Shown: positions 1 through 64,000 of the stretch, piece by piece
How positions within the stretch are numbered: the first letter of the stretch is position 1
Layout: every line of letters starts with the position of its first letter
Source of the DNA: Adineta vaga
Lineage: Eukaryota > Animalia > Rotifera
Length of the DNA stretch: 64,000 bases
Direction of reading: 5' to 3'
Assembly: GCA_021613535.1 (NCBI GenBank)
Contig: CP075493.1
Span: 1,116,001 to 1,180,000 of the forward strand
Notes under the pieces: model-generated
Database searches by the model: none
What the model was told of the DNA's origin: nothing
Seen by the model: the letters and a program-made list of their open reading frames with translations, nothing else
Program-made: the position numbers and the translations under genes

Positions 1-313
1 GTATTAAAGATTATTCATGAAAGTAAATAACATGAATTTATTTACGTCTCAATAAACTTTTCATGTTAATATCACTTTCTTTTCAGTAAAGTTATATGAT
101 TGAAATATCTATAGTATTTGAGGTTTTTCTATGAGAGAACGACTAATCATAAAGAAGAGATCCGACGATGAAAGAAAATTATGAATAAATATTTATAATT
201 CTATAGATGATTTGGTATTATTTAAGGGTTATAAAAACTATATATTCATATAACATTTTGATATTCTTAAGAAACATATCGGTATAAATTCTAATCAAGG
301 TAACGTTTTTTTC
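1..313. repeat. Direct repeat copy A of ~310 bp segment (copy B at 4807-5113)
   Basis: gtattaaagattattcatgaaag...aatcaaggtaacgtttttttc matches 4807-5113 with few substitutions/indels; may extend left of the window. Confidence 0.95.
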
Positions 314-809
314 AATGCGATGCGAAGAATGAGCTGAGCATTACTGTAGTGCTTCGCGAATTTTCTTTGTTCCTTTATTTATTTATTTCTTCCTATCGTC
401 TGTACGCTTCTTTTTTTGTAGTTTTGTGACGTGATGATCTCAAAAATGATATATCATAAAAAAGTGATTCAAACGCGAGCGAGAACCGTATATCAGAAAA
501 AATTCATTTAAAAACAAAATAAAAATATCGAAACTCTACTTGAAAAATCTGTTATCAGAATTAAATTGTGACATTCTCTACATATTTAGGAAGCCCAGAA
601 AAAAAGACGATTTTGACTTTGAAATTTTGTGAGTTAGTTAAAATCAAATTGTTAAGAAGAAAAGTTAGTCGTGAACTTTGTTCAACAGATGTTTTACAGC
701 TGATAGCATACACGAAAAAAAGGTAGAACAAATGATGATAGAAATCATTTTAACGAATGCTAATCGCATCGCATTCTGTAGTCGAGTAAAGCTCGAGTAT
801 CGTCTAGTT
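314..809 (+). mobile_element. Non-autonomous Helentron/DINE-like (HINE) element, copy 1
   Basis: Subterminal inverted repeats aatgcgatgcga (314-325) / tcgcatcgcatt (764-775), 3' hairpin tcgagtaaagctcga, CTAG(TT) end; second copy at 4341-4679. Confidence 0.65.
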
Positions 810-1421
810 TAAAATGCTAATTCAATAATTTAGATGGCAAAAGAAAGAATTATTAAATTTTATTTTTTTGCTAAAGAATATTCTTTTAAACTAAGAAAAT
901 CTTTTTTAATACTCGATAAATATCATATTATCGAATAAAATTTTATACTCGTTATACTTTTGGATAGAATTCAAAGCAAAAGTTAGAAAAATATATTTAT
1001 CGATTAGTATTTTGTGCAAAGAATTGTGTCGTTTGATTGCCCATATTGAATTACACGAAAAATTTATTGAGCAAAGTATATTATTGCCTTTTTTCTTTCG
1101 AAGACGAGAATACGAAGGGAATGTTTTAATAATTGTAAGAATGATTGAGAAAATACTATCACTCAATGATGATAATGTAAGAAATTTCTTTTAAAATCAT
1201 GTTTTTCGTAGATGATGTCGTGATATAACTAAACATGGAAGTTTTGATTTCCTTTTGTTCTTTTATATTTACTAGACCAAAAGATGAATGTTAGCGAAAG
1301 GAAACAATTAGATTTCGAATTGCATCATTAGAAAATATTGTTTTACATTTTCTCGATAATCATTTTATCAACATGTGACTTGCATAACTAATATTCATGG
1401 TGAGAAAAACAAACCTCATCT

Positions 1422-1526
1422 TGAGGGTGAGGGTGAGGGTGTGGGTGTGGGTGTGGGTGTGGGTGTGGGTGTGGGTGAGGGTGTGGGTGTGGGTGTGGGT
1501 GGGTGGGTGGGTGTGGGTGTGGGTGG
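1422..1526 (+). repeat. Interstitial telomere-like hexamer array (TGTGGG/TGAGGG)
   Basis: 11 TGTGGG, 4 TGAGGG and 3 TGGG units; TGTGGG and TGAGGG are the telomeric hexamers reported for bdelloid rotifers. Confidence 0.85.
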
Positions 1527-2084
1527 ATAGAGACACTGACTTGCATCCTTTCACAGCCTCATCCACCCTCACCCAGAACACAATGAAGTAGAATAGTACT
1601 TGGTGGGCGATGATCGTGGCTGATGCAGACAGCAGAAAACATTTATTGAAGAATATTGCATTTTCTCTTTAGTTATAAGGATATTAGGGATTTTTCCGAA
1701 TTTTTGTCTTCTGGATTTTTACTCTCCAGATTCCAAGACGTATTCCTTTTTTAATACATGTACATGATCAATCAAGCGAAACTCAACGTGCTTTTTCAAT
1801 ATGAACGAATCGAAGAATTATTCATTTTTAGTACTTCTTGCTCATTAGAAATAAGGAAAAATATATTCTACTATTTTATCGCGTTTGTTCAAGTTTAAAA
1901 CAAAGGATGTATCGTTACAAATGTATCCCGTATGAATTAATGACGAATAACAGAAAGAAAAAGAAAAAAATCTTATTTTCCTATTTCGCTGAATAAATCA
2001 GATGAATAGATAATGATTATTTCGAAGTTTTTCATACATATACTAATGAATCATTGGAATCTATAGATTGATTGATATTTCCAA

Positions 2085-2912
2085 ATGGCTTCATCTGATA
2101 ATCAAAATTCAGAAACTTCTGCTCCATCAGCTCCATCAAAGGATTCTGAGCAATTACGAAATACTAAATGTGTGACTGGTTTTGGTTTTATAAAGACAAA
2201 GTATGGATTATTAAATATCTTAACTCTCGTAAGTCACTCGTTTATTTTGAAAAGAAACAGCATGAGCATGAAAATTATTTTAGATTTCATTGATTTGCAT
2301 ATTAATTACTGCTGGTATACCTGACTATGGTTATGCAAAAGTAGCGGATCAAAATTCCTCTGCATCCAGTGTTGAAATTAGTGCTGTTTCTACACGAAAT
2401 TCGATTATTGCTTTTGCTGTTCTTGGATTAATTCTAATGATTATTGATACTATTCTTTATGTTTTCAAACTGATTTATCGTCTGCCAACTAAATTTGATC
2501 TTATTGTAAGTAATCGACAATATATTATAAATGAAGCGATATATACATTATTTCTTGTTAAGTAGTTTATTATTGTAATGCTTATCTTCAGTGCGATATA
2601 CTTTATTCTAGCGTATGTAACGAAATTTCACAGGAAATAATTAGTTTATCTTAACCGGATTGTTCTTTTTTATTGAATAGATGCTGTGCAGCAGCGTGGG
2701 CGGAAAAACTGAATAATACTGTATATGAAAATGATAGTGTAAACCATAAAGGTGCAGCGGCAGCAGCTTCAGTAAGTTTATTTTCCTTTCTGATTTTTGA
2801 ATTCGATCAACTATTTCAATTTTAGTTCTTTCTCTTTGTTGCTACGGGTGTGATTCTTGCTAATTTTATCTTACGATTAGTACGTCCGGAAATAATTCAG
2901 TCAAAACAATGA
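2085..2912 (+). CDS. MARVEL-domain (CMTM/plasmolipin-like) 4-TM protein, 5 exons
   Basis: GT-AG introns join ORFs 2085 and 2290 to downstream exons; GFIKTKYGLLNILTL first helix and AAAAS-FFLFVATGVILANF last helix; TGA at 2910-2912. Confidence 0.7.
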
Positions 2913-4340
2913 ATATTTCTTTCTTATCAAACGAAGTCTAACTAATATTTCACATGAATACGATTCTCATCTGACACTCGATTCCATCATCTCAGATATA
3001 TAAATATATAGAATTGAATAAATGAAATAAAATATTGTTTAGAGTAAAGTATCATGTTGGTATTTTTAATTCAATAAACAATTAAAAAGGAAATATATAT
3101 CACTATCATGTGAAGTAAGATCTTATTCTACCTTTCTTCAACATCTATTAAGAATAAATAAGAAAATTACTTACATTGTTAACGTTCTTATTGATTGTAT
3201 ATATATATTTTCTTGTTACGAATATAAAATATAGCAAGAATCGTCATGAATAGAATTTACTCTTATCATAATTTGCGATTACTCGAATGAAAGTAGTTCT
3301 TCTATACGTCAGTTATTGAACAAACGTGCATGACATAATATTCTTCTCTATCACTAAATAGCAACAGTTCATTTCCGTTGCAGTCTTTATATGGTATTCA
3401 TTTTCTTTCACAGCAATGATAATAGGAAAAAAGAGGAAAAGGTACATTGTTGAAAGAGATATTTTCCAGTTAAATTAGTTATCATCACGTGTGACTCTAA
3501 TTTAGATTTTTCTTTTATGACGTTCGAAAAACTCTTCGTTAGAAATAACACGACGAATGTCTATCGATGTGTTGCAAAAGCATTACACTCGTTTTCACGT
3601 AGAGATTCATAGCAAAATTACTAGTGTGATTGAGTAAAACTCGACTTGTTGCTATATATCTCTAGGGAATTTCTGTCCAATAATTTTCTTTTCTTTTCAT
3701 TTATTATTAATCATTATCGATGCATCTGATGTATAGAAATATATACTTGAAATTTTTGCATGAAAATGAGACTATTTAAAAGAGGATCCGTTCATCAAGA
3801 GAAAAGAAACGATGTTTTTTCTTATTAATAAGTCTATATCATCATTATTATTTGATGAACTGAGATTAGTTCTATTTATTTTCAAAAATTACTAATGCAT
3901 AGATTATTGGAACGAGTACATAAGATAAACTCCTTCTAAGATAGTAGGATAGTATAGTTTCTTTTCTTGTAATGAACACATCGAAATTTAAACGAATGAA
4001 TTTTTGTTCTGTTCAGATCTTTTAACACTTTTTCGTATCATTAAAGGCATTTTTCAAATCATAAGTACGTGATCTCGCATAGGCAACGGCAACTTCCGAT
4101 TAAATCTTCAATAATATCAATAAAAGTAATCTTATTAAAAAACGATTCGATTAAACAAAGCAGATATGATCATTAATAACGAATGCTCATCGTTGATACT
4201 TTTGTTTGAAAAAATGAACCGAAGTTTGTTGAATTTCATTTTGAATAATATAATGAAGATTGTTCGTTGAGTTCAATACTCGTTATATTATTAGAAACAA
4301 TCGAAAATCAAAATTGCTTTTAATCGGTTGATTTATAATT

Positions 4341-4679
4341 ATTGAGATGCGAAGAATTGAGCAGAGCATTTCTGTAGTGCTGCGCGTACGCATGACAAGT
4401 TCTGATTTTTGTGACACAAATGATCTCGAGAACTGTACATCAAACAAATTTCATTCAAAAACAAAATAAAAATATCAAGACTCTAACCATGTCTAAGAAA
4501 ACGGTGATCGTAATCCGAAATGCTGGATTACGGTGAAATACGATCAAAGCTAAGGCAATAAATTGCTGTTTTCTAACCGTTTTCGGTCGTTTAAGGCGCC
4601 GTTTCCGACCAACGGAATGAACGTCCTGGGTAATCGCATTGTATTCTGTAGTCGAGTGAAGCTCGAGTACCGTCTAGTT
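4341..4679 (+). mobile_element. HINE-like element copy 2, interior replaced by a small nested element (~4486-4631)
   Basis: Homologous to 314-809 at both ends (gatgcgaagaat...ctgtagtgc; taatcgc...gtcgagtgaagctcgagtaccgtctagtt); centre is an unrelated GC-richer insert ending gtcctgggt. Confidence 0.65.
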
Positions 4680-4806
4680 ATTTACTCATTATTCTGAAAG
4701 TATGTGATACAATTCTATCATATCCACGTCGAGGTCGCGAAGGAAAAAAAAACATTACATTCATCATTCATATATTTTCAAGTCGATATTGTAAATCATA
4801 CGTAAA

Positions 4807-5113
4807 GTATTAAAGATTATTCATGAAAGTAAATAACATGAATTTATTTACGTCTCAATAAACTTTTCATGTTGGTATTACTTTCTTTTCAGTATATGAT
4901 TAAAATATCTACAGAACCCGAGATTTTTCTATGAGAGAACGACTAATCATACAGAAGAGATCCGACGATGAAAGAAAATTATGAATAAATACTTATAATT
5001 CTATAGATGATTTGGTATTATTTAAGGGTTATAAAAACTATGTATTCATATAACATTTTGATATTCTTAAGAAACATATCGGTATAAATTCTAATCAAGG
5101 TAACGTTTTTTTC
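4807..5113. repeat. Direct repeat copy B, immediately upstream of the knottin-like gene
   Basis: Near-identical to 1-313. Confidence 0.95.
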
Positions 5114-5172
5114 GTATTTCAATCCGAATTAAATAGACTTAAATTTTGTATATTATTGAGAAAATCGAGGAT

Positions 5173-5200
5173 TATAAAATAGTATTGTTACTTATCATTC
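5173..5200 (+). promoter_or_regulatory. Possible TATA box and Inr of the peptide gene
   Basis: TATAAAA at 5173-5179, TCATTC at 5195-5200; AT-rich background makes chance matches likely. Confidence 0.3.
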
Positions 5201-5275
5201 AGAGAAAAGAAAACATTTTATCATAAAACAAAAACGAATATGAATATATTTTTATTTAGTATTTGAAATATATCA

Positions 5276-5554
5276 ATGCATTCAACTATTATTTTTACAT
5301 TATGTTTGGCATTAATGATGATGAATGTGAGCAATGCTCGTCGAGTTCAATTAGATAACGATGATGATAATAATTTTGAACTAACAGATGTCCGAGCAAG
5401 ATCATTCTTAGATACGGCTGATGATTATGAGAAACGTGCTGATAGTAATTGTGTATTATGCAGCAAATTAACACGAAGTCGTTGTTGTGCACCGAATATA
5501 TGTGTTAAAAAATTGCTTCACAATGAATGTATCAAGGTTAAACCTGGTAAATAG
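5276..5554 (+). CDS. Secreted cysteine-knot (knottin/ICK-like) peptide precursor
   Basis: Signal peptide, acidic propeptide, KR cleavage site, mature peptide with C-C-CC-C-C framework, C-terminal GK. Confidence 0.8.
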   Translation: MHSTIIFTLCLALMMMNVSNARRVQLDNDDDNNFELTDVRARSFLDTADDYEKRADSNCVLCSKLTRSRCCAPNICVKKLLHNECIKVKPGK

Positions 5555-6038
5555 ATCAAGACGATAAATACAACATCGATTGGTTTTTATTTCGAAAATA
5601 AACTGACATCATTTTTTCTTTTTCCTTTTTTTATATGCTACTCTTTATTTAGTAGCTTTATCACTTCTTTTTTTTTCAATTGAATTATTTATATGATGAA
5701 AATTACCGAAAATAAAATATTACTCATTTTCTGATTTACTCGATTACGATAGTTTAGATTAACCATATACTTATGTATGTAATTCAAATGAAGATTTTCT
5801 TTCGAATACAACTAGTATTACGACACATTCAGCGGCTAGTTTTACATGTGTTGCTAGTCAAATTCTAAATAGTATTATCAATGATATTACCACTATTGGA
5901 TTCTTTGTTTCTCATTTTTCTTGATATCAGTTTCAATTATTGTTTGTTGAATGTCTCATAATGATGTCATACGACAAACAATATGATAAGATATCAGAGT
6001 ATGCTGATAGACGAATTTCATTTGTTTTGAAATTTCAA

Positions 6039-7575
6039 ATGACTCTTGCGCATCGTTATACCATACCTATTATTGCTGGCGATCTACGCCGTGCAGAATT
6101 CATCCAACAATTGGCGGATACATGTGAATACATGGATTCTGTTTCATACGATATATTCTATCGAATAACTCAACGTCTGAATCTATATCGTGCAAAATTG
6201 AATCAAATGGAAGAACGAATTCAAAATGCAAACGTACATATTGGTCAAATTAAAGACTTAAAGAATGCTACACAATCGTATTCTAATTCACGATATCCTG
6301 TTCAGGAAAAACGATCGATTTATAAATCAATTTTCGAACAGAATCCTATCAATGACGATGATTGTCCAAGTGAATTGTCCTGGAATACCTTTCATTTCAA
6401 TGAAACAAGTGATAAATATGCCCATCTGAACGACGATAGTTTGTTTGTTTTAAAACAATATGAAGATAATTTTCTTCAGCAAACAAAAAGGCAGATTCCA
6501 TCAAATAATTTAGGAAAGTTTCCAACAAATATTAAATCAGTTGTTTCTCTTCTTAAATGCAATACAAATGAAAATCCGTAAGAATCAGATTTTATTATAT
6601 TATCATCGTTCATCTATATTTATATTAGATATATAAAATCAACAGAAATCGATCCATTGAATGTAACTAGTCGAAAACGCAAACGAATCGATGAATCAAT
6701 TTCACAATGTATGTATGTTTTATATATTTTTCTGTTGATTGTCTTGTTTGTCTTGAAGGTATGGAAGATGTTCATTTACCAATGTTCAGTTCAAAATTGT
6801 TCGAACGATCACCTGGGAATAATTTTGCTTACACACCAAACGTTGATCCTGTCCATCAATTATCTCTACCGGATAATCTACCTGATCTTGACAATTATGT
6901 TACATTCGGGAACGATACAAAGATTGATTTTCAACAACCACAGATAACTCCATCGTCTACAATAATCATGCCACTTGATAATCAAATTCCATCAGAACAA
7001 ACTTTACCTATAACGATTGAAACAGAACCAATAAATGTGACTGGTAAGAATAATTTTCTTGCAGCGATTCTCAAATACTTATTCCCATAATTTTTTTTTC
7101 TTTAGTTCCGCCGGTCGACTTACCAAGCATTACTACTGAGACATCGATTTCAACGGTTGCTTCTTCTCCAGTAGAATTATCTCCACCATCTAGTTCCTTA
7201 GTCCAAGAAACGAATACTATTGTCGATCAGAAGGTCACTGATAATATTTGTGATGATCTACCATTGACGCCAGTTATTGATACTCGCAAAGTAGTCAATA
7301 ATACTGCACTGTCAAATTCGAAAGAGCCCCTGAGCATCAAATCTATGTTGGAAGACTTTTTCGGTCCACGACGTCTTCATCTTCGTCCTCCTACACCACC
7401 ACGCACAAATACGGCGAATACAACGCGAGTCGCCAAAAAAACAAATGATTCATTGTCAAAGATCGGTAATAGTTTTATCGAGAACATCGCTGCCAAAACT
7501 GACGAAATACGCAATAGTCAACGATACGTTAGAAATGATTCGAAGAATGAAGATAGTGATGAATGGAGTGACTAG
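6039..7575 (+). CDS. WASHC1: WASH complex subunit 1 (WASH1)-like, divergent, multi-exon
   Basis: WAHD motifs YTIPIIAGDLRRAE..QLADTCEYMDSVSYDIF.RI, LGKFPTNIKSVVSLL..NT.ENP, PDNLPDL; acidic C-terminus EDSDEWSD. Confidence 0.8.
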
Positions 7576-7746
7576 GATGAATAGTGTGAATAAAGATACA
7601 GATGAGGGTCTTTTGACTTTAAATATACTCTCAATGAAACGTTGTACTTTATTTGATTTTGTCTATTTATTAAACTTCGAAACAAAATTGTACAATTTTG
7701 AAATTTTTTATACTAATTCTACCATGAATAATAATTAAGGATTAAG

Positions 7747-10022
7747 TCAATCGATGATTGATTTTTGATGTGATTTTGTATGCAATTGAATAAACGAGTG
7801 AAGTTTTGGTGTCAAGTACTTTTGATAGTTTAGGTTTTTGGAAGTCAATTGGGCACATCGACATTTCAGTGAGAGATGTTTACTATTTGAAAGGAGGTTT
7901 TTAACGTCGTGATCCCATGTTAGATCTACTGGATGACGTCCTGCATAGTCGACGACATCAGGATGTGCACCATAATCAAGAAGTAATTGAATGACAGGTT
8001 TTGCTACAAGAACATTTGAACAACTTGCAATAAGATGCAATGGTCGATTTCCATATCTATCAAAAACATCATTGACATCTGCTCCACATTGAATCAATAA
8101 GCAAATAACAGAAAATGTTGAAAAACTAAACAAACATTTATTTGATTAGTTTACGTTAGTTTTAAATAATCTTATATACCTGTATGAACCAGAATGTTGT
8201 GTGGTTCTTTTCTTGACAATTTCGTTGATAAAATGACTAAGAAAAGATCCTATCAGTTCCTTTCGGGCAATACGTCGTACAACAGCGATAAGAGCATATT
8301 GATCTTTTTGTGTTGTTTGCTTGGATTGTATCATCTAGAAAAAGAAAAATAGAAACATGATTTATTTTTTAATATAACTTGATGAAAATACTTACACAAA
8401 CAGCTATTTTTAAAAGATTTATATAAAGAGATAAATAACGATAATGCGCAGTTGAACTAAAACTCCAATTAATGACAGTTACTAATATATCGACCGATAC
8501 TATTTCGTCTTCGTTCCACATAAATTCTAAGTCTTCAGCTAGAGATATACATTGTTTTCTATGCAGTGCTTTTGTATCGTAGTTATCATTTTGAATTTGA
8601 AGAATCAATTGACAAGTGTGTAAACGTAACTGAAGAGATCGAAGAAACATATGATTATCACTGTAATAATTACATTGTTGTTCAATTAAAAAGAAATATA
8701 TCTCTGGATCTCCATGTTGAAGAAAAGTTCGTTCATTAACAAGTAAAGCATGCATACGCATAGCATGATTATTATCTCTTATTGATTCGAGTTGCTCTAG
8801 TGTTTGACATTCTCGACGAAAATCATATACTTCATAGAGAGTTGAATCATCTAATGAGGATTTTTCATTTAAACTTTGTGTAAAGAAATAAAATGCCATT
8901 TCAGGATTTACCATTTCAGGATCGAGAGTATATCGACAAGCTAATCGTCCTAAATCATCAATACATCGCTCAGATGGTAATAATTGAAAAAGTAAGTCTA
9001 CAATTGGTCTTAGATCACGATAAGCAGCTAACATCATTGGTGTAAAGTATTCTGCATTTGATTGCATATGTCCATGTGTATATTCGAGAAGAACTTTAAT
9101 TGTGTCAATATGTTCTTGATTTATTGCATAGTCGAGAGCAGTGTGATCTCCAAAATCTCGAATATGAGGATCAGCACCATGTTTTAAAAGACTATTTACA
9201 ATCCTGTGATAACCATGACGAGCAGCTTGATGTAATAAATAGCTATCATAATAGTTCTCAAGGTTACAATCTTGACTGAGTAGATAATCCATTAATTCTT
9301 CATTGTTTTGTTCCAGGGCGATTTTTAAGCTGTTATCTATATTAACATCTGCATGAGCTCGTTCAATGAGTTCTCGGACAAGATTGAAATCACATATTTC
9401 CGATGCATATGATAGCGGTGTTTTATATTCATATCTATAATCATAACCAATTTCAGTTTCACAATCATTAAATATCGATGGATCTAAATCGTCTGCATAG
9501 ATTTTATCTAACAATAATCGAATGCAATTTGTATGTCAAGACGAATGGCATGTGAAAGAATATTTACATTAAATTGATATTCATGGGAATACGATTCATT
9601 TGTCCAATACTTTTCTTGAGTATTGAAAACATTGATCGGTGGTAAAAGACAATCGAGAAGATCAGCATCATTAAGATCAATAGCATCACAGATTTCTCTC
9701 CATTGTGCATCTATATATTCATTTATCTCTTCCTTATCTATGTATTCATCCGAATATTCTTCATATATATCATCTCTTTCGCTTTCGAAATGATGATCAT
9801 CAAAATCAATTAATTGCTCTTTCATCCATGATCTAGCCGATCGTTGTTTTTTGTCTACTGAATATAAATAAACAAAAGTCATTGATGTGTATCTGAATTA
9901 TCGGATATTGTTACTATACCTGAGTATAAGTGTGAAGAATAAACATAACGATTTGCTCTCTCACGAATATTATGTTTGTTTTGTTGATGAAGTTGAGTAA
10001 CCTTTCGTAAATCTAAAATCAT
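7747..10022 (-). CDS. FEM1-like ankyrin-repeat substrate receptor with one apparent frameshift (~9536)
   Basis: N-terminal ankyrin repeats, RMHALL..ER segment, C-terminal ankyrin plus box-like LSLKCRCAQL...LHSFIQLH; GT-AG introns. Confidence 0.75.
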
Positions 10023-10529
10023 TGTCGTAATTATTCTGCATATTCTACTCGAAACGTCTTTAAATGTATATATTGTCTAGGGTGATATAATACATGACAG
10101 AAGGTTTTTTTCCATATCTGTCAAATCGTTGTGAAATTTGTTTTTTTCCTCTACGAATGACAAAAGAATGTGTACGGGAGGGACGGAATGTGTTTCATGA
10201 CTCATCTTCAACATTTTCATTGGTAATATTTCAAGGATCGAAGCGCCATCTCGATAGATCGGAAAAGTGAATGAGGATATCAAAAGAAAATATAATATCA
10301 TACTTTTCTTTGATACTGCAGTGAAAATGATATCAAAAGAGTGAAAAGATACTCGTATCTTTGTAGACAATATATTCTTCAGAAGTTGAATGCTATTCTC
10401 TTATCAACAAACGATTCTACGTGTAAGACGCACCATACTTCTTCAAATATTCGTTTGGACGACTCATTGAGAGACTTGAAAACAAAAGATAATCGTTTAC
10501 ATGTCTTTTTAAAAAACTTTATAAAATCT

Positions 10530-11207
10530 ATGACAGTCAAAATATCAAGTGATCAATTTGGCGAAACTGATTTTGTTGAAGTATTAGACGAGCCTTATCA
10601 TAAACCATACATTCGAAATTCATGTGTCAATATTTTCGTAGCCAAGTTACCACGTAATACTATGACAATGTATCATCGACATAATCAAAACACGATCTAT
10701 GTGGTCATTGCTGGCTCATATTGCAAAACTCAAATATTAGGATCGAATATCTGTGGACAGGAATATGTCAGTGGTGATTGCTTTTCTGGTGAATATCGAA
10801 CAGAACCTCTGATACATCGTGTAGAATGTCTGAATGAAAGTCTTACCGATGCTTGGTTTGTTGGCACTGAAATATTACAAGAGAAATCTTTCGTCTCTGA
10901 TAGTATCTTTGAACATACTCGATATATTCCTATTTCAAAAGTAAATATTCCTGGATGTCGTGCTTATCGATTGAAACTGGCATCAAATGAGACAACGGGT
11001 ACTCATTTATGTAGTTTTTCTGGTATTTTTATATCATTAACCAATGGTCAGTTGAAAATAACCAATGAAGACGTTCAACAACGTTTTCCATTATCCTCTG
11101 GTAGCATTGAAAAAGGGTACGTTACTTGGTTTGATGGACCTGTTCAATTTGAGTTACAAAATATGGGTTCTGAAATGTATGAAGCAATCCTTATACTCTT
11201 GGCGTAA
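10530..11207 (+). CDS. Intronless tandem cupin-fold protein, bacterial-like (HGT candidate)
   Basis: EPYH...T.YHRH..NT.YV.I.G and IHRV motifs, second barrel RAYRLKL....TG.H; first in-frame ATG at 10530. Confidence 0.65.
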   Translation: MTVKISSDQFGETDFVEVLDEPYHKPYIRNSCVNIFVAKLPRNTMTMYHRHNQNTIYVVIAGSYCKTQILGSNICGQEYVSGDCFSGEYRTEPLIHRVECLNESLTDAWFVGTEILQEKSFVSDSIFEHTRYIPISKVNIPGCRAYRLKLASNETTGTHLCSFSGIFISLTNGQLKITNEDVQQRFPLSSGSIEKGYVTWFDGPVQFELQNMGSEMYEAILILLA

Positions 11208-11460
11208 TAAATATCAATCATAGTATGTTCTAGTGTTCGTCTTCTTGCTTTTGTACAGTTTGTAATTCATTTTTATGATTTATCGTTGATCATCATCAGA
11301 GATTATTTGATAGTATCGTATATTAAAGTACAAAAGTAAAATTGCGAAAAGAACACATGAATTTGAATATGTACGTATCATTTCAGTTTCGAAGCTATGT
11401 GAGATAGTTCACATTTACATCTTCATCAATGATCTTGATTGGTTGAAAGAATCTATAGAA

Positions 11461-11551
11461 TTATCTAAGTCTATTTGAGATACGTTGAATTTCTTGTTGA
11501 ACTGCTGTAATAAATGGATGTGTTGGTGACAACGTTGCCTTGAAGATATCC
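11461..11551 (-). pseudogene. Orphan 3'-end fragment of an ART-TPR paralog
   Basis: Closely matches 17583-17673 (last codons and stop of the ART-TPR gene). Confidence 0.85.
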
Positions 11552-11668
11552 TAGAGCTGGGTAACTCAACTCAATTCAGTTCGATCCATGAATTGAGTTG
11601 AGTTGCATATTTCTTTCAATGAATTGACTTGAATTGAGTACCTTTTTGAGTTAAATTGCTCAGCTCTG
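11552..11668. mobile_element. MITE
   Basis: Imperfect TIR agagctgggtaa / ttgctcagctct and internal inverted repeat aactcaactcaattca / tgaattgagttgagtt. Confidence 0.7.
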
Positions 11669-12246
11669 CAAAGGTAAAGAAAAAAACTTACACAATTAGA
11701 TTTTATGACATAATGGACAAACTATTCTACTTTCTTTATCAAATAATTCTTTGTCGTACGTGTTTTCATTGTATATTTATATAATATGCGTGTTTCATGA
11801 GAAAGTTCGTATAGGTTATTTTGTAAACGGCTGTACGTATTGAGTTGTTCTACGGTACTTAACGATTTTTTGACATGCTCTTTCTTTTTTTTCTCCCTAA
11901 AACGTTTTCACCCTCACCCTCAGAAGATAGATTTCCAGAAAATCGTGATTTTTCACGGCATATGGTGTAAATCTGATATTCGGATTCAGCGTGAAAAATC
12001 AAGTCTTTTGCACAAAGTCCAACTGAATAGATGAAATTTCAATTTTCCCCAAATTCTTTTTTTTTCAAATTGCTCAATCGCCAACCAATAGAGAATTTTA
12101 AACTGAATAAACGCAAATGATATTTGTTAAATTGTAAATCAAGAAAATACAATACGAATATTTCAAACTTAATAAAAATCAATTTAGCAAGGGTATATGA
12201 AAAAAACTATATTATGCACAACAACAAACATTGATATACAATGCTT

Positions 12247-13218
12247 TCATGATCGTGTATTTGTCCCGGGTAATGTTGAAATGAAAGCTGTTACACGATG
12301 ATTTCGATGCAATAGTTCCCATTTTAATATAACTTGTTTAAATGTTAATCGAACTTCACTTGAACACATCATATAAAGATAACATTCAATAACATTATTT
12401 ATATAGAAACACATACGACTAATTTGTACAATAACATTATCTGTTGCTAACCATTGTGCGTCTTTTACCCAGTATGTTGTAATTGTGGAATAAGTCAATT
12501 GTAATGTATAAGGTACAAATGAGATTAATGTCACAAGAACTTGTGTTAGAATCATACGAAAAAATTGTCGTTGTAATTGAATTGTTCGACGATTATTTTG
12601 TAAACTAGTCACATTTTTATAACTATAATAGCCAAAGAAGATAAACAACATTAAAGGTATAAATAAAGTTAAACATGGAACGAATATATATGCATGATAA
12701 AATAAAAGCTGTGGAGAAGTCAAAACACATTGCCAAATATTTCTTGAAAACAAAACATCGCTCAAGAAGAGATACGGAGTAGTATGTAACATCCAGAAAA
12801 TGACAGTAATTAGTATAAGATAACGAGCTCGTTTAACACTATTCCACTGACGAATTGAAGCATGTCGTGATGTTGATGACCAAACATCAAAAATAATTAA
12901 ACATTTCAAATAAAGAGAGATTTGTGTTGATGATGTTCCAAAAAAATTACGTAAAATACAAACAAATCTATAATTGAATAAATAAGGCCAAGCAAAACCA
13001 TTAAGGATAACTTGAGCTGAAATAGTGAAACTTATTGCAATAATGTCGATAATTGATTGAACTAAAATATATTGACTAGACGAAATTTTTCGAAGTCCTC
13101 TACTAGAGAAAACTAATAGATTAATCAATGCGCCAAGAAATCCAAAAATGATAAAAGAAATTCCAAGAATAATAGTTAACCATTGAGAGATTGAGATGAG
13201 AACTTGTGGAGAAAGCAT
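12247..13218 (-). CDS. Intronless rhodopsin-like 7TM GPCR (putative chemoreceptor)
   Basis: 323 aa, seven hydrophobic helices, TM1 G..IN..VF, Cys at top of TM3, TM6 SFVPY, TM7 YLY. Confidence 0.85.
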   Translation of the reverse strand: MLSPQVLISISQWLTIILGISFIIFGFLGALINLLVFSSRGLRKISSSQYILVQSIIDIIAISFTISAQVILNGFAWPYLFNYRFVCILRNFFGTSSTQISLYLKCLIIFDVWSSTSRHASIRQWNSVKRARYLILITVIFWMLHTTPYLFLSDVLFSRNIWQCVLTSPQLLFYHAYIFVPCLTLFIPLMLFIFFGYYSYKNVTSLQNNRRTIQLQRQFFRMILTQVLVTLISFVPYTLQLTYSTITTYWVKDAQWLATDNVIVQISRMCFYINNVIECYLYMMCSSEVRLTFKQVILKWELLHRNHRVTAFISTLPGTNTRS

Positions 13219-14669
13219 TTCTATTTTAAATGAACTGAATATAAAATAAAAGAATATATAAGAAATGTTTTTCTTTTATACTTCGTATTTTCTAATATAA
13301 TTAATTAGTCGTAATGTAAGAACTAGGCTATTATTGACATTTTATATCCAAATATTAGCTTACATTAGGTGACATGAATCGGATTTATGAGAACTGGAAG
13401 AGAATCTTGTCATAAAGTAATAATTACAGGAGAAAAAATATGATGTTACTTTGAGATATGAAACAAACCCAAGGCATCTGGTTGGAAAGATTGTTGATGA
13501 CATTGAGTTTAATTACTATTCATATTCATATTAATCAAATAGAGTTCAAAATGACGAATATTTCTGCTTGGGATATGAAAAAAAAACAATCATTAACCGA
13601 GTTTATTATTTCAAATATAAAAAATATTCATTTTTATTATGCACAAAAAAGGTAATGTTGTGCTTTTATTGTAATAATTTAGAGTAAAACATAATTCTAT
13701 AATCTGTAGGAATTTTTCGGGATGTGACATACTCGAGGAAAAAGCAGGTTAAAATATTTCTAACGCTTCAAATAAAAAAAACTTAAAAAAATAAATGATT
13801 TATTGATGAATAGAATAGATTTTTCATCTAATTACATCTTTTACGCATTATTCAAGATATTATCGCACAGTTTATTTTACAGTTAAATTGATAAAACTAT
13901 TGACAAAAAGAAAAATAATCATTTACAAGAATAGATTTCAGTTAATCGATCATACAGTTTCGTACTTTCTAGGGCTACAAAACTATATGCATTACCACCA
14001 ACAACTAATATTTTTCCATAACATAAAATCGATACTGTAGAATATACTCGTTGGCTTTTTATATATTTAGTCGATATCCAGTTTCTTATGCTCGTATTGT
14101 ACAGTTCAAGAGTATTTAAGCATTCATATTTAGAATATCAATTCAAGTGATCATAATATTCAGGATATTGTGAAAACCATAGGATAAATTAATCTGATAA
14201 ACTTCTACAATAAATTAATTATGTTTAGACGAATAGTTTTGATATAATTTCTGAAGAGTAAAAGTGTTGATGTCGAGTTTATCTTTAATTATTTATCCTG
14301 AACTTTAGAAGAACATTTTGATGTCAATACTTTTGCACTTGATTATATTTTAAAAATGATTTTTTCTTTACTACAAAGCTCAAAGAATAAGATCAGTATA
14401 TATTTTAACGACTTGTTTATCAATTTTATTTGTTGCTAATATCATAACTGTGGAATAAAGAATCAAATGACCTTAAACACGTTTGGAACGAACGACTCCA
14501 ATCGAACGCCTTAAAATGTATTGAAAATGTGTTTATTCAATCGGAACACATTCACCTTGAGCCAGAATGATATATTTCATTCGTACGTTTTTATTCTGAC
14601 ATAGGTAAGATCTAAAATACTGAATTTCACAATCGATATCATAGATTTTACTACTTAATTCATCGTGTT

Positions 14670-16382
14670 ATGCATATATCAGTTTGCTGTAATCTTCTTC
14701 TCCTAATTGTGTTTATATTATCCATCACAAGTGTTATGAATTTATCACCATCAGCTGCATGTTTTCTTACTCAACGACCGTCAACTGAAACAATAGAATT
14801 TGCTTCTCAACTTAGTCAAACTATGCCATCTATCGATATATTCATTGCAATTGATGATGATAATATTTCGATTCCATCTTCTTCTTCTTCATCTATTCAA
14901 TTTATTCAAGTGAACGAAATCATTGCTATTGAAGATGGTTATCAACAATCTAGTGTATTTGGTTCAGAGAAAATTTGCTCAGTATGGGATAAAGCACTCT
15001 ATTATTTTGCAAGAATTTCAACCAACTATTCATTTGTTTGGTTTATAGAAGAAGATGTTTTCATACCGTCTTTTCAAGCATTTCGTTCTCTTCATGAGCT
15101 CTATTCTTCATCATACGATCTTGTTACTAGTGAACTTCATTATAACATACAAGGCGATATTCATAGCTGGTATCATTGGTATTTAGCACCCGAAAGATTT
15201 ATTATTCCATGGGCACATGGAATGGTTTGTGCTGTTGGTTGTAGTCGTTCCTTGCTCTCAGCGATTGATTATTATGCTCGATGGCGAGGTGAAGTAGCAT
15301 TTCTTGAATTTCTCTTTCATACTATTGCAATTCATAATAAACAGATGAAAATTGTCACACCATATGAATTAAATACTATAGCTTATCGACAAAAAATTTC
15401 ATTTGAACAAGTCAAAGCCAGACCAAATAATTGGTGGCATCCTTTAAAAAGCATACGAAAACGACAAAAATGGAGAAATAAGTAAAATCTATCTTTCATA
15501 TTTTCATTCAATACATATAGCTATTGTATATCTTCGTTTAGCTTAATGAACGATTCTTTGACAGAGAAGATGAATATGTTGAAGAAATTTTACTCTTCGC
15601 AAAAGAATATTACGAACAGTATCGATCTTAATTCAACTTCTACTTTGCAGACTTTGTTGGTTGATTTTGAAATTATAAAAGGTCAAATCAATTCATCGGA
15701 ACGGTGTCAACTTCGTGATGAATTTTTTCAATTAGCTGTGAATCAATCAAATGAAGTATCATTCCTACTCAAACATCTTGCTGATCATGCATTCAAATTA
15801 CCTGAACGTAATTCTCTTCATTCTATATGATCGATCAACTTATTCCTTCGTTTGCTTTTTGCATAGTACATGTCGATACAATTCAAAACGAAGAGAAAAC
15901 GAAAGATTATATTGCATTTGAGAAAGATATCATCAGCAATAAAGAAATGATTTTTCAATTGACCAAAAACAATGATACTCTAACTAACGATCAAATGATA
16001 AAACTAGTTGAATTACGTGAAGAAACAAAAAGACTAATTAAAGATCTAGTACATGAAATTCAATGTGAACGACAATACATAGAATGTGAACGAACAAACG
16101 AGTGTAAGGATCTATTTCACAAAGTATATTTTACTTTGTATTTTACATTTAGGGTTTCGATTCAATCACAAAATTATGAAATCTTTTCAAATCAATTCTC
16201 AATATCAATTATTTGTGTTATGTTTAATTTGTTTAATTCGATTGTTGACCTTGAAAAAAACGAGAAAAATATTTTTTCTAATGAAATATGGTTTGAAATT
16301 TATCTTGGCAATTTTTAGTTTTTCGTGCATGAGATTCATTGTAAAGAACCAAAATAAACGAAAAAGAAGTACATATGCATAA
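14670..16382 (+). CDS. Signal-anchored glycosyltransferase-like protein with helical C-terminal extension (3' end uncertain)
   Basis: WDKALYYF, FVWFIEEDVF (DxD-like), FLEFLFHT and WHP.K motifs in exon 1; short GT-AG introns join ORFs 15546 and 15827. Confidence 0.6.
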
Positions 16383-17055
16383 GGACGAAACGAATTACAC
16401 GACTTTGTTTTCTTCCTTTCTCTTCTAATGTTGACTAGAACAACTAATTTCTCTATTCAATGACTAAACAGAAAACGAAAAAAAGTATGTTTCGAATTTC
16501 GTCAACGAAACTGGTAGTTGATCAAGATATGGATCGTTCGATAGCATGTATTGTCATGTTAGGATATCGTATGAGTAAGTTGTTTCCATCTGAATCACAC
16601 GGTATTCAACAATTAATTGGTTAAAATCGAAAAATGAGATGTGGAGTATAAATAGAGCTCGTCAAGTTTGACCTAAAATCAGTAGAATCAGAGTTGGAGC
16701 ATATACTCATACAAGCCAGTCTTGGAAAAAGTCAGATTCAATGCTATTATGGTGATAACGAAAAGCAAGCTAATAAATAAATTTTAGAACAAAAAACCTG
16801 ATATTTAGATTCAGCATAGTTGATTGCCTATGTTCGACTATATTTCAACTAGAAATCGATGTTTAAGTTGATGACTTTCGTTTGCAAGTAATAAAGGAAT
16901 GATATAATGTTTATTTGCATATGATTACTTCATAAAAATCCCCCCAAAAATTGCCATTACATCATTCTTTCGCCGAAACGACGACAGATTTTTGTTTCAA
17001 ATGAATGGTATGTAAACCAGTACCAATATTGATCTTTCCCATAACTTCAAAATAA

Positions 17056-17446
17056 CTAGACGGTACGAGATTTTGTACATAAACTAAGACTCCACCAGAA
17101 GAATTTTTTACCTTCCTGAAATTGATGACTGATATCCAGTTTTACTTCTCGCCAGACAACGCATCTGATCGATGGTAATTTCCGAAGAGCTTGATTAAAA
17201 AGGGCATATATCGACTCCATTGTGTAAAGATAAATAGAAATCGATTTATCCGGTGTTAAATCATTTTTCGGATTTGTACATGCTGTTGTAGCAGTCCAGA
17301 CATCAGCGGATGAAAAATCAATAAGACCTGCAATTGGTTTGACAGCATCTTTGAGTGAAACAAGTTGAAATTTTTCATATCCTCGAATAGCAGAAAGAAA
17401 ATCGTTGATTTGGTATTTTCGCGCCGTTTTCTACTTTCTCTGCCAT
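17056..17446 (-). pseudogene. Internally deleted, truncated ADP-ribosyltransferase pseudogene
   Basis: Manual translation MAEKVENGAKIPNQRFS / IRGYEKFQLVSLKDAVKPI...LTPDKSISIYLYTMES.YALFNQALRKLP...VWREVKLD...FFWWSLSLCT*; frameshifted and lacks the catalytic ExE. Confidence 0.75.
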
Positions 17447-17582
17447 TTGAAAATGATATATTTGTCTATTTGAGCAAATATACTTCTCTTCTTAAAAACG
17501 GAGAGCAAGAAACCTGATCTCTTTTTTTTTTGATAATACAAGGAAAGAAATTTTTTATTATATGAGATATATAAAAATACGA

Positions 17583-20500
17583 TTATCGAAGTCTATTTGA
17601 AATACGTTGAATTTCTTGTTGAACTGCTGCAATAAATGGATGTGTTGGTGATAATGTTGCATTGAAGATATCCGATGCTTTTTGAAAATTAGTTAATGCT
17701 TGTTGAAAATTATTTTGTCCATTATAAAGAAGACCAAGATTATAGTATAACATCGCTAAATCCGAATGTGTACTTGGTAAAGTTTTTTGATAAATTTTCA
17801 ATGCTTTATTATAATATTCTAATGCTTGATCAGGATAATTCAAACATAAATAAATTCCCGCAATACAATGTAAACTTGCACCTATATCTGAATGATCTTG
17901 AGGAAGATGTTTTTGTCGAATCATTAATGATTTTTGATGATATTCAAATGCTTGTTGAAATTTTCGTTCTTCTTGATAAATATTTCCAATATTATGATAA
18001 CACATGGCAACTAATAAATGATCTTCTCCAAATACTTTCTTTCGAATATTTAATGCTTTTGTAAATGATTCTAATGCATCTGTACGATTTCCTTTACGTA
18101 ATTGAACTTCACCAATACTATTATAAGTACGTGCAATGATTGGATCATCAGATTTCAATGTATGATTGTAAATGTCCAGTGCTTTATTAAACCATTGAAG
18201 ACTTTCATCATAATTTCCTTGATGATTTTTCATCATACCAAGATTATGATAACAAGCAGCTAAATCTTCATGATCATTTGGTAATTCCTTCAGTAAACGA
18301 TGATAATATTTTTCTGCTTTATCATAGTGTCCCATTTTAAAAAGAAGAACACCAAATGAAAATAGACTTGATCCTTGTTCACCTTCTCCATATTCATTCT
18401 TTATATAATCATAAATTGGTTTTAAATCATTATCATCATCACTACATAATGTCAATTGAACAACCCAAACTCGATCTTTATGTTCAATATTAACCAATCG
18501 AAAGATTGATCCTAACATAACTAAAACTTCTTGTTCATCTGTAAAAAAACTGAGTGATGTGATATTGGCAAATGGTTTTATATTCGATAGATTTGGATCG
18601 AGATCGATTTCGAAGAGAATTCGTTGAAGATCTGTTGATGCTGTTGAACTATAAAGAAATGAAAGTGCTGATCGTCGATCAACACTTGTTGAAAGGAAAG
18701 AATTCATTGAAATAAATTGTCCAATTGAATTTTTTAATGCTTGTAATTCATCATTAGATATAACTTGACCACGATAAACACGAATTGGTAATGGCGATTG
18801 TATTTCTTTTAATTGTTTTTCAAGATCACGAATAAAGAAACGAAAAAGAAATAAGAAATCAATATCCTGTGTTCGTAATGCTTTATTTAATAATCGATAG
18901 AGAAATGATTCTCTTGTATACCACCATAATGCTCGATCAGGAATATAATCTCGTTCAAATTCTTTTACAATTGTTAATTCAGTTGGATTATCTTTATAAT
19001 AATTTCGACATAAATCAATGAATTGATTTTTATCTGTAGATTTCGAAATCATATTGATAAGACAATCGATTAATAATTGACAATAAACAAATTGACCATT
19101 TAATGATGATGTTGATTGTTCTCGATTTCCATTCGATGCATTAAAAATATTGATCGAAAGATTTTCATCAACTTTATCACGAACTCGTCTTGATTGATCC
19201 AAAAGAATTTTATCGACCAGGATATTTAATTCTTTAGTTACTTCTTTAATCTAATAGGATTGTATATAGAATATGATATGTTTATTTTTAAATTGAGACT
19301 ACTAAGTTTATTTCAGAATTTTTTATAGTTCTCATTTCTGTCTTTAGTGGAGGTTCATTTCTTTTTCATGAAAAGTGTTTTGGTTATTTTGTGGGTCGAG
19401 GTTTCGCTTTTCTCACATTATATTTCTTTCTATAATGAACCTTCTCATGATAATCTCCAGTATATACTTGATTCATCTTCTTCAAGTTAATATTAGATTC
19501 ATACAACTATTATTGACATTTTGTCAGAAACTATTATGATCACTGTCATCCAATTGATTAAAAAAACGAGTTTAAAATAGCTCTAATAATAGTTATTGAT
19601 GACTTAAGTATAAGTTTACATTTTGCTATTAGATCGAATAATTCAAATCTATTTTGAACCTTTTCTAAGAGTCAATAAATCAGGTTCATGTTCTCAACAA
19701 TTTCTTTTCTATTCGCGGAAAAACTTTATAATAACAATATGGATAATACTCAACTTTGCTGATAAGATATTTGCTAGGCAATGTCATTATTGACTTTTTA
19801 TTATTAATATTCTATAGAGTTTTGTTTATTTTAATTAGCTTGGAAGTATTTTCTCCAGAAAATATAAAATGTGACATTATCTCAATTCATTTAATAAAAA
19901 TATCCGGACATATTGATAGTTTCATTATCAATCAAATTTTGTCGTATATATCATTGTTCTTCTCTTTCTAAGCGATAGGAAATAGAATAGGCGTGTACAC
20001 TCACAGATAGAACAGATCGAAAAGAACTCAAAGTTCACATGAAATTCGAATAGATTTATCAAAAGATAGATAAAGAAAACATGGATAAAGCGAAAGATCT
20101 TTCATATAAATACCATTAAGTTTAGACTTTCTTTAACAAGTCATAATTATCATATATCGCCTGAATCTTTCCTACGTTTTCGGAAGACAGCATTGTTCTT
20201 CTGGCATTTACAATATAACCGGTAAATCAAAATCTCAAACCAATCAAAACTGAATAAAACTGCAGTAAGACCTATCTATAATAGACACCATCGGAACTTC
20301 TCAAAAATGTCCACTGTAGAGAGGTGAGGTCCTCCATAAGGAAAAACTTTGGTGAACGAAGTAAATGCGTTTTCTGGACATCAGAAGATTGTTAACAAAT
20401 ACGACAGAACATTTCCATTTATCCTTACTTCCCCTTATATTAATTTTCGCTCTTGAAAGACAAATGGTTTGTTAAAAGCAGTCAAATCTGTCTCATAGAC

Positions 20501-22673
20501 ATTATTAAAATTATCAAAAATTGTCATCGTGTAGAATTATATAGCAGTATCCACTATCGAGAGGTTCATTTACAGCAAAAAATACCATTTTGGACTTTCA
20601 AAACTGTCCACTATACGGAGGTGTCCAGTGTAGAGAGTGTTCACTATATGGGAATGTCCACTATAGAGGGGTGCCCACTATTAGAGTTTTTACTGTATAT
20701 GGAAACAATACAAAAATTTAGATATCATGAGAGGTAGTAACGGTGGCGGCGGTTGAAAAATACTAAAATTCTTCCCCCCTATGGCGGCGGCGGTTCAGCC
20801 GCACGGCTTACACCTCTACTCACAGAAACAGTAGATAATGTTAGTCCGTCTAGTCGTTTGACTTTGTTTTCTTCGTTTTGCTCGTCAACTTGGCATGATA
20901 TATCTATATCTATATATAAACGTACACTTCTTCGTTCATTATAAACAAATCCTTATTCTTTTTCTTCGAATCATCGAGTATGTGCAGACAAAAAGACATA
21001 GATGTAAATTTTATTTCAATCTTGTTTTTTTAAATTTTAGTTATCAAGTTGATTAAGTAGTTCATGTTCTTTCATATTATTAACGGCGCCGAAAACTTCC
21101 GAGTAAATCCTGTGAAATTAAGCAATCCTAAGGATTTAACATAAGATTTTTAATCCTCCAGGAAAAGGATTGAGGTAGTGCAAAATGCTCTTAGAAAACA
21201 ACTTGTGGGTTGGTTTTAAAATCCAACTCTAATTCTCTGGAAAATTCATAGCACAATACGGCGAATGCATTAAGTTGGAGAACGAGAATGCAAATAGGAC
21301 TGTATGTTTTTTTTCAATAATGGTGGCCGAAGGAAAGAAAAAGAATTATTGGAATGGTGCGGAAAATTGCGATTCCGAATGGTGGGAAAATCTATTCGGG
21401 ATCTGCTAGTTTCCTCTCGGTTTCCGATTTTTCGGTCATAGGCGGAAATTTAAGGTTTTTTCCGCATTGTTACGATATTTTTTGTGAGGATCTGATCAGA
21501 AACGAACGGATTCCGTCCGATGAATTCCGATCTGGAACACTGCTTCCATGAAATCCCCGGAAGGTGCTGGAACTGGTCGGTTCCGGGCCGGATTGTTCGA
21601 CCTGGGTTATACAATAACGTAATATCACTTTTACATTCTAGACAAGTCCAGCAGGATCTGTTTTAGTAAATGAAGCTGAAGCTGAAATCTTAGTCCTACA
21701 ACAACAATTACAAACAAAGAACAATAAATTGCTCGAATATGAAAAAAAGATTGATTTATATCGGAATGAATTATTACTTGTGAAAGAAAAATTAGCTACA
21801 AAAGAAAAGGGCAATATTGATTTACAAAAACAGATCGATAAATTTATAGAAGAAATACGATTTCAAGAAGCAAAATTATTGATGTTACAACAACAAGTTC
21901 TCAACGATGACGACAAATTTGATGCTTTAATAAATAGAATTGCTAGCTTACAAAACGACAATACAACATTAAAAACGCGACTGGTCGGTATCCTGTATTT
22001 CTTTGATGGAATAATGGTTTGCTTAATGGTAATCTGTGTGATATTGATCTTCTTTAAATGAAAAGAAATCATCTTATATCTGTTAAATTAGTTCATTTCA
22101 ATTCAAGTAAATTTCTTTTTTCTTTGTCTAAATTAATCTGAAAATTTATTACTTAATATTTGAATTGAAATAAAACTTTATTTATGTTCACATTATTTAC
22201 ATCATTTATTGATTGTTTAGAAACGACTAAAATATTGTCATAATGACTAATTTCAACACGTTAATTGCTACTCTATGTTTTTTCTATTTCCTGAATTTAG
22301 TGCGAGTAATTCAAAGTTCATTGATAATATGTATATGATTGTTTATAAAGAATAAACATACCTTATTGAATTCTGTTGTCCAATCATTCGTTTCTGAATT
22401 GTAAATATAAATTGAAAAGATTTGTGGTAAAGAATGAATTCGTGAGATAATATCATGACTAAATTGATCATCAGTTAATAAAATAATTCGATCTTCTTTT
22501 GGTACTGATCGAATATATGTTTCAGTTTGATCGATATCATCAAATATTTTGAGATGATTGATGACTTGACGAAGTCGCTTTTCATTATCAGAATAATCTG
22601 ATTTTGTACCATTAAGCCATACTAAAGAATAACTTTCGAGATTATTATCATGTTTTTCAGTTGTGGATGTCAT
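17583..22673 (-). CDS. ADP-ribosyltransferase (R-S-E class) plus TPR protein, 2 exons (22673-22362, 19250-17583), ~659 aa
   Basis: WWYT..SFLYRLLNKALR, VYRGQ, FLSTS, DEQEVL, then about six TPRs; phase-0 GT-AG intron 22361-19251 joins the N-terminal SLVWL...LRQVINHLKIF...IYIY domain in frame. Confidence 0.85.
20263..20695. mobile_element. Tc1/mariner (pogo/Tigger-like) MITE inside the ART intron
   Basis: CAGT...ACTG termini with imperfect TIRs, TA at 3' flank, repeated tgtccactatagagg-like subterminal motifs. Confidence 0.7.
20730..20818. mobile_element. Small GC-rich MITE
   Basis: agaggt..taa / ttacacctct imperfect TIR with internal ggcggcgg repeats. Confidence 0.55.
21531..21606. repeat. 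Dispersed repeat terminus (CCTGGG end), inverted copy at 45627-45702
   Basis: Reverse complement cccaggtcgaacaatccggcccggaaccgaccagttcc...gatttcatggaagcagt aligns with 45627 ccctggtcaaacaatccagtctggaaccgtccagttcc...gatttcatagaagcagt. Confidence 0.8.
21642..22061 (+). CDS. Terminal exon of a coiled-coil, tail-anchored protein nested antisense in the ART intron
   Basis: AG acceptor at 21640-21641, open heptad-rich frame ending in a hydrophobic helix; start exon not resolved. Confidence 0.5.
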   Translation, partial: TSPAGSVLVNEAEAEILVLQQQLQTKNNKLLEYEKKIDLYRNELLLVKEKLATKEKGNIDLQKQIDKFIEEIRFQEAKLLMLQQQVLNDDDKFDALINRIASLQNDNTTLKTRLVGILYFFDGIMVCLMVICVILIFFK

Positions 22674-22810
22674 TTTAAACGTTGTATTTCTGTTAACTAT
22701 TGCAATAACAATATTTGAAAAGAAAATAACGTTATGAAAGTAGGTTACCGTTGTGTGAAAGTTTGACAGAAGAGAAAAAAAGAATTTCTTTTTTTTCATT
22801 CTTTTCTTTT

Positions 22811-22823
22811 GTTTCTAAGCAAC
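22811..22823. promoter_or_regulatory. RFX X-box-like palindrome
   Basis: GTTTCTAAGCAAC about 140 bp upstream of the ART-TPR ATG. Confidence 0.3.
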
Positions 22824-23021
22824 ATCTTACGTTAGTGCAAAAGACGATATTCAAAAATGGCGAAAAAGTAACGGAATCAAACTAAATCTAATCGATAATA
22901 CTAAGCAATGATAATAAAACTGTATCTCAATTGTTAATTTAATCATTTATTCTTGTGTAGCAAATCAAATTGATAAGCATCAAAACTAGACCGTCTTATA
23001 ATGAAAATTAAAATGTAACGG

Positions 23022-24411
23022 TCAATAAGAGTACAGTTCAGCAGTACCTGCTTCCATTTCCCAATCTTTGTCACCTGTAACTAATACAGTACCATCTAGT
23101 AACACGGATGTTCTAGGTGAAACTCTGTCAAATTCCATATCGTCAGTCTGAGACCACATTTCAGTTAATGGATCGTATAATTCTGCATTTTCGAGATCTG
23201 TATTACGTACGCTTCCACCAACAACTAATACTTTTCCATTAGGAAGTAAAGCTGCACCATGTATTGCTCTTTCATTATCCATTTGACCAGTTATCGACCA
23301 ATTCCCAGTTGTTGGATCATATAATTCAGCAATTCGATAGTAATTAGTAGTTGATCTACCCGTAACCAACACTCTTCCATCTGCTAATAACGATACTTGA
23401 TGATCAAATGCTCGTCCATCGTTCATATCACTAGTGAGTGTCCATGTACCAGTTAGTGGATCATATAATTCACGTGTTTTGCTGATATTACTAAATAACG
23501 AAAACTTTTGTAAAAAAAAACAGGATTATTGATCAGAAAAAGAATTGCGTACGCATCAGGTTCACGAAAAAGTATTTGTTCTGGATTTCCACCAATTACT
23601 AACACCTTTCCATTTTTCAATACGACTGCAACATGATGACACCTTGGATAGTTCAAACTACTTGCATTCGTCCAAATTTCAGTTACTGGATCAAATAATT
23701 CAACACTATTGAGGCAATTATAACTATAAAAGGAACTCCACCAGTAACTAACACTCTTACATCGAGTAAAACAGATGCTGTGTGAGAGGCTCTTACATTA
23801 TTCATTGGATTCGTCAATGTCCAAACTTTTGTGGATGGATTGTACAATTCTGCACTATTTAAAAATTCATATCGAGCACGTCCACCAGCAACGAGTACAC
23901 TTCCGTCGTATAATACAGATGCTGTATGCTCGTATCGTATCGTAAACAAGTTCTTTGTACGTGACCAATCTAGACACACAATCAACTCATTTTTACAAAA
24001 TAATTATTGAAAGGATAAGTCGATATATGAATCATTCACATATACATCAACTCAAGATGAAAAAAAAGACAGGTCTTACGTGACTTTTTAACAGTCGTTG
24101 TAGTAGTAACTGTTGTTGTTGTTGTTGTTGTCACTAAATTGCAAAATTCATTGTATGAATTATTTAAAACTATTTTCTTTACTCGTTATTTTTGGTGGAC
24201 ATATTTGTTGATTCGTCATTGACAATGGATAACATACGGGATGATCATGACAACGAGGATGTTGAATACAGATCGTATCGTTTCGATCACAAGTATTATT
24301 GATTGAACATCGAGCATATTGAGGTATTGTTTCACATGTTTCAGATATCACTTCAATTGTTAAAAAACAACTTATAAAGGAAAAAATGAAATAATAGATT
24401 GTGTTTCTCAT
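23022..24411 (-). CDS. Secreted kelch beta-propeller protein with Cys-rich N-terminus and poly-Thr linker; one apparent frameshift (~23740)
   Basis: Signal peptide, CIQHPRC...CYP...ICPP module, six repeats of the type R..HTASVL.DG.VLV.GG...AELY.P.T..W. Confidence 0.8.
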
Positions 24412-24850
24412 CAACGATTGTTATTGAATTAACGGAATATTGAAAATGATTCTCTTCGTTATATCTCATACCTAGATTATATTTAAAGCCGTATATAATT
24501 AAATAGTAAATAATTGATATATGACCAATAAAATAAGAAGAACATACATGACAACAGAGAACGTTTTTAAAAACAATCGTCATAGATAACAAACTTATCT
24601 CTATAGTTATAATTGGTCAACGTTGATAGTTTAAAAGAAAACAATTGAATTGAATGTACAAGTCATACATAATTCGTATTTTCTTAGTTTATTTCAACAG
24701 TCTTCTACTAGTCTAAATCTGCCGTAAAAAAAGCGAATTTCTCGTGAAAGAAATTCTAATTTCTAAAATTCATATTACAAAAAGAAAGCAAGATCAATAC
24801 AAAATATATAATAAAAGTCATTTCGTTTAAATATAATCGATAGAAGTTGA

Positions 24851-27800
24851 TTAGAGAGTTGTTCCACTTGATTGATCATTTTCCACTTTTTTCGCTGATT
24901 CCTAATTGAATCAAAAAAGATAAAGAATTGAATACGTTTTCTTTTCATTACTTCGAGTTTTTTCAAAAGAACAGCAACGACCAAATTAAGAAGTACGAAT
25001 TGAGTAGAAAGAACGAAAACAACAAAATAAAGTGGTGAAATTATAGCTAATATCGAATTTTTCTTTCCATTGATTGAATCATCTTGACGTAGAGTATCCT
25101 TTGAAAGAAAAGAAAACGATTTCAATCCTTTCTTTTCTCTATAACTTACTGCCATAATTGCATTCCAATTATCTCCAGTTGCAACACGATACAATGTGAG
25201 TAGAGCAAGACCAAAATTTCCAAAATTTGCATGTTTATTCATACCCTCACAGGGTAATTCTTCTGTACATTGAATTTTTCCAAATAATTCTACACCAAGT
25301 GCAGCAAAGATAAAGAAAAGTAGGAAAAATAGAAGTGACAAATTCGCAACTTGTGGAAGAGCTTCAATAACTGTATCTATAAGTGCTTGAATACCTTTCG
25401 CCATTTTTAATAATCGTAAAACTAAAATAAAACTAATTGAAATTTTCTTTTAATTTCAAATTTATTTACTTCGTGCAATTCGTAAAAGTCTCATCGTACG
25501 AATCAATGTTGGATTTATTGGTAGAACATGTTTTCCATTCATTTTATCAATTCCAATTCCAATAATTGATAAAAATACAACAAATGCATCAAATCGATTC
25601 CAACTAAAGGTTAAATTGATAATAAAATATTAAACTAATCAACTTTTTCTGACTTATCATGAAAATATCGTGATGAACCAAGTGCGACGATTTTCCAAAG
25701 AAATTCCACGAAGAAAATCATTGTAAAAACATAATTACAATATTCAAGAACTTTTTCCAACCACTAAATGACCATAAACAAAGGATATTTATCATAAGAA
25801 AAGATCATATTTTTCATACCATTGGCATTTGATAAAATTCTACGGACATAGTTATAACATTTAAAACAATAATAACAGCAATTGCTATATCAAAATTTTT
25901 GTTTCTACATAAATTATATAGACCTTTTCGCCAGGATGAATAATCTTTGATATCTCGTAGATCACGTAATCGAAGTTGTTTACGTTCGAAATCTTTTAAA
26001 CGTTTAGCCTCAAGTCGAGCTTCTTCTTGACGATCAAGTTCTACTCGACATGATTGAAAATTCTCAACAATAACGCCAACAAATATATTGACAACAAAAA
26101 AGCCAACAGTTAAAATAAATGCGACAAAATAAAGAAATTTTCCTTCACTAAAATTCTTTTTTGGTTGCATATCAACACCAACAGCATCAATACCATTGTA
26201 CATAATGGAAACCCAAGCATCTTTGGACGATAATACAAATAATGTTAATAAAGCCTACAGAGAAATAAAAACAAGACTTGTTTTATGATAAATTGAAAAT
26301 GAATCATTACTTGAATTAAATTATCAAAATTATATTTCTGATTTATCCATACATGTTCAGGTAGATTCAAACATTCTTGTTTCGTTGAGATTGTATCAGC
26401 AAGAGAACCATCACAGTAATAGAATTTACCTTTGAACAACTAAAATTACAAAAAGATTCACTTGTATTTTATTTTGTATCATCATCAAATATTCATCTAT
26501 GATAGTTTTTCAAGTCTCTGCAATGAATGGCTTCTCAACTATAATTGAAAGTTTTCGATTTATTTTACCTGAACACCAAGAATTGCAAAGATAATAAAGA
26601 ACACCAAACAAATAATCATAACATGACCAATTGGTTTAACAGATGAGAGTAATGTTTCAATCACAAGTTTCAATCCAGGTGCACGATTAATAACTAAAAA
26701 GGAATGAAAAAGAGAAATAAGTAAAATTTCATTCATTACTTCAAACCTCTTAATGGTCGTAACGTTCTCAATAATCGAAACACTCGTAACATGCCTAAAA
26801 TATGTGATGTTGCATCGGATTCGGTCGATAAGATTTCCGTATTTTTATCTGCTATGATTAAATCTACGATTGAAATGACAACAAGAAAAGCATCCATACG
26901 ATTCCAATTATTTCGTAAATAAGTACGACGTCCAATAAACAAACCATCAGCAAGAATTTTAATAATCATTTCAATAGTAAATATCACTGTAAATACATAA
27001 TTTCCCCAAGTTAAAAATTTTCTTTCCTAAATAAATAACTTTTATATTTGACAAAAAAAAATTGAGAAGAAATTTCGATACTTACTAAACTAAGAGGTGA
27101 TATCGATGGACGTTCCATAGCAAGTGCAATGGAATTAATTCCAATACAAAGAAGAATTAATGAATCAAAAGCTTTTTCTCCAACTAAATCTTGTAATTTT
27201 ATTCGAAATCTAATTTCAGATGAAAATAATTTTTCATTGAAATACTTTTTAAAAGAATTAATTTACTTATTCGTTGGTGAAAGAAGATAAAGTGAATAGT
27301 TATGTCGTATACGAAACCATTGACATAGTTCTAATTGACAAAATGAATCCCAACAAGATGATTTAGTCTAGAAATATGTTTATTAATCATTGAATTAAAT
27401 AAATTGAATATAAAACTTACTTTTGTTTGAATATTTTTTTGATTAGATTGATCTATTTGAAGAGAATTTTGTTCATTGATTGATTGTGGCAAATCAGAAG
27501 TATATTCGAAATTTGTATAATCATTTGCTGTTTCATAACTATCTAGTGTTGTATTACCGTCTAATGAAAGTGAAATATCTTCTAATGTAGATTGATATTG
27601 AACAGATGAATTCATACTGTGTATTTCTTCCTCTTCGAGAAGATTTCCTTCTCTCGCAGTTGAATATTCTTCAGATAGAGACGGACAAGTTTGTGTTTGA
27701 TGATGTAGAATACTTCGATGTGGTTGAATATCACCTGTTATGATTGCTTCGATCTGAAAAGAAGCCTTTCATTTCTTTATACTTGTCTTTTTGATCTTAC

Positions 27801-30800
27801 TTGAAATGGATCAATTACAATTTCATTTGGATTATCTTCTTCATTTTTCTAAAATAAGTTAGTAGAATTTTTAAGTTTTGTTTTACATAAAATAATTCGA
27901 AGTTTACATCGCTAATAAAACCTTCGACAAGAATAGCAACAAAGAGATTAAGTAAAACATAATTTCCAAAGATCATCAAGCCAATAAAATATACAGCTGC
28001 CCACGAATTTGTTCTTTCCATTGCATTATATAAAACTTCATTCCAATCTTCTTGTGTTAAAATCTATTTTAAATAAACATTCTATTCATTATCTATCAAA
28101 ATTTCATGTAAATATCCTACCTGAAATACAGTTAACGATGCACTACGAAGTGAATCAAAATTGGGTCGATCTTGTGAACATATAACATCTCTCAAATTAG
28201 TTGAATTCTTTAATGAAATCACTTCCGGACATGAACAACATCGACACGTCGTTGTAAATTGTTGTCGTGATGTTCTATTAAAACCTTGAAGTATACAAAA
28301 TTGTCCACCGAATAGATGCATTCCAAGAATACTAAATCAATGAATTAAAGAGAACGAATATTTTTTCATTCAAATGATTATTATTAAATTTACCTGAAAA
28401 TGAATATGAAAAGAATTAATAATAAGAAAAATGTCGCAACATTATCCAATGTTTTAATCATAGTCATCTAAATAGAATGAAATATTTGTTAGATATTATA
28501 CTTAATTGGAATAATATAAAATAACTTACGAATTGTTTTCTTAATGTTGGTGCAAATTGAATTAATTTAAGAACACGTAATAATCGAAATGTTCGTAGAA
28601 CTGATAATCCACTATGTTGTGTACCATATAATTCAACTAAACTAATGATAACAATTGTACAATCAAAAATATTCAATGGATTTTTTATATAATTCCAACA
28701 TCCATCAGCCAGAAGTTTTAAGAACATTTCAAGTGTAAATAAAATGACAAAAACATAATTAATATATTCTAAGATATTTGTTAACGATTGAGGTTGACCA
28801 TGATATTCAACTGACATTGAAAGTGTATTTGCAATAATAGCACAAAATATTAGTAAATCAAAATATTTACTATGAACACAATATGCAATGAACTTTCGAA
28901 ATCTTTTGCATGGTAAACAATATTCTTTCTCTTGATCATGTTTGGATCGAGAATTTTTCCATAAGATTGTAAATCGTCGTTGCAAGCGCTTTATCGATCG
29001 TTCAAAATATTTGATAATCGCTTCCCAACAAGATTTTTGTTGATGACTCGAGCAAGAGAATTCATAGAACGTGAAAATCGTTTTCGTTCGGCTAACATTA
29101 ATTCTATTTCACGTTGTTTAGTAATACCAAATTGTGCTGAAATAACTGCAAGACAAATATTCATCATAAAAAATGAACCAATTATTGTTAAACAAAAAAA
29201 ATAAATCCAATCCCAAAAGGAATGAGCATCTTGAATATAATACATAATTTCAACCCAATTTTCAAGACTAATTATCTGAAGAAGAAAACCAAAGTTTTAT
29301 ATTTATCGAACATATTCAAAAGAAAACTAACTTGAAAGATTGCCAACCATGCATAGATCATATTATCAAAATGAATCGCTCCAGAAAATGGATTTTCATC
29401 GGATGTATTACAAGTTTGATAGTATTGATTCCAATTAATACAATCATGTATTGTTTGATTCGTCGATGCATTTAAACTCAGTTGACATGTAATATTATCT
29501 TGACGAAATCGAGGAATATCCGAACATTTGTTTGTTCCACTAGCTAATGAATTCGAACAAATAAATGAACGATCATCCGATGGAATATAAAATGGATGAA
29601 AAGAAAATTCTCTAAAAGAAAATCAATCAAATCAAAACAAATCATTTCTTTCACAACATACTCAATTTGATGATAATAATGATTGATTATTGAACTATTC
29701 AATTCTAAAAAACATCGATTACGTAAAACACCTTTCCATAATTGAACACCGATAATACCAAATATTGCAAAAAGAAAGAAATATAAAAGAAGAACATTGC
29801 CAAGTATTGGTAATGTATCTAATATAAGCATAACAAGAATACGCATTGATGGAATATTATTAATCGCACGTAGTGGTCGAAGTACACGAACGGTACGTAT
29901 TGCTGATAAACTTACATTATCACCTGGAAGAAACAATTCAATCCATCTAAAACGCAAACATTTGAATCGAACAAATATTTTCATCTATTCAAAACTTTAT
30001 ACCCAGTTATAACAATAAAACAATCTAATCGATTCCATGATTCAGCAAGATATGTTCCCTTTCCAATTAATCCCATTGCTATTATACGAATAAACATTTC
30101 CAATGTAAAATAAGCAAAAATACATTGATCGATTATATGAAGATAAACACAAAGTTTTGTCGTACATTTTTGCGAAGAATTGATTTCTGTTGTTGTCGAT
30201 GGACAGGGTTGATATAATCCAAGTGTAATACAATTTAATAAGATAACAAGAAGAGTTAGACGTTCAAACCATGGCCATGTAATAAGTTTTAAACATTGAT
30301 ATCGTGGAAATGTTGTTTGACGAAGACAACAAAATGCTTTTTCAATAAGACCAGGAAATGGTAAATCATTCGAATGAATCGATAAATTATCGACACTTAA
30401 AAAACAATCAGTTTCGTTAGAAGGAGATTTTTCATTGATATAATTGACTGAAATTGGTAATGAACTATGATAATTTTTCTTATCTCCCATAACTAGACGA
30501 TTATGATTCATTGATTTTGATACAGGTTTATTGACTATCAAACAATAACTATGATTTGTACAAGGTAATGTTGATGAATATCGACGAGTATCTTGTCTAT
30601 TGTCATAATTTACATGTGTATTTATCATCCATGATGAAATAATTTGTTCATTATTAATTTTCGTTACGAGTGAAGGATTTAAATTTATAAGTTCTTTTTC
30701 CATTTCATATTTCATCAATGGATTTTTTACTGTATTCGTATCATACATCAAATAAATTCGAGTTTGTGGAGCAAATAATTCGAGTTGAGATTGATATTGT

Positions 30801-31705
30801 GATTTAATCGATTGATTTAATGTCCACATAATACGTACTTGTTTCAATATATTATGATCTTGTTGATTATGTAATTCAAGATATTCTAATAAGGTTTTAA
30901 TCAACGATGGATCAATAAAAAGAAGTGTGATTTGTTTATCTTTGATAATGTTGCAGAAACGAACAATATTGAAATTACCTTCAGGTGGTAAAAGTACTAA
31001 AGTACCTGAAGGAATTGTAATTAATGGCATTAGAATTTCTAACATATGAATAATCCATGAAGTTTCAACGACTTGAAGAACTTTGTCACCATGTGTTGTT
31101 GACCATTGAATTAAATATTGTAAGTTTTCAATAAGAGATGCATGTGTATGAACAATTGCAGCTGGTCTCTTCATTATACTGGATGTAACAATGACAAAAC
31201 TTGGATTATCATCTTTAAGATTTATTGCTAAAAACCAATCAATCAAAACTTTCTTTCAAAATGCAGAAAAAAAAGTCTTACGTTTCCTGAAGATTTCTTC
31301 CACATTATCTATCAATAAAATTCGATCAATATGGATCATTGGAATTGTTCTACTGATAGTATTTGAAAATCGACGATGTGTATTTGCATGAATGAGAACA
31401 CACTGACCAGGTATTGCTTCAATTAATGTACAAATATATGAAGATGACTCAGTCGGATTTAATGGACAATATGTACCACCAACATAAAGAATTGCTAATA
31501 ATCCACATACCATTTCTAAACTACGATCAACATATTGATAAATAATTTCACCTATTTCAATATGAAGATGACCAGCGAGAGAAATAACATTCATTAATAA
31601 TTCACCATATGTCCATATTTGTTCATTTATTTCGATTGAGACTTGATTTGGAGAAGCATGTGATACTTCAAAAAACATTTCGACAATGTTTTTTGATGAT
31701 GACAT
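24851..31705 (-). CDS. T-type (Cav3) voltage-gated calcium channel alpha1 with N-terminal degenerate NRPS-type adenylation domain; multi-exon; one apparent frameshift (~29051)
   Basis: Four 6-TM repeats with intact S4 segments, pore loops SLENW/TQEDW/SKDAW/TGDNW (EEDD), Cav3 N-terminal PFPGL...WFER...NCITLG; upstream WTYGEL and [28 protein letters not shown]-binding motifs. Confidence 0.9.
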
Positions 31706-33499
31706 GATACGAAAACTCAATTCACAATCTGAAAACAAATCTACCAAATAATAAGATTCAGAAGACAATAAAACATTGGAATGGATATCTTTTCGCAACT
31801 TATCATTTTTAAAAGTACAAAAGACAGAGCACTAGTAGAATGAAATATTTCCTACACGGTTTATATTTGTGAATACAATAGAAATTAAAATCATGTTTTT
31901 CTTAATTGATAATTACATTTATAAATTCGTAATTTATTAGTTAGGGTTATCTCGTGGAAACAAAAGCGAAAAATAAATCGAAATCTTTGAAATAAAATTC
32001 TGCTATTTTCTGTTGTTAAAATATCGCTGAAAAACATGAATAAAATTTCTATAGATTTTTGTATGAATCTGTTAAGAAAAGTCGACAAAAAAAACAAGAT
32101 ACATGTGATAGATAATAGCACACAAATTTGACTGTATATCAAGGTAAACCAACAAGAATGTATAAATAAAAAACAGTTAATACTTAAAGAGAAAAAGAAA
32201 GAACGACATGTACAAGGATAATTTTCTAGATGTAAATGAAAATAAATCGATGAATGAAATCATCATTAATTGGATCAAATAAAGATATGATACTATTCAA
32301 AATTATATCGGAGTCAAGCAAAGAAAACAAGAGAAGCGAGTAATTACAATATCGTTTGAGAACGCAAGTAGGTAAATTATGAAGTTACAAAAATCTGTGC
32401 ATTATCCTCGATTCTTTCTATTTCAGATAAATTGCTCTTTGAATACATTGATGAAGACAAAGACAAAGACAAAACAAGTCAAACCATGACAATAGAAAGA
32501 GTACTGGCGAAAAATGTATTTAACGTCACAAATGATAGAGAAGACAAATAGAAATGTTCAGCTGGACAGTTATTAAAAAGAAATATGGAAATCAAATTAT
32601 TTTTGGCCAATTTAATTAATTTAAAATTAACAATCATCATCGAGAATAATCACGCGTATTAATGATTCATAAGAAAAATATTTCTTTTCATATGTTGAAT
32701 TTCGGTAGAATATGACGATACGTTTCGTGACAAGCATACGTGATTGCGAAAATAATAGAAATAGATAGGGGGAATGCAAACATGAGGTAGAGAATACAAC
32801 AATTAACAAACAGCGAAGGATTTCGAGTTGTTAAATAATTTATAAAGATGAAATATAGTGGCAACTTGTTGTTACAATACATTAGGTTCCTTTAGAAAAT
32901 TCTTTTCGTAAAACAGTTTCTTCGCTATTGTAACTCGATGCGAAGGTTTTGGAATACAAAAAATATCAATGAAACGTATTTTTTCGCTACAAAAAGACTT
33001 TGTTATTCTATTCATTGGAGTTTCGCGATAGATGGATAAAATAAGGAGAGAAAACTTCATCTTCAATCATGGATGATCGAGTGAGAAATTGATAGTTGCA
33101 AATAAATTTAGTAAAGAACTACATGTTAAAGATGGCTGCAACGAACAATATGTATTCGTAAACAAAAATGAAATGACTTCACTGCTGTCTATCCATATTA
33201 AAAATCAAATTGGTGTGTGATTTCGTGCACATAACAATCACGTTTTCAATGAGACAACGAAACGAAATTTCGTATGGAATTTTTATTTATTCCCTTTTCT
33301 GAAAGAAAGGGTTATACAGCGTTAAAATCATCGGCTTGAAATGCAAAAAGTTTGACTGTCCGGCCCATCCAGTCAGAATTCAGCAAACTGTCAAAACTGA
33401 TCTTGTGGGGTGGGTGAGGAGTAGCTAATCATTTACACACACACCCTCATCGGCTGTTTAGCATTCTTCGCTACGTTAAAGATATCATCATTCTTTTTA

Positions 33500-33889
33500 A
33501 TGAGAATGGGAAGTCTTTTACATTTGGTAGCAGTAAAATTTTTGACTAGTCCATTTACTTACTCTTTATTATTCATTGGTGGATTTGTTTATATCATCGG
33601 ACTGTTTATTTTATCTTCTAAATTCTTCTATGGAACAATTCGACGTCAAAATCTACTGTCTTTATTACAAATATCTACATTTCTTAATGGTTAAGGGTCG
33701 ATTTTGTTTGAATCGATATTTGATCTTCCTTTTTTACAGAGTATGGTGGGAACAATGTTTGTCTTCTGGTTGCCGACAAAATATGTTGAACGTGCCAATT
33801 GGAGAACAATATGGTCAACAGTTATAAGTCTACTAGGTTCGATTATATTCTTATACGGATTTGCCTATTTGTATAAAACTATTTTTTAA
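33500..33889 (+). CDS. Possible small multi-pass membrane protein
   Basis: Two hydrophobic ORFs flanking a GT-AG intron-like segment; splice phases do not match without an indel. Confidence 0.3.
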
Positions 33890-34068
33890 CTTTCTATTGT
33901 TAGCTAATAGTTTCATTCTCAAATAAATTTAAATTCGTTTTTTGCTTGTAATTCCAGAGCTATCTAAAGTGTAGTTAAAAAATAGATCCTTTATTCGTTA
34001 TAAATAAAACCAATGAAACACATCGTTATTATCATAAGAAGAATAGAAATCTGAAATTTTGGATCAAT

Positions 34069-34954
34069 TAATTGTGCCGCTCTCTAGCAGCAGACTGTAG
34101 TTTTTTTAATAAATCGGCTTGACGACGAGCTTGTTCTTGTCTGTTTAATTCATATTCATCCCAACCGACTACATCTTCTTCATCGAGTATAATTTGACCG
34201 GCTAATGAAGTTGACTTCCATCATAGACTATTCCAATTAATTCTGAATTAGGCTGATCGCTGCTAAATACTAACCATGCCAATTCATAGTCAGATTTGGG
34301 AATTGCTAAATGTAATTCAACTCGATTATTCGATTCATTACGAGTGTCAATAAATACTTTCTCTTGAGATTGATTAAATTCAGTAGGATTGGATTTCCAT
34401 TGTTCAATAATATTCATAGCTGAATCCGAGTCAATAATCATAATACGACCATGAAATGAACTTTCCCAAAAATAATCATCATCCGATTTACTTTTATTAA
34501 TCCCCAATAATTTATTAATTTTATATCTGAAGTCATAATCATGATGGCAGGACCAATCATATCGATTAATGTATACAATACTACGATCACTATGTGTTTG
34601 ATGAAGAGATGCACCAACAGTGGCACAACGTCGTAATATTTCGACTGGATTATGATGAATATTATATATAATATATCCTGATTTAAATGGTTCAGATTCC
34701 AAGTTCCATCGAGTTCGATATAATTTAGCTTGCCAATCACCTTTAGCAGCTCGACATCGATAATGATAAGCACGTTACACTATTGTCCCTCCTCCCAATG
34801 GTTCAGGTATAGACTGAGGAGTATCATATCGATTATGGCGACAATTGAAATAACCTTCACAGATACAATGTAATTGACCCCATAGTAATTCACCGCTAGA
34901 ACAATGGAATGATAAATGATTCGAATTAGAAGTTTGGTCTGTACAATTATTCAT
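34069..34954 (-). pseudogene. Intronless hypothetical protein (fungal-like, HGT candidate) with in-frame stop and a frameshift
   Basis: ATG 34954, SSGELLWGQL...GGTIV*RAYHY (TAA 34775-34777) in frame with ORF 34202-34702 (YINRYDW); coding-like sequence resumes in another frame after ~34212. Confidence 0.55.
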
Positions 34955-36969
34955 CTAAAAACAAAATACATTTCGTCAAAAATCATTTTGTATTAAGAGA
35001 AAGTTTCTTGCGATGTTATTTCAAAACACACATGTGATAACAAGAGAGAATATAGACAACGAAGGACAATAAACCATGTGGACGATCAGTAGAAGACAAA
35101 TAAAGAAAATGGAATGTATCAGTGTGTGAAATCGAAAGCCATAGGATAATCATCGATACGTTTGATCCATCGTATTATCATTATATTAAACATATTAGTA
35201 ATGAATAAAATCCAAATCGTTTCTTTCGCTCGCTTATAAAACTTTCGATCATTTAACATGATAACAAATGTAATCGGAAGAAAAAACATACATTTCTCTA
35301 TAAAGTTAGAGAAAGATTTTTAAGGAAGAACAGAGACGAAACGAAACGAGTTTGATTATATCTTCTTTGAGTACGTTCATTTACTTTTTTAAATATTTCG
35401 TGTAAATATAATGTTACATCATAAAAATTGAAAAAAATCCTTGTTCGCTCTACTGTAGGAAGAATGAAATAACAAAAGTAGTTTGTGTATTTGTTTTCGA
35501 GATCAAAAAATATTAATAGTAATCTTTTTCGATCAACTTCTGTTTAGTTTGGACGAAGTTTTGAGAAGATTTATGAGATCTTCATTTCTTTGTTGAAACA
35601 AATGATTTTCTTTTCATTTTAATCAGATAAATCGTGAAAACACAATTGTAAACTTCATTAAAAAAGTCAAACCGGTAAATGATCTTTGTTTTTGAATATA
35701 AAACAATGAAAAATAATTCCAAACAATACTATTAGACAAAAGCAGCAAGATGAAAGATCTACTATATAATCACATAGTATAATCTGACTTTGAAGACTGT
35801 ATGAATAAAAACGTATAACAATCATCATCCATTTCCGCTTTTTGATTGATTCACGATGATCAGATAGGAAGAACATCTCTGTATATTATTCACTCAGAGA
35901 TGCGCTAAATCTGTACAAAAAATGCGTCAATGAAAAGTTTACGATTTATTTCTATTCCTCATCGAGTCGATGATACAAGATTGATTTCACTTGAAAGAAC
36001 ACATTTTATTGTTGTTGCATTCCGATAAATGAGTTGAACAGTTTTTAAATTAAACGTCTTATTATTTTTCAAATATATACCAACAGATAGACAAGTTCGA
36101 GAGTCATAGATTTCAATTTTTCTTTTCAACGAAACAATGTAAGATTCATTAGCAACTTCTAAACAGATATAAGTAGATAAATGACAAATATCTCAAACTA
36201 ATTGATTCATCAGAATTTTCAAATAAGAATATGGTACGTTTCAGTCAAAGAGCTTGAGATATATATATATATATATATATGATATATTTGTACAGTTTTT
36301 TAGGGAACATACATGCCTATTTTGTTATTAGTTGTCATTGTCGAAAAATCATATTTCTGCTGTAATTGTTGTTTTCCATTACAGATGGATCTTTTTTTTG
36401 TATTGAAAAGGAAGAAAAGAATGAGTGATGGTCAGTCAAATTAAGGAATAAATAGTGGAATGATGACAGATGGCACTATGATTAACAATAGACATTTCCT
36501 CTTTTTGTTTTATTCCTATACTTAGTTGCTGATTTTCATACATTTTTCAAATATGAATGGGTTTCAATTGATTTGCTGATACAACTCTACTGATATCAGA
36601 GTATCCCTTATCAGAATTTATTCATACTACAAGAAAAATTTAATTTGTTTGGTGAACTAATTGACAATTCACTAAAAGTTCGAAATATTGACTCAACAAA
36701 AAAAGATTTCAATTAGCGTCACTTGAAATATATCCATTCTGCTTTATTCTCTATTTTCGTTTGATAATTTATTTTTTACTTGTGAACAATCAATATATGA
36801 TCTGTTTTTCCGATAGAAGAGATAATTTCATTGCATAAAATGAAAATTTATTATCACAGATTATTCTCATATAAAATTGGTCAATTCTATTCGGAAAAAA
36901 ATGGGACTAAAAACATCTAAAAGGTATTCTTATAAATGAGAAATTCTTGAAAAAATATCATCATTTATA

Positions 36970-38005
36970 TCATTTTCTTTTATCCTTTTTGATACGTTTA
37001 TCTTTGGCTTTATATTCTTGAACATAAAAGTTTCGAAAGAGTAATAACATTATAATCATATAACCACCTAACATAAGTTGACCCCTAAAATCGACAATAA
37101 AAAAATTTATAAAAAAAGAAGAGAAATTCTTTCTTAATTTACCATAATGGATAATCACAACGATAAATAATTCCAGCAAATGTATGAGATAAAACAATGA
37201 TAAATTGCGTCTAAAAATTTCAAATCATTTTCCTTTATTAAATTTTTATTTGATTTTCTTACAAGTTGTAACATAGTTATATATCGTTTCCACCAAAGTT
37301 TATCACGTAATGATGGAATAACTGACAAACCATAATACGAGTACATAAAAACATGAATAATTGAGTTCATAAATGGACCCATCCAAGCTTGTCCACCCTT
37401 CAGAAACAAGAACAATTCGAATAAGTCAACGACAACAAATGCTACTTACAGGTACCCATGTTAAAACAATCCACCAAAGAGGAAACATAGTTGAATGATG
37501 AAAAACATGAAGAAACGTTATTTGATTAAAACGTTTTCGAACAACCATAAATATTGTATCCAAAAATTCGATTAATTTAGAAAAATAATAAAACCACAAT
37601 GCACTGGCAACTCTCATTTCATTCTCGTCTTCTGTCACAATCATTCTCTGACATATTAAATTATATCGGCTACGATATACACCCAAGAATATCTAAATCA
37701 AACATCTATCGGAGAACAAAAAAAGCAAGAAACTAATATCTTACTTCTTTGACCATGTACGCTGATAAAACAACAAGACCCATATTGTAAATGAAAAGTA
37801 TCATTGCGGGTATATGATATTCTTGTCGATGTTTCATATAGCGTGGACCAAAAAAAATGATGACAAGATAAATAAATGTTAAGAAAAGTGTTGGTATTGG
37901 ATCAGCCCATAATAAAAACCAATCTTTTGTTCGATAATCCGCTTGATCTAAAGCATATTTATAAAATGCGACATGTTCCTTGAGCCAATCATTTAACCAA
38001 GTCAT
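36970..38005 (-). CDS. Very-long-chain fatty acid elongase (ELOVL family), 5 exons
   Basis: [16 protein letters not shown] histidine box, [21 protein letters not shown], Lys-rich ER-retention tail. Confidence 0.95.
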
Positions 38006-38804
38006 TTTCTTAATTTATTTATCTAAAACTTAAAAACTTATTGAAATATTAAATAAAATACATTTCAAAACTCGAATATTAATATTAAAAAAAAATTGAA
38101 AGAACAAAGATGTATCTTAAGAAGCACAGAAATGAATATATTTAAGTATCGAATCAGGTAATGTAAATGAATGATCAGGTGATATTCCACTAAAAGAAAG
38201 AAATAAAATGAGAGAAAAAGAAGACAATATGAGAATGTCTTACCTTAATTCAAGATCATATTCATCCATATAGGTAACAATTTCATCATATAACATTAAA
38301 CAATTTGTTATTCGAGAATTAATTTGTAAATAACCTTGATCAATAAGATAAGATTGAACTTCTTCATTGAGAATATACTAAAGTGTTGAAGAAGAATAGA
38401 TAAATAAACAAACATAGATCTTTTTCCTTTCTTACTGTAAATAAATGAGAAAATTTCTTTTGAAATTGTTTTACTCGTTGTTGATGGGAAAATTGATTAC
38501 TATTAGCACATTTACCAGGAACAATATAACTAATCACAAATTTTGTTTCATTATTTAAACATAATGAACATAGATCACAGAAATTGTCTCGTTGTCTTCT
38601 AAAATGGATTTTTCATTATTTCTTTCTTACAAAAAAAAATAACAATTTCTTTTTTTCCAGAAGGAATTACTTAGAAATGCCATTGGTTGATAGAAGTGAA
38701 GAAGAAATATGTGGTTCATTGTTATTCGTTACTGTTGATGAACTAGATGAGTATGTTGCAAGAGTCTAAAACAAAATATATATGAGATATATTAACAAAG
38801 ACAA

Positions 38805-38898
38805 GCCCGCGTGGCCTAATGGATTAAGGCATCGGACTCCTACGTTTATTTTGAACAGAGCCATCCGAAGAGTCCGGGTTCGAGTCCCGGCGCGGGTG
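38805..38898 (+). tRNA. tRNA-Arg(CCT) with 20-nt intron (38843-38862)
   Basis: Acceptor GCCCGCG/CGCGGGT, A box TGGCCTAATGG, anticodon stem TCGGA/TCCGA, loop CT-CCT-A, T arm CCGGG-TTCGAGT-CCCGG, downstream T4. Confidence 0.92.
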
Positions 38899-38972
38899 TC
38901 CAAACATTTTGTTCCGTTCTGTTCTCTTTCTCTATTTTTTTTCCTACTAATCACAGTAACCAATAACATTAT

Positions 38973-39699
38973 TCAAAAAATGACGTCCGTAGTCAAACCT
39001 CGATCATGTACCTTCTAGTAAGAATTTCACAATAAAGCGATTTTCTTACCTGAGAAACGATTTCGCATAAACTTGTTCGAATCATTCCATCAGACGTATC
39101 AGAAACATTGATTCGATCGAAATAAGTCTAATTAACATTCGTTTTTTATGTATGTGTGTGTTTTTTTCGCTTGATTTTAAAATCAAATATTTACCATTTT
39201 ATATTTATCAAGTAAAACTTTAATTTCGTCTGTCAATGATTTTGAAATAATTAAACGAATGCAATCGATCCATTGTTGATCAGTTACAGTAACTTCTTGT
39301 CGTTGTCTAAAAAGAATCAAATTTCATTTCGTTTCTTGTGTTTGAAATATACTTCAATTGATTTGAATTGATTAAATTTTGAGATCTTCTCGATGGTGCA
39401 ATTAATAAAGATGACGATGAATTTTTTAACTGTTCAAGAATTTGAGGACGTTGAAAAATTGGAAGAACCTAGAAGAGATGAGAATATGGATAGAAAGAAA
39501 AAAAAGAGGAAATATCTCTTTAGATTACATATGGAATAGATTGATGAGAACAAGATGATGTTGAACAAGAATAATTATTCGTTGAAGGTTTTTGTTCAAA
39601 TGGAATTTGTTCATTTGGAATAGGTGGTAAATTTAAAGGTGGAGGAAATTTTTTTAATCGCACCATCGAGTTGGACTTGATCAATTTCTTATTACTCAT
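38973..39699 (-). CDS. Small uncharacterised 5-exon protein
   Basis: Manual splicing with canonical GT-AG introns gives MSNKKLIKSN...QQWIDCIRLIISK...KVHDRGLTTDVIF*; absent from the ORF track because exons are short. Confidence 0.55.
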
Positions 39700-39998
39700 T
39701 TCCGTTGACTACGGTTAAAGAAAAAAGAAATAGAGAAAAAAAAGAGCGAACTATTTTATTCCATGACTCATCACGTTTATTGTATAGATGTCAGTAGAAA
39801 ATTTTCGAAAATATATTTGAATTAATATCAATAATTAAATTTCTATTCATTTATTCTGATTAATTTTTAGATTTTTGCAAAGATTTTCATTGTTTTGGAA
39901 ATTTCCAACCAATAGGATGTTCAGTGTGTAATCATTTATTGATCGACGAAAAGACAAAAATAAACGAAATTATCACTTTTTGGTACAACCTACCTTCA

Positions 39999-40582
39999 AT
40001 GGATAATTATCTAAAAAGTGCAGATCAATATGGACGAAAATTTCTTCAAAGTATTCCGAATAGATTAATATTAGCTAATTTATCATGCGGTCTTACATCT
40101 TTACTGATGGCAACAAGTGGCTACTATCGTCTTTCTTCTTTATTCATTCTTCTTGCCGGTACTTGCTGTTTTTTCGAAGATCGAGCACGTCGACATAATC
40201 GCATCAAATTAGATGTTAATATACAATTAGATTCTTTCGCTGACATGATTTCATTTGGTGTTGCACCAATTATACTTGCTCATTCAATAAAGCACTATTC
40301 ATTTTTAATGACCATTGCTTTTATAGGTTTTCCGTATGTTTTATTTTAAAATTTGAAAGTGAATTTAAATTTTTCTTTCTCCTGCTTTTTTTTAGTTTAG
40401 CTGGCGCATGGCGTACAGCAAAATTTCATAATCAACCAAAAAGTGACTATATTCTTGGTCTTCCATTATCAGTTTCTGGTATTGTTATTGCTCTACTTGC
40501 GTTCTTTTCATTAGTTTCACCTTTCGTTATGATCATTCTTTCATTACTAATGATATCTTCATTAGAAATTCCAAAACCGTGA
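39999..40582 (+). CDS. Bacterial PssA-like CDP-alcohol phosphatidyltransferase homolog with degenerate active-site motif; one intron (40334-40395)
   Basis: IPN.L.LANL.CG, LDSFADMISFGVAP, GAWR.AKF, GLP, MISS..IPK motifs. Confidence 0.8.
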
Positions 40583-40843
40583 ATAACCGCCCGTTTGTCT
40601 TTTTTTTTCAAAGGAAAATAAATCAAAAACTTGTTGATATATTTATATGTAATACGCACAATGTTTTTTTTTATTATTATCTAGAAGTGTAACTACGATG
40701 CGTAAAAAGAAAAACTAAAAATTAGTATAGATATAGATATGTACAAGAAAGAAAAAGCAGGAATAGATTAATCCATAAAGAAAAGAAAATATAACATATT
40801 TATACAATAAAAGTCTAATAATTTGTTCAAGTCTTTTTGTTTT

Positions 40844-41966
40844 TTATGCAAAACATAAACCGCGACGACAAGCTACGCAGAGTTCTTTTACATGTGGTGC
40901 ATGCATTTTTCCTTTTCGTTGCGTTGGGTCATGATGTCGAAGATAAGATTGTTTCATATTAGTTTCTGATGAATTACGAGTTTCTAAATCGACACAATTA
41001 AGCATATCAGGAAAATATGTTTCAAAAACACATTTAGCTAGATTCTTCATCACGCGGCATACTTCATCTAAACAAGAGAAAGAAAGTTTTCAAAAGAAAA
41101 ATATTGGAAATCAAATCTCTTACCGATATACCAAACAGCATCAGCATATGTACCACAGTATTGACAATCTTGTCCTAATATTTCAAGTTTAATAAAACCT
41201 GGATTTGGTCCATGAATTGTAAAGGAAATCCGTGATCGCATTGATGTCCAAGCATGTCGACAAAAAGGATTTGTACACTTAAATTGTGCTTTTGCATTGT
41301 CGACTTTAATAAAACGATGACATAGAAGATTTTCATAGAATCCTTCTGGAAGTTCACCTTCAGCAAAAAGGAAATATCGAGCACCATAATGTAAATTCAA
41401 TGGAATTGAAATAAGTCGAGCAAATTCGCCATGAAATGCTTCAGTTGTATCGTGACAGAAATCTTTTTTCGTATCATCTGGTATTGTCTTCGCAAGAATA
41501 ACTGAAAAAAAAGAAGAAAGAACAAATGTTTAGGATGATGAAATAGTCGTCTTTTTGCTTCGTCATCATGACTCAGCAAACAAATCTTGCTCAACTTACG
41601 ATCATTTTTTATATCTAAAACCTTTGATTTTTCTTCACTTTCATATTCCGAAAAGCCTTCATCAGCATTTGAACCAGTAGTTGGTTTGAATGTATTATCT
41701 TCTTGAACATCTATTGTTGGAAAATAGATTTGTTCCAACTGTTGTTCAATTTCTTCTGTTCCAGAATCATAATCGATGATAGTACTTTCACGTTTTCGAT
41801 AGACAACTTCGTTCGTATCGATCTTTTTTAATTCTAATGCTAATGGATGTTCACTGTCATCAGCAGATGAACTACGACGCACTTTGACTTTTTGGGTTTT
41901 TTCCAAATTGGAATTTGTTGCTGTTGAACTATGTTGTCGAGCCAATTGAGGTATAGATCCAGTCAT
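40844..41966 (-). CDS. zf-3CxxC / receptor-transporting protein (RTP)-like protein 1, 3 exons
   Basis: FKCTNPFCRHAWTS, GQDCQYC, HVKELCVACRRGLC; acidic disordered N-terminus. Confidence 0.85.
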
Positions 41967-42924
41967 ATTTTGATTTGGTTTTCCTTTGTTTGAAAATAAA
42001 ATGTTTGTATGTGTGTATTTTGAAATCTAAGAAATGAGCAGAAAAATATTTGTGATACTGCTTTATATAGAACAGGGAGAAAATGATGAGTAATCTCATG
42101 GGAAGAAAAACGTTACACGAAGACGTTGCAATCGAAGAAAGAAAGAAGCGAGAGAGAAAGAAAAAGAGAAAAAACCTGATCCAAAGTTAACTCATCCACG
42201 TGAATTGATGGAAAGAACGATAAATTATCCACCAAATAGAATACTGATGAGCAATGGATAAAATTGTTAGGAAAGAAATTTAAAAGTCAATTGAAAATTT
42301 TCTAAGAGGAAGAATTATTGTTGCAGTGGAAACTAAAATGACGTATTTAATCCGATCTTGTTCTTCGTCATGATACTTTTTATTATAAAGAAAAATTCAT
42401 TAATTGCATTTTGGTGTTGTAATTTTCTCAATGACGTGTACGAATGATGCAATAACATTGCCGACTAGTCAAATACGTTTCTTCCTTTAATTTTCACTAA
42501 ATTATGAAATATCTGTATGTCTGTTAACGTTGTTTTTATATCTCGAGGAAGAAGAGAAAAGAATGCAAAATATCATAATTCGTTTTTCGTCCTTACTCAA
42601 TACTTAGTAAAATCTCGTGGAGTCATGCGATGAGTCATTCATGTCTACCAAGTTACTTGGAATATTCCAAGATAATGTAATGTTATTCGGCATTCTCGTG
42701 TAGGAAAAGTCGCTTTATTTTATTATATCAGAAATGATTACGACACAATAAAAACATATTGAAGATTTGCGGTTGAAGATTTTTTTTCTTCTTCGCTGAC
42801 GAATAACCTGAGACTACGCCACGTCAAAACAGCTGATAAATCTATCGATGACTCATTGGGAAAAACCATAATGTTTATTTCAATATGAAATACGTTGAAA
42901 CAAAACAAATTGACTAACTTGATA

Positions 42925-43704
42925 TTATGTTTTTCGTTTCCGCTGTAAATTCGATGCAAAACAAGATCCATTTTTACACGCTTGACATAAATTATATTGA
43001 TGAGAATTTTTCGTCACACTTAAACGTTGATTTTCATAATTATCTTCATCATCTGAAGATTGAAAGTTTGAATAAAAGTTTTCTTTTAATATTCGACAGA
43101 TATTTTTCATTACACGAGTTGCTTCATCTACATACCAACATGGTTCAATATCACGTAAACATTTTTGACATATTTGAGTAAATAAATATGCAAATAAAAT
43201 ATTATATTTATTCTCTTGTGGTAGTTCAGCTTGAAATACTGCTCGTCCTCGTGCTGTTGTCCATTCATACTGACATTGACGACAACAATATTTGATTTTA
43301 GCATTATGTACAATTTTTAAAATATGATCGGGATATCGAAATATCTGATAGGGTTGATTTGTACTTAAATTTACATTGAGAAAATACATTGGTGGAAGGA
43401 AATTATGGTCAACAAATCCTAATGACCATTGTTCACGAGGTCGTTGAATAAAATATCGATTGAGATGAATTTCCAGTTCAGCATGAAAAACATAATAAAA
43501 ATTTGGACAAAAAAGACTTTTATCTATTGAACGAATTTGACGAGCATCTTGGATACAATTTTCATATTCTAGAAAGAAAAAAAACATACATCAGTTAGAA
43601 ATCTCCTAATTGACTTTACAATTTGAAACATGAATTTTTCTTTTATCAATCGTTCTAAATGAAAATAACTTACCATCATCATTTGTTACCGATTCAAAAT
43701 TCAT
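42925..43704 (-). CDS. zf-3CxxC / RTP-like protein 2, 2 exons
   Basis: CRQCQYEWTT, TQICQKC, HQYNLCQACKNGSC; shares WY.DE..RVMKN with its neighbour. Confidence 0.85.
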
Positions 43705-44265
43705 TCCGATAGGTATCTAATAATCTTTGCGTACAAATACGAGTGAGTAGTAAAACGTCGAAAAGAAAATAACAAAATGTTCTTGAATAAACCCTGTTAT
43801 TAATCAGATATGTATCTTGGTTTGAAGTTTTTCCTTTAAAATATGATGTAATTAGAGAAAAAAGAAAGAAAAAAGTCTATGACGTTGATAAATCGGTTTT
43901 TTCCAAATTTATTGACACGTGACTCAATGATTCAACTTAATGTTATATTTTACGTATCAATATGATGTTCTTAAATCAAAATTAGGAAGTCTGGAGTAAA
44001 AATCACGAAAATTAAAATTTTTTTCTCTTATTCTGTTTGCATGCTTATCACATGGTTGTTGTACGAAGAGGAAAACAAAATAGAAATTTGCTTATCGAAT
44101 TTGTTCTAAATGCAAATTCATAGAATAATCAGAGATGAACAAATGAATGATCTTTCTCATATGTGTCTGTCCGTACTTCACTGATTGAACGAAAAATAAT
44201 GTAAAATAAACAGAATTATTTTCTTTAGAACTTAACTCGTTAAGTAATGTCGAGTAAAATACATG

Positions 44266-44498
44266 AGAAAAAATAAGCGAACAACAAGTAATAACTATTG
44301 ATGCAAATGAACAATTTACAACTGTTTTATGACACCAAATATCTGGATTATCTGATGTTTGTTCAAAATGTGTGTGAATATCGGAGTGCAAGATGTTGAC
44401 TCCCAAAAGAACATTGAAACAAGTGATTGTCGATCTAAAATACTTTCTATTCGTGCTGAATTTGTTTGTGTTACATGATGACGTAATGTTGGCATTTT
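44266..44498 (-). pseudogene. Collapsed (deletion-mosaic) copy of the TMEM272-like gene
   Basis: Juxtaposes sequence matching ~48575-48640 and ~47825-47945. Confidence 0.85.
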
Positions 44499-45626
44499 CA
44501 AAGAGAAACGATGATAAATGAAGTATCAAAACAGGTTAATTCCAACTTTAATGACATTATAAAAAAAGAAAATGTTTTCGCTGTTCTTCTTCATAAATAT
44601 CATTGATTATATTCATAATGAATCATGAAAAAAATATCGATTATATGACTCACTGAAAATTTTCTGAGTGAAAAAAGGAAGTTCCTATGAAAATTCACGA
44701 AATCAATGATTCTGTTTCTCATTCTTTTGCATTCATACTCATTAAAATAGTTATATTTAAAATGTAAAAAATCGAAACTTCGACGATCGAAAAAGTGCTA
44801 TGTTACGTAATTGTTCATCATAATCAATAAATCCTTTACAATTAGAAATTCCACCAAAACTGATTTTCATTTGAATAAATGATGTTGACCGATTTCTGAA
44901 TTTATGCGCATAATCAAAGCGAAATCTTGTTCAAATTATCTGATCAAATTATTATGTGCAGCAGTCTTTGTCGATCGCAAATCTAGCAAAATATTATTTT
45001 ACAGAAGAGAACGCAATAGTAAGATGTTTTCTTAAACGTTCACGTGTATTTATTATGAAAACAAATACATGCCTAATTGTATTTACTGTTCGTATTCTAT
45101 GTATCAGTCACACAATCTTATACATTCTAATGTGAGAGAGATCATTCTTTTTCTTTCTGTTCATCCATTTCTGTTTCTGTATATTCGGTCGAAGCACATT
45201 TTTCTTATGTCTTCATTTACACGATCAATCTCTTGTCCATCAAAGACGGTAATAGAGGCAGATATTTTATATAAATAAAAAGAATAGAAAATATTTATGG
45301 AGAAAATCATGTTTATATTTTAAAAATTCATCTTTTATATATTTCTTTTGTACATAGAAGGTATTGCCTTATGCAGTAAGTAATATTGGTGGTGGTGGTA
45401 GTCGTCGTCATCGTGTTTCATTATCACAAGAACCATCATAACAAACTTCGATCGGTGCATTCATTAAGTAATAAATTACTTCCCTATGTCCTGAAAAACC
45501 ATAATACTTATTAATCACATATTCAATTCTGTTCATCCGGTATTTCAATTCGGTAATAGACGTACGCGATTGACGACGTTCAATTGACAATTAAGTAATA
45601 CATATTTTTATATAAACAAATAGTAT

Positions 45627-45702
45627 CCCTGGTCAAACAATCCAGTCTGGAACCGTCCAGTTCCAGGATATTCCTGCGATTTCATAGAAGCAGTATTCTG
45701 GA
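45627..45702. repeat. Dispersed repeat terminus, inverted copy of 21531-21606
   Basis: Direct alignment by eye. Confidence 0.8.
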
Positions 45703-46049
45703 GACCAAATCCTGTATTATATCATAGGTAAAATCACCTTCACGAACATCGACAACATCCATGATGGAAAAAGAAACATCCATTTTTGATTTCATCAGGA
45801 GTTTCGAAATGTTGGATAAGACCGAGTTTAGCTTTTTTTTCTTTGCATGTATTATATTCTAATGTTTTCGAGCTATTTGAATTTTCTACTATAGGTGATT
45901 TTTAAGAAACATCATTTTTGGTAAAATTTAATTCAATGAACATTCAACAAAAAGAAGTCAAAACTCAACAACCAGATAATGAACATGCAGCATCAGTTAA
46001 AGGAACAAAGCAAAGCGTTCGAAAATTTTAGGAAAACATTCAACATAGA

Positions 46050-46452
46050 CATGGTCAAGAAGGTAGCACCTTGAAGGGAAGCTCTCACTACAATTAGCGT
46101 ATTCGATTAGGCTTGGAACTGTCTTGGGTGAGGGTTAGTACATGAACTCTGTTTAAGCTTTTGCTTTATTTTCCAACATAATGTGAAAATCCCTACCTTT
46201 TCTTTTCTGTTTGCTCGCTGCAGCTTAAAGGGTTCTCCCTCATTGTCTATCTGTCTTTGTTGCTTTGTTGTTTGTTTTCATTCGTTCGTCTAGGTGCATC
46301 TATATTGCACATTTTCATCTTTGCCTGTGCGAGGGTAATTTTTTATATTTTATATTTCGATATCTTTTGGATTGCTCAGAGTTAATTTCTAATGGTCCCT
46401 TTAGGACCGTACGGTCAGAGGGTGTCCTGCTCGCTAATAATAATAAAAACAA
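46050..46452 (+). mobile_element. Possible 3' remnant of a non-LTR retroelement
   Basis: GC-richer island ending in hairpins (ggtcc-cttta-ggacc; gaccgtacggtc) followed by an (AAT)n/A-rich tail. Confidence 0.3.
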
Positions 46453-47753
46453 CTCAACAATGTATGATCCAATCTCAACTAACCGATATTCAAAAACAAT
46501 TTCGTCGGATATGTGGTCATCTCAAATTAGCATCAACAACTGAACAAAAATAATGACAAATTTATTTACGCGTGTGTGTACGTGTGTATTCGATTTTTTT
46601 CTTGTCAGTGTTATAGTTTCTCTGCTCATTTTTTCTAACATATATGATTATACTAAAAAAGAAGACATGAATAAAATTCAACTGATTTATTCTTCTTTTA
46701 TTGTTTGAACATTCACTATTTCTGCGTTTGATAAATAGTCGGTAAACACACACGTATATATGTACAATCAGAAAAGAATTCGGTTGAGCTCCCAAATTTG
46801 AATGAAACTGAATATGATATTTAGTTTAATTCAGCTTTAGCAAAAAGTTCGAACAGAGACCTATTGAAACAACAAATAAAAAATCAAGTTTCATCTTGCA
46901 CAGACAAAGAATATGTATATTATATTTTATATTCACACCACTTGCTCAGAAAAACAAAAAAGTCAGATTTGTTTCGGTTCTATAGTAGTTGAACATTATG
47001 ATATAATCAAACGAGACATTACTGTGTACATCGACAGGATATCTAGATTATGGGTCTAAACTCATCAGAGCATATATTGAGGTTTCACGTTTATATTCTC
47101 ATGATTATTGCCCAATTCAATCGGCTGATATTTGTGAACAATATCTATATGGTCTTATTCAAGAAACTCCTTGCCAACATCTTGAACATATTCAATGTCG
47201 TAAACGCTTTGTTACACTTTTACTAGATCGAATATGATGAATGAAAATCTTAATAATCAGATTGAAATTGATGTCAAAGATTGGTTTATTTTTTGAGGAA
47301 ATCACTATGGACATGTGAAACATTGATAAATCAAAAAATAATCATCGTATCCAGCAATACCAAAAGATGGGCCAACTGCTTGGAAAGATATGGAATGATA
47401 TAAAAGAATTTTGCTCTAGTTTCTCTTCTTCTAATTAGTTATAGAATACTTTGCTTACTCTTCGTGTCACGTATAAAAAGATACTCTGACCTACTCTAAT
47501 TTTTCTATATGAAATGACAATCTCATTCTGATCATGTGTCTTTATATATGAAGAGTGGACGAAGAGTACTTTCGAATACTCCTAAAATATTCGTTTGATT
47601 TTCTTATACTCAAAAAAGAAAAGATAATCTGAGAAAAAGTCTTAATACCGCCCATCCTTTAGCTTTTGACAAAATAATTGAAAAGTTCTAAATTAAAGGA
47701 TTTTTTTAATAATTTAATTCAATATGAACGATCACATTTCATTCGTCTGAAAT

Positions 47754-49180
47754 TTATTGATTTGATGCACGTTTAATAACCGTATGGCGAGTAAAAAACA
47801 CGAGAAAAAGAACAATAGTTATAGAAAAAAGAAGCAAACAATAAGTAATAACTACTGATGCAAATGAACAATATACAACTGTTTTATGACACCAAATATC
47901 TGGATTATCTAATGTTTGTTCAAAATGTGGTGGATATCCGAGTGTAGTTAACCAATATTGTCCGAAAAAGAACCAAATAATAAGAAATGTTGTCATTAAA
48001 CCATCAATAAATACTTGTCCATCATTGGGATCTGATGATGATTCTTCTTCTTCTTCTATTAGACGTCTTTGTTGTAAACGATATTTATGCCAAATATTTT
48101 GAAGAAGTTTTGTTATCGAAACAGTTCCGCCAACAAATAAATAAATGGGTAAATGTGTTTGACGTGGACAATCACTTAGATGACTAACACCTTAATACGA
48201 AGAATAACGAATTGGAAATTTGATGAAAAAAAAAGATTTACCAGTTCCGAGCATAATTATTGGAAGAATAAGAAGAAAACAAAGGAAGATCGTTGCTTCT
48301 TCTATGACGAAAATGTCAAATATTAATGAAAATCTTTTATGAAAATCTTTACTTGTTTTCATTAGAACTAAAACTGTTTTTTTCGTAAATTCAAGTAAAG
48401 ATTCTGATTCGAGATATTCTTCCATTAAACGTGATCGTAAACTCCAATAAAATGGTGTTTCTTTTGGATAATCAAGACTCCATCGTCTTTCATCCTTTCA
48501 AAGAATGAATAAGATCAATGTCTTTATCTTATTTATCTTCCTACTTTTTTATTCGGTGGACAACGAGACGCTGAATCCCAATAGAACATTGAAACAAGTG
48601 ATTGTCGATCTAAAATACTTTCTATTCGTGCTGAATTTGTTGATGATGTTCGACTATTTTTACTTCCATTTGAATATCTTGTTTTTGTAAATTGTAATGT
48701 TCCATCAGATGGCATCGATGATAATGTTCGCGTACTTGGATATAGGAAGGATGATTGAGGTGATACAGGAGATAATAATGATGTTCGATTTGATAATGGA
48801 TATAAAGATGTTGGTCGACACATTGTATTTCGACGATGGGAAAATGATGTTGCACGTCGTTGTAATTCAATTTGAGAACAAACAATATTTTCGAATGTAA
48901 AAGAAGTTTTTCCATGATTTGATGGTGATGGTGTTAATGGCATTGTTTTGTGATGCTGTGAATGTGGCATTGTACCCCGACGAGCTGCCTTTCAACAAAA
49001 GATAAATGTAAAAGAAATCATGACATGAAAATGTGATCTATTCTCATTAATATTCTCTTATTTCAAGAGAATGAATGAATAAGTATGAAAAATTAAACTA
49101 AGATTTTGTTTCTCTGTATATTTCACTTGAAATTTAATTTAAAAAAAAAGAAAGAAAAATTTTCTTACGACTCCAAACAT
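47754..49180 (-). CDS. TMEM272-like 4-TM protein with long Ser-rich N-terminus, multi-exon
   Basis: LPIIMLGTG...DCPRQTHLPIYLFVGG, FLIIWFFFGQYW, WCHKTV; micro first exon MFGV splices in phase. Confidence 0.7.
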
Positions 49181-49583
49181 GTTTTGTAATGTTTTTTTTT
49201 CAATTAAAAGTTGTCTTTGATATGTCTGAAGTGACGAAGATATATGTGATAAGTCGAAATGTTCTTTGTCGTTTTCTTTCTATTGGACATTCATTCATAC
49301 GATCAAGTTGATTTTCTTTGTTTGACATTTTATCGAGTTATTTTTAGAAGAATTTCTTTGAAAGTGCCATCGTATATTCAATATCTATGCAGCGTAATTC
49401 CAGTTTATCCTTCAAGCATATAATGACAGATAGATAATGGATCAATTTTCATTCGTAGGTTTACTAAATGAATTGAAGAAAGATGAGAAGAAGACGAAAA
49501 AAAGTACCTTATCAATTGATTTACATTGATCGAAGTTTTTCTCTCTCTTTTTTCTTCTTCTTTGTATTCAAAACAAGAAATCA

Positions 49584-50279
49584 ATGCATTTCTTACGGTC
49601 GATGCATCTATTCACAATTTTATTGTTTAGTGAGTTGAAGAATTTTCCAATCTGTTTTTTTTTCTATCTTTTTATTTTGAATCACAAATCAAGATCTTTT
49701 CTTATCAATCAATGCCTATCAACACTATTTGTATGATTCTGAAAGTGACGAACATACAAAAGGATTTTCAATTCTCCATCTAACAACATCAAAATCATCA
49801 CGTGATCATGATACTTATGATGGTGATCATGATATTTATGATGATGGACATGAAGAAGAGTCTGAAACACATCATACAGTTACAGCAACAACTATAACAT
49901 TCAACATAACAAGATTCATAACTACAACTACAACTACAACTACAACTACAACTACAACCATAACTCAAACATATTCTAATTTGTTTACTACGACTGACCC
50001 ATATTCTTGGCTTTGGACGACGAGAATCCAAAGTTCTGAAGAAATCGATGCATTTGTCGCAAGAACACGTAAAAATTTCATTTCGAGAAAAACAATAATA
50101 CTGAATATGTTTTCATTTATCTAGGACGAGATCGATTGATTCTAAAAATCGTTGCTATCGTCATGATTATATCAATGATAGGTTTAACAATCACTCTGTT
50201 AGTACTTCATTGTATGAAAAAGAAACGTCCTTATAATGGATATGGTGTTCCAACAAATCAAACTCCATCAAAAGCATAA
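49584..50279 (+). CDS. Type I membrane protein: signal peptide, His/Asp-rich segment, poly-Thr stalk, TM helix, short tail; 3 exons
   Basis: Splicing gives MHFLRSMHLFTILLFNLFLSINA-...; (ACTACA)n encodes the Thr run; TM ILKIVAIVMIISMIGLTITLLVL then KKKR. Confidence 0.7.
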
Positions 50280-50490
50280 AGATTTTACTTACATGAAAAA
50301 CATTTCCAATTGATTCATATCAAATATCTTCTTTTTTCTAAATAAATGAAATCATATTACACAAGAAAAACTTTTCTTTTGTGAAACGGAAAACATAACC
50401 GGATATTAATTATCATAAGGAGACAAAGAAAAACCGCGCTTTTCTTTAATGTTTGAAAAAGAAATGAAATGATTTAATTGAGAAGAAATT

Positions 50491-53400
50491 ATGGATCCTG
50501 AACCAGGAGAATATCGAGATTTTCCTGAACCAAATATTCTTGTCAATGATGCATTGGCACATCCATTTGCATCGCCTATACATGCTCAAACTATTAATCG
50601 ACCATTAAATGATCTTCCAGGCGTTGAAGAAACAAATTTCTATTCAGATATTCCATTAGAAAATTCTCAATCCAATGAAAATAGTTTGGAAGTTATTCCA
50701 ACGAAAGATAAATCAAAATACGAAGATCAACAAGAACTTTCCGATCATCAAGACGAAATTTTTCCAACCAAAACCAAAAAAATTGATTTTGATAACAAAT
50801 TCAAATCTCTACAAAATGAATATGAAAATGTTCGAAAAATAACGACATTATTTCAGAAGTAAGTTTTGATTATGACGAGCAAAGAAAACATATTTATTCT
50901 GTTTATCAGTATATAATTGAAAGAATAATTTTAGTCAATTAATTGCTGTGCAAACACTTGGAGAAAAATTAAGTTTATTTTGTTCTGATTGTCGATCGGA
51001 AATCGTTTCTACATTAAATATTCAACAAAATACAGATAATCTAACAACATCTCAATTTGAAATGTTAACTTTTTATGCTCCCGATTCGAATTCCATTTCT
51101 TCCACGATCGCCAGGAAATTACTCAATCAAAAATCAACGGAAAATTTTGCGAATAATTATTCCGATCGATTGAATTATGCTCGATCAATAATGAATTTGT
51201 TTAAACAAACTAAACAATTACAAATTCAACTTTCGTCATTAAATGATCTTTTAATAAAATCTGTTTTATCGAAAACAGAACGTTTTCAAGAAATTGAACA
51301 ATATTCAATTATTCCCAAGAAATTCTTTAATAACTCTTTAGATGAGAATATTTATCAATATGAAACAGCAAAAGAGAATGTTTATATTCGTTGTTTGCAT
51401 AATCAATTAATAAAAGATGATATTGAAATTGTTTGTATCGATCATTGGAAACATTCATTAGCAGAAATCAATTATAATCTCTCCGAAAAATCTTCATTAA
51501 TCTTCGATATACAATTTAAACGAGTTATTACTTCAATGGATCAATTAACAATTGCAATTCCTTGTTTTTCATTATCATCCTTACAAACTCATCAACAAAT
51601 TTTTATTCGATGTAGTAAGAAAAAAGATTTGATTGGTAAGAAAAACAATGTTTGCATTTAGAACGTTCAATGGATCCGTTGATTCATATTCCGGCAAGAA
51701 TCGAACTATACAATGATATTCATTATGCAATTTTTCGTTTAACACATTCATTAAGTGATATTTCTGTGGAAGCGGTACTATTTTATCCATTTGAAATCTT
51801 GCACGAATCTCAAGAGGGTAAAAATCGATCTATCTAAATGTTATTTCCATAGAACGAGAATATGATCGAAGAGATAATGATTTTTATGTTCAGGAGCACA
51901 TGTTCGATATTGAATAAAGAAAATTTTAGGTTCAAATTTCATTTACACAAGTAATCATTCATCTGTCTTTCGAATTGAAACTCCGAAGAATTATTTCATT
52001 CGTTCACCACGTGTTCGTTTTATTCCATTAAATAATGATCTTCTTCAATGTATCAATAGTATAAACATCATCTCTATGTATTCTTTCATTTTCTTTGTAA
52101 AAATGTTTTGAAATAGATTTTCAAACGGAAGATCAATTATTATCATCATCGGATTTAATCGAATTTGAATGGTTTAAAGAAAACAAAATCGAAGGAATGC
52201 TATCGATCACTGTTCAATTCACTCGACATTTTAATCTTCTCAATCAAGCAAATGAAAATTTACGAAAACGACGTCGAAAAGGTCAAAGTAATTAATTTCG
52301 TCTCTCGTATTCGCATTTCTCTTTTGTTTTTTAAGAAAAAATGTTTTTTCAACGTGAAAAATTTGAACAAGACAAATATGATGAATCCGGTGGTTCACTA
52401 GGTCTAACTCCTACATCTAATGATCGTATAACATCGCCAACTGTCATATCACATTTACCAAGTTTAATTTCAATTCTTCAACGAACTGAAAATGATCAAT
52501 CAGAAGAATTAATAAAACGAAAATTAAATTTAAATCGTGAAAATCCTTCTCAAACAATCTTCAAATGGAAATTAGATAGTTTTCAAAATACAAATGCACC
52601 TATTATTCTTCTTGGATATAAAAATCGTAAATGGAGAAATTCAAATCATTTAGTAACCATTCTATCCACAGATAATAAAGATATTTTTATCATAAATTCA
52701 GTAAGAATTGTATGCCGGAGAGAAAATGTTCACGTTTTTTTGATTTTAGACAATTCTATTCGATCGAATGATTCTCATTCGTTGTTGGCCGGAATCAACA
52801 AATGAAGGAAAATTTGATAAATTAGCTGAAAATCTTTGGTCATTATCTTCAATGAAATTATTCTCTTGTGTTCTTGCACGCAATTCAACTATTCTAACAC
52901 ATTATGGATTGATTATTGTACCCATTGAAAAACAAAATTTTGCAGAAGATTTACTTCGAAAACGAAATTATACGGAATGGATTTTTCATGAACAATTGCT
53001 CGATGATAATCATAGTCAAACGCAATTAACAAGAATTAATCAATATCAATCTCAACATACATTATCTTTTGAAGAATCATTGAGAAGTATTTCAAAATAT
53101 GTTCAATTTTGTCTTCAGGAAGGAACTTATGTCACTATTTTACCGACAGGAAATATTGATTTACATAAAAAAGGTAATGAAGAATACGATGACAAACGTC
53201 GTGAATTGTCATTTGTTTTCTAGTTGAATTAAGTCTTCGCTTACATGCGCAATATCCAATTATCTTAGAATTTGATATTTATCCTATTGATATCTATAGA
53301 CAGAAAACCGATGAAGATTTTATTGGTGCATTGAATATCTATCAAATTAATAAACATACAATGGCATTGAAATCGACTAGTAGTACATTAGTAATTGATT

Positions 53401-54114
53401 AGAAACTTATGTTGTTGTTTTTTTTCTGAAGAAATTCTCATGGTTATTTAGACTGCGGCAACTGTTCTATCTCGAACATCTTCTAGTTCGAAAGATTTTG
53501 ATGGGCTACCAGGAATTTCATCTCCTCGAACATCGACAAGTGGACCGGACACGATAAGTCATAATGATGCAAGATCCGTCGGTTTCGAACGAATGACAAT
53601 TCGTGATTTGAAAGATACAAATCTTGTCTGTGAAATTCCTATTCGTCTTCCTAAATATGCATTTCATTCTCCTTCAACACAATCGAATACAATACCAATT
53701 CAAGTTCCACAGTTTTTTCATGTAAATTGAATTTTGATTAATTTTATTTCAATTATTTTTGTTCATTTTCAGGAAGTCATAGAATCATTAACCGAAGGTA
53801 AACGAGAATTTGCTGAAGCATTAAATATTCATCCATCTCTAATCAATCCACTTCTTATCACAAGAAAATCTTATCAACAAAGATCACAATCAAATACATC
53901 AATTCATGGAATTTCGAAAACAAATTTATTCATTGAATCTTTACCAAAAACCAAACTTGAAAATGAAACATTATTCAAATGGTTAAAACGACAAAATGTC
54001 TTTTATATCAATGAAACTATTGAGAAAATTATCTCAGCTTTGATTCAAATTGGACGTATCGATTTAGCGTATATGTTTAAAATCAATAATCTAACTAATA
54101 AATGTTCAAATTAG
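50491..54114 (+). CDS. Large multi-exon protein with C-terminal death domain (DTHD1/PIDD-like architecture)
   Basis: Consecutive same-strand ORFs separated by short introns; REFAEALNI...LFKWLK...IISALIQIGRIDLA; UPA-like end VCEIPIRLPK. Confidence 0.55.
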
Positions 54115-54484
54115 ATAGGTTCGTTACTTTTTCAAGGTTGAGTATATAATCAGTAGTGAATCTTCCATGAACTGTCTATAATTCAAATTCGAATATAAAT
54201 GCACATTCAGCTATTTGATGTCACTTCGAAAGTAAATCATGAAACTTGAGCTAGAGTTTTTCCATACACAGTGTTAACCTTTATCTATCAAAAATAATGA
54301 CTAGGAGCATTTTTTCAAATATACGAAGTCGAATTAGACACCTATACTCTGATGCATAGATGTCTCCTTCGTCCGAGAATGTTTCTTTCTTTACTATTGA
54401 TTTAAATATAACTAAGCAACGGCAAATAGAACATAAAATAAATGACGTGAAATTCATATTAAATCAATTCAAAGAAAAAAAGCA

Positions 54485-57280
54485 ATGTCTAATCTACCAC
54501 CGTGGCTTGTTGAAAGTCGTGAAAATGTTTTGAAAACAAAGGTTGAGTTTTTTTTCTTTCGAAATCAATATATTTTCTAGAAGAAATAAATGAACTTTTA
54601 TTTCAATCTATTTAAAGGAATGGGATGCTTTAACTCATAATATTTATGATGCTGTCGATCAACATTTAGCACAAAGTCACGTTCAATATTTTACTGATTT
54701 ATCTGATGCAGAAAAAAGTCTTGTTCTCGAACGAGCTGCACGAAGTTTAAAAGCAAGCAGTGGAGGACGTAGGTTTTCTTTTTATTTTAAAATGAAGTTT
54801 AAAGAACATCTTTTCTTCTATATATTCTAGCAACTCCATATGATAATTTAAATAAACGTGTATCAGATTTTCTTGATAAAGGTGTTAATAATGATGTATC
54901 TCGATCATTAATCAAAGATGATCCAATGGAAACAAAAACAGATATTATTTTAGACAAAGTATGTGAAGGTATTGTTGGTTTATTACGTAAATGGCCTGAT
55001 CAAAAATATAAATTACATGCTTTTGTTAATCAATCCTTACCACAACCATTACGTTTTGTTGGATGGCATCTTTATTTAACTAATACGAATCGTATGTTAT
55101 TGATAAAAATATCTTTTTTTCTTTTCTTCACTGATTAGTTTAGATCGACAAAAGTTTATCAATGATTTAGCTAATAATCCGCGAAGTGTTTTATCATCTA
55201 TGGATTCGGATATACAACGTAATTGTGATAGTCTTGTTCCAACATTACCATCAGCAAATGATATGAGTGATTCAAAAGGTAAAATGATTTCAACAATCGA
55301 ATTTAGTTTTTCTTCAAATTTTCTTTTCAGGAAATATGAGTGCAATGAAAGCAATCTTATCATATCATCACTCAATGCTTTCGAATAATCGTGATTTAAG
55401 TGATTCGGAATATTATTATTCCGTTCCTATTGTTCTTTCACATAATCCACCTTTATCAAGGTAGAACGAGAGAGAAAAAAACTTGAATTTACATGAAATT
55501 TTTATTGTTGTTGTTTTTCTTCTGATTAGAACGGAGAAACCTTATGAAAAATCTCTTTCAATTTTAATTGAAATGTATCGAACTTTTTTGGATACAATGC
55601 CACCCATTCTACGTGCTGCTTATTTGAATGTAATCAAAACAAATTTGATTTATTCATAATTGAAAATAAACTTCTTTTTTTTAAATAGAATTCAACACAA
55701 GAACTTGATCCATGGTTTGTTAAAGTCGATCAGAATTTAAGAGATATCGATCGTCCTCTCTATAATCATATTCGAAGTACAATCAATCCATCAGGTTAAT
55801 TGTCCTTTCAAATCATATTTTATCAACAAAAATCATCGATCGATCTTTTTTTCTTCAGATACACATACATCCGGAGCAGTTGATCAAAATGTTTTATCTT
55901 TTCTCCGAAAATGTTGCTATACGTGGTTTAAATACATGTTTGTTGGTAAGAATATTCAAGATACTCTGTGAGATTATATAAATCTGATCTATTTGTAGGA
56001 TGTCTTACAACGGATCCTTTATTATTTGTTTGGGATCAATATTTAATTACAAGTGATGTACCTAAATTTTATGATGAATTAATTCCAGCTATTGCAGCAT
56101 CGATGATTATAACATTGAGAGATTTTCTACTAAAATGTCGATCGGTTTGTTATTGTTTTTAAGATAAATAATGAAAATTTCCTTTTAGTCATCCGATTTA
56201 GAAGTTGTTCTACAAAGACGAACAAATATTATCATAACACGTCAATTACAATCGGTTATTGTACGATTCTTTTTACCGGATTTTAAAAATCGTATTTCAA
56301 AATCAAGTTTCGGTCCAGTTATTGATCCAACGGAAGGTTTGAATGAAAATTACATTTCTAAACTTTATATTTACTTTACGATATTCTTGTTTAGGACGTC
56401 AATGGACAGGTTTTAATCGAGATCATGTTCCACAAGTTGCTAATCGACCTGAACAAAGATTTACCGATCGTGAAAGAAATGAACAGTAAATGATTATTTT
56501 CTATTCACTCTGAGTTTATTAACTTTTATTTCCTCCAATTTAGAACTCTTCAACTTGAAAAACGATTACGAGAGGTATGATTTTCAAATAATCATATCTT
56601 CTTTTCTTCGAAATTATTCATTTGTATAAAAAGGAAATGACTAAACGAGAAGAAAATGAACGATTATTACAATCAAAAATAGATCAACTTCAACGTGATA
56701 TGGAACGTTTGAAATACAATCCTGTTCCAATAACAACAATACAACCGGTACTAACAACAGTTCAACCAGTAGTAACAACAATTCCTCCACGAGTACAAAC
56801 ACCTGTCGAACGATATGTTGTTCATGAAACTCATACAAAAGTAATTAACATTAGACTTTGATCTGTTTTTTTCTTTTTTAAACAAAGAATTCTATTTAGC
56901 CTTTAACACCACCAAAAGAAGTTTCACGACGAGCACCGATGAATAGTCCAATCCATGATTTACTTCGTAAAATAGCTCAAACATGCAATCGAGGTAGATT
57001 TTTTGTGAAGAAAACGAATTGAATTTCATATGTTATTTTTTTATTAGTGGCACATGGTGAAGGTAAAAATAGTGTGGTTTTAAATGAACAAACTAAAAAT
57101 GATATTCGAGTTCATAAACTTGACTTAAAAATGGCTGAACGACAAGTTATTGGCCGAACATTACAAGCCGATGAATGGGATCAATTACCAGCAACACAAA
57201 AAGAAGTTTATAGTCAACAAATGCTTGAAGCTGTTAAAGCACGAATTCAAAAACGATATACTGCTGGACGAAAAGTTTAA
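54485..57280 (+). CDS. Multi-exon protein with Rab-GAP TBC-like motifs and a coiled coil
   Basis: LPQPLRFVGW and WFKYMFVGCL..DPLLFVWDQYL resemble TBC motifs; many canonical short introns. Confidence 0.55.
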
Positions 57281-57602
57281 TTTCTTTTTTCTTCTTAAAC
57301 ATTCATTCTGTCATATTATATATTTGCTTCATTGAATAAATCATTTCATATGCTTTCATTTCGTTTAAAATTATCGAAATTTTCATGTAAGGATAAAGTT
57401 TATTTTGAAATATCAAGAATTCGTCAATACACATTCTTACTCGATGAAAAGATCAAAAAAAAACATATTTCAATAATATCTATAGGACAAATTTTCACAG
57501 GATTATTTTCACTTCGTTATATTATATGAACAGAAAACAAACAAAATAAATATATAATACAAATTAACGAAGAAGTTCACAGTAAAAATGTTTCTTTTTC
57601 TT

Positions 57603-60600
57603 TCAACTACCACTATCATAACCTGTAACAATAATTGATGGTGAACCAAATGGTATTCCGTTATTTCGTCGATGAAAATCAACAGATTGTTGAGGAAAGG
57701 TTGATGAAGGTGAACTTAATTGTTCTTGATCATTATCATGTTTATTATATCGATTAGGAAGATGTATTGACGGTTGTTGTTCATAATTTAAATTTGTTTG
57801 AATAAAACTATGTGGACGTTGTTTAATAAATGCTGTTCGAGTTTGTTGTTTTGTACGAAGATGATTATCATTCTTATTCATAATTGTTTCATCGAATGTT
57901 TGTTGTCGAGTAGGAAGACGAGAACGATGTTGATTATTCGAATTGATTTTCTTATTTTCATCTTGCATTAGAAATTCATTGATTATTCGATTCGTTTTTT
58001 CATCAATTGTATTTTCATTTAATAATAACATTGAATGATTCGTTGAGGTCGATCCTAAACTTGATGTTGTAGGTTCACGAACTAAACTAAATTTTAAACG
58101 TGATTTTGTTCCACTTGCTGCTGCTGCTGTTGTTGATGATGTTAATATTGGAGAGATTGACGCAGGATGTTGCGGATTTGATGAAGATGAATTGATTGGA
58201 GATGTTGGATGATCAAAGGACATTGAACCACGTTTCGAACGGAATGATTCGACACGAGAACTTACACTAACTGATGGAGATTTTTGAAATAAATGACGGG
58301 GATTAGGTGTTATGTTTGTTCGTATAGGAGCAGCTGGCGGAGAAACATCTGCGATTAGGTAACATCGAATCATTATTTGTCAAAGATTCTAAAAGATAGA
58401 AAATGAATTCAATTAGACTTTTTCATCATATTGAATTACCTAAAATTTCTGTTTCATTTGATTTTGAACGTTGAAAACCATTATGTCGAATTTGTAGTGA
58501 TGATGCTGATGATGTTGAATTTTGATTATATTCATGTTCATTTGTTGTTATAATACATGGAAGAAGACCAGTGGATGTTGCATGACGTTTATCTTTACTA
58601 AATTCTTTTCGTTTTTTACTTGCTGTTCGATGAAATGATGGCGATAATGAAAGTGATTTATTTGTATTCGGAGATAAAAATTGATTGAATACATTTGTTG
58701 ACGAATGTTCATCAAGTGGAATATTTGTTGATAGACTACGTTGATAAACATGTGCAGATAATCTGAAATGAAAATTTAAAAAAAAACACAAAATAAAATG
58801 GAAATGATTGATTTAATTTACTGATGAGAATTTGATTGATGTTCATTTAAATCATCTTCAAGATCTTTGACATCAACACTTCGTTGTTGTAAAGATGATT
58901 TAGGAATAAAAATAACACTTTCAGCTCCATCTGTTGACATCCAATCTAAACTTAATGTTTGATTTTGACTTTCAAATGATTTATAAGCACTATCATCTTG
59001 TTGTGGTTGTTTCGATGGAGAATTAATTCGTAAACGATGATGATGCATTTCAGGTAGATTATATTCATTTCCTGACGATTCAATCGATGTAAAATGATCA
59101 TTTTGTCCTCGACTACTTGTATCTGATTGCATATCGAAATCTGTTTCGAGACTTCGATCAAAACTGGAATTTTCACTTTTACAATTTAAATTATTTAATA
59201 AATTGGAAAAATCTGAAGATTTTAATGTTGTTGAAAGATTATTTGCTTGTTCTTCTCGTCTTGCATTCGATTGATTGATACAATTTCGACGTTTTTCATA
59301 TGTTCGTCGTAAAGCTTGACGACGAACTTCAGGTGGTGGTAGAAGAAGATTTGATGAACTTTTTCGACGATGATCATAATTCGATGTATCATCATTTTTA
59401 GTATCAGTTTTGGTTTTCTTCGATGAATGACTTGTAAACATTCCAGCAGCTGAATCAATTGATGTGGATGTAAATAAATCATCCGGTGATGTTTGATCCA
59501 TTTGTTGTTGTCGTCGATCTTCAATTTCATAAGAATGATGAATACGCCAGAAATCTTTCCGAGATTTATTGTCAGATTTTCGAATATTTTGATCCTAAAC
59601 AAAACAAGATTTTAACAAACATACTTCGGTGAAAAAATGTTTCGTTACTAATTGAGACAATTGAACAGCTTGAACAAGTTGACTCATATCAGGAATTTTA
59701 ATGACAATCGGTGGTGGAGCTATGGGTGATGATGTATGATGTTCTTCAGCACATTCATAAGATTTTGTTCGTCGATTAACAACAAGATCGGAACGATGAT
59801 TAACTGGTCGAAGAAGATTAGCCGCATCAAAACTACGTGATTGTTTATCAACTGAACCAGAATTTGGTGATGTTGGATCTTCTAATGATCGAGAATGTTC
59901 ATGTTCACGTTGTACAATCGATGAACGTATTGGCGATGTATTTGAATTGCGACATCTTTCTTTTGAACAAAAGAATTTCGTTTACTTATTATCGAAACTG
60001 GTGGAGATAAATGTTGAGAACCAGGTGGAGTACTTGTCGATGGATTTCCTTGAACAGATAAACTTGAACCACGTGGTGTAAAATACATTTCCTGTTGTGG
60101 AATAATCATTGATGATGGAGTTGAAGGTTGTTGAGGTGGCGTATGATATGCTAAATTAACATCGAAACTACTTTGACGATAGGGTGATAATGAAGATGTT
60201 CCTGATGGACGTGTATCAATATTTATTGTATAACCTTTTTCAAGACGTGGTATATCTGATCGTTTTTCTATAATAACAGAATTATTCGAATTTTGTCGAA
60301 CATAACATCGAGGATCAACTTGAAGATATTGTTCGGTGGGTTCATCATCATTGGATATATTTTCATAGACAGTACTAGTGTAATAATAATATCGTTCGAA
60401 AACAACGATGACTATTAGAAAGATTATTTTAACTTACGGATTTTGTTGTTTATTACCATTTTGAAGTGGAGGTACATGATAATCAATTGATGATGGTTTG
60501 GAACTCGGTATTTGCCATTGATTCCTGAGGAAAATAAGACAGAATCAACAATCACTTTTTGTTATGAACGATTTATACAATTTCAGTAAGAAAAGAAGAG

Positions 60601-61033
60601 ATCAATTCGGACAAAATTCTAATGAATAAATCTACCTGCTAACTCTCAGCATCACTGGAGAATGAACGAAAAAAAAAAGGTGTTTTACTGTGGTAATTGA
60701 TATCGATCAAGTGGATTCGATCGTCTTGGTTCAAGTGGAGGAATTATCTGAAGTCCACGTCGATTTAATCGATTTGAATCTAATATCAATGCTGGATTTA
60801 ATGTTTCATATAAAAGTTTCATTTGTTCGGTTTCCCTACAAGTGAATAAAACAAACAAACAGATGATTTGTCTTTTTTTTCTTGAATAATTTTGAGAAAA
60901 AATTTACCTCAAACTTTTTCGATTTAACCAATATTTGCATAATAATAAAATCGAAAAAACAATGAGAAGACCACCGACAATGCCCGTTATAAGTACAATG
61001 AATGCCAGACTTCTTTGATTAAAAGCTCGTCAT
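57603..61033 (-). CDS. Single-pass membrane protein with long Ser/Pro/Gln-rich disordered cytoplasmic tail (apparent indels near 61022 and 59942)
   Basis: N-terminal hydrophobic helix LAFIVLITGIVGGLLIVFSILLLC, chain of low-complexity exons with GT-AG introns. Confidence 0.6.
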
Positions 61034-64000
61034 CTACTAAAATATGAAAAATCAAGAAATCTTCTCCTACTTTTTCATTGAGACACAATCAAAAAAAGGA
61101 GAAAAAAAACCTATTATCTCCTCTCTTCAACTTTCTATTAATTGTTTTCGTGATCATACGAGCAAAAAAAACTAATTACGTCAAGTAGTTTATGATGAGT
61201 ATGAGTTTCTTCAATCAAATCTAACAGCATAGTTACAAATTAGTTCTTCTTTATTGAAATTCATTAATAGAACTCAAAATTAATATTCTGAGTTTTAAAC
61301 TATTCGAATATCAAGAAGATTATCTTCGACTTTATTTATAATCTGAAAGAAAAATATGAGTAGAATTTGATTGTTTGTATGTAATAGAACAGTATTTTGA
61401 TGATCTCTATTGAACTATTCAGAAGAATGTCGGTTAAAAAGAGAGAAAAGAACGTTTTCCTGTTTTCTTCTGTTCTTTGTCGTTTCTTTCGATCTTTTCT
61501 ATTGTATTCACAGAGGAGTCTTAAATATAATGAATTTTCTTTCATATGTCACATCGTTTAATAGCAGAAAAGTAGTGAGAGGAGTGACAGGAATATTAAC
61601 GAGTGAAAAACTATGTGTGTGTGTTTATGGAAATAGAGAAAGAAAAGGAAAAGAAAAGAAATCTAAACAAGATTTTATCTTAAATCTTCTATCAAATAGA
61701 ATCAATTGATTCTTTTCTTCGTCTATCAATAATTTCATGAAATACATTACCAATATTTGATATTTCTGTTTATTTTCCTATCGAAAAATAAAACCAAACT
61801 AATATACTATAGAAAAGATCGAAGAAATTCTCATGAGATTGAATTTTTTCCTTTCTAAAAATTGACAATAGAATGAAAATATATTCCAATTGTCAATCGA
61901 AGAAAACAAACTAAATTCAGAAAATTAGAATGATCAATCGAAAGAAAATATTATGAATTATATGTCTAGAAGTAAAGTATATACACTTATGATTTATTAA
62001 ATGTTAATAGAATGAGTAGGCCAATGATTGTTTGATGTAACGGAAAATGAACGAATATCTAAGTATCTACGTCTTTTTATCGACAATGCCATTACTAATG
62101 ACGTCGTCTAGTTTATTCAATGTATGATAAGAATAAAAACAAATATGCTTCTGTATTATAGAGAAAAGAAAATCTTATTTTTCTTCTTTGATTAGAAAAA
62201 GACATTATCTATATCTGATGAACGTATATGCGTGACTTTTAATCAATAAAAAATCTCATTCAACTTAGAAGGAAAGATTTATTCATCAAGAAAATTTTCA
62301 ATAATAAAGTTCCTATTCGAGTACACTATGATGATCTCATATTTAAGCCAACAATAAAAAGAAAACGAGAGAGAAAAAAAAGAATTTATCGTTTAATGAA
62401 AAAACGCACATGCCTGCACGCACATGAAATTAAATAAGAATATATTATGTAAACTCTTTTACCTTGATTCGTTTTCTTTTTTCATTCATTGTTTGATTCT
62501 TAAATGACAGGAAATTATTTAGTATAGAATATTTTCAAATCTACTCAATTGACATCGAATGTCAATAGAAGATAATGAAAAACTCTCATTTTTTTCCTTT
62601 TTTTAAAATATGAAATATTAATCATATACTCGGGTGAAAGAGGAAAGTGTTAACTACCAGCAAATAACCCTTTGGAGATTTATATATTCACATCTTTATG
62701 TTGTCAATATCAACTATTAGAAAAAATAATTATCTGATATTTATACTTAAACCGAATTAATAACTATGCGATGCTATCTTGAGAACGATTATCTAACAAA
62801 AAAGAGAATATCTTCAAAGGTGTACATACGATTCTTTTTATTGAACTAGAAAAAGTAGGGGAAAAAAGTTTGTTAAGTATATTTTTATTTATGCGTTTAT
62901 CTTTGTCATCATTGTTAAAAAACTTCGCTCTTTTCTATAGACTCATTTTGTCAAATGTGTTTCTAGACCATTTTTCTCACTCTTTTTTCCTCTTCTTCTT
63001 CTTCTATGTTTAGCTGCTAACAATGGATGTGTGACAAGAGAAATAAAAATATTATTTTCATACGTTTTTATATCGCGTGTTTATTATAAAATGCATTCGA
63101 ATTTGACGATATAAAAAAAAAGTTTAATTTCAATTCGATTAATAACGATGAGTTGATATCTAATAAAAGATGAAAGTATAACTATCACGGAAATGATCTT
63201 ATTACGTCTTTTATTAACAATAATCTCAAATGAAAACGAATTCTATTCTTTGATAGACTAAATATCTTTCTTCCGTTATGAATTTCCTTAAAATAGAATG
63301 GTATTTTTCTTTTCAAATAAATTATTCAAACGAAGAATTTCAGAAACGACGAATAACACAAGAATATGATATGTTATGCAAGAAGAACTTTTACTATAGT
63401 TATTATTCATAGATAAAGTTTTCAAACTAGAAAGTTCTAGTAAAAACGGATATTGTATTACTGAGATAATGAACTCAAAGTAGATCTTCAATTTGAAACA
63501 AAATGCAGATAATTCTTTTCCAGGTCACTTCATTCGAGACTTCCGAATCACACAATGAGTAAACCTATCGCACGTGAAAATCTTCTCATACGCTGTTCTT
63601 GACATGAAAAGAGATAATTTTGTGGTTGAAGCATTAGCAATGTCACCAAAATCCTTACTCATCGACACACTATCAACTTCAGAAGATTTTAAATACTTGA
63701 AAATTAAAAGTATTCTCTTCGAACTTTGTTTCATAGATTTACTGATATTTTGAAATGAGTTTGTTTTGTAGTTATGAGTAGAAAAAAAGAGAGTTAAATA
63801 TTATCATAAAAAAGGTGAATGGATTAATAAGAACAAGAAATTGTCTCGAGAAAATTGCAAACAAAACATGTGCGAGTTGTTGTTGAACAAATAAATGAAT
63901 AAAGAAGTCTAGAAGAATATATATATATATATCGATTGACTTGAGAAAATGAGACATTGCATTTTTTCCTATGTTTCATCTATATGACAATAGTTGAGTA

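What the first reader, a model, noticed from the sequence alone, without database searches (positions are those of the whole stretch)
29981..31705. NRPS-type adenylation domain fused in frame to a complete T-type (Cav3) calcium channel
Seen: exon 1 (31705-31282) and the first part of exon 2 (31227 to ~30735) encode the large N-terminal subdomain of an AMP-binding/NRPS A domain (WTYGEL; [25 protein letters not shown]; GDKVLQ; GTLVLL; [10 protein letters not shown]; RIYLMYD). The same exon continues without stop or intron through a ~120-aa linker into the Cav3 N-terminus (LPFPGL...PWFER...[11 protein letters not shown], ~30365) and domain I S1-S3. The rest of a four-domain EEDD channel follows. 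Known: animal Cav3 channels have short enzyme-free N-termini; bdelloids carry horizontally acquired NRPS genes; enzyme-channel fusions are known in TRPM2/6/7. I know of none in Cav channels. Inference: a foreign NRPS module recruited as a cytosolic regulatory domain of a voltage-gated channel.
Basis: partly seen in the sequence, partly recalled or inferred. Interest (0 to 1): 0.95.

Follow-up and report, generated by a model that had tools for sequence, protein, structure and literature searches.

The report
Dead NRPS domain fused to calcium channel
In the rotifer Adineta vaga, and in other bdelloid rotifers, a T-type calcium channel gene is transcribed and kept in frame with a catalytically dead piece of an NRPS-type adenylation enzyme at its front end, a domain combination I found described in no paper.

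Summary
On the minus strand, exon 1 (31705-31282) and exon 2 (31227-30003) encode about 300 residues of an NRPS-type adenylation (A) domain. The frame runs on without a stop into the N-terminus and IS1-S3 of a Cav3 channel. Spliced RNA contigs confirm the 54-nt intron and carry part of the A domain, the linker and channel exons on one contig. Transcript cover starts about 40 nt before the A-domain ATG.

The genome is Adineta vaga. GenBank already models the fusion as a hypothetical protein, but I found no paper on it. It is not a one-off:
- A. ricciae has it with a 56-nt intron.
- Four unnamed contigs carry it as uninterrupted ORFs.
- Two Rotaria species have a full A gene directly upstream, with in-frame splice sites.

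In trees, the channel-linked A domains form one well-supported clade. The linked channels group together with weaker support, apart from unfused paralogues.

The A. vaga domain cannot adenylate: motif A3 is degenerate, A5 is lost and A6-A10 are absent. It still folds like an A-domain core and is under purifying selection (dN/dS 0.23; linker 0.7). The fusion probably arose when an upstream A-T gene spliced into the channel's 5' leader. Its function is untested.

Caveat: the assembled haplotype has a 1-nt frame break at 29051.

The parts
31706..31748 (-). 5' leader. RNA contigs end at 31741 (run X9) and 31745 (run X1). It holds no ATG, and no RNA cover is seen at 31877-32178.
   Evidence: tables 2 and 8
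31282..31705 (-). Exon 1: start codon (A at -3) and A-domain motifs A1 (WTYGEL) and A2 ([12 protein letters not shown]).
   Evidence: AMP-binding E 6.9e-9; RNA contig 12
31228..31281 (-). Intron 1: 54 nt, GT..AG, phase 1. It is removed in RNA.
   Evidence: table 5 (joint 31227/31282)
30740..31227 (-). Exon 2, A-domain part. It holds the degenerate A3 ([10 protein letters not shown] in place of TSGTTGRPK) and the region up to RIYLMYD, just before A5.
   Evidence: (AMP-binding profile 159-319)
30587..30739 (-). Exon 2, decayed A5-A6 stretch. It is predicted disordered and evolves almost neutrally (dN/dS 0.7).
30512..30586 (-). Exon 2, stretch [15 protein letters not shown]... It is homologous to the 5' leader of unfused Cav3 paralogues. 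A splice acceptor sits at its start in A. ricciae and Rotaria; that intron is absent here.
   Evidence: RNA contig 11 is continuous across it
30365..30511 (-). Exon 2: the ancestral Cav3 start codon (MNHNRL, 30511-30509) and the channel's own N-terminal tail.
30003..30364 (-). Exon 2: LPFPG...PWFER and domain I S1-S3.
   Evidence: Ion_trans E 1.3e-13; joint 29946/30003
24775..29946 (-). Remaining channel exons: domain I S4 to domain IV S6, with an EEDD pore. The 3' end is approximate. RNA-confirmed introns are 29947-30002, 29612-29661, 29276-29331, 28468-28529, 28332-28393, 28064-28120 and 27849-27907.
29051..29052 (-). Frame break in the assembled haplotype: one base is missing in the I-II loop. 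Runs X7 (DNA), X9 (RNA) and X2 carry the base.
   Evidence: table 4

Best explanation
This is a genuine, transcribed, evolutionarily old gene fusion in bdelloid rotifers.

Origin (inferred). An NRPS-like A-T gene lay directly upstream of one Cav3 paralogue on the same strand. Its exons became spliced onto the acceptor of the channel's 5'-leader exon, so the leader was read as protein. Rotaria still shows this layout, with introns of 0.5-1.75 kb. In Adineta and other lineages, independent in-frame deletions compacted the gene and removed the rear of the A domain. A. ricciae keeps a 56-nt intron at the junction; A. vaga has none.

Product in A. vaga (inferred). The first AUG of the transcript is the A-domain start codon. 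Translation should therefore give a four-domain T-type channel with a cytosolic N-terminal extension of about 425 residues. The extension has about 300 residues that fold like the front three quarters of an A-domain core, followed by about 125 disordered residues. The domain cannot adenylate. It is nevertheless kept by purifying selection, so it most likely acts as a non-catalytic (pseudoenzyme) module that binds something or tunes the channel's trafficking or gating.

Shown: the fusion, its transcription, its conservation, the loss of catalytic motifs, and the selection on the remnant.
Inferred: the route of origin, the translation start, and any role in the channel.
For: One frame holds both Pfam domains, and chance is excluded.

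RNA. Run X9 is spliced RNA, with eight GT..AG joints. Its contig 11 (2060 nt) joins 30003-30925 (the last 63 A-domain codons, the linker and IS1-S3) to three further channel exons. Contig 12 joins exon 1 to exon 2 and ends at 31741. Both have depth about 8. Run X1 also ends at 31745. There is no ATG in the leader, and 34 ATGs lie before the ancestral channel Met. DNA run X7 spans the whole stretch in one contig.

Conservation.
- A. ricciae P0151 has the same architecture, with a canonical 56-nt phase-1 intron.
- Uninterrupted ORFs with both domains occur in unnamed contigs: P0277, P0002, P0010 and P0013.
- Rotaria loci have the A gene directly upstream, with phase-1 donor and acceptor sites.

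Trees. Channel-linked A domains form one clade (98/90*), apart from the stand-alone A-T genes. Their channels fall in one clade (88/75), apart from the unfused clade (96/85*).

Selection, A. vaga against A. ricciae. A remnant: dN/dS 0.23 over 304 codons, pN 0.17-0.23. Channel: 0.14. First part of the linker: 0.7.

Fold. Residues 1-303 are modelled at pLDDT about 60-93 and 304-400 below 50. They superpose on NRPS A-core structures over about 305 residues at E 1e-22.

Leader origin. The same stretch carries in-frame stops in the unfused paralogue L002.
Against: - Contigs cannot show transcript starts or ends. No single contig runs from exon 1 into the channel; contigs 11 and 12 overlap by only 7 nt. 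An internal start that yields a plain channel is therefore not excluded.
- There is no protein-level evidence.
- dS is about 1, near saturation, so dN/dS values are rough. The contrast with the linker is more robust.
- The channel tree rests on 126 columns, and its key branch is not strongly supported.
- The Rotaria fusions are gene models without RNA checked here. Rotaria sp. Silwood2 is annotated as two separate genes (P0278, P0003).
- The A domain is eroded to different extents in different lineages, which would also fit a mostly dispensable leader.
- The assembled A. vaga haplotype has a frame break at 29051.
Confidence: 0.8

Rival explanations
1. Promoter and first-exon capture without a domain function. 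The channel paralogue lost its own promoter and now depends on the upstream gene's promoter and start codon. The A remnant is translated only because it lies in front. Its frame is kept open because a stop would kill the channel.
For: The frame would be preserved by selection on the channel alone. The A domain is cut back to different points in different lineages. All catalytic motifs are gone in Adineta. The only two allelic codon changes seen in the remnant are both non-synonymous.
Against: Amino-acid sequence, not just the frame, is conserved. dN/dS is 0.23 and identity 63% over 304 codons, against 0.7 and 26% in the adjoining linker. The folded core is retained. Blocks such as [15 protein letters not shown] are identical or nearly so in most fused copies.
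Confidence: 0.2
2. Two products from one locus. Besides the fused transcript, an internal promoter or internal initiation at the retained ancestral Met (30511) makes a conventional Cav3 channel, and that is the main functional form.
For: The ancestral Met and the native N-terminal tail are retained. Rotaria introns of 0.5-1.75 kb could still hold the old promoter. Contigs cannot show transcript starts.
Against: In A. vaga no non-coding DNA is left between the A domain and the Met. RNA depth is the same on both sides (7.98 and 8.1). Run X1 covers exon 1 at a depth like that of the channel exons. 34 upstream ATGs make leaky scanning unlikely.
Confidence: 0.15
3. An active enzyme-channel ('chanzyme'): the N-terminal domain still adenylates a substrate.
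For: Some Rotaria copies keep an intact A3 motif (TSGTTGRQK) and motifs A7-A10.
Against: In A. vaga and A. ricciae the A3 motif is degenerate, A5 is lost, and A6-A10, including the A10 lysine, are absent. No carrier domain is present. Every compact fusion lacks the C-terminal subdomain.
Confidence: 0.03
4. Assembly or annotation artefact that joins two neighbouring genes.
For: The public model P0001 is imperfect. It uses a mini-intron at 29051 and is truncated in domain IV.
Against: An independent DNA contig from 2013 spans the whole stretch, and spliced RNA contigs cross the junction. There is no stop between the two domains. The same junction occurs in other species and in uninterrupted ORFs.
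Confidence: 0.02

Closest known systems
Cav3 (T-type) voltage-gated calcium channels of animals
   Same: Four Ion_trans repeats, an EEDD pore and S4 arginine ladders are present. A gating-brake-like stretch ([16 protein letters not shown]) lies in the I-II loop. The best named non-rotifer match is Apis alpha-1G.
   Different: The protein carries an N-terminal extension of about 425 residues, most of it an adenylation-domain remnant. The C-terminal tail is short. Unfused paralogues in the same genome start at the ancestral Met.
NRPS adenylation domains (ANL superfamily, PF00501), and the stand-alone bdelloid A-T genes such as A. steineri P0009 and A. vaga L004/L005
   Same: There is sequence homology (Pfam 83 bits on the public model; LgrA E 8e-18). 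The A-core fold is predicted. Exon 1 and exon 2 share the same layout, and motifs A1 and A2 are kept.
   Different: The A3 P-loop is degenerate and the A5 motif is lost. The last quarter of the core, the whole C-terminal subdomain (A8-A10) and the carrier domain are missing. The remnant is joined to a membrane protein.
Channel-enzymes TRPM2 (NUDT9-H) and TRPM6/7 (alpha-kinase)
   Same: An enzyme-derived cytosolic domain is fused in one polypeptide to a cation channel. In TRPM2 the domain acts mainly as a ligand sensor with little or no catalysis (my own knowledge, not tested here).
   Different: The channel class differs (a four-domain Cav against a tetrameric TRP). The domain sits at the N- rather than the C-terminus. 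The domain probably came from horizontally acquired NRPS genes. No ligand or activity is known.
Read-through (conjoined) gene fusions that use the downstream gene's 5'-UTR acceptor
   Same: In Rotaria a donor in the upstream gene and an acceptor in front of the downstream gene's leader are phase-compatible. The former leader is translated.
   Different: Here the fusion is fixed and old. It was later compacted by in-frame deletions in several lineages.

Membership tests
NRPS adenylation domain (PF00501, ANL superfamily) | Significant match to the AMP-binding profile | tested here: met
   Exon 1 scores 35.4 bits and exon 2 scores 45.6 bits against a cut-off of 29.9. The public model P0001 scores 83.3 bits, residues 16-303 on profile 6-319 of 384.
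NRPS adenylation domain (PF00501, ANL superfamily) | A-core fold | tested here: met
   In the AlphaFold model residues 1-303 are folded. Foldseek matches teicoplanin A1, Txo1, LgrA and TycA at E about 1e-22, with about 305 aligned columns and rmsd about 3. Only about three quarters of the core is present.
NRPS adenylation domain (PF00501, ANL superfamily) | Motif A3 (TSGxTGxPK phosphate-binding loop) | tested here: not met
   A. vaga has [10 protein letters not shown] and A. ricciae has FSSDVNKRSIG. Stand-alone paralogues have TSGTTGRPK.
NRPS adenylation domain (PF00501, ANL superfamily) | Motifs A5-A10, including the C-terminal subdomain with the catalytic A10 lysine | tested here: not met
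   The alignment ends at RIYLMYD. There is no match to AMP-binding_C. The region after residue 304 is disordered.
NRPS adenylation domain (PF00501, ANL superfamily) | Carrier (PP-binding) domain as acceptor | tested here: not met
   No PP-binding match was found in P0001 or P0151. Stand-alone relatives carry the LGGSS motif.
Cav3 T-type calcium channel | Four homologous Ion_trans repeats in one polypeptide | tested here: met
   P0001 has four Ion_trans stretches. Domain IV S5-S6 lies at 24778-25404. The exon map against A. ricciae is.
Cav3 T-type calcium channel | EEDD selectivity filter | tested here: met
   Read directly from the translations: LENW, QEDW, KDAW and GDNW.
Cav3 T-type calcium channel | Closest named relatives are T-type alpha-1 subunits | tested here: met
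   The first channel exon matches Apis mellifera alpha-1G at E 1.8e-46. It clusters with other animal Cav3-like sequences.
Cav3 T-type calcium channel | Gating brake in the I-II loop, and uninterrupted reading frame | tested here: inconclusive
   A brake-like stretch is present. In the assembled haplotype a 1-nt gap at 29051 shifts the frame just before it. Runs X7, X9 and X2 are intact. Whether the stretch is a gating brake rests on my recall, not on a test.
Cav3 T-type calcium channel | Low-voltage-activated, fast-inactivating calcium current | not testable with these tools
   Needs electrophysiology.
Channel-enzymes (TRPM2/6/7 type) | Catalytically or ligand-competent enzyme domain that controls or complements the pore | not testable with these tools
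   The motif state argues against catalysis. Ligand binding is unknown.

The most novel reading that the evidence does not exclude
A domain of horizontally acquired, bacterial-type NRPS origin has been domesticated as a conserved non-catalytic N-terminal module of a core animal excitability gene across bdelloid rotifers. It may couple a small-molecule or protein signal to a T-type calcium channel. Rotaria copies with intact nucleotide-binding motifs might even be metabolite-sensing.
Probability: 0.3. Interest if true: 0.9.

Novelty: new variant of a known kind. Interest (0 to 1): 0.78.

Why it matters
To my knowledge, voltage-gated calcium channels are not known to carry enzyme-derived domains. 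Horizontally acquired genes in animals are mostly discussed as stand-alone metabolic or defence genes. Here a fragment of such a gene has been built into a four-domain ion channel, kept for a long time and held under selection.

That gives three things:
- A natural case for studying how a foreign domain is integrated into an animal signalling protein.
- A stepwise series, from neighbouring genes with splice sites, to a short intron, to a single exon, that shows how a fusion gene matures.
- A directly testable question for channel physiology: compare the full-length channel with the channel started at Met 381.

It also warns annotators of bdelloid NRPS genes that some AMP-binding hits are channel N-termini.

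Tried and rejected
I repeated it in frame.
- The genome search for a second fused copy in A. vaga found none. It found only two unfused Cav3 loci and stand-alone A genes.
- I first took MGDKKN (30490) for the ancestral start. Alignment of the upstream leaders shows that MNHNRL (30511) is the homologous Met.
- I considered that the stretch RCWSSLPSIP before the Met derives from the first helix of the carrier domain, as MAFFT aligned it. I rejected this. Rotaria exon 3 already holds that helix (SEFDxCLxDRT..G), and the same stretch has in-frame stops in the unfused paralogue L002.
- Literature searches for the fusion found nothing: bdelloid + T-type channel, rotifer + Cav3, Adineta + voltage-gated calcium channel, and the two run accessions. 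Two papers on bdelloid and animal NRPS genes do not mention channels.
- Allelic differences were too few to say anything about selection: three bases in 1.7 kb.
- The species behind the unnamed contigs (ERR3089237, ERR3089238, ERZ24986310) could not be named.
- No complex prediction was run, because no binding claim is made.
Searches used single exons by reference or the public model P0001 by id. Exons 1 and 2 were joined only inside a local script, to count ATGs and stops.
Full report
**What is in the sequence.**
On the minus strand, ORF 31256-31798 contains an ATG at 31705. ORF 29981-31246 is open for 421 codons.

I ran Pfam exon by exon.
- Exon 1 matches AMP-binding at E 6.9e-9 (profile 5-101).
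- Exon 2 matches AMP-binding at E 5.6e-12 (profile 159-319). In the same uninterrupted frame it matches Ion_trans at E 1.3e-13 (residues 317-409).

The DNA has about 28% G+C, and the stop probability is 0.079 per codon. The chance of 421 open codons is therefore about 8e-16, and none of 20,000 shuffles stayed open.

Four Ion_trans repeats follow, down to about 24775. The pore residues E, E, D, D can be read in the translations.

**Whose genome it is, and whether it is already on record.**
The assembly has 100.8 Mb in six pieces. The protein is 100% identical to the GenBank entry 'hypothetical protein I4U23_000269 [Adineta vaga]' (P0001, 1706 aa), which carries both Pfam domains. So a public gene model holds the fusion.

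Five full-text searches and two papers on bdelloid and animal NRPS genes do not mention it.

**Transcription.**
I laid four public runs on 27800-32300.
- Run X9 is spliced RNA, with eight joints that all read GT..AG on the minus strand.
- Its contig 11 (2060 nt) reads 28705-29275 / 29332-29611 / 29662-29946 / 30003-30925. One assembled transcript piece therefore carries channel exons, the whole linker and the last 63 codons of the Pfam A-domain match.
- Its contig 12 (769 nt) reads 30919-31227 / 31282-31741. This confirms the intron and places the 5' end about 36 nt before the ATG.
- Depths are 7.98 and 8.1. There is no cover at 31877-32178.
- A second run, X1, has a contig that ends at 31745.
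- DNA run X7 (2013) spans the whole stretch in one contig without joints.

The leader holds no ATG, and the start codon has A at -3. 34 ATG triplets lie before the channel's ancestral Met. A transcript from this start should therefore make only the fused protein.

The limits are these. Contigs cannot show transcript starts or ends. The two contigs overlap by only 7 nt, so no single piece runs from exon 1 into the channel.

**The A-domain part is a remnant.**
The best PDB sequence matches are all NRPS A domains: LgrA at E 8e-18, then ApnA, TycB, GrsB and GrsA.

An AlphaFold model built on 16 relatives folds residues 1-303 (pLDDT about 60-93) and leaves 304-400 below 50. Foldseek superposes the folded part on A-core structures over about 305 columns at E about 1e-22.

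In the alignment with stand-alone bdelloid A-T proteins:
- A1 (WTYGEL) and A2 are kept.
- A3 reads [10 protein letters not shown] instead of TSGTTGRPK.
- A5 is lost.
- A6-A10 and the carrier domain are absent.
- There is no AMP-binding_C or PP-binding match.

Canonical adenylation is therefore excluded for the A. vaga protein. This agrees with an earlier first-stage note on the same stretch (s1-502253).

**It is shared among bdelloids.**
A search restricted to residues 1-440 of the public model found proteins with both domains in four places:
- A. ricciae (P0151: 53% identity, 98% cover);
- Rotaria sp. Silwood1 (P0152 and P0155);
- R. socialis (P0153).

In A. ricciae, the remnant exon and the channel exon are separated by a canonical 56-nt phase-1 intron, L011 5261-5316.

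Unnamed public contigs hold uninterrupted ORFs that contain both parts.
- P0277 (479 aa, run ERR3089238): A1 to A5, then the channel.
- P0002 (267 aa), with an A-domain exon just upstream.
- P0010 (185 aa): motifs A7-A8 run straight into the channel, behind two A-domain exons.
- P0013 (258 aa): A6-A8, then the channel.

The junctions differ from contig to contig, yet each keeps the frame.

In the two Rotaria loci a complete A gene (A1-A10) lies 0.5-1.75 kb upstream on the same strand. It has a phase-1 donor, G|GTAA, at the position of the carrier-domain FxLGG motif. A phase-1 acceptor lies in front of the channel's leader. I did not check those fusions against RNA. Rotaria sp. Silwood2 is annotated as two separate genes (P0278 and P0003).

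**Congruent trees.**
On the first channel exon (126 columns), the fused or A-linked channels fall in one clade (88/75). The unfused A. vaga loci L002 and L003, A. ricciae P0280 and a Rotaria sequence form another clade (96/85*).

On the exon-2 part of the A domain (172 columns), all channel-linked A domains form one clade (98/90*). This clade is separate from the stand-alone A-T genes, including the closest A. vaga paralogues L004 and L005. The whole bdelloid family (100/99*) sits among bacterial NRPS domains.

A single old fusion or adjacency, before Adineta and Rotaria split, fits both trees. The sampling is small, and I did not test foreign origin formally.

**Selection.**
Nei-Gojobori counts between A. 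vaga and A. ricciae:

| Region | Codons | Amino-acid identity | dN/dS |
|---|---|---|---|
| A remnant | 304 | 63% | 0.23 (pN 0.17-0.23) |
| First channel exon | 119 | 76% | 0.14 |
| Linker, first part | 35 | 26% | 0.70 |
| Linker, second part | 68 | 43% | 0.31 |

dS is about 1, near saturation, so the ratios are rough. The contrast within one exon is clear, though. The remnant is conserved as a protein, not merely kept open.

**How it arose (inference).**
The stretch just before the channel's ancestral Met ([15 protein letters not shown]... here, TCRCWSSLPFIP... in Rotaria) is preceded by a splice acceptor in A. ricciae and both Rotaria species. In the unfused A. vaga paralogues L002 and L003 the homologous DNA is also present. 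L002 has in-frame stops there, and both paralogues carry an out-of-frame upstream ATG (ATGCAGCAA).

So this stretch was the 5' leader of the channel gene. Splicing from the upstream A-T gene into its acceptor turned the leader into a coding linker. Later deletions shortened the A domain and the intron: Rotaria has 0.5-1.75 kb, A. ricciae 56 nt, and A. vaga none.

**What it does (inference).**
The most likely product is a T-type channel with a folded, non-catalytic, cytosolic N-terminal domain on a disordered tether. Selection on that domain points to a role of its own, in binding, trafficking or gating. Nothing here shows which.

The main rival is that the remnant is only a translated leader left over from promoter capture. 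An additional unfused product from an internal start is also not excluded.

**A caveat outside the finding's coordinates.**
The assembled haplotype lacks one base between 29051 and 29052. The frame shifts in the I-II loop just before the brake-like stretch [16 protein letters not shown]. Runs X7 (DNA), X9 (RNA) and X2 all carry the base and read through in one frame. The public model steps over the break with a mini-intron. This is either an assembly error or a null allele; the intact allele is the one seen in RNA.

**Method notes.**
Exons 1 and 2 were joined only in a local script for counting.

**Verdict.**
It overstates the domain, which is a dead remnant and not a module, and the domain's function remains untested. 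This is a new, conserved variant of a Cav3 channel and is worth experimental follow-up.

Noticed in passing
window 29051-29052 (minus strand, I-II loop): The assembled haplotype lacks one base, which shifts the channel's frame. DNA run X7 and runs X9 and X2 carry the base and read through. The public model P0001 hides the break with a mini-intron. It is either an assembly error or a heterozygous null allele.
   Followed up: partly
L002 about 1440-1512; L003 (reverse complement) just upstream of the MDKN start; L013 about 9424-9489: The unfused Cav3 paralogues and R. socialis share a conserved 5' leader. It has an out-of-frame upstream ATG (ATGCAGCAA) whose short frame ends at or just past the main ATG, which suggests a conserved uORF. 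In the fused Adineta genes this leader is read as protein and the upstream ATG is gone.
   Followed up: partly
L017 2482-3921; L020 1003-3001 (both from run ERR3089238): One unnamed sample holds two different compact fusion loci. One has the A domain cut after A5 and the P-loop deleted. The other keeps three A-domain exons up to A8. The fused gene has therefore been duplicated, or kept in two copies, in that organism.
   Followed up: partly
window 30003-31741 against 28705-29611: Runs X7 and X9 differ from the window at only 3 bases in the 1.7 kb of A remnant and linker, but at 23 bases in 0.9 kb of channel exons. Divergence between the copies is very uneven along one gene, which might reflect a gene-conversion or loss-of-heterozygosity tract.
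   Followed up: no
window 17586-19202 (-): A single 539-aa ORF combines an NAD:arginine ADP-ribosyltransferase domain (PF01129, E 1e-7) with a long TPR array (TPR_12, E 1e-59).
   Followed up: partly
window 23025-23985 (-): Kelch-repeat exons lie directly downstream of the channel gene (Kelch_6 E 4e-13; Kelch_1 E 6e-9).
   Followed up: no
window about 24775-24940 (-): The channel's C-terminal tail after IVS6 is very short, both here and in A. ricciae. The exact last exon and stop codon in A. vaga were not settled. The public model P0001 stops early, in IVS4.
   Followed up: no
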